Under the pieces are notes generated by a model, which worked only from the letters and a program-made list of their open reading frames with translations, did not search any database and had not been told where the DNA came from. Below, one piece after another: positions 1-64,000 of a stretch of DNA of 64,000 nucleotides. The DNA comes from Mobula hypostoma. Taxonomy: Eukaryota. The translations under genes were made by a program, and so were the position numbers. Position 1 is the first letter of the stretch. Each line of letters opens with the position of its first letter. Location: positions 15,190,001 through 15,254,000 of the forward strand of contig NC_086108.1 in assembly GCF_963921235.1 (NCBI RefSeq). Reading direction: 5' to 3'.

Positions 1-1879
1 CCCGCTTGCAGTTCCCCATCCTCCATCTTGTCACAATGACTTCTGTGAAGTTGCTTTCTTTGGAAGATCTGCAAACTGCTGACTGGGACACCATCCACGC
101 TGCTGCCTCCATGCACAGGTACCTGGGCTTTCTGGGGCATTATGGTGGCAGGGGTTGGGGTTGGGAAGTAGTGGAAACAAGTGGTCAGGTGACCCTCAGA
201 GTGATGCTGATGTCCAGATTACAGAGTGGAGTCCAACCTTTCCATTGAGGATAGGCTAAGTGAGGCGGTGAACTTTATTCATTATTCTGGTACAGCTGAG
301 TGGTGGTGTTATCTGGGAGAGGAGAGGAAGTGAGGTATCACCTACCCAGGTTTACAGTGAAACCACATCGGGGCCCAGGTGCCCACAGCTTGGTCCTCAC
401 ATCAAGGCTGATCACAGCAGTCTGTGGTCAGGCCCAGGATTTTCCAAAACACCATTATCTTCAGCCTTCTCCCTGTCCAGCTTATTTTATTCTCCAGGTT
501 CCAGCCGTGACTCAGTAGCAGTCAGTCGTCAGTCCTATTCACCCCACACCCACCACTCTTGTTTCTGGAGAGCTGTGCCCCTCTCACTTTCCCAAGCCCA
601 GGTTTACAATCTGCCATATTGCCAGGACAAAGTACTCCTCCGTCTTCCTCATCTATGGGAGTGAATGGGACAAGGTGCCCAACATCTCACCCATATCCTT
701 CCTGCCTTGCCCTCTTGCCTTTGATCTTACCCGTAATCATTTTGTATCCCGCTGATAATCAGTGAGGGATCAAGAGTGAGCACCCACAAGTTGGAGTCTG
801 AGTTGGGTATATTGGAATTAGTCCTCTTGGCTGGTGAAACTCAAGACTGGGAGGGTTTGGTTTGGAGAGCATTGGCTTTAACTGTATCCTACACTTCAAC
901 ATGAAGTATGTTTTATTTAACCCTGCCAATACAGGAAAGCCATCAGCTGGGCATGTTTATGAAAAAGCATGAGTTAGCAACCTCATGCCACCTAGTGTTT
1001 GCGTCGTTGCTAGCCATTTATTGCTAGCTCCTGGGGTGGAAACAGTTTCATTCTTCAGACAGAGCAGTGATAATGTGTGAGATGTATGCCATCAGATTAG
1101 ACTTGTTTGGTGTGGAGAGAACATTACCACCACCAGCACCAGACCATAGGGCAGATTACTGGCAAAACGTCAGGGATCATACCAAGCCATTCATTTATAC
1201 CGGTACATCAGACAGATCAGTACGCAGACTGTCTTGCTTCCAGTCTCTCCATCAAATTCTCTCCTGCAACTTTTCCCCAGCTCTCATTACCCCCCTCTCT
1301 CTCTAAAACATTCAGCCTCCCATACACCATCAATTCATCCTCCCTTCCTCTGCCTTCTCTCCACTCTGTCCCACCCTCTCCTAACACCTAACCTGATCTC
1401 TCTGCCCATTCCCCCCTTGCTTCACCCCTCACCCTTCGCTCCAAACCCTTTCACCCTCACAACAGCTCCTTCCCACTTGCTCCAGCTCTTCACCGCTCAT
1501 GCTCCCCTGCCTGCAGGTTCTAGTGAGGGTCAGAGTGTATGGGAGAGGTTGCGCTCCACTTTGTACCCCGTGTGCTGCAGACAGTGGGCAATGATGTTCC
1601 TGGGGTGAGTTGGACTAATGCCCTGCCTGTAAACCCTGGCCGTTTCACCCACCTGTAGCACATGCTGGGGGCAGCCGCTGTGTCTACCCTGTACTTTGCT
1701 CTGAGCTCCTGCTCTCTGTTCAGAGGCCTACCATTATTTGGTGCTGCCAGAGGTCCTGTGGAGAGAGTGCACGATGGGTGCCCTGAGCATGTAACATTGT
1801 TAGAAGAAGAGCCCCAGAAACCACCTGATGTCGATCCTCGTGCAGAGAGTATTGCCTTCTCACACATCAGCTTGTTTAG

Positions 1880-2225
1880 TTTTCTTAAATTAAGGTAAAA
1901 AAAAATAAATTTCCTGAAAATTTTGTTTGATATACTCCAGTATGGAATGTTTTAGAATATCTTTCTCCAATGTGGAATGTAGCTTTTTTCCTTTGTAATG
2001 AATTCACTGTGTGAACATTGTTTTTTGCCTTTGTATAGTACAATAATATTCTGCTTCAGTACTGGGGAAAGGGAATCAGTAAAGAAACTGTACATGAGAT
2101 TGTTCTGCTTGTCAGAAAGCAAATGCAGTTCATCAAACAATAGAAGTTCACAAGGACTTCAATAAATTGTTTAAAAAGAAAACAAAATTTTGAATTGCAA
2201 TCTGTGTCCTTGGTGTTATTTATTG
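1880..2225 (+). terminator. 3' UTR end / polyadenylation region of an upstream + strand gene (by synteny possibly RC3H1/Roquin-1)
   Basis: Non-repeat AT-rich tract with UGUA motifs, AATAAA at 2161-2166 and a downstream GU/U-rich tract (tgtgtccttggtgttattt, ~2203-2221). Gene identity rests only on mammalian synteny. Confidence 0.4.
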
Positions 2226-2279
2226 ATACTTCTCTTTTGTTCACCACTTCTGTGCTGCTCGCTCCCTCTTCCCACACTA

Positions 2280-2700
2280 TAGTAGGTCACCCTGCTATAG
2301 GAAAGAGCACATAGGAGATCTACAAGAATGTTTCTGGCACTCAAGGGACTAAGTTTTGGAGAGAGGTTGAGAATGTTGGGATGTTTTTCATTAGAGTGTG
2401 GGAGACCATATAAAATTGTGAGGAGCGTAAACAGGGTGAACGTGCATTCTTTTTCCCTGAGTTGGGGAATCATGAACTATAGATTTAATGTGAGAGGAGA
2501 GAGATTTATTAAGAACTTGAAGGGCAGCTTTTTCAATGACAGTGGTCCAGTATATGGAATGACCTGCCAGATGAAGTGGTTGAGGTGGATACAATTACAA
2601 TCTTTAAAAAAACATTTGATAAGTACATGACTTGGAAAGGTTTAAAGGCATATGGACCAAACATAGACAAAAGGAGCTAGCTTAGTTGGGCACCTTGGTT
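2280..2700 (+). mobile_element. CR1 LINE 3' fragment, decayed
   Basis: ORF 2328-2630 resembles the CR1 ORF2 C-terminus (ERLRMLGCFSLE...FNVRGERF). Confidence 0.7.
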
Positions 2701-3019
2701 GCCAAGGAGCTTCCAATCAACCTCTAGGCTTTGATTTTCAGTATCGACCCCACCAAGACTCACTGATAAAAGGACCCCAAACTCCACAGGATCTTGAACT
2801 CTAGACTTGCCAATTTGCATACCTAGAGGATCATCGGCCCTCATGTCTCTTGCCTGCATTGATCTTTGATCATGGGGGACATGGGCATTAGCTCACTGGT
2901 CTTTGTCCACTGTGCTTGCTGGCCCAGAATCTATCTACAGATGTCCTGCAGAACAGAAACCTAGACTCTGGCCTGATCTCTAACACACCACATCAATGCC
3001 CTAAACCCTGATGTGACTC

Positions 3020-3790
3020 CTACAATTCAATGTTGGAAAGTGAATGGTGATGCACTTTGGTAGTAGAAATAAGCATGCAGACCATTTTTGAAACATAACT
3101 ATCAAAAATCTGAGATGCAAAGAGGACCTGGACTGGTCCTTGTGCAGGACACCATAAAAGTTAACTTGCAGTTTGAGTCAGTAGTGAGGAAGGCAAATGC
3201 AATGTTAGCATTCATTTCAAGAGATCTAGAATATAAGAGCAGGGATCTGATGCTGAGGGTTTATAAGGCACAAGTGAGGCCTCACCTTGAGTGTTGTGAA
3301 CGGTTTTGGGCTCTTCATCTAAGGGCGGATGTGCTGACATTGGAGAGGATGATTCTGGGAATGAAGTGGTAATACTGTACAAGGAACAGTTTATAGCTCT
3401 GGGTCTGTACTCACTGGAATTTAAAGGATGGGGGGGGTCTCACTGAAATCTTTCGAATGTTGAAAGGCCAACTCAGAGTAGATGGGGAAGTCTAGGACAA
3501 GAGGACAGCCTCAGGATAGAGGAGCATCCATTTAAAACAGATGCAGAATACTTTTTTGAGCCAGGGAGTGGTGAATTTGTGGGATTTGTTAACCACAAGC
3601 AGCTGAGGAGGCTAGGTCATTGGGTGTATTTAAGGCAGAGCTTAATAGTTTCTTAACTAGACATGGCATCAAAGGTTACGGGAAGAAGGCCAGGAAATGG
3701 GCTGAGGAGGGGAAAAAGAATCGGTCATGACTGGCGAAGCAGACTCAATGGGCCAAGTGGCCTAATTCTGCTCCTATGTCTTATGGTCTA
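3020..3790 (+). mobile_element. CR1 LINE 3' fragment
   Basis: KANAMLAFISRDLEYKS...VRPHLE motif and a typical tail (ggcctaattctgctcctatgtcttatggtc). Confidence 0.8.
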
Positions 3791-4008
3791 ACTTCCCTCT
3801 CTGTCCCCAAAGTTGTTGGAGTGGACTGCTTGATGCTTTAGCTCAAGAGGCTTCTGTGATGACGGGCAGAGGCTAAGGAAAGTTTCTGATAAGATTCTTC
3901 CTTTGTCAATTAGTGCCTAAGCTAGTGTAGTGAGAATAGGTCAGGGTCAGTGGTGTGTTCATGTCAGATGTGGGAATTCCAGGAGACCTTCAGTCTTCCA
4001 GATAGCTA

Positions 4009-5341
4009 CAGTTGCAAGAAAAAGTTTGTGAACCCTTCGCAACTACCTGGTTTTCTGCATTAATTACTCATAAAATGTGGTCTGATCTTCATCTACGTCA
4101 TAATAATAGACAAACACAATCAGTCTAAAGTATGTGAACCTCTGGGTTAATGCGTTCTATAAAAACTAGAGTCAGGTGTTCCAATCGATGAGATGAGATT
4201 GGAGGTGTGGGTTGTAGGAGAGGGCATCATGAAATATCACACTAAGAGCACAACATGCAATACTGAACGAGGTGAAAAAGAACCCAAGGGTAAGAGCAAA
4301 AGACCTGCAGAAGTCTCTAGAACTTGCTGAAGTCTCTATTCATGTGTCCACTATAAAAAAAACACTGAACAAAAATGGCATTAATTGGAGAACACCACGA
4401 GGGAAACTATTGCTCTCCAAAACTACTTTTTGGCAGAAATGCACACGGTTATGTTTGGAGGAAAAAGTGCACTACACACAAACACCAAGACCTCATCCCA
4501 GCTTTGAAGCATGGAAAAAGGAGCATCATGGTTTGGGGCTACTTTGCTGTCTCAGGGCCTGGGCAGCTTGTAATCATTGAATCCTGAATTCAAAATTTTT
4601 TTCAAGACATTTTACAGAGGAATGTCAGAATAGCAGTCCATCACCTGAAGCTTAATAGAAGTTGAATAATGCAACAAGACAATGATCTGAAACACAAGAG
4701 TAAATAAACAACAGAATGGTTTATAAAAGAGAAAATTTTTGTTTTGGAATGGCTAAGTCAGAGTCCAGACTTTAACCCAATTGAGATGCTGTGGCATGAC
4801 CTGAAGAGGGCTGTTCATGTAAGGTATCCTGGAAATTGATGAACTGAAGCAGTTCTGTATGTAGGAATGGTCTAAAATTCCTCCTCACCATTATGCAAAT
4901 CTGATCAGCAGCCACAGGAAACATTTAGTGGAGGTTATTGCTGGTCATGGAGGTTCTACCAGTTATTGAATACAAGGGTTTACATACTTTTTCCAGCCTG
5001 GACTGTGAATGATTAAATGATGTGTTCAATAAATACATGAAAAGTATTTCCTCGCAAACACGAGGAAATCTGCAGATGCTGGAATTTCAAGCAACACACA
5101 TAAAAGTTGCTGGTGAATGCAGCAGGCCAGGCAGCATCTATAGGAAGAGGTGGCCTGCTGCATTCACCAGCAACTTCCATGTGTGTTGCTTGAAAAGTAT
5201 GATTGTTAGTGTGTTACTAGTTCAGACAGATTCTGTTTGTCTATTATTGTGACTTAGGTAAAGATCAGGCCACATTTTATGAGTAATCAATACAGAAAAC
5301 CAGGTAATTGCAAAGGGTTCACGAGCTTTTTCTTGCAAATG
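4009..5341 (+). mobile_element. Tc1/mariner DNA transposon, internally deleted and decayed
   Basis: TA followed by CAGTTGCAAGAAAAAG... at the left end; long imperfect TIR (>100 bp) ending ...TTTTTCTTGCAAATG at 5341. Transposase fragments include KHGKRSIMVWGYF and caagacaatgat (QDND), plus agtccagactttaacccaattgag (SPDFNPIE). Confidence 0.9.
5048..5195. repeat. Palindromic Penelope-terminus-derived insertion inside the Tc1
   Basis: ~45-bp inverted arms at 5085-5129 and 5151-5195; direct repeat TGAAAAGTAT at 5038-5047 and 5191-5200. Confidence 0.75.
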
Positions 5342-6119
5342 AGCATCCAGCTGCACCTCTTGACAGAATATGCTCTAAATTGTAGGAAACAAATAATCTG
5401 GGTGATTTAGGAGCGGGAAAGGGAAAAGACAGACAGAGTGCTGAGTACCCCGGCAGCCATTCCCCTCAATAACAGGTATACCACTTTGGATACTGTTGAG
5501 GTGGGTCAGCCTACCAGGGTAGAGCCACAGCAACCAAGTCTCCATCTAAGCCTTGTAAAAAAAAAAGTCCATAGGACAAAGGAGCAAAATTAGGAAATTC
5601 TGCCTATTGACTCTGCTCCCTATTCCAATGTGGCTGATTTATTATCCGTCTCAATCTCATTTTTCTGCCTTCTTCTGGTAACCTTTGATGCCCTGACTGA
5701 TCAAGAACATATTAACCTTCACTTTAAATATACCCAATGACTTCCCCTCCAAGCCAAAGGGAATATAGCAAGTTAGAGAGAACGCTGAAAAGCGGGAACT
5801 CCATGGCAGTAATTCTGAATTGCTGCCTGTGCTGTCTGCTAGTGAGGGTAAGACTGAGATAATTTGGCAAATGAATGTGTGGCTAAGGAATTGGTGCAGG
5901 GAGCAGGGTTTCAGAATTCTGGATTACTGGGATCTCTCTTAGGGAAGGTATGACCTGTATATAAAGGACTGTTTCCACCTGAACCCAAGGGGGACCAATA
6001 TCCTTGTAGGCAGGTTTGCTAGAGCTGTTGGGGAGGGTTTAAACTAATTGGGCAGGGGGATGGGAACTGGAATGAAAGGGCTGAGGGTGGGGCAATTGGT
6101 ATACAACTAGATGTATCGA

Positions 6120-7290
6120 TAGATGTTGTATAGTTGGATTTTCAGAAGGCTAATGACAAGATGCCACAACACGAGGCTGCTTAGCAAGTCAAGAGCCCAT
6201 GGCATTACAGAAAAGATTCTCACGTGGATAAAGCAGTGGCTGATTGGAAGGAAACAAAGAGTTAGAATAAAGGGAGGCTTTCCTGGTTGGTTGCTGATGA
6301 CGAGTGGTGTTCCAGGGGTCTGTTTTGGGACTGGTTCTTTTTACATTATATGTCAATGATTTGGATGAGGGAATTGAAGACCTCGTTGCAAAGTTTGCAG
6401 ATGATATGAGGTGGAGGGGCAGGTAGTTTTGAGGAAGTATAGGGCTACAAAAGGACTTAGATTAGGAAAATGGGCAAGGAAGTGAATGATGGAATAAAAT
6501 GTTGGAAAGTGTATGGTCATGCACTTTGATAGAAGAAATGAAAGAGTTGATTATTTTCTAAATGGAGAGAAACTTCAGAAATCTGAGGTGCAAAGAGTCT
6601 TGGGAGACCTACAGGATTCTCTGAAGGTTAGTTTGCAGGTTGAGTTGGTGGTGAGGAAGGCAAATGCAATGTTAGCAATCATTTCAAAAGGACTAGAATA
6701 CAAAAGCGAGGATGTAAAGATCAAGCTTTATAAAGCACTGGTGAGGCCTCACTTGGAGTATGGTGAACAGTTTTAGACCGCTTAAAGGATGTGCTGATAT
6801 CAGAGAGGGTTCAAAGGAGGTTCATGAAAATGATTCTGGGATTGAAAGGCTTGTCATAGGAGGAGCATTTGATGGCCCTGGGCCTATACTCACTGGAATT
6901 CAGAAGAATGAGGGGTGAACTCATTTCTATTGAATGTTGAAAGGCCTCAATAGAGTGGAAGTGGAGCGGGTGTTTCTATGGTAGGGGAGACTAAGACCAG
7001 AGGACACAGCCTCAGAGTAGAGGGATGACCTATTGGAACAGAGATGAGGAGGAAATTCTTTAGCCAGAGAGTGATGAATCTGTGGAAATCTTTGTCACAG
7101 GTGGCTGTGGAGGCCAAGTCATTGGGTATATTTAAGGCCGAGGTTGATAGATTTTTGACTGGTCAGGGCATGAAGGGATACGGGGAGAAGGCAGGAGATT
7201 GGGCCTGAGAGGGAAAATGGATCAGCCATGATGAAACGTTAGAGCCAGACTCAATGGACCAAATGGCCTAATTCTGCTCCGATATCTTAT
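6120..7290 (+). mobile_element. CR1 LINE ORF2 RT/3' fragment
   Basis: Frameshifted RT (aagtttgcagatgat = KFADD), VRKANAMLA..LEYK..LVRPHLEY, and a typical tail. Confidence 0.85.
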
Positions 7291-7299
7291 TGCAATGTG

Positions 7300-9258
7300 T
7301 TGTGAGACTGTGAGGAAGGACAGGCAGGTGATAGGGCACAATTGCAGTCAGTGAGATGAGTTGAAGTGTAACAAGGGGCAAAATCAAAAAGGGTGACAAG
7401 TACAAGTCTGAAGGTGCTATATTTGAACACACACAGGAATAAGATAGATGAACTTGTAGCACAGTTACAGACTGGCCGAAACGAATGTTGTGAGCATCAC
7501 TGAGCCGTGGCTGAATGAAGATCATAGCTGGGACCGTAACATCCAAGGATATACATTGTGTTGAAAGGACAGGCAGGTAGGCAAAGGGGGCGGGGTGGCT
7601 ATGTTGGCAAAAAATTCAATCAAATCCTTATGAAACCTCCTGGGTTCCTTGGCTGTTTAAGTCTAGGGAAAACACTCTCCAGTCCCGCCAAACTCATGAG
7701 ATTGGGACAGCTCTCCTATCCCAAACACCGGTGTGTGTGGATGCTGTGTAATTTGCTACCATGTTTCAAATTAGTGTCGTGAAGTAACAGACAGTACACT
7801 CATATATTTAAAGGAATTATATTTATCAATCTTAACTAAAGGGCTAGTAAAGAAAAACAAACAGAAAAGCATCCATTTTAAATAAACAGCCAAATGTGCA
7901 CAAATTGAAGCTCATCTTGAACTGCTCTGGTACTCACACACTGGGGTCTCTGTCTGCGTGAGAGCACATACCACCTTCCGAACGTTGCTTGCAATCCATC
8001 TCGAACAAACGAGTCTCCCATCGGGTCGTATCCTATGACTGGTTCTTCCCAGCATCTTCTGCCAAACCAAAACCCCGAGACCAACCTTAGTGCCCCTCAC
8101 CCAAAAAACCTCCCCTCAGTTCCACCAACCTAATTGGATGGCACACATTCCTCATCATTCCTTATCTTCAACAATAACCCGAACAGTCTGAAAGCAGAAC
8201 AGACTGCTCTTACAGAGCTGCTAAATGAAATACCTACAGCATAACAGTAAAGATGTGAACCAGGGCATTACATTTAGGAAAAGATGACATAGGATCGGAA
8301 CATATAGATTCCTTGGGTTAAAAGATTCTGATGGGAATTATATACAGGCTCCCAAACAGTAGCCAGGATGTGGAGAACAAACTACAATGGGGGATACAAA
8401 ATACATGTTGAAATGGCATTTGTAGAATGCCTATGAGATGGCTTTTTAGGGAAGCTTGCAGATGAGCAGACTAGGGCAAAGGCAATTCTGGATTGGCTGT
8501 TGAGTAATGAACCAAATTGCATTAGGGACCCTTAGTGACCATAATATGATAGAAGTCCCCCTGCAGTTTGAGAGGGAAAAGATGAAGTCAGATGTACCAG
8601 TATTACAGTACAGTGAAGGGAATTACAGAAGCATGAGAGAGGAGCTGGCCAAAGTTGATTGGAAGGGACCATCAGCAGAGATGATGGCACAGCACCAATG
8701 GCTTTAGTTTCTGGAAGCAATTCGGAAGAAGCAGGATAGATAAATCCCAAAGATGAAAAAGTGTTTTAAAAGGAGGATGACACATCTATGGCTGACAAGG
8801 GAAGTCAAAGTCAACAATAAAAGCAAAAGAGACGGCATATAATAGAATAAAATTAGTAGGAAGTTGGAGGGTTGGGAAGCTTTTAAACAGCAATCGAAAG
8901 AAACCAAAAAAAAAAATCCAAGAGGTAAGCTAGCCAATAATATTAAAGAGGATACCAAATTTTTTTGGGATATTTCATGAGTAAAAGAAAGACTGACTAG
9001 ATATTGGACCACTGGGAAATGACGCTGGAGCGGTAGTAACGGGGGACAAGGAAATAACCGATGAACTGAGTGAGTATTTTGCATCAGTCTTCTCTGTTGA
9101 AGGCAATAGCAGAATGCCAGAAATTTGAGAGTGTCAGGGCAAAAGTGAGTGTAGTTGCTATTACTGAAGAGAAGGTGCTTGGGAAGCTGAAAGGTCTGAA
9201 GGTAGATCAGTCACCTAGACCAGAAGGACTGCACCCCAGGGCACAGTCTCAGAATAAC
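7300..9258 (+). mobile_element. CR1 LINE ORF2 endonuclease/tether remnant, split by a solo LTR
   Basis: SDHN endonuclease motif (8507 ORF) and LKGLKVDQSPRPEGLHPR tether motif. Confidence 0.7.
7631..8272 (-). mobile_element. Probable solo LTR (Gypsy-type)
   Basis: 642-bp non-coding insertion with TG...CA termini (TGTAATGCCC...GGTTTCA on the minus strand), flanked by ctta/ttta. The host CR1 sequence resumes on both sides. Confidence 0.6.
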
Positions 9259-10984
9259 CATATAGCCATATAACAATTACAGCACAGAAACAGGCCATCT
9301 CGGCCCTTCTAGTCCATGCTGAACTCTTACTCTCACCTAGTCCCACCGACCTGCACTCAGCCCATAATCCTCCATTCCTTTCCTGCCCATATAGCTGTCC
9401 AATTTAACCTTAAGCGACAACATCGAACCTGCCTCTACCACTTCTGCTGGAAGCTTGTTCCACACAGCTACCACTCTCTGAGTAAAGAAGTTCCCCCTCA
9501 TGTTACCCCTAAACTTTTGCCCTTTAACTCTCAACTCATGTCCTCTTGTTTGAATCTCCCCCATTCTCAATGGAAAAAGCCCATCCACGTCAACTCTATC
9601 AATCCCCCTCATAATTTTAAACACCTCTATCAAGTCCCCCCTCAATCGTCTACGCTCCAAAGAATAAAGACCTAACTTGTTCAACCTTTCTCTGTAACTT
9701 AGGAGATGAAACTCAGGCAACATTTTAGTAAATCTCCTCTGTACTCCCTCAATTTTATTGACATCTTTCCTATAATTCAGTGACCAGAACGGTACACAGT
9801 ACTCCAAATTTGGCCTTACTAATGCCTTATGCAATTTCAACATTACATCCAAACTCCTATACTCAATGCTCTGATTAATAAAGGCCAGCATACCAAAAGC
9901 TTTTTTCACCACCCTACCCACATGAGATTCCACGTTCAGGGAACTATGCACCATTATTCCTAGATCCCTCTGTTCTACAGCATTCTTCAATGCCCTACCA
10001 TTTACCATGTATGTCCTATTTTGATTAGTCCTACCAAAATGTAGCACCTCACATTTTTCAGCATTAAACTCCATCTGCCATCTTTCAGCCCACTCTTCTA
10101 ACTGGCCTAAATCTCTCTGCAAGCTTTTAAAACCTACTTTATCATCCACAACGCCACCTATCTTAGTATCATCTGCATACTTAGTTATCCAATTTACCAC
10201 CCCATCATCTAGATCATTAATATATATGACAAACAACACTGGACCCAGTACAGATCCCTGAGGCACATGGCTACACACCCTCCTCCAATCTGGCACACAG
10301 TTATCCACCACTACTCTCTGGCATCTCCCATCCAGTCACTGCTGAATCCATTTTACTACTTTGTTATTAATGCCTAACGATTGAACCTTCCTAACTAACC
10401 TTCCATGTGGAACCTTGTCAAAGGCCTTAGTGAAGTCCATATAGACAACATCCACAGCTTTACCCTCGTCAACTTTCCTAGTAACCTCATCAAAAAATTT
10501 AATAAGATTTGTCAAAGATGACCTTCAACGCACAAATCCATGTTGACTGTTCCTAATCAGACCCTGTCTATCCAGGTAATTATATATACCATCTCAAAGA
10601 ATACTTCCCATCAATTTACCCACCACTGACGTCAAACTCACAGGCTGATAATTGCTAGGTTTACTCTTAGAACCCTTTTTAAACAATGGAACCACATGAG
10701 CAATACGCCAATCCTCCGGCACCATCCCCGTTTCTAATGACATTTGAAATATTTCTGTCAGAGCCCCTAGGGAATATCTTGTCCGGACCCGGAGACTTAT
10801 CCACTTTTATATTCCTTAAAAGCACCAGTACTTCCTCTTCGTTAATCATCATACTTTCCATAACTACCCTTCTTGTTTCCTTTACCTCACACAATTCAAT
10901 ATCCTTCTCCTTGGTGAATACTGAAGAAAAGAAAATGTTCAAAATCTCCCCCATCTCTTTTGGCTCTGCACATAGCCGTCCACT
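9259..10984 (-). mobile_element. Relatively young 5'-truncated CR1 LINE
   Basis: Uninterrupted 324-aa ORF 9337-10311 with VPQGSVLGP and YADD RT motifs. The host CR1 tail (gggcacagtctcagaata|gagggc) is split by the insertion. Confidence 0.92.
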
Positions 10985-11759
10985 AGAGGGCTTTCCATTT
11001 AGAGCAGAGATTAAGAGAAACTTCTTTAACCAGAGGGTGGTGAAGCTGTAGAATTTGTTGCCACGGATTGCTATGGAAGACAAGTCACTGAGTGTATTGA
11101 TTAGTCAGAGCTTTAAAGGTTACAGGAAGAAGGTAGGAGAATGGATTGAGAGGGATAATAAATCAGCCAGGATGGAATTGCAGACCAGACTCAATGAGCT
11201 GAATGGCCTAATTCTGCTCCTATGTCTGATTGTCTTACAATCCTAACGTTCCTGGTCCATCTACAATGCAACACTTTGTTCAAAGAATTAATTTTGCAAA
11301 GTCCTGAAATGCTCAAACATATCAAATTCTAGAAATTAAAAATAATTATTTTCCTTTCTGCCCCTCTCTTCTCACTCTTTCTTTCCCTCTCTAGTTCCCT
11401 TCCTGCACCTGAATTGACCAATCATATGTTTGACTCACCTCTTGGGGGAGTTGGCAGGAGTGGGGGCGTAGGGCAGAGCAAGTGAATACTGAGGGTCTTG
11501 GCCCAGATGATGGAGCATAGAGCCGCTTGTTGTGCATCCAACATCACAAGAGATGTGTTGGCACTGTCACCAGACAGGGCAGAGTGAATCTTCCTTAAAA
11601 CGGCTCACACAACAATGCAGCCCTCCCTCCCTCTCTCACTCGTACACTGGTGGAATGAAAGCCATAGATTTTTGACTTGGGGGTGCTGGTGTGGCTACTC
11701 ACGGGGCTTACCAAAGTCCTTCCGTGGCCCCCCCTTCTGCCTCAGGGTGGAAGAGTTCA

Positions 11760-11900
11760 CAGGAGCAGGACTTAAGGGTTAACCACAGGTCAAAACGTGT
11801 TTGTTGTGGAGCTTCAATCAGTCTGTCGTTTGCTTTTGCTGTTTGCACAGTTTCGTTAATCTCCAGTGACCTCCCACTTCATACTCACAACCACTGACCC
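11760..11900 (+). promoter_or_regulatory. Putative liver-type SERPINC1 promoter
   Basis: Unique sequence with DR5-like GGGTTA-n5-AGGTCA (11776-11792), FoxA-like TGTTTGT/TGTTTGC (11798, 11840), HNF1-like GTTAAT (11855) and TGACCT (11867), just upstream of a good splice donor. Confidence 0.5.
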
Positions 11901-11988
11901 ATCTGACTGGGCTGTCTCCACAGTTACTCTGATTCAGGAACTTTTCACCCTTTCATTTCAAACACCACGCCAGGAGTGAAATTCACAG
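11900..11988 (+). other. SERPINC1: Putative non-coding exon 1 of SERPINC1 (start approximate)
   Basis: Donor CAG|GTACGT at 11988/11989 with no ATG in the segment. The next exon has an acceptor 1 nt before its ATG, so an upstream exon is required. Confidence 0.5.
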
Positions 11989-13709
11989 GTACGTGGGTGA
12001 AATCCTGTTCCTGTTCATTTTGGATCAGTGTGAGGCATTGTATTCTGTGAAGAGAAATGAGAGTAGACTTTCGGAGTGCCTGTGAGGGCCTGGGGAATGT
12101 TGTGGAACAGAAGGATCCTGTAATATTTATGTACGGTAGTTCCCTAAAACCTTGCAGGAAGACAGAGTGGTGAGGAAGGCTTCTGGCGCATTGGATTCAT
12201 CAGCCAGTACACTGAGTGTAGCAGTTGTAAAAGACACTGGAATATTGCTTTCAGTTTTCATAACCCTGATATGGGAAAGGTGCCATTAAGCTGAAGTGCT
12301 GAGGAGATTTACGACGATGTTACCAGAACTGGAAGGACTGAGTAATGGAGAGAGGTTGAGCAGGTTCAGACTTTATTCATTGGAGCACCAGAGAATGAGG
12401 TATGATCTTTTTGAGGTATAGAAAATCACGTGAGGTGAAGACAGGGTGAATGCAGCAGCTCTGTAGGGAAAGATGCCTTGTTAATGAAAGAAGTCAGAGG
12501 AGAATGGCCATACTGTTTCAAGCTGACAGGAAAGTGACAGTAACCCAAATAACTTTGTTACATCAGTGGTGTGCAGAAGAGCATCTCTGAATGCACAACA
12601 TGTCGAATCTTGAAGTGGATGGGCTACAGCAGCAGAATATCACGAACAAACACTTAATGGCCACTTTATTAGGGACAAGGAGGTATTAATAAAGTGGCCA
12701 CTGAGTGCAAGCAAGAGAGGGAGAGATTTAATATGAAACTGAGGGGCAATTTCTTCATCCAGGGAGCAGTCAGTATGTGGAATCAGCTGCTAGACAGAAT
12801 GTTGTAGCAGGTACGTTAACAGCATTCAAAAGGCAGAGGGATATGGGTCAAACGTGGACAAATGAGACAAGCTCAGATGGGAAACACACGGAAAATGCTG
12901 AAGGAACTCAGCAGATCGGGCAGCATAGATTGGAATTTTGATTGACTGGGACTGGCTGATTCAGGTGGCCTGCCTCCGTGCTGTATGACTCTAAGGAGAG
13001 TTATGTCCCAGGGCAGAGTGAGGCTGCTGAGATTTACACAGCACTCACATTTCCAGTTTGAGACCTTGTCCCTCTGGGTGCTGCATACCGAGCTTCCACA
13101 GACTGCCTTCCCTGGTTGAGAACAGTGTCTGCTTCCGAAGTCCAGAGAGGCTCCATGCTCCAGTCACTCCCGAGCAGAGACCAGGAAAGTAGAAGGTGAA
13201 GGAGGAAAGGGGGCAGGGAGCAGGAGAGGAAACAGGATTGGGAGAATAAAGAGTCATGGAAAAATGGAAATGGAAATGGATTCAGGGAAAGGAAGAGATT
13301 GGAGGAGTCGGGCATCTGGACTGACAGTTCAGGGAGAAGAGGGCTACAAGCAATAGAATGATCAGGAGAGTCAAAGAGCTCTAGAGCACAGAAACAGGTC
13401 CTTCTAGTTTATGCCAAACTATTATTCTGCCTTGTCTCGTTGACCTACAACTCTCCCATTCAGGTACTTATCCCAATCTCTCTTAAATGTTGAAATTGAA
13501 CTCGCATCTACCATTTATGCAGGCACCTCGATCCACATTCTCACCTCCCTCTGAGTGAAGAAGTTTCCCCTCGTGTTCCTCTTAAACGTTTCACCTTTCA
13601 TCCTTAACCCATACTCCTTGTTTTAGTCTCACCCAACCTCAGTGGAAAAAGCCTGCTTGCATTTACCCTATCCATACTCCTCATTCTCCAACAAACCAGG
13701 GAATAAAAT

Positions 13710-14113
13710 CCCTCAGTACCACCCCTCCCACAGTGTGACCCTCCCTCAGTACCACCCCTCCCACAGTGCGACCCTCCCTCAGTACCACCCTTCCCACAGT
13801 GACCGTCCCTGAGTACCACCCCTCCCACAGTGTGACCCTCCCTCAGTACCACCCCTCCCACAGTGCGACCCTCCCTCAGTACCACCCCTCCCACAGTGCG
13901 ACTCACCCTCAGTACCACCCCTCCCAAAGTGTGACCGTCCCTCAGTACCACCCCTCCCACAGTGTGACCCTCCCTCAGTACCACCCCTCCCACAGTGTGA
14001 CCCTCCCTCAGAACCACTCCTCCCACAGTGCGACCCTCCCTCAGAATCAGCCCTCCCACAGTGTGACCCTCCCTCAGTACCACCCCTCCCACAGTGAGAC
14101 CTTCCCTCAGTAC
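13710..14113 (+). repeat. 33-bp minisatellite, ~12 copies (CCCTCAGTACCACCCCTCCCACAGTGTGACCCT)
   Basis: Directly visible tandem array. It ends in ccctcagtactgcactgg, resembling an LF-SINE-like segment. Confidence 0.95.
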
Positions 14114-14293
14114 TGCACTGGTGGTGGGCCTGCATGTCATGTCAAACCTTGGATTTGCCTCACTTTATCAGAATGTCCCCATGGTTGTGAAGGGCTGTGG
14201 CTGTGTATAGAAAGCACAGTAGACGTGGTGGTAAGCCAATGAATTTGCTCATGGAATAACCCTCATCTGGTCGGCCTAGTCTCTCCCTGCAGG

Positions 14294-14689
14294 ATGAGAT
14301 TCTTCGACTTGCTACTCTTTGCAGTGTTGGTGGGGACTACCCAGCTTCATGTGTCCAACAGTGAAAGACTGTCCCACTGTAATACCAAACTGAAGGACAT
14401 CCCAGGCCAGCCCATGTGCGTCTACCGAACTCCAGACAAGAGTCACCAGCCAACAGACGGGCGCCAGAAAGCGAGCCAGCACAGTCCCAGGAAACCTCCG
14501 GGGAACACGAACCCTCGCGTCTGGGAGCTGTCTCGTTCCATCAGCAAGTTTGCCTTTGACCTGTACAAACGTCTTGCCAGCTCAAAGTCCAACACCCAGA
14601 ACATCTTCATGTCACCACTCAGCATCTCGACAGCTTTCGCCATGACCAAGCTGGGCGCCTGTGGTGAAACCCTGCGGCAGCTGATGGAG
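14294..14689 (+). CDS. SERPINC1: Antithrombin III, coding exon 2 (signal peptide, N-terminal heparin-binding region, helices A-C)
   Basis: Acceptor ctctccctgcAG|G at 14292/14293, ATG at 14294. Reads MRFFDLLL...CNTKLKDIP..PMCVYR...NPRVWELS...NIFMSPLSISTAFAMTKLGAC...LME, then donor GTGGGT at 14690. Confidence 0.96.
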
Positions 14690-14789
14690 GTGGGTGCCTA
14701 CAACGTACAGGGTTACTGGTGACTCAGGGGTTCACCATCACTAAGCCACAGCAACAGAATGACACATATGAGTAGGTCACCCAAAGTAC

Positions 14790-16870
14790 CGAATGGCTGG
14801 ATGGCCGGCTGTATATCCTGCATGCCATCAATGTGGCCTCCCCTACATCGGTGAGACTACACACAGGTTCGGGAACCTTTTTGCCGAGCATCTGCGTTCC
14901 ATCCACTGTGATTGCCTGGAGCTCCTGTTTGGCAACCATTTTAATTCCCCTCCTCATGCAAGTCGCATTCATTGTGATGTGCAGGGTGTGACGGTGAGGC
15001 ACGGGTATTGTGGAAAACGTGTTTGTAGCAACATCACTGGCATGTAGGCACAGACAACAAATAGAATATAAAAGATTATACATAATTTAGAGTGGAAAAA
15101 TAACAAATACAACCAGAGACAAGTTCAAGGTAGTGCAAGAAGTGGTCTGTAGTTTTGTACCCCTGAGGAGGGATTGGGGCAGTGCAGCTTGGTGACTGTA
15201 AAAGGGATCTGTTCCTGAACCTGGTGGTGTGGGTCTTCAGGATTTTGAACCTCCAGTGAGCAGAGGACATGACCTGGCTAGTGGGGGTCCTTGATGACAG
15301 ACGCTGCCTTCTTGAGGCATGACCTCATGTTGATGCTGTCAATGGTAGAGAGGTCTTTGCCAATGATGGACTGGGCTGATTCCATCACTTTCTACAAATT
15401 TGTGTCACAACAACATGCCTGTCCTCTGCTTCCTCCACTGCCAAATTGAGGCTAAGTGCAAATTACAGAAACAGCACCTGATTTTCAGATTAGTCTACAT
15501 CCCAGTGCCAATTTCAGCTAACCCGCTGCCCCTGTCCTTTTCTCTCTCCTTCTGCTCTGCTCAGTTCGTCCACCCTAGTACCCATCACCCCGTTTCTTTA
15601 ATCTCCTGCACCCACTCCATCTGCCCATGGTCCGTACATTCGTCACACACCTCCCTCCCTTGGTTCTGTGCACCACCTCCCTCTGTTATCAGACTGCACC
15701 ATCTTCGGCCCTTTGTCACCTCCCAGGATCTGTCATTCTTTCCTCTCCCCTCCCCATCCACCTGCCAGCTCTTGTCCTACCTCTTCCCCTCATCTCCCCT
15801 CTAATCTTTCTGTCTAGAGATTAGATTAGATTAGATTCAACTTGATTGTCTTTGTGCCGAGTACATATACAAAGCCAATGAAATGCAATTAGCATCTGAC
15901 CAGAAGTGCAAAAGAATAGAAACAATAGAAAACCTACAGCACAATACAGGCCCTTCGGCCCACAGAGTTGTGCCAAACATATCCCTACCTTAGAAATTAC
16001 AAGGCTTACCTATAGTCCTCTATTTTTCTAAGCTCCATGTACCTATCTAAAAGTCTTTTAAAAGACCCTATCGTATCCACCTCCACCACCGTTGCCGGCA
16101 GCCCATTCCACACACTCACCACTCTCTGAGTAAAAAACTTACCCCTGACATCTCCTCTGTACCCACTCCCCAGCACCTTAAACCTGTGTCCTCTAATAAA
16201 TAGTGTTATTTACAAAATAACAGCGAATAAAAAGTAAGTGCTACAGCATACAAATATAAAAGTAGTGAGACAGTCCAATATGGGTGCAGTACTGCTTAGT
16301 GCTGTGATGTGAGGTTCAGCAGGGTCACAGCCTCAGGGAAGAAGCTCTTCCTGTGCCTGCTGGTGCAGGAGCGGAGGCTCCTGTAGCACCTACCGGATGG
16401 AAGGAGCGTAAAGAGTCCATGGTTAGGGTGAGATGCATCCTTGATAATGCTTTTCACCCTGCCCAAGCAGAGTTTATGGTAGATGTTCTCAATGGTGGGC
16501 AATTAGGTGCCGATAATCCGCTGGGCAGTTTTCACTATACACTGGAGTGCTTTGAGGTCCGATACGGGACAATTGCCATACCACACTGAGATGCAGTTGG
16601 TGAGTATGCTCTCAATGGTACAGCAGTAAAAGTCCATCAGTACCCTGGGACAGAGATGAGCTTTCTTGATGCTCCGCAGGAAATAAAGGCTCTGTTGCGC
16701 CTTTTTGATCAGGATGGAGGAGCTCAGGGACCAGGTGAGATCATGGGAAATGTGGACACCAAGGAATTTGAAGGGTCTTTGCCTGAAATCTCAACTGTCC
16801 ATTTCCCTCCTCAGATGCTACTTGACCCACTGAGATTATCCAGCATTTCGTGTTCTTTCGGCCCAGATTC
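14790..16870. mobile_element. Nested cluster: Penelope (GIY-YIG) fragments interrupted by Rex1/Babar LINEs and a CR1 tail
   Basis: CHQCGLPYIGETTHRFGNLFAEHLRS (+, GIY-YIG); Rex1-type SIIKDASHPNHGLFTLLPSGR..RSL..FFPEAV (-, 16296-16502); (TAGAT)n tail at ~15817-15836. Confidence 0.75.
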
Positions 16871-16947
16871 CAGGATCTGCACTCACGTGTTGCTCTACTC
16901 AAGGAATTAGTTGCTTGCAGACAAAGCCATCAAATGGACAACTATCC

Positions 16948-17143
16948 TACTGAGGGAATGTCCTACTGAGGGAGGGGTGGTACTGAGAGAGTGTCACACT
17001 ATAGGAAGGGAGGTATCGAGGGAGTGACTCTCTGTGGAAGGGAAGGTATTGAGGGAGTGTCACACTGTGAGAGATTGGTTTTGAGGGGTGTCACATTTTG
17101 GGAGGGGTGGTGCTGAGGGAGTGTCTCTCTATGAGAGGGGTGG
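16948..17143 (-). repeat. Degenerate inverted copy of the 33-bp minisatellite (~5-6 units)
   Basis: Units such as gggaggggtggtactgagagagtgtcacact are reverse complements of the 13710-14113 unit. Confidence 0.8.
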
Positions 17144-17639
17144 ATTCTAAACTTCCAACAATAAAAGCTGCATTTATATAGCTCCCCTCATATGGTCAAG
17201 GATCTGTGACACATGGTAACTGTTGTTCAAGACTAAACCTGGCAGTGGCCCAGACATGAAGATACTGGGACAGATGTTGGAAAGTCCATGGGAGAGCAAA
17301 GGCCTGTGGAGAATGTTGGAAGGGAGGGTGAAAAGGCAGTGAAGTATTGGATGAACAAGCAAGACCAGGAATCAGTGTTGGAGGGACCTCATTCTTCAAG
17401 AGGGGCAGAGTATGAGCTGAAGGAATCCGTGGATTTATAACATGGTATTAGACGTCTTGGCCCATCGAATCCCTGCAAAGCAAATTACGGAGAAAGGGAG
17501 CAGCCATCTCCTCCTCACAACAGCTGAGTGACCACACCATGACCTCTGACATTCTGTCCTGGGGCCGGAAATCCGTCTGCCAATGACCCGGTGTGTGGTT
17601 GAACAAACCACGTCCAGCTTGATAAGGGAATTGTTTATA

Positions 17640-17735
17640 GAGTGGGGGGACTGGGAGTGTAATGGGGGTGTAATGGGAGTGTAATGGGGATGTGCAATGG
17701 GAACATAATAGGAGTGTTATTGAAATGTAATGGCT
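17640..17735. repeat. Short ~11-bp tandem repeat (GTGTAATGGGA)n, degenerate
   Basis: Visible periodicity. Confidence 0.7.
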
Positions 17736-17849
17736 GATCCAGGCAGGGGTCGAAGAAAGCAAAGACCAAACTTAACAGATACTGTACACTTCACTCCACT
17801 CACCCAAACCTTCCTCCCCCAACTCTCCCAATCCCCTTTTCTCCCCTCA

Positions 17850-18600
17850 CTATCAGCGAAGCAAAAGAGCTGGTCATTGACTTCAGGAAGTTGGGGGGGG
17901 GGGAGCGATGCACATGGTTCTCTCTTCATCAACAGTGCTGAAGTTGAGAGGATAGAGAACCTCGGGTTTCTAGGAGTGAGCATCAGTAGGCTGTCTTGGT
18001 CCAACCACATGGACACAGTGGCCAAGAAAGCCCAGCCCACTGTTGCCTCTACTTCCTCGGGGGGCTGAAAGATCTTGGCATTTCCCTATTGACCATGAAC
18101 AAGATCTTTTTTGATGCACCTTCCTAAGCGGATGCATTGCAACTTGATACAGCAACTGCTCTGCACATGACTGCAAGAAAGTACAAAGATTTTGTGGACA
18201 TAGTTCAGCACATCGCGGAAATCAGCCTCCCGTCCATGGAGTCTGTCTATACCTCTGTTGCCTCAATAAAGCAGCCGGCATAATCAAAGATCACCATCCA
18301 CCCCAGACATTCTCTCCTCCCTTCCATCAGCAGAAAGTACATATCAGCAGGTTCAAGGATAGTTCCTACACAGACTAATAAATAGTTTCCTAGTGTTATA
18401 AGATGGTCTCTTGACTTTACTATCTACCTCGTTATGATCCTACATTTTGTTGACTACCTGCACTCTACTTTTTCTGTAGCTGTTACATTTTGCATTCTGT
18501 TCTTGTTTTATCTTGATCTACCTCAATGCATTATGAACAGTGCTCAAGACAGGTTTTTCACTGTATCTCAGAACATGTGACAATAATAAACCAATTCCAA
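17850..18600 (+). mobile_element. Rex1/Babar-type LINE 3' fragment
   Basis: LFINSAEVERIENLGFLGV..SWSNHMDTVAKKAQ motif; tail ...gtgacaataataaaccaattccaattc. Confidence 0.75.
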
Positions 18601-18623
18601 TTCCCTTCCCAACCCACCACCAG

Positions 18624-18839
18624 GTCTTTAAGTTTGATACCATCACAGAGAAGACATCAGATCAAGTCCACTACTTCTTTGCCAAACTCAACTGCAGACT
18701 GTACCGCAAAGCCAACAAGTCATCAGAGCTGGTGTCGGCCAACCGTCTCTTTGGCGACAAGGCGCTGGCCTACAACAGAACCTTCCAGAACATCAGTGAG
18801 GCTGTGTACAAAGCAAAGCTGATCCCAGTCAACTTCAGG
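18624..18839 (+). CDS. SERPINC1: Antithrombin III exon 3 (helix D heparin-binding site)
   Basis: cac[49 protein letters not shown]...VNFR |GTGAGA; 216 bp, phase 0/0. Confidence 0.97.
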
Positions 18840-19865
18840 GTGAGAGAATTTGGAGGAGCTGGTGGGAGGAAAGCAGAGAAGGGAGGGATGGTCAGGAGGA
18901 GGAGGGAAGGGGAGGAGACACGGTGAGGAGGGAAGGATATCTATGGAAAAAGAAGGGAAGGGGAGAGAAGCCAGTGAAAAGAGAGAATGGAAGGAAAGAA
19001 GAAAGAAAATCACCCTCCACGGAATGCTGGGGTCAGAAGACATGGGAGCAGAATGAAGTCATTCAGCCCATCCAGTCAGTCCCACCGTGGCAGAGGTTTT
19101 CAAACTGTTTCTCCCACTACTCCCTGTAACCTCTAACCCCTTTACTAATAAACAACTTGTCAATCTCTGCCTTCAGAACACCCAATGATTTAGCTGCCAC
19201 TGCCTCTGTGCCAGCAGGTTCCACAGATTCGTCACCCACTGGCTGAAGGGATTCCTGCTCATCTCAGTTTTAAAGGGATGTCCCTTTACTCTGAGGCTGT
19301 GTCCTCAGACCTCAGATTCTGGACTCTCCTGTTAATGAAAACATCCTCTTCATGTCCACTTTATCCAGGCCTTTCAGTGTTTGGCCATGCCACCTTGTGG
19401 CCATCCCGCCCCTCCTCCCACTCTTTGCCCTGTGCTAATGAGGCTAATGGGTAACCCCTTCTATGGACCACTGTGCCAAAGATTTTCCACAGGATCCACT
19501 GAAGATCCAGGAGGGAAACTGCTCTTCTATTGGAAATCCTGCAACCAATTAGCTGAGACCCATCCGGTCATTGTCAGGAGTGTCCCAGTATTGTATCTCC
19601 GGGAATGTTTCAACAAAACCACGTCTACTAACTTGGGTTGATGTTGTCTGAAGAAGGGTTGGGGAAAATCTTTAATATTGTCACCACTTTAAAAGATCAG
19701 GTTAGCTGGCAATTTATCTCCTTGTGGGAGCTTGCAATGCACAGGCTATGCTTCCTTTCTGACAATAGCAACTAACCCTCAATGAAACCTCATCTCTGGG
19801 TGCGAAGCATTAGGACAACTTGGGGCTGTTGAACGCAGATAAAAATGTTGCTTTTTCCTTGGCAG

Positions 19866-20003
19866 GAGAAGCCCAAGGTGGCCAGAAACTATATCAACTC
19901 TTGGGTGGCCAACAAGACTGAAGGTCTCATCAAGAATCTCCTTCCCCCAGATGCAATAACTCCCTTCACCGCCTTGGTCATCATCAACGCTATATACTTT
20001 AAG
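19866..20003 (+). CDS. SERPINC1: Antithrombin III exon 4
   Basis: ggCAG| EKPKVARNYINSWVANKTEGLIKNLLP...LVIINAIYFK |GTGAGC; 138 bp. Confidence 0.97.
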
Positions 20004-21819
20004 GTGAGCTGTCACTCCCACACGCTGTCAGTCTCTCTGAGCTCCTGTATATCTGGTTGCAGAGGGGTGTGAGACCTCCCAACCATCTTCAGGAACTGAA
20101 AGAGATGGAGACCCCTCATGTCACTTCTTGTTGCTTTATCCCAGAGGTGCCCTGAACTACTGACCCAGGCCAGGATTCCATAATTCAAACAGGAGGAATC
20201 TAAGAATGTAACAGTTCCCTGGATGCAAGGCACGGGGATGACTCGAGACTATTGAAAAATCGGAGAGAAACTGGAGCAGGAGAAGGCAGCGCTGCCTGTT
20301 CCGTCGTTCAACAAATACAGGGCTGAACTGCAACTTCATTTTTTTCTCCTAGAGCACTGTGTATGGTCTCCTTACTGTGGAGTTATAGAGTCATGAAGAA
20401 ACACAGCACAGATAGAGGTCCTTTGCCTCCACCAGCCTACACCACCTATGGTGTCCATCCGGCCAGTCTCAATACCAACAACAAATGTTGCACATTTCAG
20501 TGAGATCTCCTCTCATTCTTCTAAACCAATGCCAACCTTCTCAGTCTTCCCACTTGACAGATGACGAGAATGAAAGATGATCTTATAGTGTTGGATAAAA
20601 TCATGAGGTACATAGAGAGGGTCAGTGCACATGGTCTTTGTCCCCAGGGTTGGGGTATCGAGACCCAAAGAGCTTTAGTTTAAGGTGAAAGGGGAGCAAC
20701 TTGGTTATCCAGACAGTGGTCATGGAAATGTATGGAATGCCAGAGGAAGTGGTTGAAGCAGGTACATTAAAAACATTTAAAATGTACTTGGACATGGATA
20801 GGAAAGGTTTAGAGGGATATGGGACACCAATGGACAAATGTGGCCATCTTAGATGGGAATCTTGGTCAGTATGGACCAGTTAAGCTGAAGAGACTGTTCC
20901 CGTGCATGATTACTCTATCCACTCCAGTGTGTAATGTTCATGTTGCCTAGACCTGAGGGAACCGTGGTTGAGTGGGTTGTGACTTTTATCATTGACGTGT
21001 GGGACAATGAGGGGTGATCTTATAGAGCTGTATAAAATCATGAGGGCCAATGCATATAATCCGTTTCCCAGGACTGGGGAATCAAGAACTAAAGAATTTA
21101 AGGTGTGCAAGGAGACATTTAATACAGACCTAAGGACAATTTATTTTCACCCAGAGGGTGGTTAGAATGCGGACTGAGCTAGCAGAGGAAGTTTTTCAGG
21201 CAGGTACATTAACATTTAAGTGGTACTTGGACGGATAGATGGATAGGAAATGTTTAAAGAGATATGCACCAAATGTTGGGTAAATGGGACAGGTTTGGAT
21301 GGGAGTCCTGGTCTGCATGGACTGTTTCCATTCTGCATGACCCTACGTGCTCAGATCTTGTTCACTGACTTCTTATGCACGACCTTATCAAAAACCTTCT
21401 GTAATTCCAAATATTCCACATCCGCTGATACCTCCACTTAATACAACTCAATAAACTCCAGTAGGTTAATCAAACATCAATTTCTTTTGATAAATCTGTG
21501 TAGACTGTGCTCGATTATATTATTATTTTCTCAGTGTTTTGATTTCACATTCCTTACAATTGATTTCAATATTTCCCAGTTATTGACATCAGGTCAACGA
21601 ATTGGTTAGACCCTTTCCTTCCCTTCTTAAATAATGGATTGATGCTCATCACCCTGTAATCCGTAGGAATCATTCCAATCACCTGGAAGATGAGAAAAGG
21701 GACTCATTTCTCTCCAGAGCCATCTCTCTCAAAATCTGGGATATAGGTCATTAGCTCTTTTGGATTTATCAGGTTCCAGATTAACTGATTTTCCGTAGGT
21801 ATTGTAACTAGTATGTAAA

Positions 21820-23360
21820 CAGAAGGGATTCTGCAGATGCTGGAAATCCAAAGCAACACACACAAAATACTAGGGGAACTCAGGTCGGGCAGTATCTATG
21901 GAAATGAACAAACAGTTGACAATTCGGGTCGAGACTCTTCTTCAGGACTGGAAAAAAAGGGGGAAGACACCAGAATAAAAAGGTGGGGGGGAGGGGAAAG
22001 AGGATAGCTGGAAGGTGATAGGTGAAGTCAGGTGGCTGGAGAAGAAGAAATCTGATAGGAGAGGAGAATGGACCACAGGAGAAAGGGAAGGGGCAGGGGC
22101 ACCGGGAGAGGTGAGAAGGGGTAAAAGACAAGAGTAAGGAATAGAAGAAGAGAAGAAGGGGAGGGAATTTTTTTATCAGAAGGAGATATTGATATTCATG
22201 CTATCAGGTTGGAGGCTACCCAGACAGAATATGAGGTGCTGCTCCTCCACTCTGAGGGTGCCTCATCATAGCACAAGAGGAGGCCATGGACCAACATGTC
22301 AGAACAGGAATGGGAATCAGAATTAAAATAATTGTTTCCAGGATGGAGGTGTTCCTTTACAGGACATCAGAGATGTCCTTCTTTCAAGAATGGGGTTTCC
22401 CTTCTTCCACCATTGATGCTGCCCCCACCCGCAACCCCTCCATTTCCCAAACATCCACGCTCATCCCATCTTCCTGCTGCCTTAACAGTGAGAGAGTTCC
22501 TCTTGTCCTCACCTAACACTCCATGAGCCTCTGCATCCAACACAAATTCCTCCACAACTTCTGTCATCTTCAACAGGATCCTACCACAGAACATATTTTT
22601 ACCTCCCACCCACCCCTCTCCACTTTCCGCAGGGATTGCTCCCTCCAAGGTTCACTTGTCTATTCATTGCACCCCACTAATCTCCCTCCCAAAGTGCTAC
22701 ACCTGCCCATTCACCTCCTCCCTCACTTCTAATCAGGGCCCCAAACAGTCCTTACAGGTGAAGCAACACTTCACCTGTGAATCTGCTGGGGTCATCCATT
22801 GTGTCCGGTGCTCCCGATGCAGCCTTCTCTACCTTGTAAATTGGAGGACCGCTTCATCGAGCACCTCCTGTCCATCCACCAAAAACGGAACTTCCTGGTG
22901 GTCCAACATTTTAATTCTGATTTCTAATTCCTATTCCATTCCAACATGAGGGTCCATGGCCTCCTCTTGTGCCACAATGAGGCCACCCTCAGGGTGGAGG
23001 AGCAACACTTCATCTTCTGTCTAAGTAGCCTTCAATCTGATGGCATTAATATTGATTTCTCCTTCCAGTAAAAAATAAACCTGTTTTTCTATTCCCCTCT
23101 GTGGCCCCTTAACTCTTCTCACCTGCCTATCACCACCTCCTTCCCTTTCTCCTATGGTCCACTCTGCTTTCCTATCAGATTCCTTCCTCTCCAGCCCTTT
23201 ACCTGTTCCACCCACCTGGCTTCACCTATCACCTTCTAGCTAGCCTTCTTCCCACCCCCCCACTTCTTTATTCTGGTGTCTTCCCCCTTCCTCTCCAGTC
23301 CTGAAGAAGCATCTCAGCCAGAAACATCGACTGTTTGTTCATCTCCATGGATGCTGCATA
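21820..23360 (+). mobile_element. Penelope-like element 3' portion with an inverted pseudo-LTR (SERPINC1 intron 4)
   Basis: GIY-YIG region (HFTCESAGVIHCVRCSRCSLLY). 21880-22330 is the reverse complement of ~22910-23358, and both ends carry hammerhead-like motifs. Confidence 0.85.
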
Positions 23361-24561
23361 ACTAGTACTTGTTTCTTGGAGATTCGTAGAGTTGTGCAGC
23401 GGATCAGGCCCCTTGCCCCAACTAGTCCATGTCAACAAAGATGTCCCATTTGCCAGTGTTTGGCCTGTAATCTTCTAAACCTTCATGCCTTAAGGCATGA
23501 AAATGCCCAACGCAGGCCTCTCTTGGTCTGAGTCAACGTTTCCTCCCTTCCCTTCTAAACCTTTTCAAACCACGGACAGTGCCTGTTCAACTACTGTTAC
23601 TGTATCTTCCTCAACAGCTTCCTCTGGTAGCTCATTCCACATATGTGTAATAAAGTTGCCACTCAGCTTAAACCTATGCCCTCGAGTTCTTGACCCCCCA
23701 ACTCTGGAAAATGATTGAGAACAGTGTACCTGAAGTCTTGCGGAAGCATTTCAGCCCGAAACGTCCACCGTACTCTGCCTGGCCTGCTGAGTTTCTCCAG
23801 CATTTTGTGCGTGGTTACCCGAACTCAAAGTCTCTCTGATCTACATCACTCCCTGGGGCTATCCCTTGTTTTTGGCACTGGAAACTTTGTCTCCCATATT
23901 CCTAAGATTTTTTTTTTGTTTTCTTCCATGGTTACCCAGCACAAAATACCGTGTCCCTCAACCATTTTCTCTTCTTCTGTTAAAAATATTCCCGTCATGG
24001 TCTGTAAGGAATCCATAGGGAGGAACTCCTGACTGTGAGTGTCTGTAACTGCCCCCTGAGCGAGGGTTCTGTTGAGAGAATGCTGCTGTTGCCTGTCTCT
24101 TCCATTTGGCAACACTTGTCATCTGTAGGAGCTGCAGCAATGTCACTGGACTGGTTCCCAAGGTCAGAAGGGAGTGTCTGTCATCAGGGCCTTTGGGGCT
24201 TAACCCAAGGGTGTGAATTGCAGTCTGAGATACCATCCTGATAGTTACTAAAAGGGTCCTGAACCTGTGAGGTTTGGCCGATCAAGAACCTATCAAATTC
24301 TGCCTTAAATACACCCAAAGTCTTGCTTACGCAGTCCACTGTGGCAACGGCTTCCATAAATTAACTGCTCTCTGGAAGAAAAAATTCCCGCTCACCTCAG
24401 TTCTAAATGGTGTCCTTTTATACTGAGGCTGTGCCCTCAGGTCCCAGACACTCCTACTGCTGAAAACATCCTCTCCATGCCTGTAGTTGGTAAGATTTTC
24501 TGTGCCACTGCAGACAGTTTTGTCAGAGAGAAGAACAGTAAGTTTTCACCTCTTTCTGCAG

Positions 24562-24955
24562 GGTTTGTGGAAGTCCATGTTTGATAAGCAGATGACGACA
24601 GAAAGGGAGTTTGAAAAAGTCGCCAGCAGCCAGTGCCAGGTCCCAATGATGCAGCAACAGGGCTCCTTCCGATTTGGCAAATTCCCAACAGAGAAGGTGA
24701 AGGTGATTGAGCTCCCATATAAAGGCGACGATGTCTCCATGGTGCTGATCCTCCCCATGGCGGGAGGCAACCTGCAGGAGATCGAGACTGCGCTGAGCCA
24801 CGAGAAGATGCTGGGCTGGATCAGCAGGCTGAGTATGACAGAGGTGGAGCTCTCCATTCCTCGATTCCGTGTCGAGGATTCGTTCAGCCTGACCAGCAAG
24901 CTAAAGCAGATGGGCCTGGTTGACCTGTTCAACCCTGAGAAAGCAAGTCTCCCAG
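24562..24955 (+). CDS. SERPINC1: Antithrombin III exon 5
   Basis: ttctgCAG| GLWKSMF...ELPYKGDDVSMVLILP...IPRFRVEDSFSL...MGLVDLFNPEKASLP-G |GTATGT; 394 bp, phase 0/1. Confidence 0.97.
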
Positions 24956-25219
24956 GTATGTGTGTGATGTTCCCTCTGCTCGCTGTCACTACTCACCACC
25001 CTTGATCTACCCATCCCCTACACACCATCTTCCAAATCCCTGCTCATCCTCCTCCTCACCCAGTCTATTCCCCATCTCCCACCTTTACCTTGCTTATATC
25101 ACTCTCTCCATCCCATTCTCCCCACCCTACCTTATGGTCTCTTCAACTTCCCAAATGCTCCCTGACCTTCCCTTCTCCGGTCTGATGTTTCCCTTTCGCA
25201 CATCTACCCATAACCCTCC

Positions 25220-25490
25220 CTAAACCCCTCTCCATCTCCCTCGCTACACACCCTCCTCCCTCCCTCCACTCCCTCTCCCTGTCTCCTCAACATCTATTAC
25301 CTGCTCTCCTCCATCCCTCCATACCATCTTCCTCCCTTTTCATATCCTCTCCCTCCTACCACCATCCCCTCCCTCCACCTACTCTGTCTCCTACCTTCCT
25401 CCCATCATCCTCCCCCTCCAATCCCTCTACCTCCCCCTCCTTTCCCCTTCCTTCATCCCCTCCCCCTCCCTGCTCCTCTCTCAACACCTC
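25220..25490 (+). repeat. Low-complexity polypyrimidine tract
   Basis: Almost entirely C/T on the + strand. Confidence 0.8.
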
Positions 25491-25725
25491 TGTCCATTCA
25501 GTTTCCTACTTCTGGTCACATCCAGATCCCTGTATTCTCCACCCTCACTAGATTGAACTAACCAAGGCTTTGAACCACATCCGGCCCTGTGTACCATTAG
25601 TCAGAATCCATTCTGATCAACCTCAGTGCTTCAGGTTTGACAGCAGACAGCAGACTGCAGACTGATGGTGTTTTGTCTCTCTGCTTATTGCACACTGAGA
25701 AACATTGACTGTGTTTACCTTACAG

Positions 25726-25790
25726 GACTAGTTGAAGGATTGCACACTGACCTCTATGTCTCCGATGCATTTCATAAAGCCTTTTTGGAG
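25726..25790 (+). CDS. SERPINC1: Antithrombin III exon 6 (missed by the ORF track)
   Basis: cttaCAG| (G)LVEGLHTDLYVSDAFHKAFLE |GTATGT; 65 bp, phase 1/0. Confidence 0.96.
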
Positions 25791-28519
25791 GTATGTTGTT
25801 TTCTGCCTTACCTGTAAATAAGTCTCTGTTTACTGACAGCTGCACTCCCGGAAGCTGTCTCCCTAGTAGTGTCTCCATGTGGATGGAAACAGCCCTTTGG
25901 CCCAACTCATCTATCTCCTGGCCATGGTGCCTACCTGAGCCAGTCTCATTTGCCGGTATTTGCTCGATATCCCCTCTGAGACTTTCCTTTCCATATACCT
26001 GTCCAGAGGTCTTTAAAATGTTGTTAATGTTCCTGCTTCAGCCACTTCCTCTGTCAGCTCATTGCATATACGGACCATCCCCTGGTCTAAAGGTCCTTCT
26101 TAAATCTTTCATCTGTCACTTTAAATTTTAGACGCCCTACCCTGGGCCAGAGACTGTGACCACTAACCTTATCTATGCCCCACGTAAAAGCATAAACATC
26201 TACAAGGCCACCCCACAGCCGCCTATGCTCCAGGGAAAGAAGTCCCACCTGTCCAGTCAGTCTAAGCCCTTCAGTCCCAGTAATGTTCTTGTAAGTTTCT
26301 GCACCCTCTCTGGTTTAAAGACCACAGGTGTGTGCAGTACTCCAAATGTATCCTTACAACACCTTGTGTAACTGTAACGTAATAACTGAATTCCAGTTTT
26401 CAAACCCTGTCTAACAAAGGCAACATGCCAGGTGTCTTCCTCGCCATCCTATCCACCTGGAATTTTGGAAATTGCTGCTCAACTGTCCGAGGGTTCTTTA
26501 ACCTGAGAGAGTATTTCTGAGAACCCAGTCTGGGCAATAGCAATGCTTATTGGTTTACTGAGTCTGGAATCTGCTCTGAGATAATACGGTGGGAGAGTTC
26601 AGACTCTACACTGTTTCTCATTTACAGTATATTTAATTTTCTTCCTTATTAAAAAATTTATTGGCCCAGCCAGCCCATCAATACAGGTCTGTAAATTATA
26701 GACTTGTCAGTGACAAACGTTGGAATCAGAATCGTAATCACTGACATCCAATATGTTGTGAAATTGGTCATTTACTGGCTGCAATACAGTACAAGGCATA
26801 AAACTTATAAAATAAATAAATAGAGCAAAAGACAAATAACAGATTAGTATTCATGAATTCAACAAGGTAGTGTTAATGGGTTCACAGGCTGTTCAGAAAT
26901 CTGATGGTGGAGGTGAAGCTATTCTTAAAATGTTGAGTGGGGGTCTTTAGGTTCCCGAACCCCCTCCCCAATTAATGTAACTCAAAGGGGGCATGTCCTG
27001 GATGGTGAGGATATTTAATCATTGTTGCTGACTTCTTGAAACCCCACCCCTTGAAGATGTCCTCAGTGGTGGGAGGGTTATGCCCATGAAGGAACTGGCT
27101 GAGTCTACAGTCCTCTGTAGTCTCTTGTGATCCTTTGTAGTGGAGCCTCCATACCAAGCTCTGATGCAGCTAGTCAGAATGCTCTCTACTGTACCACTAT
27201 AGAAATATGTAAAGTCTTTGGTAACGTACCAAATCCCCTCAAACTCCTAATGAAGCAGAGCCTCTGGCCTGCCTTTGTGATCACATTGATGTCTCGGGCC
27301 CAGGCAGATCCTTAAAGATGCTGACACCCAGGAACCTGAAACTGTTCACCCTTTCTACAGCCAATACTCAAGGAGTCCTGGTGCATGTTCTCCTGACTTC
27401 CCTTTTCTGAAGTTCACAATCAATTCCTTGCTCTTGCTGATGTTGAGTCCATTACTCATAAAGTCCTTCAGCATCTACGCTGACTGAGATGTCTTTCTAC
27501 ATTAATGCCGTTTGTCTTCATTTTGCCCATATCTCTCTAAACATTTCCTATCCATGTATTTGAACAATTGTCTTTTAAATGTTGTCAATGTACCTGCTTC
27601 AACTACTCATCAGCAGCTTGTTCCATATACTGACCACCCTCTTGGGTGAAAAGTTGCCCCTATTAAATGTTCCTCCTCTCACCTCAAACATATGCCTTCT
27701 AGTTTTACTAACTCTCCTCCCATGGGAAACACAAGGATATTTAGAAAATCATTTATCAGCAGAGGCAATATGGTTTTATGAAAAGGAAATGATGTTTGAC
27801 AAGGTAAGTGGAGCTCTCTGAAAATGTACCAGGTACAGTGTAAAAGGAACCAATGGATGGAGTAAATCTGGATTTTTATACAGCACTCAGTCTGGTCCAG
27901 ATGAAAGGTTATTGTTTATTGTTACACCTACTGCATAGTAATTGGGGTTATGTATTAGCATGGATATCCAATATCAAACAGAAAGTAAAGTGATGATAAA
28001 TGGGTCATTTTAGATTGACAAACTATCTAGTTTGTGTGTTGGAAGCACGACTATTCTCAAACTTTATTAAGGATGTGGATAAAGGGGCCAGGTGAATTGC
28101 AACAAAATTTCCTCAGCATAATGTGTGGAAGATTTCAGGAATTTGCAAAAGGATATTGATGGACAAAGTGAGAGGACAACAGTTTATCAGATGCAATATA
28201 ACATGGAGAGCAAGTTATCTATTTGTGAGATTGAGTAGAAAAGTAGAGTACTGTTTAATTAAGAAATTCAGTCATGCCTGGACATTGGATACGAAATGTA
28301 TAAAGTTAGCATGCAGATGCAGTATGTAATCAGGAAGACAAAAGGAACATTAATCTTTATAGCAAAGAGAATGAAGTTAGGGAAATTGCATTCCAATTTC
28401 AGAGGATGTACTGAGGCCACAACTAGAATACCAGGCACAGTTTTGGTCCCCTTACCTAAAAAGGGACATCATAGGTGGAGGCATTTCAAGGAAATTAACA
28501 GGATAATTCCTGGGATCAG

Positions 28520-29210
28520 AGTTCAAAGTAAAACTTATTATCAGTGTACATACATGCCACCACATAAAACCCTGAGATTCTTTTTCTGTGGGCATGCTTA
28601 GCATATCTATAATACAGTAAATGTAAACTGGATCAATGAACAACGAATTGTGCAAATCCAGCTATAAATAAATAGCAATAAATACAAACACGAAATAATG
28701 AGATTGAAAAATCCTCAAATGAGTGTAGTTATCCCCTTTTGTTCAAAAGCCTGATGGTTGAGGGGTAATAACTGTTCTTGAACCCGGTGGTGTAAGTCCT
28801 GAGTCTCCTGTGCCTTCTATCTGACGGCAGCAGCAAGGAAAGAGCATGGCCTCGGTGGTGAGGATATTTGGTAATGGATGCTACTTTTCTACGGCACCAT
28901 TTCTTGTAGATGTGCTCAATGGTTGGGAGGGTTTTCCCCATGATGTACTGTGCTGAATCCACTACCTTTTGTAGGATTTCCTCAAAGGCTTAAAGACTTT
29001 GGTGTTCTTATACCAGGCTGCATTGGGGTCTACAAGTGAGGAAATCCAGGATTCAATTGCACAGGGGGGTTTTGAGGCCCAGGTCTTGATTAGCTTTGAG
29101 GGGATGATGATGTTAAATGCTGAGCTGTAATTAATAAGGAGCATCCTGATGTAAGCACCTTTGCTGTTCAGATAGACTAGAGTTGTGTGAAGAGCCAATG
29201 AGATGGCACC
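28520..29210 (-). mobile_element. Rex1/Babar-type LINE fragment
   Basis: YIRMLLINYSSAFNIIIP and ITKYPHHRGHALSLLLPSDRR..FKNSYYPSTIRLLN. Confidence 0.8.
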
Positions 29211-29964
29211 TAGTCCTATCACAGTCTCCTACTTTGAAGGGGGGGGGAAGTATATTTGCACTGGAAATACTTTAGTGGAAGTTCACAAGGAGCACTCCTG
29301 CGATGATGGGGCTGTCTCATGGGGAGAACTTGGGCCAGTACTCATCGGAGTTTAGAGGGAAGTCAGAAAAATTCAGGGTGTCTTCATAGAGTGGATACTG
29401 TGATACTATTTCCCCTTTAAGGTAATCTAGAACTCAAGAGCATGGTCTCCTGATATGGGGATGAAGTGAAATTTCTTCTCTCAGAAGAGTGTAACTCCTG
29501 GAGGTCTCTAGCCCAGAGATTTGTGAAGCCTGGGCCATTGAAGGCCAAAATAGACTGATATTTGCTCAATGGAGGCTTGACAGTTATAGGGAATAGACAG
29601 GAAAGTGGAGCTGATGTTACTAAATTATGGCAGAAACTCACGGGTCCCTTGGCTACCCTTGATACAATTCCTTATGTTCTGAAGCATGGTTGAGAGTCAA
29701 TATACAGGCCTGACCTGTAAAGAACAACAACATTTCTACCCTGAGAAAATTTCTGAATTAGGTGGATGTTTTTTGATAACATCATCTCTCAGATCATGGC
29801 AGTGTTTTACTCCAGATCATTTGATTCTCTATTTAAATTTCCATGTTGTGGTTGGTTTTGAATGTTCCTCCAGTTCTTATGGACTGGTAGTTGAATAACA
29901 ATGTGGGAGAATTCCCATGTAGACTGAGTTTCACTTGGTGTCAGCTGTACATGTCCTGAGCTGA

Positions 29965-30320
29965 TTTGATGGGACAGCCTAAGTGAGAAACTTTATTCTA
30001 ATTTTAACTTGTGCTGTTCCCACCCTAGGAGTGTGTGATGGGACAGTGTAGATGGAGCTTCACTACGTATCTAATCCATTCCATCCCTGTTGTGGTAGTG
30101 TGTGATCAGACAGCGTAGAGGGAGTTTTACTCTGTATCTAACCCATTCTGTCCCTGTCCTTTGAGTGTGTGTTGGGACGGCTTTACTCTGTGTCTAACCT
30201 ATGTTGATTTCATGCTGGCCGAGTGTGATGGGCCAGTGTGTTAGGGATTTTACTCCATACCCATTCCATTATGCCTAATCTGGGAGTGTTATACTTCTGG
30301 TATAAAGACTGTGCTTGTAC
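29965..30320 (+). repeat. ~60-65-bp degenerate satellite (GGGAGTGTGTGATGGGACAGTGTAGAGGGAGCTTTACTCTGTATCTAACC...), ~5 copies
   Basis: Repeated gtgtgtgatgggacag / ctttactctgtatctaac units just upstream of the last SERPINC1 exon. Confidence 0.8.
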
Positions 30321-30454
30321 TCTATGCCATCCACATGGTACATGTTCTGCAAGTGCTTGCCAGGGCAGTGTGGCAGCAGCTTGGCTCTCTATCCAATGGG
30401 AGGGTTTGACAGCTGTGTACTGGGCCAGCCTGACATGGACACCTTGCCTGGCAG

Positions 30455-30640
30455 GTGAACGAGGAAGGCAGTGAGGCTGCAGCAGCCACGGCCGTGATGT
30501 TGATGGGACGTTCGCTGCGTCCGGACCTGGAGGTTTTCAATGCCAACCGGCCTTTCATCCTGCTGATTCGAGAAGTCGCCATCAATGCCATCATCTTCAT
30601 GGGGAGAATATCTGACCCCTGTGGTCCAACACGGCAATGA
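30455..30640 (+). CDS. SERPINC1: Antithrombin III exon 7 (reactive centre loop, P1-P1' Arg-Ser, C-terminus)
   Basis: gg[64 protein letters not shown] with the serpin signature. The spliced CDS totals 1395 nt = 464 aa. Confidence 0.97.
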
Positions 30641-30710
30641 GGGGAATGAATCATATCATCGTTGCAGCAGTTACACAAACTTAATCAAGTGCTTACAGGG
30701 TTGTTATCTT

Positions 30711-30725
30711 ATTAAACAAAATAAA
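30711..30725 (+). terminator. SERPINC1 polyadenylation signals
   Basis: ATTAAA at 30711-30716 and AATAAA at 30720-30725, ~75 nt after the stop. Confidence 0.75.
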
Positions 30726-32099
30726 GAAAGATAGACTACTCTGTCACTTCTTTCGGACCTTAGGAACATTCTAAAGCACCTCACCATGAACAAGTGTAAT
30801 TGTAAGGCAAAATACTACAGGTGCTGTAAACTTGAAATGAGAACACAGTACTTGCAGGAAGTGCTCGACCAGTATCTGTGGAGGGAGTAAACCTTTCATC
30901 TGCCAAGATGCCTGAGCTGCTGAGGATTTTTGGTTTTGTTTCTTAAGTCTTTTTCTCTTCCAGTCATTCAGAATGGAAACAAGTCCTTCAATCCATCTCA
31001 TCCATGCGAACCAAAATGTGGGTCAAAGGCAGTCCCATTTGCCCATATCCCTCTAAGCCTTTCCTTTTCACATACTTATCCAGGTAACCTTTATATGTGG
31101 TTAATGTACCTGCTTTGAACACTTCCTCTGGCAACTTATTCCATATACTGACCAGCTTTGAATGAAAAAAAAAGTTGCTCCTTGGGTTTCTCTTAATCCT
31201 CTCTAACCTTAAACCTATGCCCTGGATTCACCAACCCTGGCAAAAAGACTGCATGCATTAACCCATCCTGATGATATTATAGATTTTATATCATCAACTC
31301 TCATTCTCCTGCACGCCAGTGAATGAAGTCCTAGCCTGCCTAGACTTCCCTCGAGTTCCAGCCACATCCTTATAAACCCTCCTCTGTACTTTCCAGCGGT
31401 AATGACATCTTTCCTATGACACATCAACCAAAACTAAGCACAATATTCCAAATGCAGCCTCCCCAAAGCTGTTTACCACTGCAACATTACCCAGTTTTTG
31501 CCCAAGCCCCTTGGATCAAAAGAAGACTAGCTTCTACTCTAGTTCAATGTGTTCCAGTGAGGCCATCGGACTCTTCTGCAGATGGGGCAGGAGATGGCTT
31601 GTGTACTTTGTGGTGATGAGCTCCTCTGCTTCTTGCTGTGGGTTTCTGTGTGCTCCTGGGTGAAATGGCCACTGACTACGTTTGGTACGTAAGCCAAGGT
31701 TTCCCAAGAGTTTAGAAGTTCAAAGTACTTTATTATCAAAGGACTTATATATCACCATATACTACCCTAAGATTCATTTTCTTGCAGGAATTCACAGTAA
31801 ATACAAAATAATGTTATAAATAAACACAAGAACTCAATAGAATCAATGAATAAATTATGAAGTTAGTAGGGATGTTCCACTCTAACGAGGAGACACCAAA
31901 AAAATCCATGAATAGTTTTCTCCATCCACCATACTCTATTACCAAGATGTGGTCCTGGACTAGAAACCTCTGTTCAGAATCTGGTACAAACTCTGTAGAC
32001 TGTCATGTGATGGTAATGACAATGGCAACAGTACTGGGCACAGTCAGAAGTAATGGATAATTATCACGGTGTTTGTGTGCCATCCGGACAGATTATTTC

Positions 32100-33480
32100 A
32101 TAGGGTAGTACAAAAGGAAAGAAAAGAGAATGTAGATATGTAGAATATGGTGTTACAGTTCCAGAGAAAGTGCAGTGCAGGAGACAAGTAAGGTCACAAT
32201 GACGGAGATTGAAAGATCAAGCGTTCTTGTAGCATTCTTTTAACACTCAAGAATCTTATAACAGCAGGATTGAATCTGCTCTTGACCCTGATGGTATGTG
32301 TTCTCAAGCTTTTATATATTCTGCCCAACAGGAGGGAGGAGAAGAGATTATGACCAGGGGAGGATGGGGTTCTTGATTAAATTGGCTGCTTTTGCAAGAC
32401 AGCAGAAAGTGTAGACAGAGTCCATGAAAGAGAGACTCATTTTCTTGATGGACTAGGCTGTGTCCACAACGCCTTGCAGTCTTGGGCAAAGCTGTTGCCA
32501 TGTTAAACAGTGAATTCATTCAGCTAGGATCTTTCCTATAGTGCATCTGTGAAAAATGAAGGTCATCGGGGAGATGCTGTATTTCCTTAGCCTTCTGAGG
32601 AAGCAGAGATGCAGGTGCGCTGTGCTGTGCTTTCCTGTCTGTGGTGTCCATGTGGCTGGATCAGGACAAATTGTGGGTGATATGTACACCACCACCCCCC
32701 CAGAAACCATCTCCACCAACACCAACATCATAGACAGGAGCATGTCCTAAAGTCAATGATCAGCTCCTTTGCTTAAAAATTCAAAGTAAATTTATTACTA
32801 ATATAATTTGATTCATTTTCTTGTGGGCATACTCAATAAATCTATAGAACAATAACCATTACAGAATCGATGAAAGACCACCCAGCTAGAGCGTGCAACC
32901 AGAGTGCAGAAGACAAGAAACTGCAAATACAAGAAGAAATAATAATAATAAACAAATAAGCAATAATTTTTGAGAGCATGAGATGAAGAGTCCTTGAAAG
33001 CAAGTTTATTGGTTGTGGGAACATTTCAATGATGGACAAGTGAAGCTAAGTGAAATTATCCTCTTTGGTTCAAAAGCCTGATGGTAGTAACTGTTCCTGA
33101 ATCTGGTGGTGTAAGATCTGATGCTCCCCCTACCATCTTCCTGATGGCAGTAGCAAGAAGAGAGAATGTCCTGGGTGGTGGGGGTCGCTGATGATGCTTT
33201 CAGGCAATGTGCAGATGTGCTCAATGGTGGGGCGGGCTTTACCCATGATGGCCTGGGTTGTATCCACCTCTCTTTGTAGGATCTTCTGTTCAAAGGCATT
33301 GGAGTTTCCATACCAGGCTGTGATGCAGCCAGTCAATACACTCTCCACTACACATCTATGGAAGCTTGTCAGACTTTTAGATGTCACGCCAAATCTTCTC
33401 AAACTCCTAAGGTAGTAAAGGCGCTGCTGTGCTTTCTTCATAATTGTACCTGTGTGCCGGGACCAGGACAGGTCTGCTGA
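32100..33480 (-). mobile_element. Rex1/Babar-type LINE 3' fragments (two or more)
   Basis: KKAQQRLYYLRSLRRFG...ESVLTGCITAWYGN...SIISDPHHPGHSLFLLLPSGR. Confidence 0.85.
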
Positions 33481-34399
33481 AATAATTCCGCTGTTCAGCT
33501 AGACCATGGCCGACAAGTAACGCTTGCCTGCACTAACTCCACAGCCTTTAATATGCAACAATAAACCTCCACAACATCATGGGATGAGAATCGCAACCAC
33601 TCACAGCCCTTGCGGTGAAGACATTCTACCTGGCCTCTGATCTTGAGGTCATTGGTTCTAGCTTCCAGTTATGGGGAGTATCGGGTCAGCAACCATTTGA
33701 GAGTCCCTGTCGTATCTTAAAAAATAATCAATAGAAATTGCAGGGAACACACATCAGGTTGGGCAGTATCTGTGGAGAGAAGAACAGTCAATGATTCCAG
33801 CTGATAAACTATTGTCAGAACTGGGAAAAGCTGGATGTCAGACAGATGTTGTGAGTTGTGGAGAGGCGGGGGGAGTGGAGAGGGCAGAGGGAATGTTTGA
33901 AATAAAACTCACAAGAAACTGCATGTGCTGGAACCTGGGACAACAAACAAGATGCTGGATGAACTCAATGGGTCAAGCACCATCTGTGGAGGGAAATGGG
34001 CAGTCAATGTTTCAAGATGAAGCACTTTCACCTAGACAGAAAGTGTAGAGGGGAGATAGTGTAAAGGGGCGGAGAAAGAGCTGGCAGGTGATTAGAGGAG
34101 AGAGTGGGAAAAGCCACAGGCTGAGAGGTGATTGGTGGAAGTGACAAAGGGCTGTTGGTTGGAATCTGCTCAGAGGGGAAGGTGGAACATGGAATCAAGT
34201 GAGAGAAGTACAGAGGGCAGATGGAAACAGTGGTGGTGGTGGCGGGGTCTCAGTGGGAAGATTGTGTATGATGGGCAGATGGACTAGGTAGAGGTGGGTA
34301 AAGAAACAGGGTGATCAGAGCTGGGATGGTGTAGAAGGAAATGGGTAGATCAGGAAGAGACAGAAAAGTATTAGAGAGGGACAGGCGAGCAACTACATG

Positions 34400-36405
34400 T
34401 TATGTATGAAAGAGGTAGCTGAAGAGACTGTGGAGGCATTAGAAGTGATCTTTCAAGAACCATTAGGTTCTGGAGGACTGGAAGATTGCTAATGTCACTC
34501 AACTCTTTAGAAAAGAGATAGAAGAAAGGAAATTATAGGCTAGTTAGACTGACTTCAGTGGTTGGAAAGAGGTTGGTCTATTATTGATGTTTCAGGGTAC
34601 TGGAGATACATGATAAAATAGGCGAAAGTCAACATTGTTTCCTTGAGGGGAAACCTTACCTGAAAAGTTTATTGGAATTCTTTGAGGAAATAACAGGCAG
34701 TGCAGACAAAGGAGAGTCAGTGGATGTTGTTTGTTTGGACTTTCAGGCCTTCGACAAGGTGCCACACATGAGGCTGCTTAACAAGATAAAAGCCCATGGT
34801 ATTACTGGAAAATACCTGCATGGATAGAAGACAGCTGACTGGCAGGAGGCAAAGAATAGGAATAAACGGGGCCTTTTCTGTTCGGCTGTCAGTGATAAGT
34901 GACGTTCCACAGTGGTTGGTGTTGGGACTTCTTTTCACATTACATGTCAATTATTTGCATGAAGGATTTGATGGCTTTGTGGTCAAGTTTGCAAAGATAG
35001 GTGGAGGGGCAGGTAATGGTGAGTGTTTCTGTAGAAGGACTTAGACAAATTGGGAAAATGGGCAAATAAGTGGCAGATGGAATACGGTGTAGGGAAGGGC
35101 TTGGTCATGCACTGGCAGAAAGAATAAAGGGCTACACTATCTTCTATATGGGAAGAAATTACTAAAATCAGAGGTGCAAAGTGACTTGGGAGTCCTCTTG
35201 CGGGATTCCCTAAAGGTATACTTGAAGGTTGAGTCAGTGGTAAGGAAGGCAACTGCAAAGTTAGCATTCATTTCAAGAGGACTAGAATATTAGATTAGGT
35301 TAGATTAGATTATGAGGACACGCAGTCCTCTTTTATTGTCATTTAGTAATGCATGCATTAAGAAATAATACAACGTTTCTCCAGAATGATATCACAGAAA
35401 CACAAGACAAACCGACTGAAAACTGACAAAAACCACATAATTATAACATATAGTTACAACAGTGCAAAGCAATACCGTAAAGTAAAAAGTCTCAAAGTCT
35501 CTCGAAAGTCCCATCATCTCACGCAGACAGTAGAAGGGAGAGAAACTCTCTTCCTGCCATGAACCTCCAGCGCCGCAAACTTGCCGATGCAGCACTCTGG
35601 AAGCACCCGACCACAGCTGACTCTTGAGTCCGTCCGAAAAACTCCGAGCCTCCAACCAGCCGTCTGACACTGAGCACCAAGCACCATCTCTGCCGAGTGC
35701 TTCGACCCCGGCTCTGGCAACAGGCGATAGGCAAAGCCGAGGATTTGGGGCCTTCCCCTCCGGAGATTCTCGATCGCACAGTAGCAGTGGCAGCTGTGAA
35801 TATAAACACAAAGATGTAATGCTGAGCCTTTATATGGCATTGGACAGATCACATTTGGAGTAGTGTGAGCAGTTTTGCGTCCCTTATCTAAGAAAAGATG
35901 TGCTGGCATTGGAGAGGGTCCAGAGAGAGTACAAGAGAATGATCCCAGGGCTATAAGGGTTAACATACGAGGAGCATTTGATGGTTTTGGGCCTATACTC
36001 ACTGGAGCTTAGAAGAATGAGAAAGATATCATTGAAACTTATCGAATAATGAAGGCCTAGACAGAGTGGATGTGGAGAGATATTTTCTTTTGTGGTGGGG
36101 AGTTAGGATCAGAGGGCACAACCTCAAAATAGAGGCTCATTCATTCAAAACAGAGATGAAGAAAAATATCTTTAGCCAGAGGGAGGTAAATCTGTGGAAT
36201 TACTTGCCACAAACAGCTGTGCAGGCCAAGTCATTGGGCATATTTAAGGCAGGGGTTGACAGGTTCTTGATTAGTCAGGGTGTCGAAGGTTACGGGAGAA
36301 AGCAGGAGAATGGGGTTGAGAGGGATAATAAATCAGCCATGATAGAATGACAGAGCATACTCAATGGGCCAAATGGCCTAATTCTGCTCCTGTGTCTTAT
36401 GGTAT
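34400..36405 (+). mobile_element. CR1 LINE RT/3' fragment interrupted by a 0.5-kb insertion
   Basis: DF..AFDKVPH RT motif and CR1 tail. Confidence 0.8.
35291..35797 (-). mobile_element. Non-autonomous retroelement (family not identified) with a (TCTAA)n tail
   Basis: Flanked by direct repeat GAATAT (35285-35290 and 35798-35803); CpG-rich; the host CR1 resumes after it. Confidence 0.65.
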
Positions 36406-37069
36406 ATGGTGGGAATGTCAGTGAGACGACAGAGAGCTGGGGAGTCTCGGGTAAGCTGGAGTCCCTGAGTAAGGCCAACTTCCTCCCAACAAGTCAGGTG
36501 GAAGTCCCTGAATAAGGCCATCCTCTTCCCATCAACATAGCTCCTCTCCCTCCCACATCATTGCTCCTTCTTACACTCCCCATCCCCATCGCAGTCTCCC
36601 ACCACTCATCTTCCCCTCCCTCATTACTCCCACTCCCCAGCAATCCCCCTCGCCATCTTTCCCTTCCTCTGCACCATCACAACCTCATGGTGTCCTCATC
36701 CCCATAACAACCCTACCCTCCTTACTGCATCTCTCCCTTCCCCCTCCTCCACTACGGCCTCTCTGAACCCAAGGTACGTTTGTTGACAACCATACCCCTT
36801 CACCAGTTCCTCCCCTTGCTGGTATCAAACCCATCACACATTGTCCCTGAAGATTATGAGTCCAGTTCCGGTGCAGATTTTACATTCCCGATGCAGCCCT
36901 TCTGTCCTTCAGCAATCTCCAAAGTCCTTGCTGTCTCTCTAATTCTGAGCATCCACCTGCACACCCCCAGATTACATTGCTTGTGAATAAATTATACACA
37001 TTCTTATCAGAAAAGACAATTTAAACAAAATAAGTCCATTTTACTGCAAAGTGGTCAAATTGTTAAAAG

Positions 37070-39100
37070 TAACACACACAAACTCAGGAAGGAACTCAGC
37101 AGGTCAAGCAGTATCTATGGAAATGAATAAACAGTCAATGTTTCGGGCCAACACCCTTCTTCAGAACTGGAAAGGAGGAGGAAAGATACCAGAATAAAAG
37201 GGTGGGTGGAGGAGAAGGACAACAAGCTAGGAGGCGATAGGTGAAGCCGGGTGTGTGGAGGAGCGGTGATGAAGTAAGAAGCTGGGAAATGATGAGTAGA
37301 AAAGGCAAAGGGCTGGAGAATAAGGAATTTGACATGAGAGGGGAGAAATTGAAGGGGGAGGAGCACGAGAGAGGGGAAGGTGATAGGTAGGTGAAGAGAA
37401 GAGATAAGAGGCCAGAGTGGAGATGGAGAGGGAAGGGGAAGGGAAAATAAATAATTACTGGAAGCAAAAATCGATGTTCAGGTTAGAGGCTACCTAGATG
37501 GAATATGAGGTGTTGCTTTGCCACCCTGGAGGTGGCCTCGTCGTGACAGAAGTGAAGGCCATGGCCTAACATGTCTGAATGGAAATTGAAATAGGAATTT
37601 AAATGGTTGGCCACCAGGAAATTCTGCTTTTTGCAAATGGAACAGATATCCTTGATAAAGCGTTCCCGCTGTTTATGTCAGGTCTCACCAGTGTAGAGAA
37701 GGCCACGTCAGGAGCACTGGATACAGTAGATGACTCCAAAAGATTCGCAGGTTAAGTGTTACCTCACCTGGTAGCACTGTTTGGGGCCAGCTAAGAGGTA
37801 GGCATAGCTAGGGCCCATGCAAGTGTCCATGGCTACCCCACAAGCCTGGAGAAAGTGGGAAGAGCTGAAGGAGAAATTGTCAAGTGTGAAGATGGAGCAG
37901 GATGGTGGTGGAGGGGAACTGGTGTGGTCTGTTGTCAATAAAGAAGCAGAGGGCTTTAAGGCCTTCTGGGTGGGGGAACTGGGACTTGCATCCATGGTGA
38001 AAATGAGGCCAGGGAATTGAAAGTTGTTGAGGAGATTGAGAGCGTGTGAAGTGTAGCAATGTAGGTGGGAAAGGAGTGAACCAAGGGGGATAGAATGGAG
38101 TCAAGGTATGTGGACACAAGTTCAGTGGGGCAGAAGCAGGCAGAGACAATGGGCCTGCCCAAACAGTTAGATTTGTGGATCTTGGGTAGGTGGAATAGTG
38201 TGGGACAGGGGAATTATGAGGTTGGTAGCAGTGGATGGGAGATCTCCAGATTTGATGATGTTGGTGATGGTTCAGGAGACAGTGGTCTGATGGTCCTAAG
38301 TGGGGTCCTTTTCAATGGGTAAGAGGAGGTGTTTAAGAGTTACTTTCTGGCTTTAGCAAAGTAGACGTGAGTTCACTGCAGTACAACAGCACCCCCTTTG
38401 TCTGCGGGTTTGATGTTGAAGTCAGGATTGGTGTGCAGAGAGTGCCAGACAGTGCATTCAGAGGGGTTAAGATTCAGGGAGGAGAGAGGAGTGCTGAAGT
38501 TGAGACAGTTGATGTCTCCTTAACAATTTAAGATGTAGGGCAAACAGAGAACCAGATCGAGGTGTCCAAGAAAAGGAGGAGGGTTGGAGACAGGTGAAGG
38601 TCTCATTGATGTGGGGTGGGGAATCCTTGCCAATGAGGGTATGGAAATGGAGGTGACAGAAGAAGAGTTCAGTGTCATGGTGGGCACAGAACTCACAGAG
38701 GTGTGGGAAAAGGGGGACAAAAGGAAGGCTCTTGCTAAGGACTGAACATTTTGCCTCAGAGAGGGGAAGGTGGAAAGAATGGTAAACATGGCATGGATTA
38801 GAGCTAGGATCGGGGGGGGGAAGAGTTGATGGTATCAGAGATGGGGGAAGAATTGGGGTGTTCAGGGAAGGTAGGGTGGGAGGAAGATGGAGTCTCTGAG
38901 GACCCAAGAGGTGATGATGGAGCCTGAGCGACCCAGGGTTGGAGAGTGGTGGTAGAGGAAATGGAGACCAGGGGCCCAGTGGCAGTGAAGAAGGTCTTGG
39001 CCAGAAGGTAGAGGTTCTGAGGTTGGGGCTGGAGTCACAGCTAGAGGCTGTGTAATTCACGGTCTTGAGGCATCTGGAGTTGGAGACAACAGGATCCAAT
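37070..39100 (-). mobile_element. Penelope-like element, decayed (RT and GIY-YIG remnants, terminal hammerhead motif)
   Basis: FLQACGVAMDTCMGPSYAYL (PLE RT), GRPIVSAC..PTELVSTYLDSILSPLV, and a pseudo-LTR end at ~37070-37170. Confidence 0.8.
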
Positions 39101-41555
39101 GGAGTGATTTGAGTTTTTGTTCAAGAACAGAATGGTTGAAGGGAAGTAACTGTTCTGGAAACTAGTAGACTTTAGGCTTCTGTACCTTCTGCCCAATGAT
39201 AGCTCTGAGAAGAAGGTGTGGTCTGGATGGTGGAACCTTTGATGATTTGAAGTTGCCTTCTTAAGGCAGTGCCTCCTGTAGATATTGCCAGTGATGGGGA
39301 GGGATGTGCCAGTGATATATTAGTCAGAGTCTACAACATACCCGGACATACTAGGGAACTAGGGCAGCTCAGTAAAAGCGATGGTTTGGATCAGTGTGCT
39401 CTCTTAAGGAGCCCACTCCCTGTACAATGGCCCACTGAACGCCAGTAGCACTGAGTGATTCCATGAGTACTTGCAAATCCAGAAATGCTGCAATACTGGA
39501 AATCTGAATCAAAAACAAAAACAACCACTCAGTGGGTCAGGTAGCCATCTGTGAAAAGAGGAACGGAGTTAGTGCTTCAAGCTGAAGACCCTTTCTCAGG
39601 ACTGTGAAACCTGTCTTAAAGTTCATTTTAAGCTGCAGAGGTGCTTAGGGAATAGATAGGGCAAATATAAAATCTCGAGGGCGGATGTACAGTCTTTTTC
39701 TCAGGGATGTGGAATTAAAAACCCAAGGGCATAGGCTGAATTGAGAGAGGAGAGATTTAACAGGAACCTGAGGGGTAACTTTTACCCAGAGGATGATATG
39801 TATATGGAATGAACAGTTGACACAGGTACATTAACAATATTTAAAGGGTACTTGGACAGATACATGGCAAGGAAAGGTTTAGAGCTTGGTTAATGTTAGG
39901 GGTCCATGGCATAAAGAAAGTTGGGAAGCCCTGTTTAGAGGGAAATGGGCCAAGTGCCTATTTCTGTTCTACTTGGTAAGAGGGTTAAGGGTTATGGAGA
40001 GAAGATAGGAGAACGGGGTTGAAAAAAATTCAGCCACAGTTGAATGGTAGGGCAGACTCAGTAAACAAATGGACTAATTTTACTCCTAAATTTTATCATC
40101 TTATGCATTCTACAACAAAGGGTGCATCTGTGATGGGCTGAGGCCATATTGCCATGGGGATAAATGGTGGTTACGGTTGGTAGTTGAGTTATCAAATGTT
40201 ATTAAATGTGGTATTGTGGGATATGACCAGCAGGTCAGGTTGTATTAACAGAAAAACAACATGACAGATGGATGACAGGGAGAAGATCCTTCCGAATATT
40301 TGATTCCAGATAGTGGTGGAGGTTCGATCTTTACAGAAGAAGTGAACAATTTGGGAATTCAGCAGTCGAGAGACACCTAGATGTAAAAAGATGGTGTCTT
40401 GGAGGAACTCAATGCATCAGGCAGCACCTTTGGAAGGAAATGGACTGTCAACATTTCAGGTTTTGACCATTCACCTAGACTAAAAGAGTAGAGAGGAGGC
40501 AGCCAGAGTAGAGAGGTGATGGGAAGCAGTGGGGCAGGAACTGTCCTTTGTTCTCCACAGATGCTGCTTGACCCACTGAGTTTCTTGAGCATTCTGTGTA
40601 ATGTTCCAGAGTCCATCACCTGCAGTTATTTTGAGTGTCTGGGATTTACACAGACTTCTGCATGAGTCATTAAATATCAGCAGGCAGGTGTAGCAGATAG
40701 AAAGGTAATTGACACTTTGTTCTTTCTTTTCTTTTTCAATCTTTATTAAAAGATGGTTTGAGCTTAGAAATAGGAAGGTTGTGTTACAGTTGTACTGGGG
40801 TGTTGGTGAGGCCACACATGGAGTACTGTACACAGTTTTGTTCCCTTTACCTAAGAAAGGATACGGTACATAGTGCAAAGGAGATATACCGGGATAACTC
40901 TTGAGATGAAAGGGTGGTCCGATCAAGAAGGGGCTAAAGAGATTGTGTTTGATTTCTCCAACTTCCAGTAATTTTCTTCTTCTCCTCCTGCCCTCTTCTT
41001 TACTTGCTCCACTCTGGCCTCTTACCTCTTCTCCTCAGCTGCCCATCACCTCCTCCTGGTGGTGCTCCTCCTTCCCTTTCTCCCATGATCCACTTTCCTC
41101 TCCTCCCAGCCTCTTACTCCAACTCTCTCCCCCACCCACCTGGCTTCACCTATCATTTTCTAGCTTGTTCTCCCTCCCCCCCCCACCTTCTTACTCTGCC
41201 TTCTTTTCCAATCCTGATAAAGGGTTTCGGCCCAAACGACAACTCTTTATTCATTTCCAGAGATGCTGCTTGACCTATTGAGTTCTGCCAACATTTTATG
41301 TATGTTGCTCTGGACCTCCAACATATGCAGGATCCAAGTCATGAAAGACCGCTTTAAGGAGCTGGAGCTGAATGAACTTAGGATCATCCGGGAGGCAGAG
41401 CATTTGATAGATATGGCTTTTGAGCAGGTGGTTATACCCAGAGTGCAGAATTCAGGGAGTAGTTGGGTGAACATTGAGAGAGGTAAAGGGAGAAAGAAGA
41501 CAGTGCAGGGTTTCCCTGTGGCCATTGCCCTTGGGATAATTTTCCTCAGCCTTTC

Positions 41556-44500
41556 CAGCATTTGTATCTGTATTCTGTCCATCTGAATATTGACCCTGCC
41601 TGTTTCCCGATTCTGTTTTTTTGGATTTCTTTGAATGTTTTGATCTCTGCCTGAACTTTGACACTGACTTTGTTTGCACCACTGGATTTGTTACTCAATT
41701 AAAATCACTGTGTGCACAGTACTGGGTCTGCGATTGGATCCTTGCTCCAGCACCCTGACAGTACAATCTGGGCAGAATGGATCCAGCAGACCCTGGCCAC
41801 CTGACAGCTGTCCTGGAACAACAGGGAGTGATGCTGGCGAGACACCAGAACCAGCTGGACTCCGTGTTCAGGGCAGTGGAGTCGCTTTCTGCCAATGTAG
41901 CCGATTTTGTGGCCCAGACTCAGTCACTCCAGCTGTCCCAGAGTGCCCATCAACATTCTGCGACTGCATCTTCCACCCCGCCCTCCGCGTCCTCACATGC
42001 TCCTCCTGTCCAACAGCCCCAGCTGCCTCCTCCAGAATAGTACTCAGGTGAGCCCGGTACCTGCCGCTCCTTTCTTTCCCAGGGCACCTTCATTTTTTGA
42101 ACTGCAACCAACAATATTTCCAACTGATTGAGCCAAGGCAGCCTACGCCATCACCCAACTGCCCAGTCAAGCGAGAGAATGCGGAACAGCTGTTTGGGAG
42201 GCAGGCTCTCCTTTCTGGAGTAGTTTTCAGTTATTTTCTGAAGAGATGAGAAAAATGCTTGATTGCTCCAAACATGGGAGAGAGGCAGCCCGTGAAATGC
42301 TGCACATGCACCAGGGGCACAGATTCTGTGTCAGATTATGCAATAGAGCGGCTGGAACTCGGAGGCCCAGTAAGACACCTTCCTAAATGGTCTCTTGAAA
42401 ACATCAAAGATGAGCTGGTCACCCAGGACCTTCCTGCCACCTTTGAAGCCCTGGTGGATTTGGCGCTCCATATTGATGTTCGCCTTCAGCAGCACTGCAG
42501 ACGGAGGGGTTCCAGAGGGTCCCTGGGGGCACTGGGTGAGTTCCAAGCTCCTTGTCAGTCTACCTTGTCCTGCCATTTGCCCTCATCTACAATTCCTTCT
42601 CCAGAGCCCAAGGCTATGCATGTTGACCATACCCGCCTGATGCTGACTGAAAGACAAAGGAGAATTAGCACCCGTTCCTGTCTGTACTGTGGCCAACCAG
42701 GCCATTTCATCTTCACCTGCCCAGTAAAAACCAAATGCTCATCAGTAGGACGAGGAGTACTGGTGAGCGTGCCCCTGCCTGGCCCTCCTCGACGCCACTC
42801 ACTCTTGTACGTGCTTCTCTGGAGCGGGGCGTCCAATGCTGAGCAGTCTCTGCCTTGATCGATTCTGGTGTGGAGGGGTGTTTTATTGATTCCGGCTTGG
42901 CTGCCCAGTGTGGATTACCCACGTCTGCTCTCCGGTCACCATTAATGGCCAACGCCTTGAACGGTCAGAGACTAGCTAACATCACCCATGTAAGTCTCAG
43001 TTTATCCGGCAACCATCATGAAGTTAACCCTTTACGTTATTGACTCTCCTCAAGCTCCCATTGTCCTGGGCCATCCCTGGTTACTCAGACACAACCCACA
43101 CATTGACTGGCTCAGTCATAAGACTGTAGGCTGGAGCCCATTCTGTCACTCCCACTGCCTTCGCCACGCCCAGATCCTGCCCCCTTCCGAGGAATTTCCG
43201 GACCTTAGTGCCATCCCTCATGAATACATGGACCTCAAGGCTGTGTTCAGCAAGTCCCGGGCCACTTCCCTGCTGCCTCATTGTCCATATGATTGCGCCA
43301 TTGACCTCTTGCCTGGCACATCTCCCCCTGTATTCCCTGTCCATACCTGAAAGAGAAGCCATGAATATGTACATTCAAGAGTCTCTGGCTGCAGGAATCA
43401 TCCGGCCATCTTCCTCCCCTGCTGGCGCCAGTTTTTTCTTTGTTGAAAAGAAGGGCAGCTCCTTGTGTCCATGCATTAATTACCGGGGAGTGAATGAAGT
43501 CACTGTTAAGAACTGTCACCCTCTTCTGCTCATGACCTCGGCATTTGAACTACTACAAGGAGCCTCAGTTTTCACCAGGCTTGATCTCCATAATGCCTAC
43601 CATCTTGTCCGCATCTGCAAAGGAGATGAGTGGAAGACTGCCTTCGACACCACTTCAGGTCATTACGAGTACCTGGTCATGCCATTTGGTCTCACCAATG
43701 CCCCCGCCGTCTTCCAAGCCCTGGTAAATGACATTCTCAGGGCCATGCTAAACCAATTTTTTTTTGTGTATCTCAATGACATCTTGATTTTTTTTCTAAG
43801 TCCCTTGCTGAACACACAGGTCACATCCACAGAGTTCTCCAGCACCTTCTGGAGAACCATCTCTTTATGAAGGCTGAGAAATGTGAGTTTCATCACAGTA
43901 CAGTCTCCTTCCTGGGGTATGTAATTTCAGGCAGTTCCATTCAGATAGACCAACAGAAGGTCAATGGCCCCAATCCTCAACTCGCCAGGAGTTGAAACAT
44001 TTCTTGGGCTTCGCTAACTTCTGTCACCGCTTCATCAGAAATTTCAATACACTGGCTGTACCACTCACTGCTCTTACCTCATCAGCTGTCAGATTCTCCC
44101 GGTTCCCTGCTGCTGAAAAAGCATTCTCTGACCTGAAGAAACGTTTCACCTCTGCCCCCATCCTGATTCAACCCGACACCGACTAGCAGTCCATTGTGGA
44201 GGTGGATGCGTCTGACATTGGTGTAGGAGCTGTTCTCTCTCAGCGCTCGGCCAAGGATGAGAAGGTACAGCCCTGTGCCTTCTCTCACCACCTCACTCCC
44301 ACAGACGGAATTACGATGTCGGAAACTGGGAGCTGCTGGCTGTGAAGCTAGCTCTGGAGGAGTGGAGGCATTGGCTGGAGGGAGCAAAGGTGCCATTCTT
44401 AATCTGGACTGATCACAAGAATCTGGAATATATCCGTACGGCCAAACATCTCAACTCCTGTCAAGCTCATTGGTCCCTGTTTTTCTCAAGATTCAATTTT

Positions 44501-46384
44501 ACTCTGTCCTTCCGCCCCAGTTCCAAGAATGGAAAACCAGATGCCCTCTCCCGAAGATTTCCTTCCTCTGAGACCCCTGAGGTACCCGATGTTGTCATCC
44601 TCCCTGCTCACTGTCTTGTGGGTGCAGTGCAATGGAACATTGAAGCCATGGTGCAAGCCAGGAGGCCCCTAGTCAATACCCCACTAACTGTGTTTATGTT
44701 CCCAGCTCTGTCCGCTCACTGGTATTGCAGTGGGGTCATTCTTCCCAGTTATTCTGTCACCCTAGAACCAAGCATACTCAGGCCGTCATCAGTCAGCGGT
44801 TCTGGTGGCCCTCCATGGGAGATAACATCCACAACTTTGTCTCATCCTGCTCGGTCTATGCTCAAGGCAAGAAATCTAACCGGTCACCTGCTGGTCTGTT
44901 ACAACCCCTGTCTATCCCCAAGAGACCCTGAATTTTGTCACCGGTCTTTCCCCCATCAGATGGTAATACCACCATTCTCACAGTAGTTGATCATTTCTCC
45001 AAGTCTGTACACTTCATTCCTTTACCTAAACTCCCTTCGCCAAAGAAACAGCCAAATTACTAGTACTGCATGTTTTTGAATTACATGGTTTACCTGTAGG
45101 TGTTGTGCTAGACAGGGGCCCTCAATTCACATCCAACTTCTGGAGGGCATTCTGTAATCTTCTGGGTGCCTCTGTGAGTCTGTCTTCAGGATTCCACCCA
45201 CAGACCGAGTGAGCTACACAACAGCTAGAGACCGTATTGTGGTGTCTGGTCTCCCAGAACCCCTCTGCGTGGAGTCAGCTGCTACCCTGGCCCGAGTATG
45301 CCATAAACTCTCATCCGTCAGTCTGTCCCCCTTTGAGTGCTGCCTTGGCTACCAGCCTCCACTGTTTCCTGCCCGGGAGGAGGAGGTTGGCGTTCCATCT
45401 GCCGAGGCATTCATCCGCCATTGTCATCGGATGTGGAGGCGCACTCGCTCTGCCCTTCTCCGTGCCTCTGCTAGGATCAAGCATCAAGCTGACCACCATC
45501 ACTCCAAGGCCCCACATTACCACCAGGGACAGCGTGTGTGGCTTTCAACCCGAGACCTGCCCCTCAAGATGGATTCCTGCAAGCTCGCCCCTCACTTCAT
45601 CTGCCCCTTTCCCATTGCTGAAGTCATCAGCCCTGCTGCCATCCATCTCAAGCTCCCCTGCACTCTCCACTGCATTCATCCCACCTTCCATGTGTCCCGC
45701 ATCAAGCCTTTCATGAGCTACCCCCTGTGTCCTGTCCCCAAACCCACCCAAGGCTCATCGATGGGTCAGTGGCCTTCATTGCTGGACGTTCGTCGCCGTG
45801 GCCTCCAGTACCTTGTGGTCTGGGAGGGCTACAGTCCTGAGGAGAGGTGCTGGGTCCCCGTCCGTAACATCCTGGACCCCTCTCTCCTCAGGGACTTTTA
45901 TCGCCAGCACCCAGCTCTACCTGCTGTGACGCCAGGAGCTGTCCGTACGGTGGGTGGGGTGGGGGCTACTGACAGTACCTCCAGTTGAACTCTGTCTTTT
46001 TGTATGTTTTCCCTGTGGTTTTGTATTGCCACATGCTGCTGCTCTACTCCGGCCCCTGTATTACTGAATACCCTGCCTCTCATTATTACCTGTATTGCTG
46101 CCATCTGTGTCTCATTGTGCTCCACCTACATCTGCCTCCCTGTTTGGCACTCAGTGTAGTTCAGTCCTGTTTTCAGCTCTTTGTTGCCAGATAGTGCCAG
46201 TGAATTTCTTTGAGCCTGTCTGTCATTTGTATCTGAACTCTGGCTGTTTCCTGATTTTGGTTTTTGGATTTCTCTGGATATTTTGATCTCTGCCTGAACT
46301 TTGATGACCCCTTGGGACTTATTACTCAATTGAAATCACTGTGTGCATAGTACTGGGTCTGCGATTGGACAGGTTGTCCTGACA
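41556..46384 (+). mobile_element. Gypsy/Metaviridae chromovirus (sushi/Tf1 group) LTR retrotransposon, decayed
   Basis: Truncated 5' LTR ~41556-41760 ending TGACA; gag ATG at 41777; CCHC knuckle CLYCGQPGHFIFTC; protease IDSG; RT ([28 protein letters not shown]); RNase H; integrase; chromodomain ([18 protein letters not shown]); G-rich PPT at ~45949-45965; 3' LTR 45970-46384. Many frameshifts and stops. Confidence 0.95.
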
Positions 46385-46789
46385 GGTTGGCTTTGAGACT
46401 CAGAAGGGTAGGGTTAAATGAGGTGGAGTAATAGTTATTGGGGACTTGATAGGTGGACAGATAAAAGATTCTGTGGCAGCAAAAGAGATGCCAGGATAGT
46501 GTGTTGCCTCCCCAGTACAAGGTCTGAGTGGTTGCAAATATTCTTGAAGGGGATGGTGAGCAGCCAGAGGTTGTAGTACATGTTGGTACCACTGACATAG
46601 GTAGGAGAGGGGTAGAGGTCCTGTGCAATAAGTTTAGGGAGTTGGGAAGTTGGTTGAAGAGCAGGACCTGCAAGGTGATAATCTCCTGGTTACTCTCAGT
46701 GCCATGAGCTGGGGAAGGTAGTGCAGATAAATGAATGGCTGAGGAGATGAGGCAGGGTTTCAAGTTTTTGGATCATTAGAACCTTTCTG

Positions 46790-47112
46790 TCTGTCTGTAT
46801 CTTGTTTTATGGCAGTTGGCATCCAGCTTAGTGGTGCATTACCGCCACCCTCTGCTCCAGAATGTGCACTATACATTCTAAATCCCTTCACCCAATCACT
46901 CACACACACACACACACACACACATCTACACTTGTGCTCTCTCACCCATGCCCAGCAACCCTTTTAATGTGAATTCCTGCATCCCCAACTCCCTTAATTT
47001 ATTTCTCATCATCTCTCTCTGTATCCCATACTTCCTGCAACACAAAACTACATGTTCTACTGACTCCTCTTCCTGACATTCCTCACACAATCCTGTCTGG
47101 TGTTTCCCTATC
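46790..47112 (-). mobile_element. I/Nimb-clade LINE 3' fragment
   Basis: C-terminal zinc knuckle CEECQEEESVEHVVLCC and an (AGAC)n tail; ~18-bp TSD ATCATTAGAAC(C/T)TTTCTG at 46772-46789 and 47113-47131. Confidence 0.75.
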
Positions 47113-50059
47113 ATCATTAGAACTTTTTCTGGGAAAGGAGTGACTTATACAAATGGGATGGGTTGCACCTGAACTGGATGGGAACCAATATCCTGTGAGG
47201 GAGGTTTGATGATGCTACTGGAGAGAGTTTAAACTAGATTTGAAGGGGGGTGGGAACTGAAGTCAAGAGGATGGTGTGGTTGGTGCACATAATAGGGACA
47301 GCTTGTAGGGAGTTTGTAAGAAAGGATAGGCAGATGATAGAGCAAAGATGCACTGGCCAGATGGTTTGAGATGTGTCTATTTAATGCCAGGAGTATCATA
47401 AACAAGGTGGATAAACTTAAGAGTGTGGATCAATATGTGGAACTGTGATGTGTGGCCATTATGGATACTTGGATGTCTCAGGGGCAAGAATGGCTGCTGA
47501 ATGTGCCAGGCTTTAGATGTTTCAAAAGGGACAGGGAGGGTGGCAAAAGAGATGGGGTAATTGCATTGCTAATCAGGGATAGTATCATGGCTGTAGAAAA
47601 GTCATGGAGGGATTATTTACTGAGTCATTGTGGGTGGAAGTCAGAAACAGGAAAGAGGCAATAACTCTACTGGGTGTTTTTTTTAATATAGGCCCCCCCC
47701 CCCCCATTAGTAACAGAGACATCGAGGAGCAGATACGGAGGCAGATTCTGGAAAGGGTTGTTGTGTGCTGGGTGATTTTTTTAAACTTTCCTAATATTGG
47801 CTGGTATCTCCTTAGAGCAAGGGGTTTAGATGGGGTAGAATTTGTTAGGTGTGCTCAGGAAGGTTTCCTAATGCAACATGTAGATAAGCCTACAAGAGGA
47901 GAGCCTGATCTAGTAATGGGAAATGAACCTGGTCAGGTGTCAGATCTGTCAGTGGGATAGCATTTCGGAGGGAGTGATCACAACTCTATCTCCTTTACCA
48001 TAGTGCTAGAGAGCAGACAATTTGGGGAAAACATTTAATTGGGATGGGGGAAATACGATGCTATTAGGCAGGAACTTGGGAACAGATTTTCTCAGGGAAA
48101 TCCATAGTAGAAATGTGGCAAATGTTCAGGGAACATTTGCATGGCATTCTGTACAGTATGTTCCATTGAGGCAGGGAAAGGATGGTAGGGTAAAAGAATC
48201 ATGGTCTACAAAGGATGTAGAAAATCTTTTCAAGAAGAAAAGCTTGCAAAAGGTTTGAGAAACTAGGTACTGTTTAGAGTGCTAGAAAATTACAAGGTTG
48301 CCAGGAAGGAGCTGAAGAATGAAATTGAAAGCTAGAAGGGACCATGATAAGTCCTTAGCGAGCAGGATTAAGGAAAATCCCCAAGACATTCTACAAGTAT
48401 GCGAAGAGCAAGAGGATGAGCCCTATGAGAATAGAACCAATCAGGTGCAATAGTGGAAATGTGTGCATGGAGTTGGAGGAGGTAGCGGAGATACTTAATG
48501 AATACTTTGCTTCAGTATTCACCAGGGGAAAAGACCTCAGCAATTGTGGGGATGACTTGCAGCGGACTGAAACACTTGAGTGTATAGACACATAGAAAGA
48601 GGATGTGCTGGAGCTGTTGAAAGGTATTAAGTTAGAAAAGTTGCCGGGACTGGAGGAGATGTACCCCAGGCTACTGTGGGAAGTGAGGGAGGGAATTGCC
48701 GAGCCTCTGGTGATTATTTTTGCATCATCAATAGGAATGGGAGAAGTACCAGAGGATTGGAAGGTTGTGAATGTTGTTCCCTTGTTCAAGAATGGGAGTA
48801 GAGATAACCCAGGAAATTGTTTTACAATTTCAAGTGAGTCTTACTTCAGTGGTGGGCAAGTTATTGAAGAAGATCCTGAGATGCAGGATTTGTGAGCATT
48901 TGGAGAGACGTAATCTGATTAGGAATAGTCAGCATAGCTTTGACAAGGGCAGACCATGCCTTATGAACCTGATTGAACTCTGAGGAGGTAACAAAACACA
49001 TTGAAGGTAGAGTAGTGGATGTAGTGTTTATAGATGTCAGAAAGGCATTTAATAAGGTTCCCCATGCAAGGCTCATTTAGAAAGTGAGGAGGCATGGGAT
49101 CCAGGAGACCTTGCTTTGTGGATCCAGAATTGTCAGAGGTAAGGTTTTTACAGAGTGGTAGGTGTGTGGAATGCACTGCCAGTGGCAGTGGTAGAGGAAT
49201 AGGGTCCTTTTAGACTCGTAGATAGGTACATGGAGCTTAGAAAAATAGAGGGTTATGTGGTAGAGTAATTCTAGGCAGTTTCGAGAGTAGGTTACATGAT
49301 CTGAACAACATTGTGGGCTGAAGGGCCTGTAATGTGCTGTAGATTTCAATGATTTTGCACGTTGCTCCACATTCCATTGTTTGCATTCTCTTGTATCTCC
49401 ATCTTGTATTCCCTGAGTTTAGAAGAATGAATGCTGATCTTTAAGACACATTTCAAAAACATTAGATAATGAGGCTTAAAAAGGCAGAAGTGAGATGTTT
49501 TCACCAGTGGGTATCCAATAAGGGAACACAGACTCAAGAACGGGACTGACCCTTTAAAACCAGGTGTGCAGAAGGCAGTGAACCTGTACCTCACAGAATC
49601 TCCAGAGGGACACAGTCTTAGGAAAAGGACTTGTATATAAGTTCCCCCCCCAACAGAGAAACGTGGAAGGTAGATTGCAAAAGCTACTAGGGTCAGATCT
49701 AATATGGATGGATACAGTCTGTTTCCCAGTGTAGGGGAGTCTAAATCTAGCGGGTACATGTTTATGGCACAAGTTTAAAATATACCTGAGGGGTGGATTT
49801 TTCATACAGAGTATATATGGAATGAGCTGCTAGGGGCATTGGTAAAGGCTGGTACAATTAAATGTTTAAAAGATATTTGGACAGGCACATGGATAGGAAA
49901 TAATGAGAGGAATAAGGGTTAATTGCAGGCAAACGGGGCTGCCTTGGGTAGGCTCCTCAGTTGGCATGGATGTGTGGGGCCAAAATCGTTCCCATTTGTC
50001 TGCATTTGGTACATCTAATTTTTTCCTTTCCATGTACCCAAGTGCCTTTTAAAAGTTGT

Positions 50060-51000
50060 TAGAAACATTGAAAACTTACAGCATAATATAGGCCCTTCGG
50101 CCCTCAAAGTTATGCCGAACATGTCCCTACCTTAGAAATTACTAGGCTTACCTATGGCCCTCTATTTTTCTAAGCTTCACGTACCTATCCAAAAGTCTCT
50201 TAAAAGACCTTATCGTATCCGCCTCCACCACTGTTGCTGGCAGCCCATTCCACGCACTCACAACTCTCTGCATTAAAAAACTTACCTGACATCTCTGTAT
50301 CTACTCCCCAGCACCTTAAACCGGTGTCCTCTTGTGGCAACCATTTCAGCCCTGGGAAAAAGCCTCTGACTATCCACACAATCAATGTCTCTCAGCATCT
50401 TATACACTTCTATAAGGTCACCTCTCATCCTCCTCCACTCCAAGGAGAAAAGGCCGAGTTCACTCAACCTGTTTTCATAAGGCATACTCTCCAATCCAGG
50501 TAACATCCTTGTAAATCTCCTCTGCACCCTTTCTATGGCTTCCACATCCTTCCTGTAGGGAGGCAACCAGAAATGAGCACAGTACTCCAAGTGGGGTCTG
50601 ACCAGGGTCCACATAGCTGCAACATTACCTCTCGGCTCCTAAATTCAATTCCACGATTGATGAAGGCCAATACACCGTACGCCTTCTTAACCACAGAGTC
50701 AACCTGCACAGCTGCTTTGAGCATCCTATGGACTCGGACCCCAAGATCCCTCTGATCCTCCACACTGCCAAGAGTCTTACCATCAATACTATATTCTGCC
50801 ATCACATTTGACCTCCCAAAGAGAACCACTTCACACTAATCTGGGTTGAACTCCATCTGCCACTTCTCAACCCAGTTTTGCATCCAATCAATGTCCTGCT
50901 GTAACCTCTGACAGCTCTCCACACTATCCACAACACCTCCAACCTTTGTGTCATCAGCAAACTTACTAACCCATCCCTCCACTTCCTCATCCAGGTCACT
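50060..51000 (-). mobile_element. CR1 LINE 3' fragment
   Basis: SKFADDTKVGG, LVRPHLEYC, ERVQRRFTRMLPGL. Confidence 0.9.
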
Positions 51001-51959
51001 TATTGATGAATTGTTGGTGTTTTGCCTCAACCAATTCCTCTGGCAGCTCATTCCATATATGAACAAGCAGTGAAAAGGCTTCTATTATATCACTACCCTC
51101 TCACCTTAAACTTTTGTTTTCCGGTTCTTGAGTCCTCGATCCTTGGAAAAACACTGTATGTATTCACCCTAGCCATACTCTCATAATCTTATACACCTCC
51201 ATAAGGTTTTATCTCATTCTTTTTAGACTGCAATGAATAAAATTACAATATGCTTAACTTTGCTCTATATTCAGTCCTTCAAATCCTGACAATATCCTTG
51301 CAAATCTTCTCTGCATTCTTTCGTCCCTAATGGCAACTTTCCTTTACTAGTATGATCAAAACTGAAAACAATACTCTAAATATAGCCTCACCAACTTCTT
51401 GTCCTCCAGATTGGAATAAGTGATTCACCTAGAAAAATTAAAGTTCAAAGTAACTTTATTATCAAAATACATGTGTGTCACCTTATAGAAGTTTGCAATT
51501 CATTTTCTTGTGGGCATTCACAGCAAACCAAGGAACACAATAGAATCAATGAAAGACCTCCCCCAACAAATTGCAAAATACAAAAAAAAAACAATAAATA
51601 TCAAGAAATATTGAGTGAAGAGTCCTTGAAATTGAGTCCATCAGTTGTGGGAACAGTTCAGTGTTGAGGTAAGTGAAATTGAATGAAGTTATCCCCACCG
51701 GTTCAAGAGCCTAATAATTGAGGGGGTTTAACTGTTCCTGAACCTGGTGGTGTGGGACCTCTATCTTCCTGATGGCACCAAGTATGGTTTGGATCCCTGA
51801 ATAGGTGGAAAGAAGGAAATGGAATAGAATTGATCTCCCGCGGCTGTACTTTCACACATATTTACATGATACGAATTTGTGGAATACATGCTCGATGTAC
51901 CACCGTTGATTAAGCTAACATATCTGTCTCTGTACAATGCCTCCTATAAGGTCAAACTG

Positions 51960-52830
51960 ACAGACCAGACCTATGCAGCGGGTGACCTCCCAGCGTCGCT
52001 ATCGCGGGAGAGCGATCCGCTTGACGAATAGGATTGTACTCTCACGTCCCCAGGATCATTTCACATGGAATGAGGACGTCAACCAATATAGTTACATCTA
52101 CTGTACCTATATACCTTTTACCGCACCATCCCAGCGTTAACACTGACCATTACGTGGGGTAGTTTTGATTAAAGTTGGTCGGCGCGTAATACAGTTATTA
52201 GTTCCTTTATCCCGTTCCTAAAGAATCCGGGCCATACACCCACAACCACTGGTCACTCCTTTGGATAGAAATGGCGGCGGAGTTGAATGCATCATGGGAA
52301 TTGTAGTCCTTCTTGCACCGTTTCCGGTGATCCGAAGCGGCCGGAAACTACGTGTCCCAGGGTCTGTGCGAAAGGGCATGCGCGTTAGGGCCCGCCTGAA
52401 CGAGTAGTGTCCGGTAGGCGCAGAGCGGTGAGTGAATACCGCCGCCGGTAACCGGGCAACGGCACCCGGCCGGGGCAGGCGTCGCCATGCGGCTGCTGTG
52501 AACCACCGAGTGGGGCGAAGAGAGAGACGCTGGAGGGGGGAGGGTAGTGTGAGGGCCCGGTCCGGGTGCTGTGGGAGGGGCAGCGGGACCAGCCGAGGGG
52601 CTTCCAGTCCGGGGCCCTCGATCGGGCCACGGTTGTATTAGGACGGCGGGCGTGACCAACTGGGGCTCCTCCCCAGGAAGGCTTGTTTACCTGGCCCTCC
52701 CTCATAGGCGTGGCCTGTCACCCTGCGAGGCGAGTCCAACTCTGCCCTTTCCCTTCTTGGAGGTGTGGCCGATTGACCTCCGAACTCCCCACCTCTCCGC
52801 TATTCACCGTGCCATGGGCATGTTTATCTG
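51960..52830 (+). promoter_or_regulatory. ZBTB37: CpG-island housekeeping promoter and probable first exon of ZBTB37
   Basis: The only large CpG-rich unique region. It has a YY1 motif AAATGGCGGC (~52269), two oppositely oriented ZNF143/Staf SBS motifs (TGGGAATTGTAGT ~52295; ACTACGTGTCCCAG ~52347), ETS CCGGAA sites, NRF1-like GCATGCGC (~52376), CCAAT (52083), and donor GCG|GTGAGT at 52427/52428. Confidence 0.75.
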
Positions 52831-53781
52831 GACCCCCGAGATATGACAGAGTAGGGACCTTCTGACGGGAGCCTCCCCAATCAGGGGGTGGATTCTATCT
52901 TGTCTAGGAGATTCACAGCACAGAAACAGGCCCTTTGGCCCATCACGCCCCTGCCAACCTTCTTCCCCATCTACACTAATGCTATTTGCTTGCTTATTTA
53001 ATGAGCTTTCCAAATGCCTCTTAAACCCAATGAGTGTATCTGTTTCCACCGTCTCTTCTTCAACACATTCTGGATATTAACTACTGTATAGCAAAAAAAA
53101 GTATGCTTTAGATTTCTTTTAAGATCTTTGATCACTCTAAATTCCCCTTCAATTCTCCTTGATAACCCTGTCATGGCAAAGTAGTTAATTGAATGAATAT
53201 GCTGTGCCTATATTTTCAATGGATATTACATTACATCATTGTCTTCTTATTTCCAGGCCACATGTGCTATAGTGAAATTCTTTTGTGAACACAGTGTTGT
53301 TTATAAAGGAACTCTGATTCCTGTTTTGTGTTTATATTGCTGCTTTTATATTTGGAATGGATCATAAATCAGAACATCTCTGTGTGACAACATCAATACT
53401 TAGAAGATTCTGTGAATTTAATGTGAATGTTACAGATCTATACTTTGTTGCAATATCCACGTTAACGCGCATAGTTCATATATTTTGGGTACTCTGGTAT
53501 GGAGGAGTTTAAAGAAAATCAGATGTAGGCCATACTTACCCTGGCATTCAATATGACCATGGCTGATCTGCTCCAGACCGCACCTTTGGGCCATTTCTCT
53601 GTTGCCCTTAATTTCCTGAACTTTCAAAAAATCTATTTTCTTTTTATAAATCTGCCATGATCTTCAGGGTGAAGAATTACAGAGCTATCCCCCTCTCCAT
53701 CCAGCCTACCTTCCTCTCTCCCTGTCGTTCCAAAGCCCAGATCCATTCTCTACCTGTCCCATTCAGGCTTGCTCTCAGGAA

Positions 53782-54872
53782 TCATCATCATCATCATCAT
53801 CAGGTGCCATGCCCAGTTTGAGCTTTGACTACTATGGCCCACACACTCCTGTTTCGGGTCAAGTCGATCAATTCATTGGTATTCATTTCCAGTTCTCTGG
53901 CTGCTGTCTCCATCATTATTTGTCTTTGCCTTCTTCCCTTCAATCTTTCCCATAATTACCGTGCACTCTAACTTCTCTTTCCTAATTTCATGTCCAATGA
54001 AGTTACGTTGCCTTTTCATGATCTCATACATTATTTCTGTTTTTGTGCTTGCTGTGTTCATGATATCCTCATTAGATATTTGTTTCGTCCATGATATTCT
54101 TTGCATCCTCCTCAAAAACCACATCTCTGATGCTTCAATTTGTTGCCTCATGATACTAGATATTGTCCAATATTCTGAGCTATATAACATAACATTTCAG
54201 TGCTCTGTGGCGGGTTGTCATGCCTAGTTTAGTGTTGGTCAGTATACTCTACATTCTCGTAAAGGTGTCTTTTGCCATCCCCATTCTTCTTTTGATGTCC
54301 ATGTCTCACCTGCCATCTGATGTCACCCAGCTTCCTAAGTAGCAAAAGTTCTGTTCTTGTTTTATGTCTTCCCCGTTTTATGCTCAGCCTGCAGGTAGGA
54401 TTCCCCTTCTTTTTGGATATCACCATACATTCTGTCTTTTTGCAATTGATAGAAAACTTAAGACAAAAGTTTACGATTGAAGTAAAGAATAGATTTCAAA
54501 GTCTAGAAATAGAATTTGTTGAAGATGATAGCAATCGTGTAGAAAAGAAGTTTAACTATCTGAAGGATGCCTTGGTAGAATCAGCAAAGTCAGTGATTCC
54601 TAAAAAAGAAAAAAACACGAAGAATAAATGGATGACAGATGAAATCAAAAATCTAATGGAAGAAAGGAGACGGAAGCATGCAAATCCTATAGAATATAAG
54701 TCCTTAGATTAAAAAAGTTAAAAGCTTATGTTAAAAAGCCAAAGAAGAATGGTTAAACCAGGAATGTGAGCAATTAGAAAGAATCCCTATTACTGATCCA
54801 AAAAGGTTACATCAACAAATCAAGAATATCACTGGTAAAAAGCTCCTCTGTTCTTCAGGTGGATGTTTGAAA
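53782..54872 (-). mobile_element. RTE-clade LINE insertion with a 5' inversion
   Basis: (ATC)n tail at 53782; minus-strand RTE C-terminus (LYSSEYWT..IEASEMWFLRRMQRISW); plus-strand upstream ORF2 piece (EVKNRFQSL..KNKWMTDEI); 11-bp TSD GCTCTCAGGAA at 53771-53781 and 54873-54883. Confidence 0.88.
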
Positions 54873-56569
54873 GCTCTCAGGAAAGAATAATTATAATGGA
54901 GGTGGATATAGGTAGTCTGTAATGGCAGAGGTGTAATCCTAAATTGACCCTGGGGGATGGGGGTGGGGGGGGGTCAGATATAATGCCAAAGTTGCAGCAT
55001 GTGCCAGTAAACACTCAGGCATCATCTGTGAACAAGGAAGCAAAGTTAAATGTTTCAAGTTGTAGAAGAATTTTCAGCAACTGCAACAGGTTACCAGGAG
55101 ATTGGTAATTCAGTTTACCAATCTGTGGCGATGGAACAGAGCAAATGGCTTTGGAAATACCTATGTTTGTTTGAAGTTAGTTTCTACTTAACCTCTTTGG
55201 GTTGCAGATAAATGGAGAAAGTTGCTGAGCGTCGTCCTCTCTCTGCATCTGATTTCTCTGAACAGTCCATGAACACTTCTTCAGTATGCCTCTTTTTGCT
55301 CTGTTTACTTGTTTTTGTAAGTTATAGTCACTGTATCGCTGCCACAAAGTAACACATTTCACGGTGAATGTCAGTGAACACATCTAGAATACTTAGATAT
55401 TTTTGTAGAGTTGGTTTTGTGAGGGGTATTCTTTTGATGAGGCAGATAAATGCCTTGAAACGGCCAGGTCTGTTGGTGTACTATAAAAATAAATCTCATG
55501 TAGAGTGGACCAAGTTACAAAAAATAAAGCAATTCAATCCATATCCAAGGATCTCGGTGACTTTTTCAGGACAAGTATTTAATATTAATTTCATGAGTTG
55601 CTGGATTTTCTTACGTTGTGTATTTTTTGAACTTTGTAAGTTAATCTCTTTTGTTTTATAGATTGAGACTACGTAATGGCTAAGATCTACAGGAACCCCG
55701 TGCTGGAGCATTGTTGCATGTTTTGCGATGCATCAACACTGTACCGGGGCACATTTGTGTGGTAATTGGTGAGTTTCTTGTGAGATTGGTGGGTTTGTCA
55801 AAGGAAATTAGGGTTCTTTCACTACTGGGCAGGGAGGGGTTGGGGTGGGTTGGGTGGAGAAGCCCCTCAATTATTGTAGTAGCATACCACCCCAGGGGGC
55901 CACATGAATGGCAACAGTGCTATTGGTTTTAAGAAATGTAGTAGAACATTACTTAACACATTGTCTATGAATGTAAGAATGAAAAGGCATTGCATAGTTT
56001 ATTCCTGTAAATTAAGTTATATATGTATGTATAAATTTCTTATGGCTCATTGATCCAGTGCTACAATGGTAGAATCCTGAAAGGGTTGGACAGCTTTTGG
56101 TTTCTCTCCTGAGACGATTGCCTTCACCAGTAATCTTGTGATGCACATTTCTCCTGTCATTGCTTGGCATTTTTGCCATAAGCAATTCAGCTGGTAGAGC
56201 TTCTTCCTTGCTACTCCAGTGTTCTCGATCAAATCCTGACATCTGGTCCTGACTGTGTGGGATTTTACACATTATCTCTCTGAAAGTGTGGGTTTCTGCT
56301 GGATGCTTCCTTTTTGTGGTTTGGTTGGTTGTCCTGAGTGGGTGGCATCCTAGCAGAGTTAATAAGAACACAGGGAGAATAAAATGGGTTTAGTGTGATG
56401 GTCAGGGTGGATCAGTGCACTGAAGGACCTGCCAATTGCAGAGAAGATTTTTAGTTAATCTCAAACAAGGCCCTTAATTCAGCGTTCCCCAACCACCGGG
56501 CCGTGAGGAAACGATATGAGTCAACTGCACCTTTCCTCATTCTCTGATACGCACTGTTGAACTTGAACA

Positions 56570-57145
56570 TAGGGTTGCCAACTGTCCCGTATTTGGCGGG
56601 ACATCCGGTATATTGGGCTAAATTGGTTTGTCCCATACGGGATTGTCCTTGTCCCATATTTCCCCCATTAAGGTACAGCATTCCATTAATTTATATGGGA
56701 AAAATTTTTGCGCGTTCCCAGACTCAAAAGATAACCTACCAAATCATACCAAATAACACATAAAACTTAAAATAACTCTAACGTATAGTAAAAGCAGGAA
56801 TGATATGGTAAGTACACAACCTATATAAAGTAGAAATAATATATGTACAGTGTAGTTGGGAAGATTAAGCCAAAACCGATTTGTGGAAAAAAAAATCGGC
56901 GCGTATGTGCATGCGCACGTCAAGCATGCGCACACAGGTGCCCGTGCAAGGCTTCATGGTCATGGTAGTCTTTCTCGGGGTAAATACAAGTGTCCCGTCA
57001 ACACACACAAAAAATGCTGGTGAACACTGCAGGCCAGGCAGCATCGATAGGAAGAGGTACAGTTGACGTTTCGGGCCGGGACCCTTCGTCAGGATTTGAC
57101 TGCTACTTTTGTCCTTATTTGGAAGTGAGAAAGTTGGCAACCCTA
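56570..57145. mobile_element. Nested non-autonomous TIR element (TAGGGTTGCCAACT termini, hAT-like)
   Basis: Perfect 14-bp terminal inverted repeats TAGGGTTGCCAACT / AGTTGGCAACCCTA. Confidence 0.75.
57060..57096 (-). ncRNA. Penelope-type minimal type I hammerhead motif (core intact, stem I damaged)
   Basis: Minus strand reads ...atcCUGACGAaGGGucccggCCCGAAACGUCaacug: intact CUGANGA, stem II, GAAA and GUC. Confidence 0.6.
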
Positions 57146-57726
57146 ACTGAAAAAGACATGTTGAGGTGAGTTTAACCCAACTTGAACATGCCCCCCCCCC
57201 CCCGGGGTCAGCCGGTCCACAAGAATATTGTCAATATTAAACCGGTCCGCAGTGCAAAAAAGGTTGGGGACCTCTGCCTTAATTCACTCAACTGACCTAC
57301 TGTATACCACTCCACATACATCACATCCAATACTCTTTTAGTCTTTTCTCTATCAACCAAGTTGTCTTGGTCACCTGCTGCACTGATCTGCACTGCTTGG
57401 GGTATGCATGGTCACCCAGTGGGGCGCTCGCTTTTTCAGTGAGCACTGATAACAGAACTGCTCTTGTCACTGGACTAAATTTGGTAACAGCAACCATCTA
57501 GTAGCAATTAGAATCATAGATTTATACAGCGTTGAGACCGGTCCATCACCCCAACAGGTTGCCTACTCAACTCGTCCTACTTGTCTTTATTTGGCCCATA
57601 TTCCCTCTAAACCTGTCTTATCTATGTATCTGAAAGGCTTTTGAACATTGTAAACGTTCACATATCCACCACTTCCTCTGGCATCACACATGTGTGAAAA
57701 GGTTGACTGTCAGATTGCCTTTAAAT

Positions 57727-57806
57727 CAGGGTTTCCAACCTTTTTTATGCCATGGACCCTTACCATTAACCGAGGGGTCTGTAGACCCCAGGTGGGGAAA
57801 CGCCTG
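57727..57806. mobile_element. 80-bp hAT-type MITE
   Basis: CAGGGTTTCCAACC...GGTGGGGAAACGCCTG termini, 8-bp TSD CTTTAAAT/CTTTAAAA; a partial related copy lies at ~39885-39933. Confidence 0.7.
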
Positions 57807-57926
57807 CTTTAAAATCTTAATCTTTTCACCTTAAATCTAAGCCCAGGGGGGAAAAACTGTGACCATTTATTGTATCTTTGCCCCTCATGATTATATAAAT
57901 CTTGATAAAGTCAGCCCTTAGTCTCC

Positions 57927-58507
57927 CGGGTTATTAGTGAACTCACAGTCCCCTGGGAAGACGACATCGATGAAGCCCATGAGCGCAAATTAACCAAGTA
58001 TTCAGTATTAAGATCAGGATGCAGAGACAGAGGGTGGAAGGTCTCATGCTATCCATTCGAAGTAGGCTGCCGTGAGTTTATTGCATTCACTCTCCAGAAG
58101 TGGCTGCGTGACCTTGGCTACACTAGAAGAGAGATCAAGTCAACTAGCAGGGCTGTAGCTGAGGCAGCAGAGAAAGGATCAGCATGGGTGTGGACCAAGT
58201 ATGTCCAGAGGGGCAGATAGTCAGACAGTGTATACATCTTTTGCAAACCCTTCAGTAGTTGCATAGACACCCGAAGAGCAGACTATCTGTTGGATGGAAG
58301 TGACCAACAACTCTGATAGAGGCAGATGCCAAGTTTTTAAGCTCATCAGTGGGAGGTGGTACTTTAGCACTGCTGGCCCACCATCTTGAGGGAGTCTTGA
58401 TCATAAGTGGGCCGAAACTCCTGAAGACAGGTAGCAAATCAACTGATGATCCCACTGGTGATCCCACTGAGAACAGTTAACATCTTAGTCCACGTGTATT
58501 CTGTAAC
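57927..58507 (+). mobile_element. 5'-truncated HERO-like (restriction-like endonuclease) non-LTR retrotransposon
   Basis: Open frame 57927-58220 (absent from the ORF track, no start codon): RVISELTVPWEDDIDEAHERKLTKY...C..RGW...PFEVGCRE...AEAAEKGSAWVW...*. Flanked by a 54-bp direct repeat at 57873-57926 and 58508-58561 (1 mismatch). Confidence 0.85.
58390..58456 (+). ncRNA. Putative rearranged (non-circularly permuted) hammerhead ribozyme in the HERO 3' UTR
   Basis: GUC 58394-96, GAAA 58414-17, CUGAUGA 58443-49. Stem III GGAGU/ACUCC, stem I UUGAU/AUCAA, stem II AGUGGG/CCCACU. Confidence 0.6.
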
Positions 58508-58989
58508 TATCTTTGCCCCTCATGATTATATAAATCTTGATAAAGTCAGCTCTTAGTCTCCTACACTTCGGGGAAACTAGTCACGGCCTATCCAGTCTCT
58601 ACTTATTACTCAAGTTCTCCAGTCGTGGCAACATCTTTGAAACAAAAAAAACTGCACCACTTCCAACTTATTGATGTCCTTCCTATAGCTGGGTGAACAA
58701 TACAGTAGTTGTGGTCTCACCAGTGACTTGGCGAGGTGATTGTTGCAGGTGTGATAATAACATGACAAAATGGAATGGTGTTTAATACAGGCACATGTTG
58801 ACAGAGGAAGATTGACAGACATGTTGACAGACAGAAATGTAGTTGGAAGAAATTGATTCTATTTCATATATGGAAGAGACTGGAGACTACCCTGCAAGAA
58901 AGCTGGAGACCACAAAATTGCAATGTCCAGGATTAGTGGTAAATATGGGTGAGATTCTTTAGATGGGATGTGTGTTTGGGGAGGAATAA

Positions 58990-60420
58990 AGTTCTAAGTA
59001 AATTTGTTATCAAAGTACATATATTTCACCATATCTAACCTTGAGATTCATTTTCTTGTGAACCCACAAGCAAACAATGTACAGAAGACAATGCACTGTG
59101 CAAATACAAAAGGAAAAATAATAATAACAATAAATAAATATGCATTGAATATCAAGAACACAAGATGAAGTGTCCTTGAAAGTGAGTCCGTAGCTTGTGG
59201 GAACAGTTCATTGATAGGGTGAGTGAAGTTATCCCCTCAGGTTCATAATTGTTCCCGAACCTGGTGGTGTGGGTGCTGAGGCTCCGTTCATATGGAAGCA
59301 GTGAGTAGAGAGCATGGCCTGGATGGTGGGGATCATGGGCGATGGATGCTACTGTCCAGTGTAGATGTGCTCATTGGTGGGGAGGGCTGTACCCATGATG
59401 AACTGGGCCATATCCACTACTCTTTGTAGGATTTTCCATTCAAGGGTATTGGTGTTTCCATACCAGGCCATAATGCAACCAGTCAATATACTCTCCACCA
59501 CATATCTACAGGAGTTTGTCAAAGTTTTAGATGCTATGCCAAATCTTCACAAACTTATAAGGAAGTAGATGTGCTGCCGCACTTTCTTTGTAATTGCATT
59601 TATGTGCTAGACCCAGGACAGATCCTCTGAAGTGATAATTTAAAGTGGCTGATCCGCTCCACCTCTGTTCCCCAGGTGAGGACTGGCTCATAGACTCTGG
59701 TTTCCTCTCACGATGTCAATCGTCTCCTTCGTCTTATTATGGCACCACTCAGCCTCCTTTCTTTATGTTGATTCGTCACCACCTTTGATTCAGCTAACAA
59801 CAGTGGTGTTGTCAGCAAATTTACATATGGCATTGGGAGCTGTGCTTAGCCTCACACTCATAAGTATAAAGTGAGTAGAGTAGGGGGCTAACCACACAGG
59901 CTTGTGGTGCACCTATGCTGATGGAGATTGTGAAGGAGATGTTTTTGCCAATCTGAACTGACTGGGGTCTGTCTGCAAGTGAAGAAGTCGAGGATCCAAT
60001 TGCACAAGGAGGTTTTGAGGCCAAGGTCTTGAAGCTTATCAATTAGTGTTGAGGGGATGATTTTATTGAATGCCGAGCTGTAGTTGATGAAGAGTATGCT
60101 GATGTATGTATCTTCGCTGTCCAGATGTTCTGTGGTTGAGTGAAGAAACAATGAACTGCCGTCTGCTTTGGACATGTTGTGATGTAAACAAATTAGAGCA
60201 GATCCAAATCACTTCTCAGGCAGGGGTTGATATGTTTCATTACCAGTCTCTCAAAGTAATTCATTGCAGTGAATGTACTATAAGTGCTACTGGACGATAG
60301 TCATTGAGTCAGGTTACCACATTCTTCTTAGGCACCAGTATAATTGACGTCTGATTGAAGAGATGGGTACCTCAAATTGCCGAAAGAGAGGTTAAAGATC
60401 TCAGTGAGCACTCTAGCCAT
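58990..60420 (-). mobile_element. Rex1/Babar-type LINE, decayed
   Basis: YISILFINYSSAFNKIIP, GAPQACVVSPLLYSLYT. Confidence 0.85.
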
Positions 60421-60469
60421 TTGAAAGGTAAGGTTTAGAGGGAAAGATGGAAGATCCATCCACTGTCTC

Positions 60470-60995
60470 TAGGCCTTTCACTATTTGATAGGTTTCAATG
60501 AGATCCCTCCCCTTTCTTCTAAACACCAGTGAGTACAGGCCCAGAGCATTCCTGGTATGTTAACCATTTCATTCCCAAAATCATTCTTGTTAAACCTCCT
60601 CTGGACCCTCTCCAATGCCAGCATATCCTTTCTTAGATAAGGGGTCCAAAAATGCTCACTGTATCCCAAGTGCGGTCTGACCAATTTCTTATAAAGACTT
60701 AGCATTGCATCATTGCTTTTATGTTCTAGTCCTCCTGAAATGAATGCTAACATTGCATTTGCCTTCCTTACTACTGACTCAACCTGTAAGCTAACCTTCA
60801 GGGAATCTTACACAAGGACTCCCAAGGCCTTCTGTATCTCTGATTTCTGCATTTTTTTCCCTGTTTAGAAAATAGTCTACACCTTTATTCCTGCTATCAT
60901 AGTTCATGTCCTTACATTTCCCTACATTGTATTCCATTCTCCTAATCTATCCAAATCCTTCTGCAGACTTCCTGCTTCCTCAACACTACTTGCCC
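60470..60995 (-). mobile_element. CR1 LINE fragment
   Basis: MLAFISGGLEHK..LYKKLVRPHL..LERVQRRF. Confidence 0.8.
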
Positions 60996-61480
60996 TTCTG
61001 TCATGCACCATTGTTCTGAACCATACAAGAGTGTGGACAGGACACAGCTCTGGTACATCTTCACCTTGCTGTGGACACTGTACTTGGTTGTTCCCCAAAG
61101 GTTGCTCATTGATCTGAAGACGATTCAAGTTTTGCTGAGTCCTTGGTTCCACTATTTAGCCAAATGATGCTGCCTAGGTAGGTGAAGCTAAGTTGATGCC
61201 ATATGCCTTGATGGGAGGAGGAGACTCTACATTGGTGGTCATGGTCTCAGTCTGTCTCTGGTTGACTGTTCAACCCGTCCACCACAAGTTACACAGGTGC
61301 TGAGTTTTCTCTTGCGTGTGTTGGTCTGTATGTGATAGTAAAGCAAGGTCATCCGCAAAGTCAAGGTCTTCTAAAGTGAAAAATAGAGTCCACCTAATGC
61401 CCCTCTGCTTATCTTTCACTGTTTGCCTCATAACCCATTCAATCACCAGGTTAAACGATATCGTCGACACCACACAGCCT
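60996..61480 (-). mobile_element. RTE-type LINE RT fragment
   Basis: FNLVIEWVMRQ...GIRWTLF.TLEDLDFADDLALLSHT. Confidence 0.7.
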
Positions 61481-62417
61481 AGCAGACTTTGTGCTAGCCT
61501 TGATTTGAGAGATGAGATTGGAAGTAAACAAACATAATTATATCCAAGAGCATAGCTGAGGAGAGGCTTTTGAGGGGAATGAAGTGATGGCAGACTAAAG
61601 GTGAGTTTGGAGGAATGAAGATTTTGAATACAGGTTACAGGGGTGTCATTTCAATATGATGGAGGAGTAAACTAAATTAGAGGAAAAGGCAGATACATAT
61701 TTAGGAGATAACAATATTTTGAATAGCAAAGGAAAGATGGAATTGGGAAGATAAATTTGGAAGGTAGAAGACAAAGGTAACGAGGATTTTTAAAAAAAAT
61801 TAGAAACCTGCCAATGGTAAACATGGAAACTGTAAAAATGGTAAATAAGAATGAGTTACTAGAAATAACATTAAACCTGAGATGGAAAGCAGCTTGTATG
61901 ATTTATATTCTGTCCATTATCTGTACCTACGTGCTAGTGAAACTGCTGCAAGCAAACTTTTCTTTGTATCTGTACTTGTACTCACTATGATAAACTCAAG
62001 TTGAGGCTTGGTCAGTACTTAGTTGGAGGATGAAGTGAACAAGGAGTGGGTTTCATGGAAAAGTTGAGAAGAAGAAGCAAGACTGGTGCTAGGAAAGTCT
62101 TGAGGCAGAAACATGATTCCATAACCTTGTTGAGGAAGAGGAAAGTGGCAGATGCAGCTTCTATGAGTGCTCTTGGGTTCCCCAGTCCCTTGACACAGTC
62201 TGTCCATCAGCTCTTTCCTTTTATTGTTTGGTCATTTGGAAAACTATGGGACTTGGTGACCAACAGCATGAAAATCCTGCAAATAGTGCAGAGATACTCA
62301 CTGGGTGGAATATGCCATGATATGCCTCATTTGTGCTTGCTTAAAAGGAGCCATTCTTCTTTAGTAACCACTACACTGCTTCTTCCCTGCAGGAGTGTGT
62401 GAGCTGTACTGGGAGCC

Positions 62418-63286
62418 ATGGAAAAGGAGGGCAGCATCCAGCTGGAGGTCCCAGATTTCAGCAGCTCCGTGCTGGCACAGCTCAATCAGTTGCGGATGCA
62501 GGGTCGCCTCTGTGACATCGTAGTTGACATCCAGGGGAAGTCCTTCCGTGCCCACAAGGCCGTGCTGGCTGCTAGTTCGCCCTACTTCCGTGATCACATG
62601 TCCCTGGGTGAGATGAGTGCTGTTTCCATCTCGGTTATCAAAAGCCCGGCAGTGTTTGAGCGCCTGCTGGCATTCTGCTACACAGGCAAATTATGCCTGC
62701 AGGTGGCCGACATTATAAGCTACCTAACAGCAGCTAGCTTCCTCCAGATGCAGTACATCATCGACAAGTGCACGCAGATCCTGGACGGCATCCACTTCCG
62801 CATTGACATCTCCGAGGTGGAGGCAGGGCTGAGCCAGGATGGATCAAAACGCTTGGGCCAGCCTCGTGGTGGGGGCAGTGTTCTCCCCCCAAACCCACGG
62901 CGAAGGCGGATACCCTCAAACTACGCAGGGGGTGCAACGCATGGGAGCCCATTGCCTGATGACTTGGGTGGTGAGGGTGGCAATGACGAGAGGCTGGTGC
63001 GCATTGATCGAGTGGGCCAATGGTATGTGGAGACTGGTGTCAGCAGAGATCGCAGCCCAGAAACAATCAGGCAGATCAGCAGCATGCGGATCAAGACCGA
63101 GACTCCAGATGAGTGGATTGTGTCGGAAAACCAGCCATCTGGGGAGGATGGCAGTAGTGCAGAGGAGGTGACAGCCATGGTGATTGACAGCACTGGACAC
63201 AGCACTCTGGTCCAGGATACCTTTCACACCACGGCATCGAGCGGCAAGACCTCCAGACCCTCCAGCAGCTTCAGTGAGATGGACAG
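62418..63286 (+). CDS. ZBTB37: Zinc finger and BTB domain-containing protein 37, first coding exon (BTB/POZ domain plus linker); gene continues beyond the window
   Basis: Acceptor cttccctgcAG at 62391-62392, Kozak gccATGG at 62418. Reads MEKEGSIQLEVPDFSSSVLAQLNQLRMQGRLCDIVV...AASSPYFRDHMSL...GQWYVETGV...ENQPSGEDGSSAEEVTAMVID; donor AG|GTATGG at 63286/63287 (phase 2). Adjacent to SERPINC1 as in other vertebrates. Confidence 0.93.
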
Positions 63287-63529
63287 GTATGGAAGGCAGG
63301 TCACTCCATGGCCGTTGTATACAGCTTTACTCTGCTAATATTCGGGCAGAGGGTGGGGTCCCAAAGGCAGCAAAGTATGTACTGTGGGTGGGATCGTGCA
63401 GGATGGACGTGCCTGGTGTGGTCAAAGTAGCAATGTGTAGGATGGGGCTTTGAGTTCATAATGTACACAGTTTACAACATGTATGCAATATTTGACACCA
63501 TGGAAGATGAAGGAGTGGTCCAAATAGTG

Positions 63530-64000
63530 TCAGAGAGAAGTACATCACAGAAACGGGCCCTTTGGCCCATTTAATCCATGCCAAAACCATTTAAATTGCC
63601 TACTCCCGTCGATCTGCACTGGGACCATAGCCCTCCATATCCCTACTATCCATCTACTTCTCTTAAACATTGAAATTGAGTTTGCATGGACCACTTGTGC
63701 TGGCAGCTCATTCTAAGCCATAACTATAGATTGTAGTCCCACTCAACATCTGTGGAAAAAGCCTGCTTGCATTGACCCTATCTATATCCCTTATAATTTT
63801 GTATACCTCTATTAAACCTTCTCTCAATTTTCTACATTCTAAGGAATACAGTCCTAACCTACTCAATCTTTCCTTATAATTTGGGTCCTCTAGACCTGGC
63901 AACATCGTTCTAAATTTTCTCTGTACTCTTTCCACCTTATTTACATCTTTCCTGTAGGTAGGAGGCCAAAACTGTACACAATACTCCAAATTAGGCCTCA
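63530..64000 (-). mobile_element. CR1 LINE 3' fragment
   Basis: EYCVQFWPPTYRKDVNKVERVQRK..YKERLSRLGLYSLE. Confidence 0.85.

Follow-up and report, generated by a model that had tools for sequence, protein, structure and literature searches.

The 3′ untranslated region (UTR) of HERO-like non-LTR retrotransposons almost certainly contains a conserved RNA that has six helices and the full core of a hammerhead, as judged by comparison across related sequences. This RNA is a new variant of the hammerhead, in a non-circular order, and not a member of type SGC. Its fold is genuine and spans the clade, and it goes together with an unusual replication signature in an R2-type LINE; the run-on of HERO-like copies through a fixed junction into a partial tandem is likewise new. 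Intact copies probably self-cleave, with the cut predicted after C17, which by analogy is C58396 in the copy described here. We lean slightly towards a cycle in which the 3′ UTR RNA cuts in two successive units, self-ligates into a circle and is reverse transcribed for more than one unit length. The full picture stands at about an even chance in our estimation: the HERO-like LINE clade would possess a seventh hammerhead topology, five-way, doubly pseudoknotted and built to hold the cut ends together, and would replicate via a protein-coding circular RNA of 3.9 kb that the element makes itself, with internal priming and rolling-circle copying.

The window, the whole 64,000-nucleotide (64 kb) stretch of DNA that was analysed, holds at 57927-58507 a 5′-truncated HERO-like LINE flanked by both copies of a 54-bp target-site duplication (Table 1). 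The initial annotation had placed its hammerhead in the 3′ UTR of a HERO-like retrotransposon with a restriction-like endonuclease (RLE), and this location was upheld. A search of the element's own genome found 1742 candidates; the 40 that were scored comprise the window copy and 39 copies at 94-96% identity. The longer copies have a single ORF encoding an N-terminal zinc finger (a weak match), a reverse transcriptase (RT), a CCHC finger and the endonuclease motif PD..ELTVPWE. Pfam searches of these copies returned RVT_1 (E = 9e-17); two further matches, to zf-RVT (E = 8e-5) and to zf-C2H2 (E = 0.09), fall short of their curated cut-offs. The protein matches R2 proteins in the PDB, and relatives of the element occur in lancelet, sea urchin, scallop and fish; the viral contigs searched contained none. 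The unit is about 3.85 kb long and has no fixed target. The 54-bp duplication is unusually long for the family, in which duplications of at least 12 nt were seen in only 6 of 59 copies. The clade is presumably HERO, a name carried by none of the relatives found. In the accessible portions of the published clade descriptions (PMC9004415, PMC4640811), HERO elements also have a single zinc finger-RT-CCHC-RLE ORF, no fixed target, and hosts among lancelets, sea urchins and fish, in agreement with the domain layout and relatives found here. Membership in the clade thus fits, as set by domain layout and these descriptions and not by a HERO-labelled reference.

Table 1. Positions, within the window, of the element and of the parts of its 3′ UTR RNA
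Feature	Position	Strand	Remarks
Target-site duplication (54 bp), left copy	57873-57926	+	98% identity to 58508-58561
3′ end of the ORF (restriction-like endonuclease, ELTVPWE...P.EVG) of the 5′-truncated HERO-like non-LTR retrotransposon	57927-58220	+	
ORF stop codon, TAG	58218-58220	+	
Element 3′ UTR	58221-58507	+	Family copies stop 104-112 nt past the predicted cut, without a poly(A) tail
Helix IV, 5′ strand	58343-58354	+	12 bp with 58450-58461; 7.24 bp versus 6.01 of 8 bp for swapped partners, 0/2000 swaps as good (n = 34)
Hairpin V	58355-58374	+	No gap to helix IV on one side or to G10.1 on the other; single mismatch, at 58361, in the window copy
Stem II, 5′ strand	58375-58379	+	G58375 is G10.1
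Joining helix (between the far ends of stems II and I), 5′ strand	58381-58386	+	Partner 58429-58434; weakened in the window copy
Stem III 5′ strand (58390-58395) with GUC triplet (58394-58396)	58390-58396	+	Cut predicted by analogy after C58396 (C17)
Stem I, 5′ strand	58397-58401	+	Partner 58438-58442
Stem II 3′ strand (58409-58413; C11.1 is 58413), GAAA (58414-58417), stem III 3′ strand (58417-58422)	58409-58422	+	
Joining helix 3′ strand (58429-58434), stem I 3′ strand (58438-58442), CUGAUGA core (58443-58449)	58429-58449	+	
Helix IV, 3′ strand	58450-58461	+	Begins directly after A9
Target-site duplication, right copy	58508-58561	+	Matches 57873-57926

All of the core letters named in the initial annotation were confirmed in the sequence, and the hammerhead core C3 U4 G5 A6 N7 G8 A9, G12 A13 A14 A15.1, U16.1, H17 is present in full. 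Over the 130 nt compared, nine positions separate the window copy from an intact sister copy, and none of them falls in the core. We scanned related loci for the elements U-N-stem I, GAAA-stem III and CUGANGA in this order, within 600 nt past the ORF end and with at least 4 bp each in stems I and III; the scan fixed CUGANGA, GAAA and U16.1, and left H17 and N7 unconstrained. The relatives were the best 80 of 368 related metagenome stretches, at 37-49% protein identity, from a metagenome scan that started from an 11-sequence alignment. The core order recurred in 48 of the 80 loci, and among the 58 that had 250 nt or more downstream it recurred in 42; none was found in 80 reverse complements, 80 ORF stretches or 800 shuffles, and within the window, scanned on both strands, the order occurs once. 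A relaxed scan, permitting one core change within 800 nt and requiring stem II, was positive in 52 of the 58 loci, with controls of 0/58 and 0/76. With a covariance model built on 17 sequences, 42 matches with E no higher than 0.1 were obtained in 63 sources, and every match lay on the sense strand. The positions that the scan had left free behave, in these sequences, as they do in hammerheads. Among 35 non-redundant sequences the triplet at the cut site is GUU in 12, GUC in 11, GUA in 10 and AUA in 2, never ending in G17, and every base occurs at N7 (U in 19, C in 8, A in 5 and G in 3); position 11.1 is C in 30 and U in 5. Rfam found no hammerhead in the whole window, gave three chance-level matches elsewhere in 56000-61000, none relevant near the motif, and matched none of 20 related loci, as expected because the Rfam hammerhead models cannot match this core order.

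For the helices, the 48 hits were reduced to 34 non-redundant sequences, which together with the window copy make 35, and observed partners were compared with partners swapped between families in 2000 swaps; these tests ignore relatedness, so that the swap counts are not probabilities, and the related families are not independent samples. Since MAFFT misregistered the 5′ helices, anchored counts were used instead. Stems I and III, for which the scan selects, covary well beyond partner swaps. Stem II is formed by the five bases 5′ of GAAA and a strand 18-25 nt upstream of U16.1, with 4.83 of 5 bp against 3.84 for swapped partners (0/2000). The pair 10.1-11.1 is G-C in 28 of the 35 sequences, G-U in 5 and something else in 2, and the U/C mismatch that had been noted at this step of the window copy falls away, as the actual pair is G58375-C58413. 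In 27 sequences 95% of the cells of stems I-III are paired, with 87 double changes, compared with 34-45% for slid partners; for stem II in 17 sequences of the commonest spacing, a sample that favours this stem, the figures are 97.6% and 19 double changes.

Further helices extend the RNA. The strand directly 3′ of CUGANGA pairs with a strand far upstream to form helix IV (Table 1), and the stretch from the upstream strand to G10.1 is a single hairpin (V), with no dangling base, in 26 of 34 sequences. A sixth helix links stems II and I at their far ends, with 5.80 of 6 bp against 5.05 for swapped partners (0/2000). Single-strand folding of four sequences, by a method that cannot form pseudoknots, recovered helix IV in all four and hairpin V complete in three, with z from -1.8 to -3.0. 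The covariation gives the order, from 5′ to 3′, helix IV strand, hairpin V, stem II, joining helix, stem III-RUH-stem I, stem II′-GAAA-stem III′, joining helix′, stem I′-CUGANGA, helix IV′. A9 is therefore not joined directly (0-2 nt) to the 5′ strand of stem II; instead, helices IV and V lie flush between A9 and G10.1, and are predicted to stack as one helix projecting from this step. The non-circular order and the pseudoknots of the initial annotation stand, but the dimer that it gave as the alternative to a pseudoknot is not needed, because all helices close inside one copy, and the RNA, which had been given as 58390-58456, starts at 58343 and has six helices. With stem II and the extent of the RNA read correctly, the topology is not the published type SGC but a further rewiring.

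The closest known RNAs are the type-SGC hammerheads (HRIMA-1; Eckert et al. 2023, PMC10085705). They share with the HERO RNA the order cut site-GAAA-CUGANGA (blocks S, G and C) with all core bases, the three mutually crossing stems with a short link between stems I and II, and a helix that connects stems I and II at their far ends, which was required experimentally there (PMC10085705). In type SGC, however, block C remains intact, with stem I′, CUGANGA and the stem II 5′ strand in a row, whereas in the HERO RNA helices IV and V split this block and the 5′ strand of stem II is found upstream of the cut. Such a split had been assumed to be impossible (Eckert et al. 2023, PMC10085705), and we found no report of this topology in the literature searched. 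Active hammerheads with one extra unpaired base between A9 and stem II are known (PMC4209133), and the accessible part of Perreault et al. (PMC3088659) has small core insertions only. The SGC RNAs come almost only from metatranscriptomes and none from the genomes of known organisms (PMC10085705), in contrast to the HERO RNA, which belongs to animal LINEs.

The ends of family copies show the replication signature mentioned above. Of the 30 copies that hold the 5′ UTR, 25 continue upstream, via a near-invariant junction, into their own 3′ end, and five stop inside the UTR; the query of this upstream search began 50 nt inside the 5′ UTR. The upstream pieces measure from 13 to more than 1448 nt, and in 13 of the 30 copies the piece is long enough for a whole second ribozyme. 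The junction recurs in distant families: in 13 of 38 loci CUGANGA is followed after 57-95 nt by the next 5′ UTR, and 10 loci have a match to the N-terminal part of the ORF 3′ of the motif. At the cut site itself, both sides are kept in all 60 copies checked. None of the 30 copies chosen by the downstream half begins at the cut (the nearest 5′ end lies 135 nt upstream), and none of the 30 chosen by the upstream half ends there, all extending to +104 or further, as a ligated template predicts. Deletions at the cut amount to one spanning event in 126 segments, mostly high-identity picks that are biased against gaps. No tail follows the 3′ ends of the copies, and 51 of 61 have T at base +112. We also fetched 28 tandem loci whole, 24 of which had both ends. 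Non-CpG variants common to both ends of the same insertion number 50, against 13.8 in shuffled pairs (0/5000), and 12 of the 24 insertions have at least one. The tandem structure and the shared variants together indicate a template that was copied for more than one round, or that already held two matching ends.

In the cycle that we favour, a partial-tandem copy would carry two ribozymes, and cutting at both would free a unit-length RNA. The two ends of this RNA would rebuild the ribozyme, held together by four helices (IV, II, the joining helix and III; about 29 bp) and not one, so that re-ligation would be favoured. If priming on the circle is internal, as we assume, the RT would start about 112 nt past the joint and then pass its own start, yielding the next partial tandem. 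The continuation of complete copies into a repeat of their own tail would follow from such a cycle. The same cycle was proposed for Penelope elements by Cervera and de la Pena, as set out in PMC4209133. Several observations count against it. One tandem, L245, carries at both ends a 17-nt deletion over the cut site together with changes at stem II and G12, and is either a scar of imprecise joining or a sign that tandems arise without an active ribozyme. On one contig, two head-to-tail HERO units (L067 1-3446 and L059 10-3438) are only 67-68% alike; a single circle cannot make this pair, and self-targeting, template switching or mis-assembly are possible origins. Twelve of the 24 insertions lack a shared non-CpG variant, one of them despite an overlap of 807 nt, and 9 of the 50 shared variant sites form one cluster in L254. 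Given the rarity of target-site duplications, the tandems cannot be shown to have inserted in a single event. Finally, a shared variant that breaks stem II (58404-58413, with changes at 58409 and 58413) occurs in one contig each of runs X15 and X16, which we guess to be RNA, from two other organisms, and in X16 its contig is the deepest there. Ribozyme-dead copies might be favoured among stable transcripts.

Some of these observations would suit a ribozyme that cuts without ever forming a covalent circle. It would trim read-through transcripts, freeing the 5′ end of the next unit or destroying most of the element RNA, and tandems would come from linear tandem transcripts or from RT jumps between the 5′ end of the RNA and its own 3′ end. 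RT jumps usually leave untemplated bases in R2, and the junction here is nearly invariant; both count against this route. The dead tandem L245 and the unlike neighbours L067 and L059 agree with a route of this kind, as do the 11 of the 25 upstream pieces that begin between the cut and the junction; against it, the other 14 pass the cut site, and none of the 30 copies starts at the junction or exactly at the cut (the closest lie at +4, +18 and +19). Moreover, inherited upstream pieces could only shrink unless they were regenerated. There is a precedent in the HDV-like ribozymes that release R2 and L1Tc from co-transcripts, as described in the accessible part of PMC6765202, and on balance we regard cutting without a circle as rather unlikely. 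The RNA could also be hammerhead-shaped but silent, or very slow, and serve as a platform for RT binding and priming, with the tandems a separate matter. In favour of such a platform, both cut sides are retained in 60 of 60 copies, the two-helix insertion at A9 is without tested precedent in the literature searched, and variants that break stem II occur. R2 proteins, too, bind structured UTR RNA. However, a plain binding site need not keep the catalytic bases, the RUH rule and a free N7, and here the catalytic bases are all invariant while the other two features hold at 37-49% protein identity; we consider a silent platform quite improbable.

Two further explanations concern the fold itself. 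The initial annotation had drawn stem II as 58406-58411/58451-58456, which would make the RNA an ordinary type-SGC hammerhead, or else a dimer. The window copy does allow six pairs, and the block order is S-G-C as in PMC10085705, but across the 34 sequences these strands form 4.26 of 6 bp compared with 4.14 for swapped partners, 322 of 2000 swaps being as good, and 46% of the cells are paired, no better than with slid partners. One of its pairs, an A-U, needs T58408, which stems from CpG decay in the window copy; 96 of 114 family copies have C there, so that the family majority has an A-C mismatch. Both strands, furthermore, have better, covarying partners, and we hold this fold to be very unlikely. 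The last alternative, a chance match or a box C/D or k-turn motif, is suggested by the UGAUGA within CUGAUGA and by the lack of an Rfam hammerhead, which models that cannot match the core order could not have supplied. It is scarcely credible: the core is not due to chance, because it was found in 48 of 80 loci and in none of all 960 control stretches, and position 7 is free to vary, which a C box would forbid.

Among mobile elements, the favoured cycle of cutting, circle formation and more-than-unit reverse transcription has its nearest counterpart in Penelope-like elements and retrozymes. Penelope-like elements likewise have a hammerhead in a terminal region and partial head-to-tail tandems, with a proposed circular RNA and more-than-unit reverse transcription (PMC4209133). 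Their hammerheads, however, are of type I, placed in flanking repeats, mostly minimal and dimer-dependent (PMC4209133), whereas the helices of the HERO ribozyme close within one copy. They also encode a telomerase-like RT and a GIY-YIG nuclease in place of an R2-like RT and a restriction-like endonuclease; the HERO-like element works like a Penelope-like element, but is not one. R2, which shares the RT/RLE protein type, and L1Tc are LINEs with a self-cleaving RNA as well, but in the accessible part of PMC6765202 this RNA has the HDV fold, lies at the 5′ end and frees a linear RNA, while the HERO RNA has a hammerhead core in the 3′ UTR and is predicted to be cut 111 nt before the element end. 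No hammerhead, ribozyme or partial tandem in HERO appeared in the literature searched, which included the accessible parts of PMC6765202, PMC6155905, PMC7650587 and bioRxiv 10.64898/2026.07.22.740005; subscription papers, Repbase Reports and bioRxiv supplements lay outside this search, so that an earlier notice is possible.

The HERO fold breaks the stated architectural rule that CUGANGA and stem II cannot be separated. It also moves non-circular hammerheads from anonymous metatranscriptome RNAs to animal genomes, where they are invisible to descriptor and Rfam searches. For an R2-type retrotransposon, of a class now being engineered for gene insertion, this is an unexpected life cycle, one that lacks a fixed 5′ end and probably uses a circular template. 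The long-standing circle model for partial-tandem elements can now be tested in a second lineage, unrelated to the first. RNA circularisation could make use of a ribozyme that holds on to both of its products.

Some minor observations concern individual loci. A second CUGANGA-like word lies 3′ of stem III′ at 58421-58427 of the window, and at the same place in L040, L062 and L113; one A in it is conserved at 90% or more, and the word is perhaps a tertiary contact. As the head of a normal hammerhead it was ruled out, for its stem I strand would overlap GAAA. The metagenome copy L041 breaks off after 1265, about 7 nt past the predicted cut, and in the DNA run X1 one of four listed joints, that at L009 1681-1723, starts at the cut; each is a single case. 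Three units of 1.0-1.3 kb (L234, L244 and L248) retain the 5′ UTR, the 3′ end and a partial tandem, and are possible non-autonomous, internally deleted derivatives. By eye, L093, L096, L107 and L109 have stretches resembling tRNA A and B boxes within 150 nt past the ORF, which in L107 and L109 precede the ribozyme; ARAGORN found no tRNA in six loci, and the stretches are possibly an internal promoter for the next unit. Elsewhere in the window, 50282-50835, 53873-54712, 59888-60807 and 61270-61650 are fragments resembling reverse transcriptases of what we take to be other LINE types. An exon of a BTB/POZ gene lies at 62403-63338 on the forward strand (Pfam BTB, E = 1.6e-26); the element sits 4 kb upstream of it in the same orientation and may therefore be transcribed within an intron.
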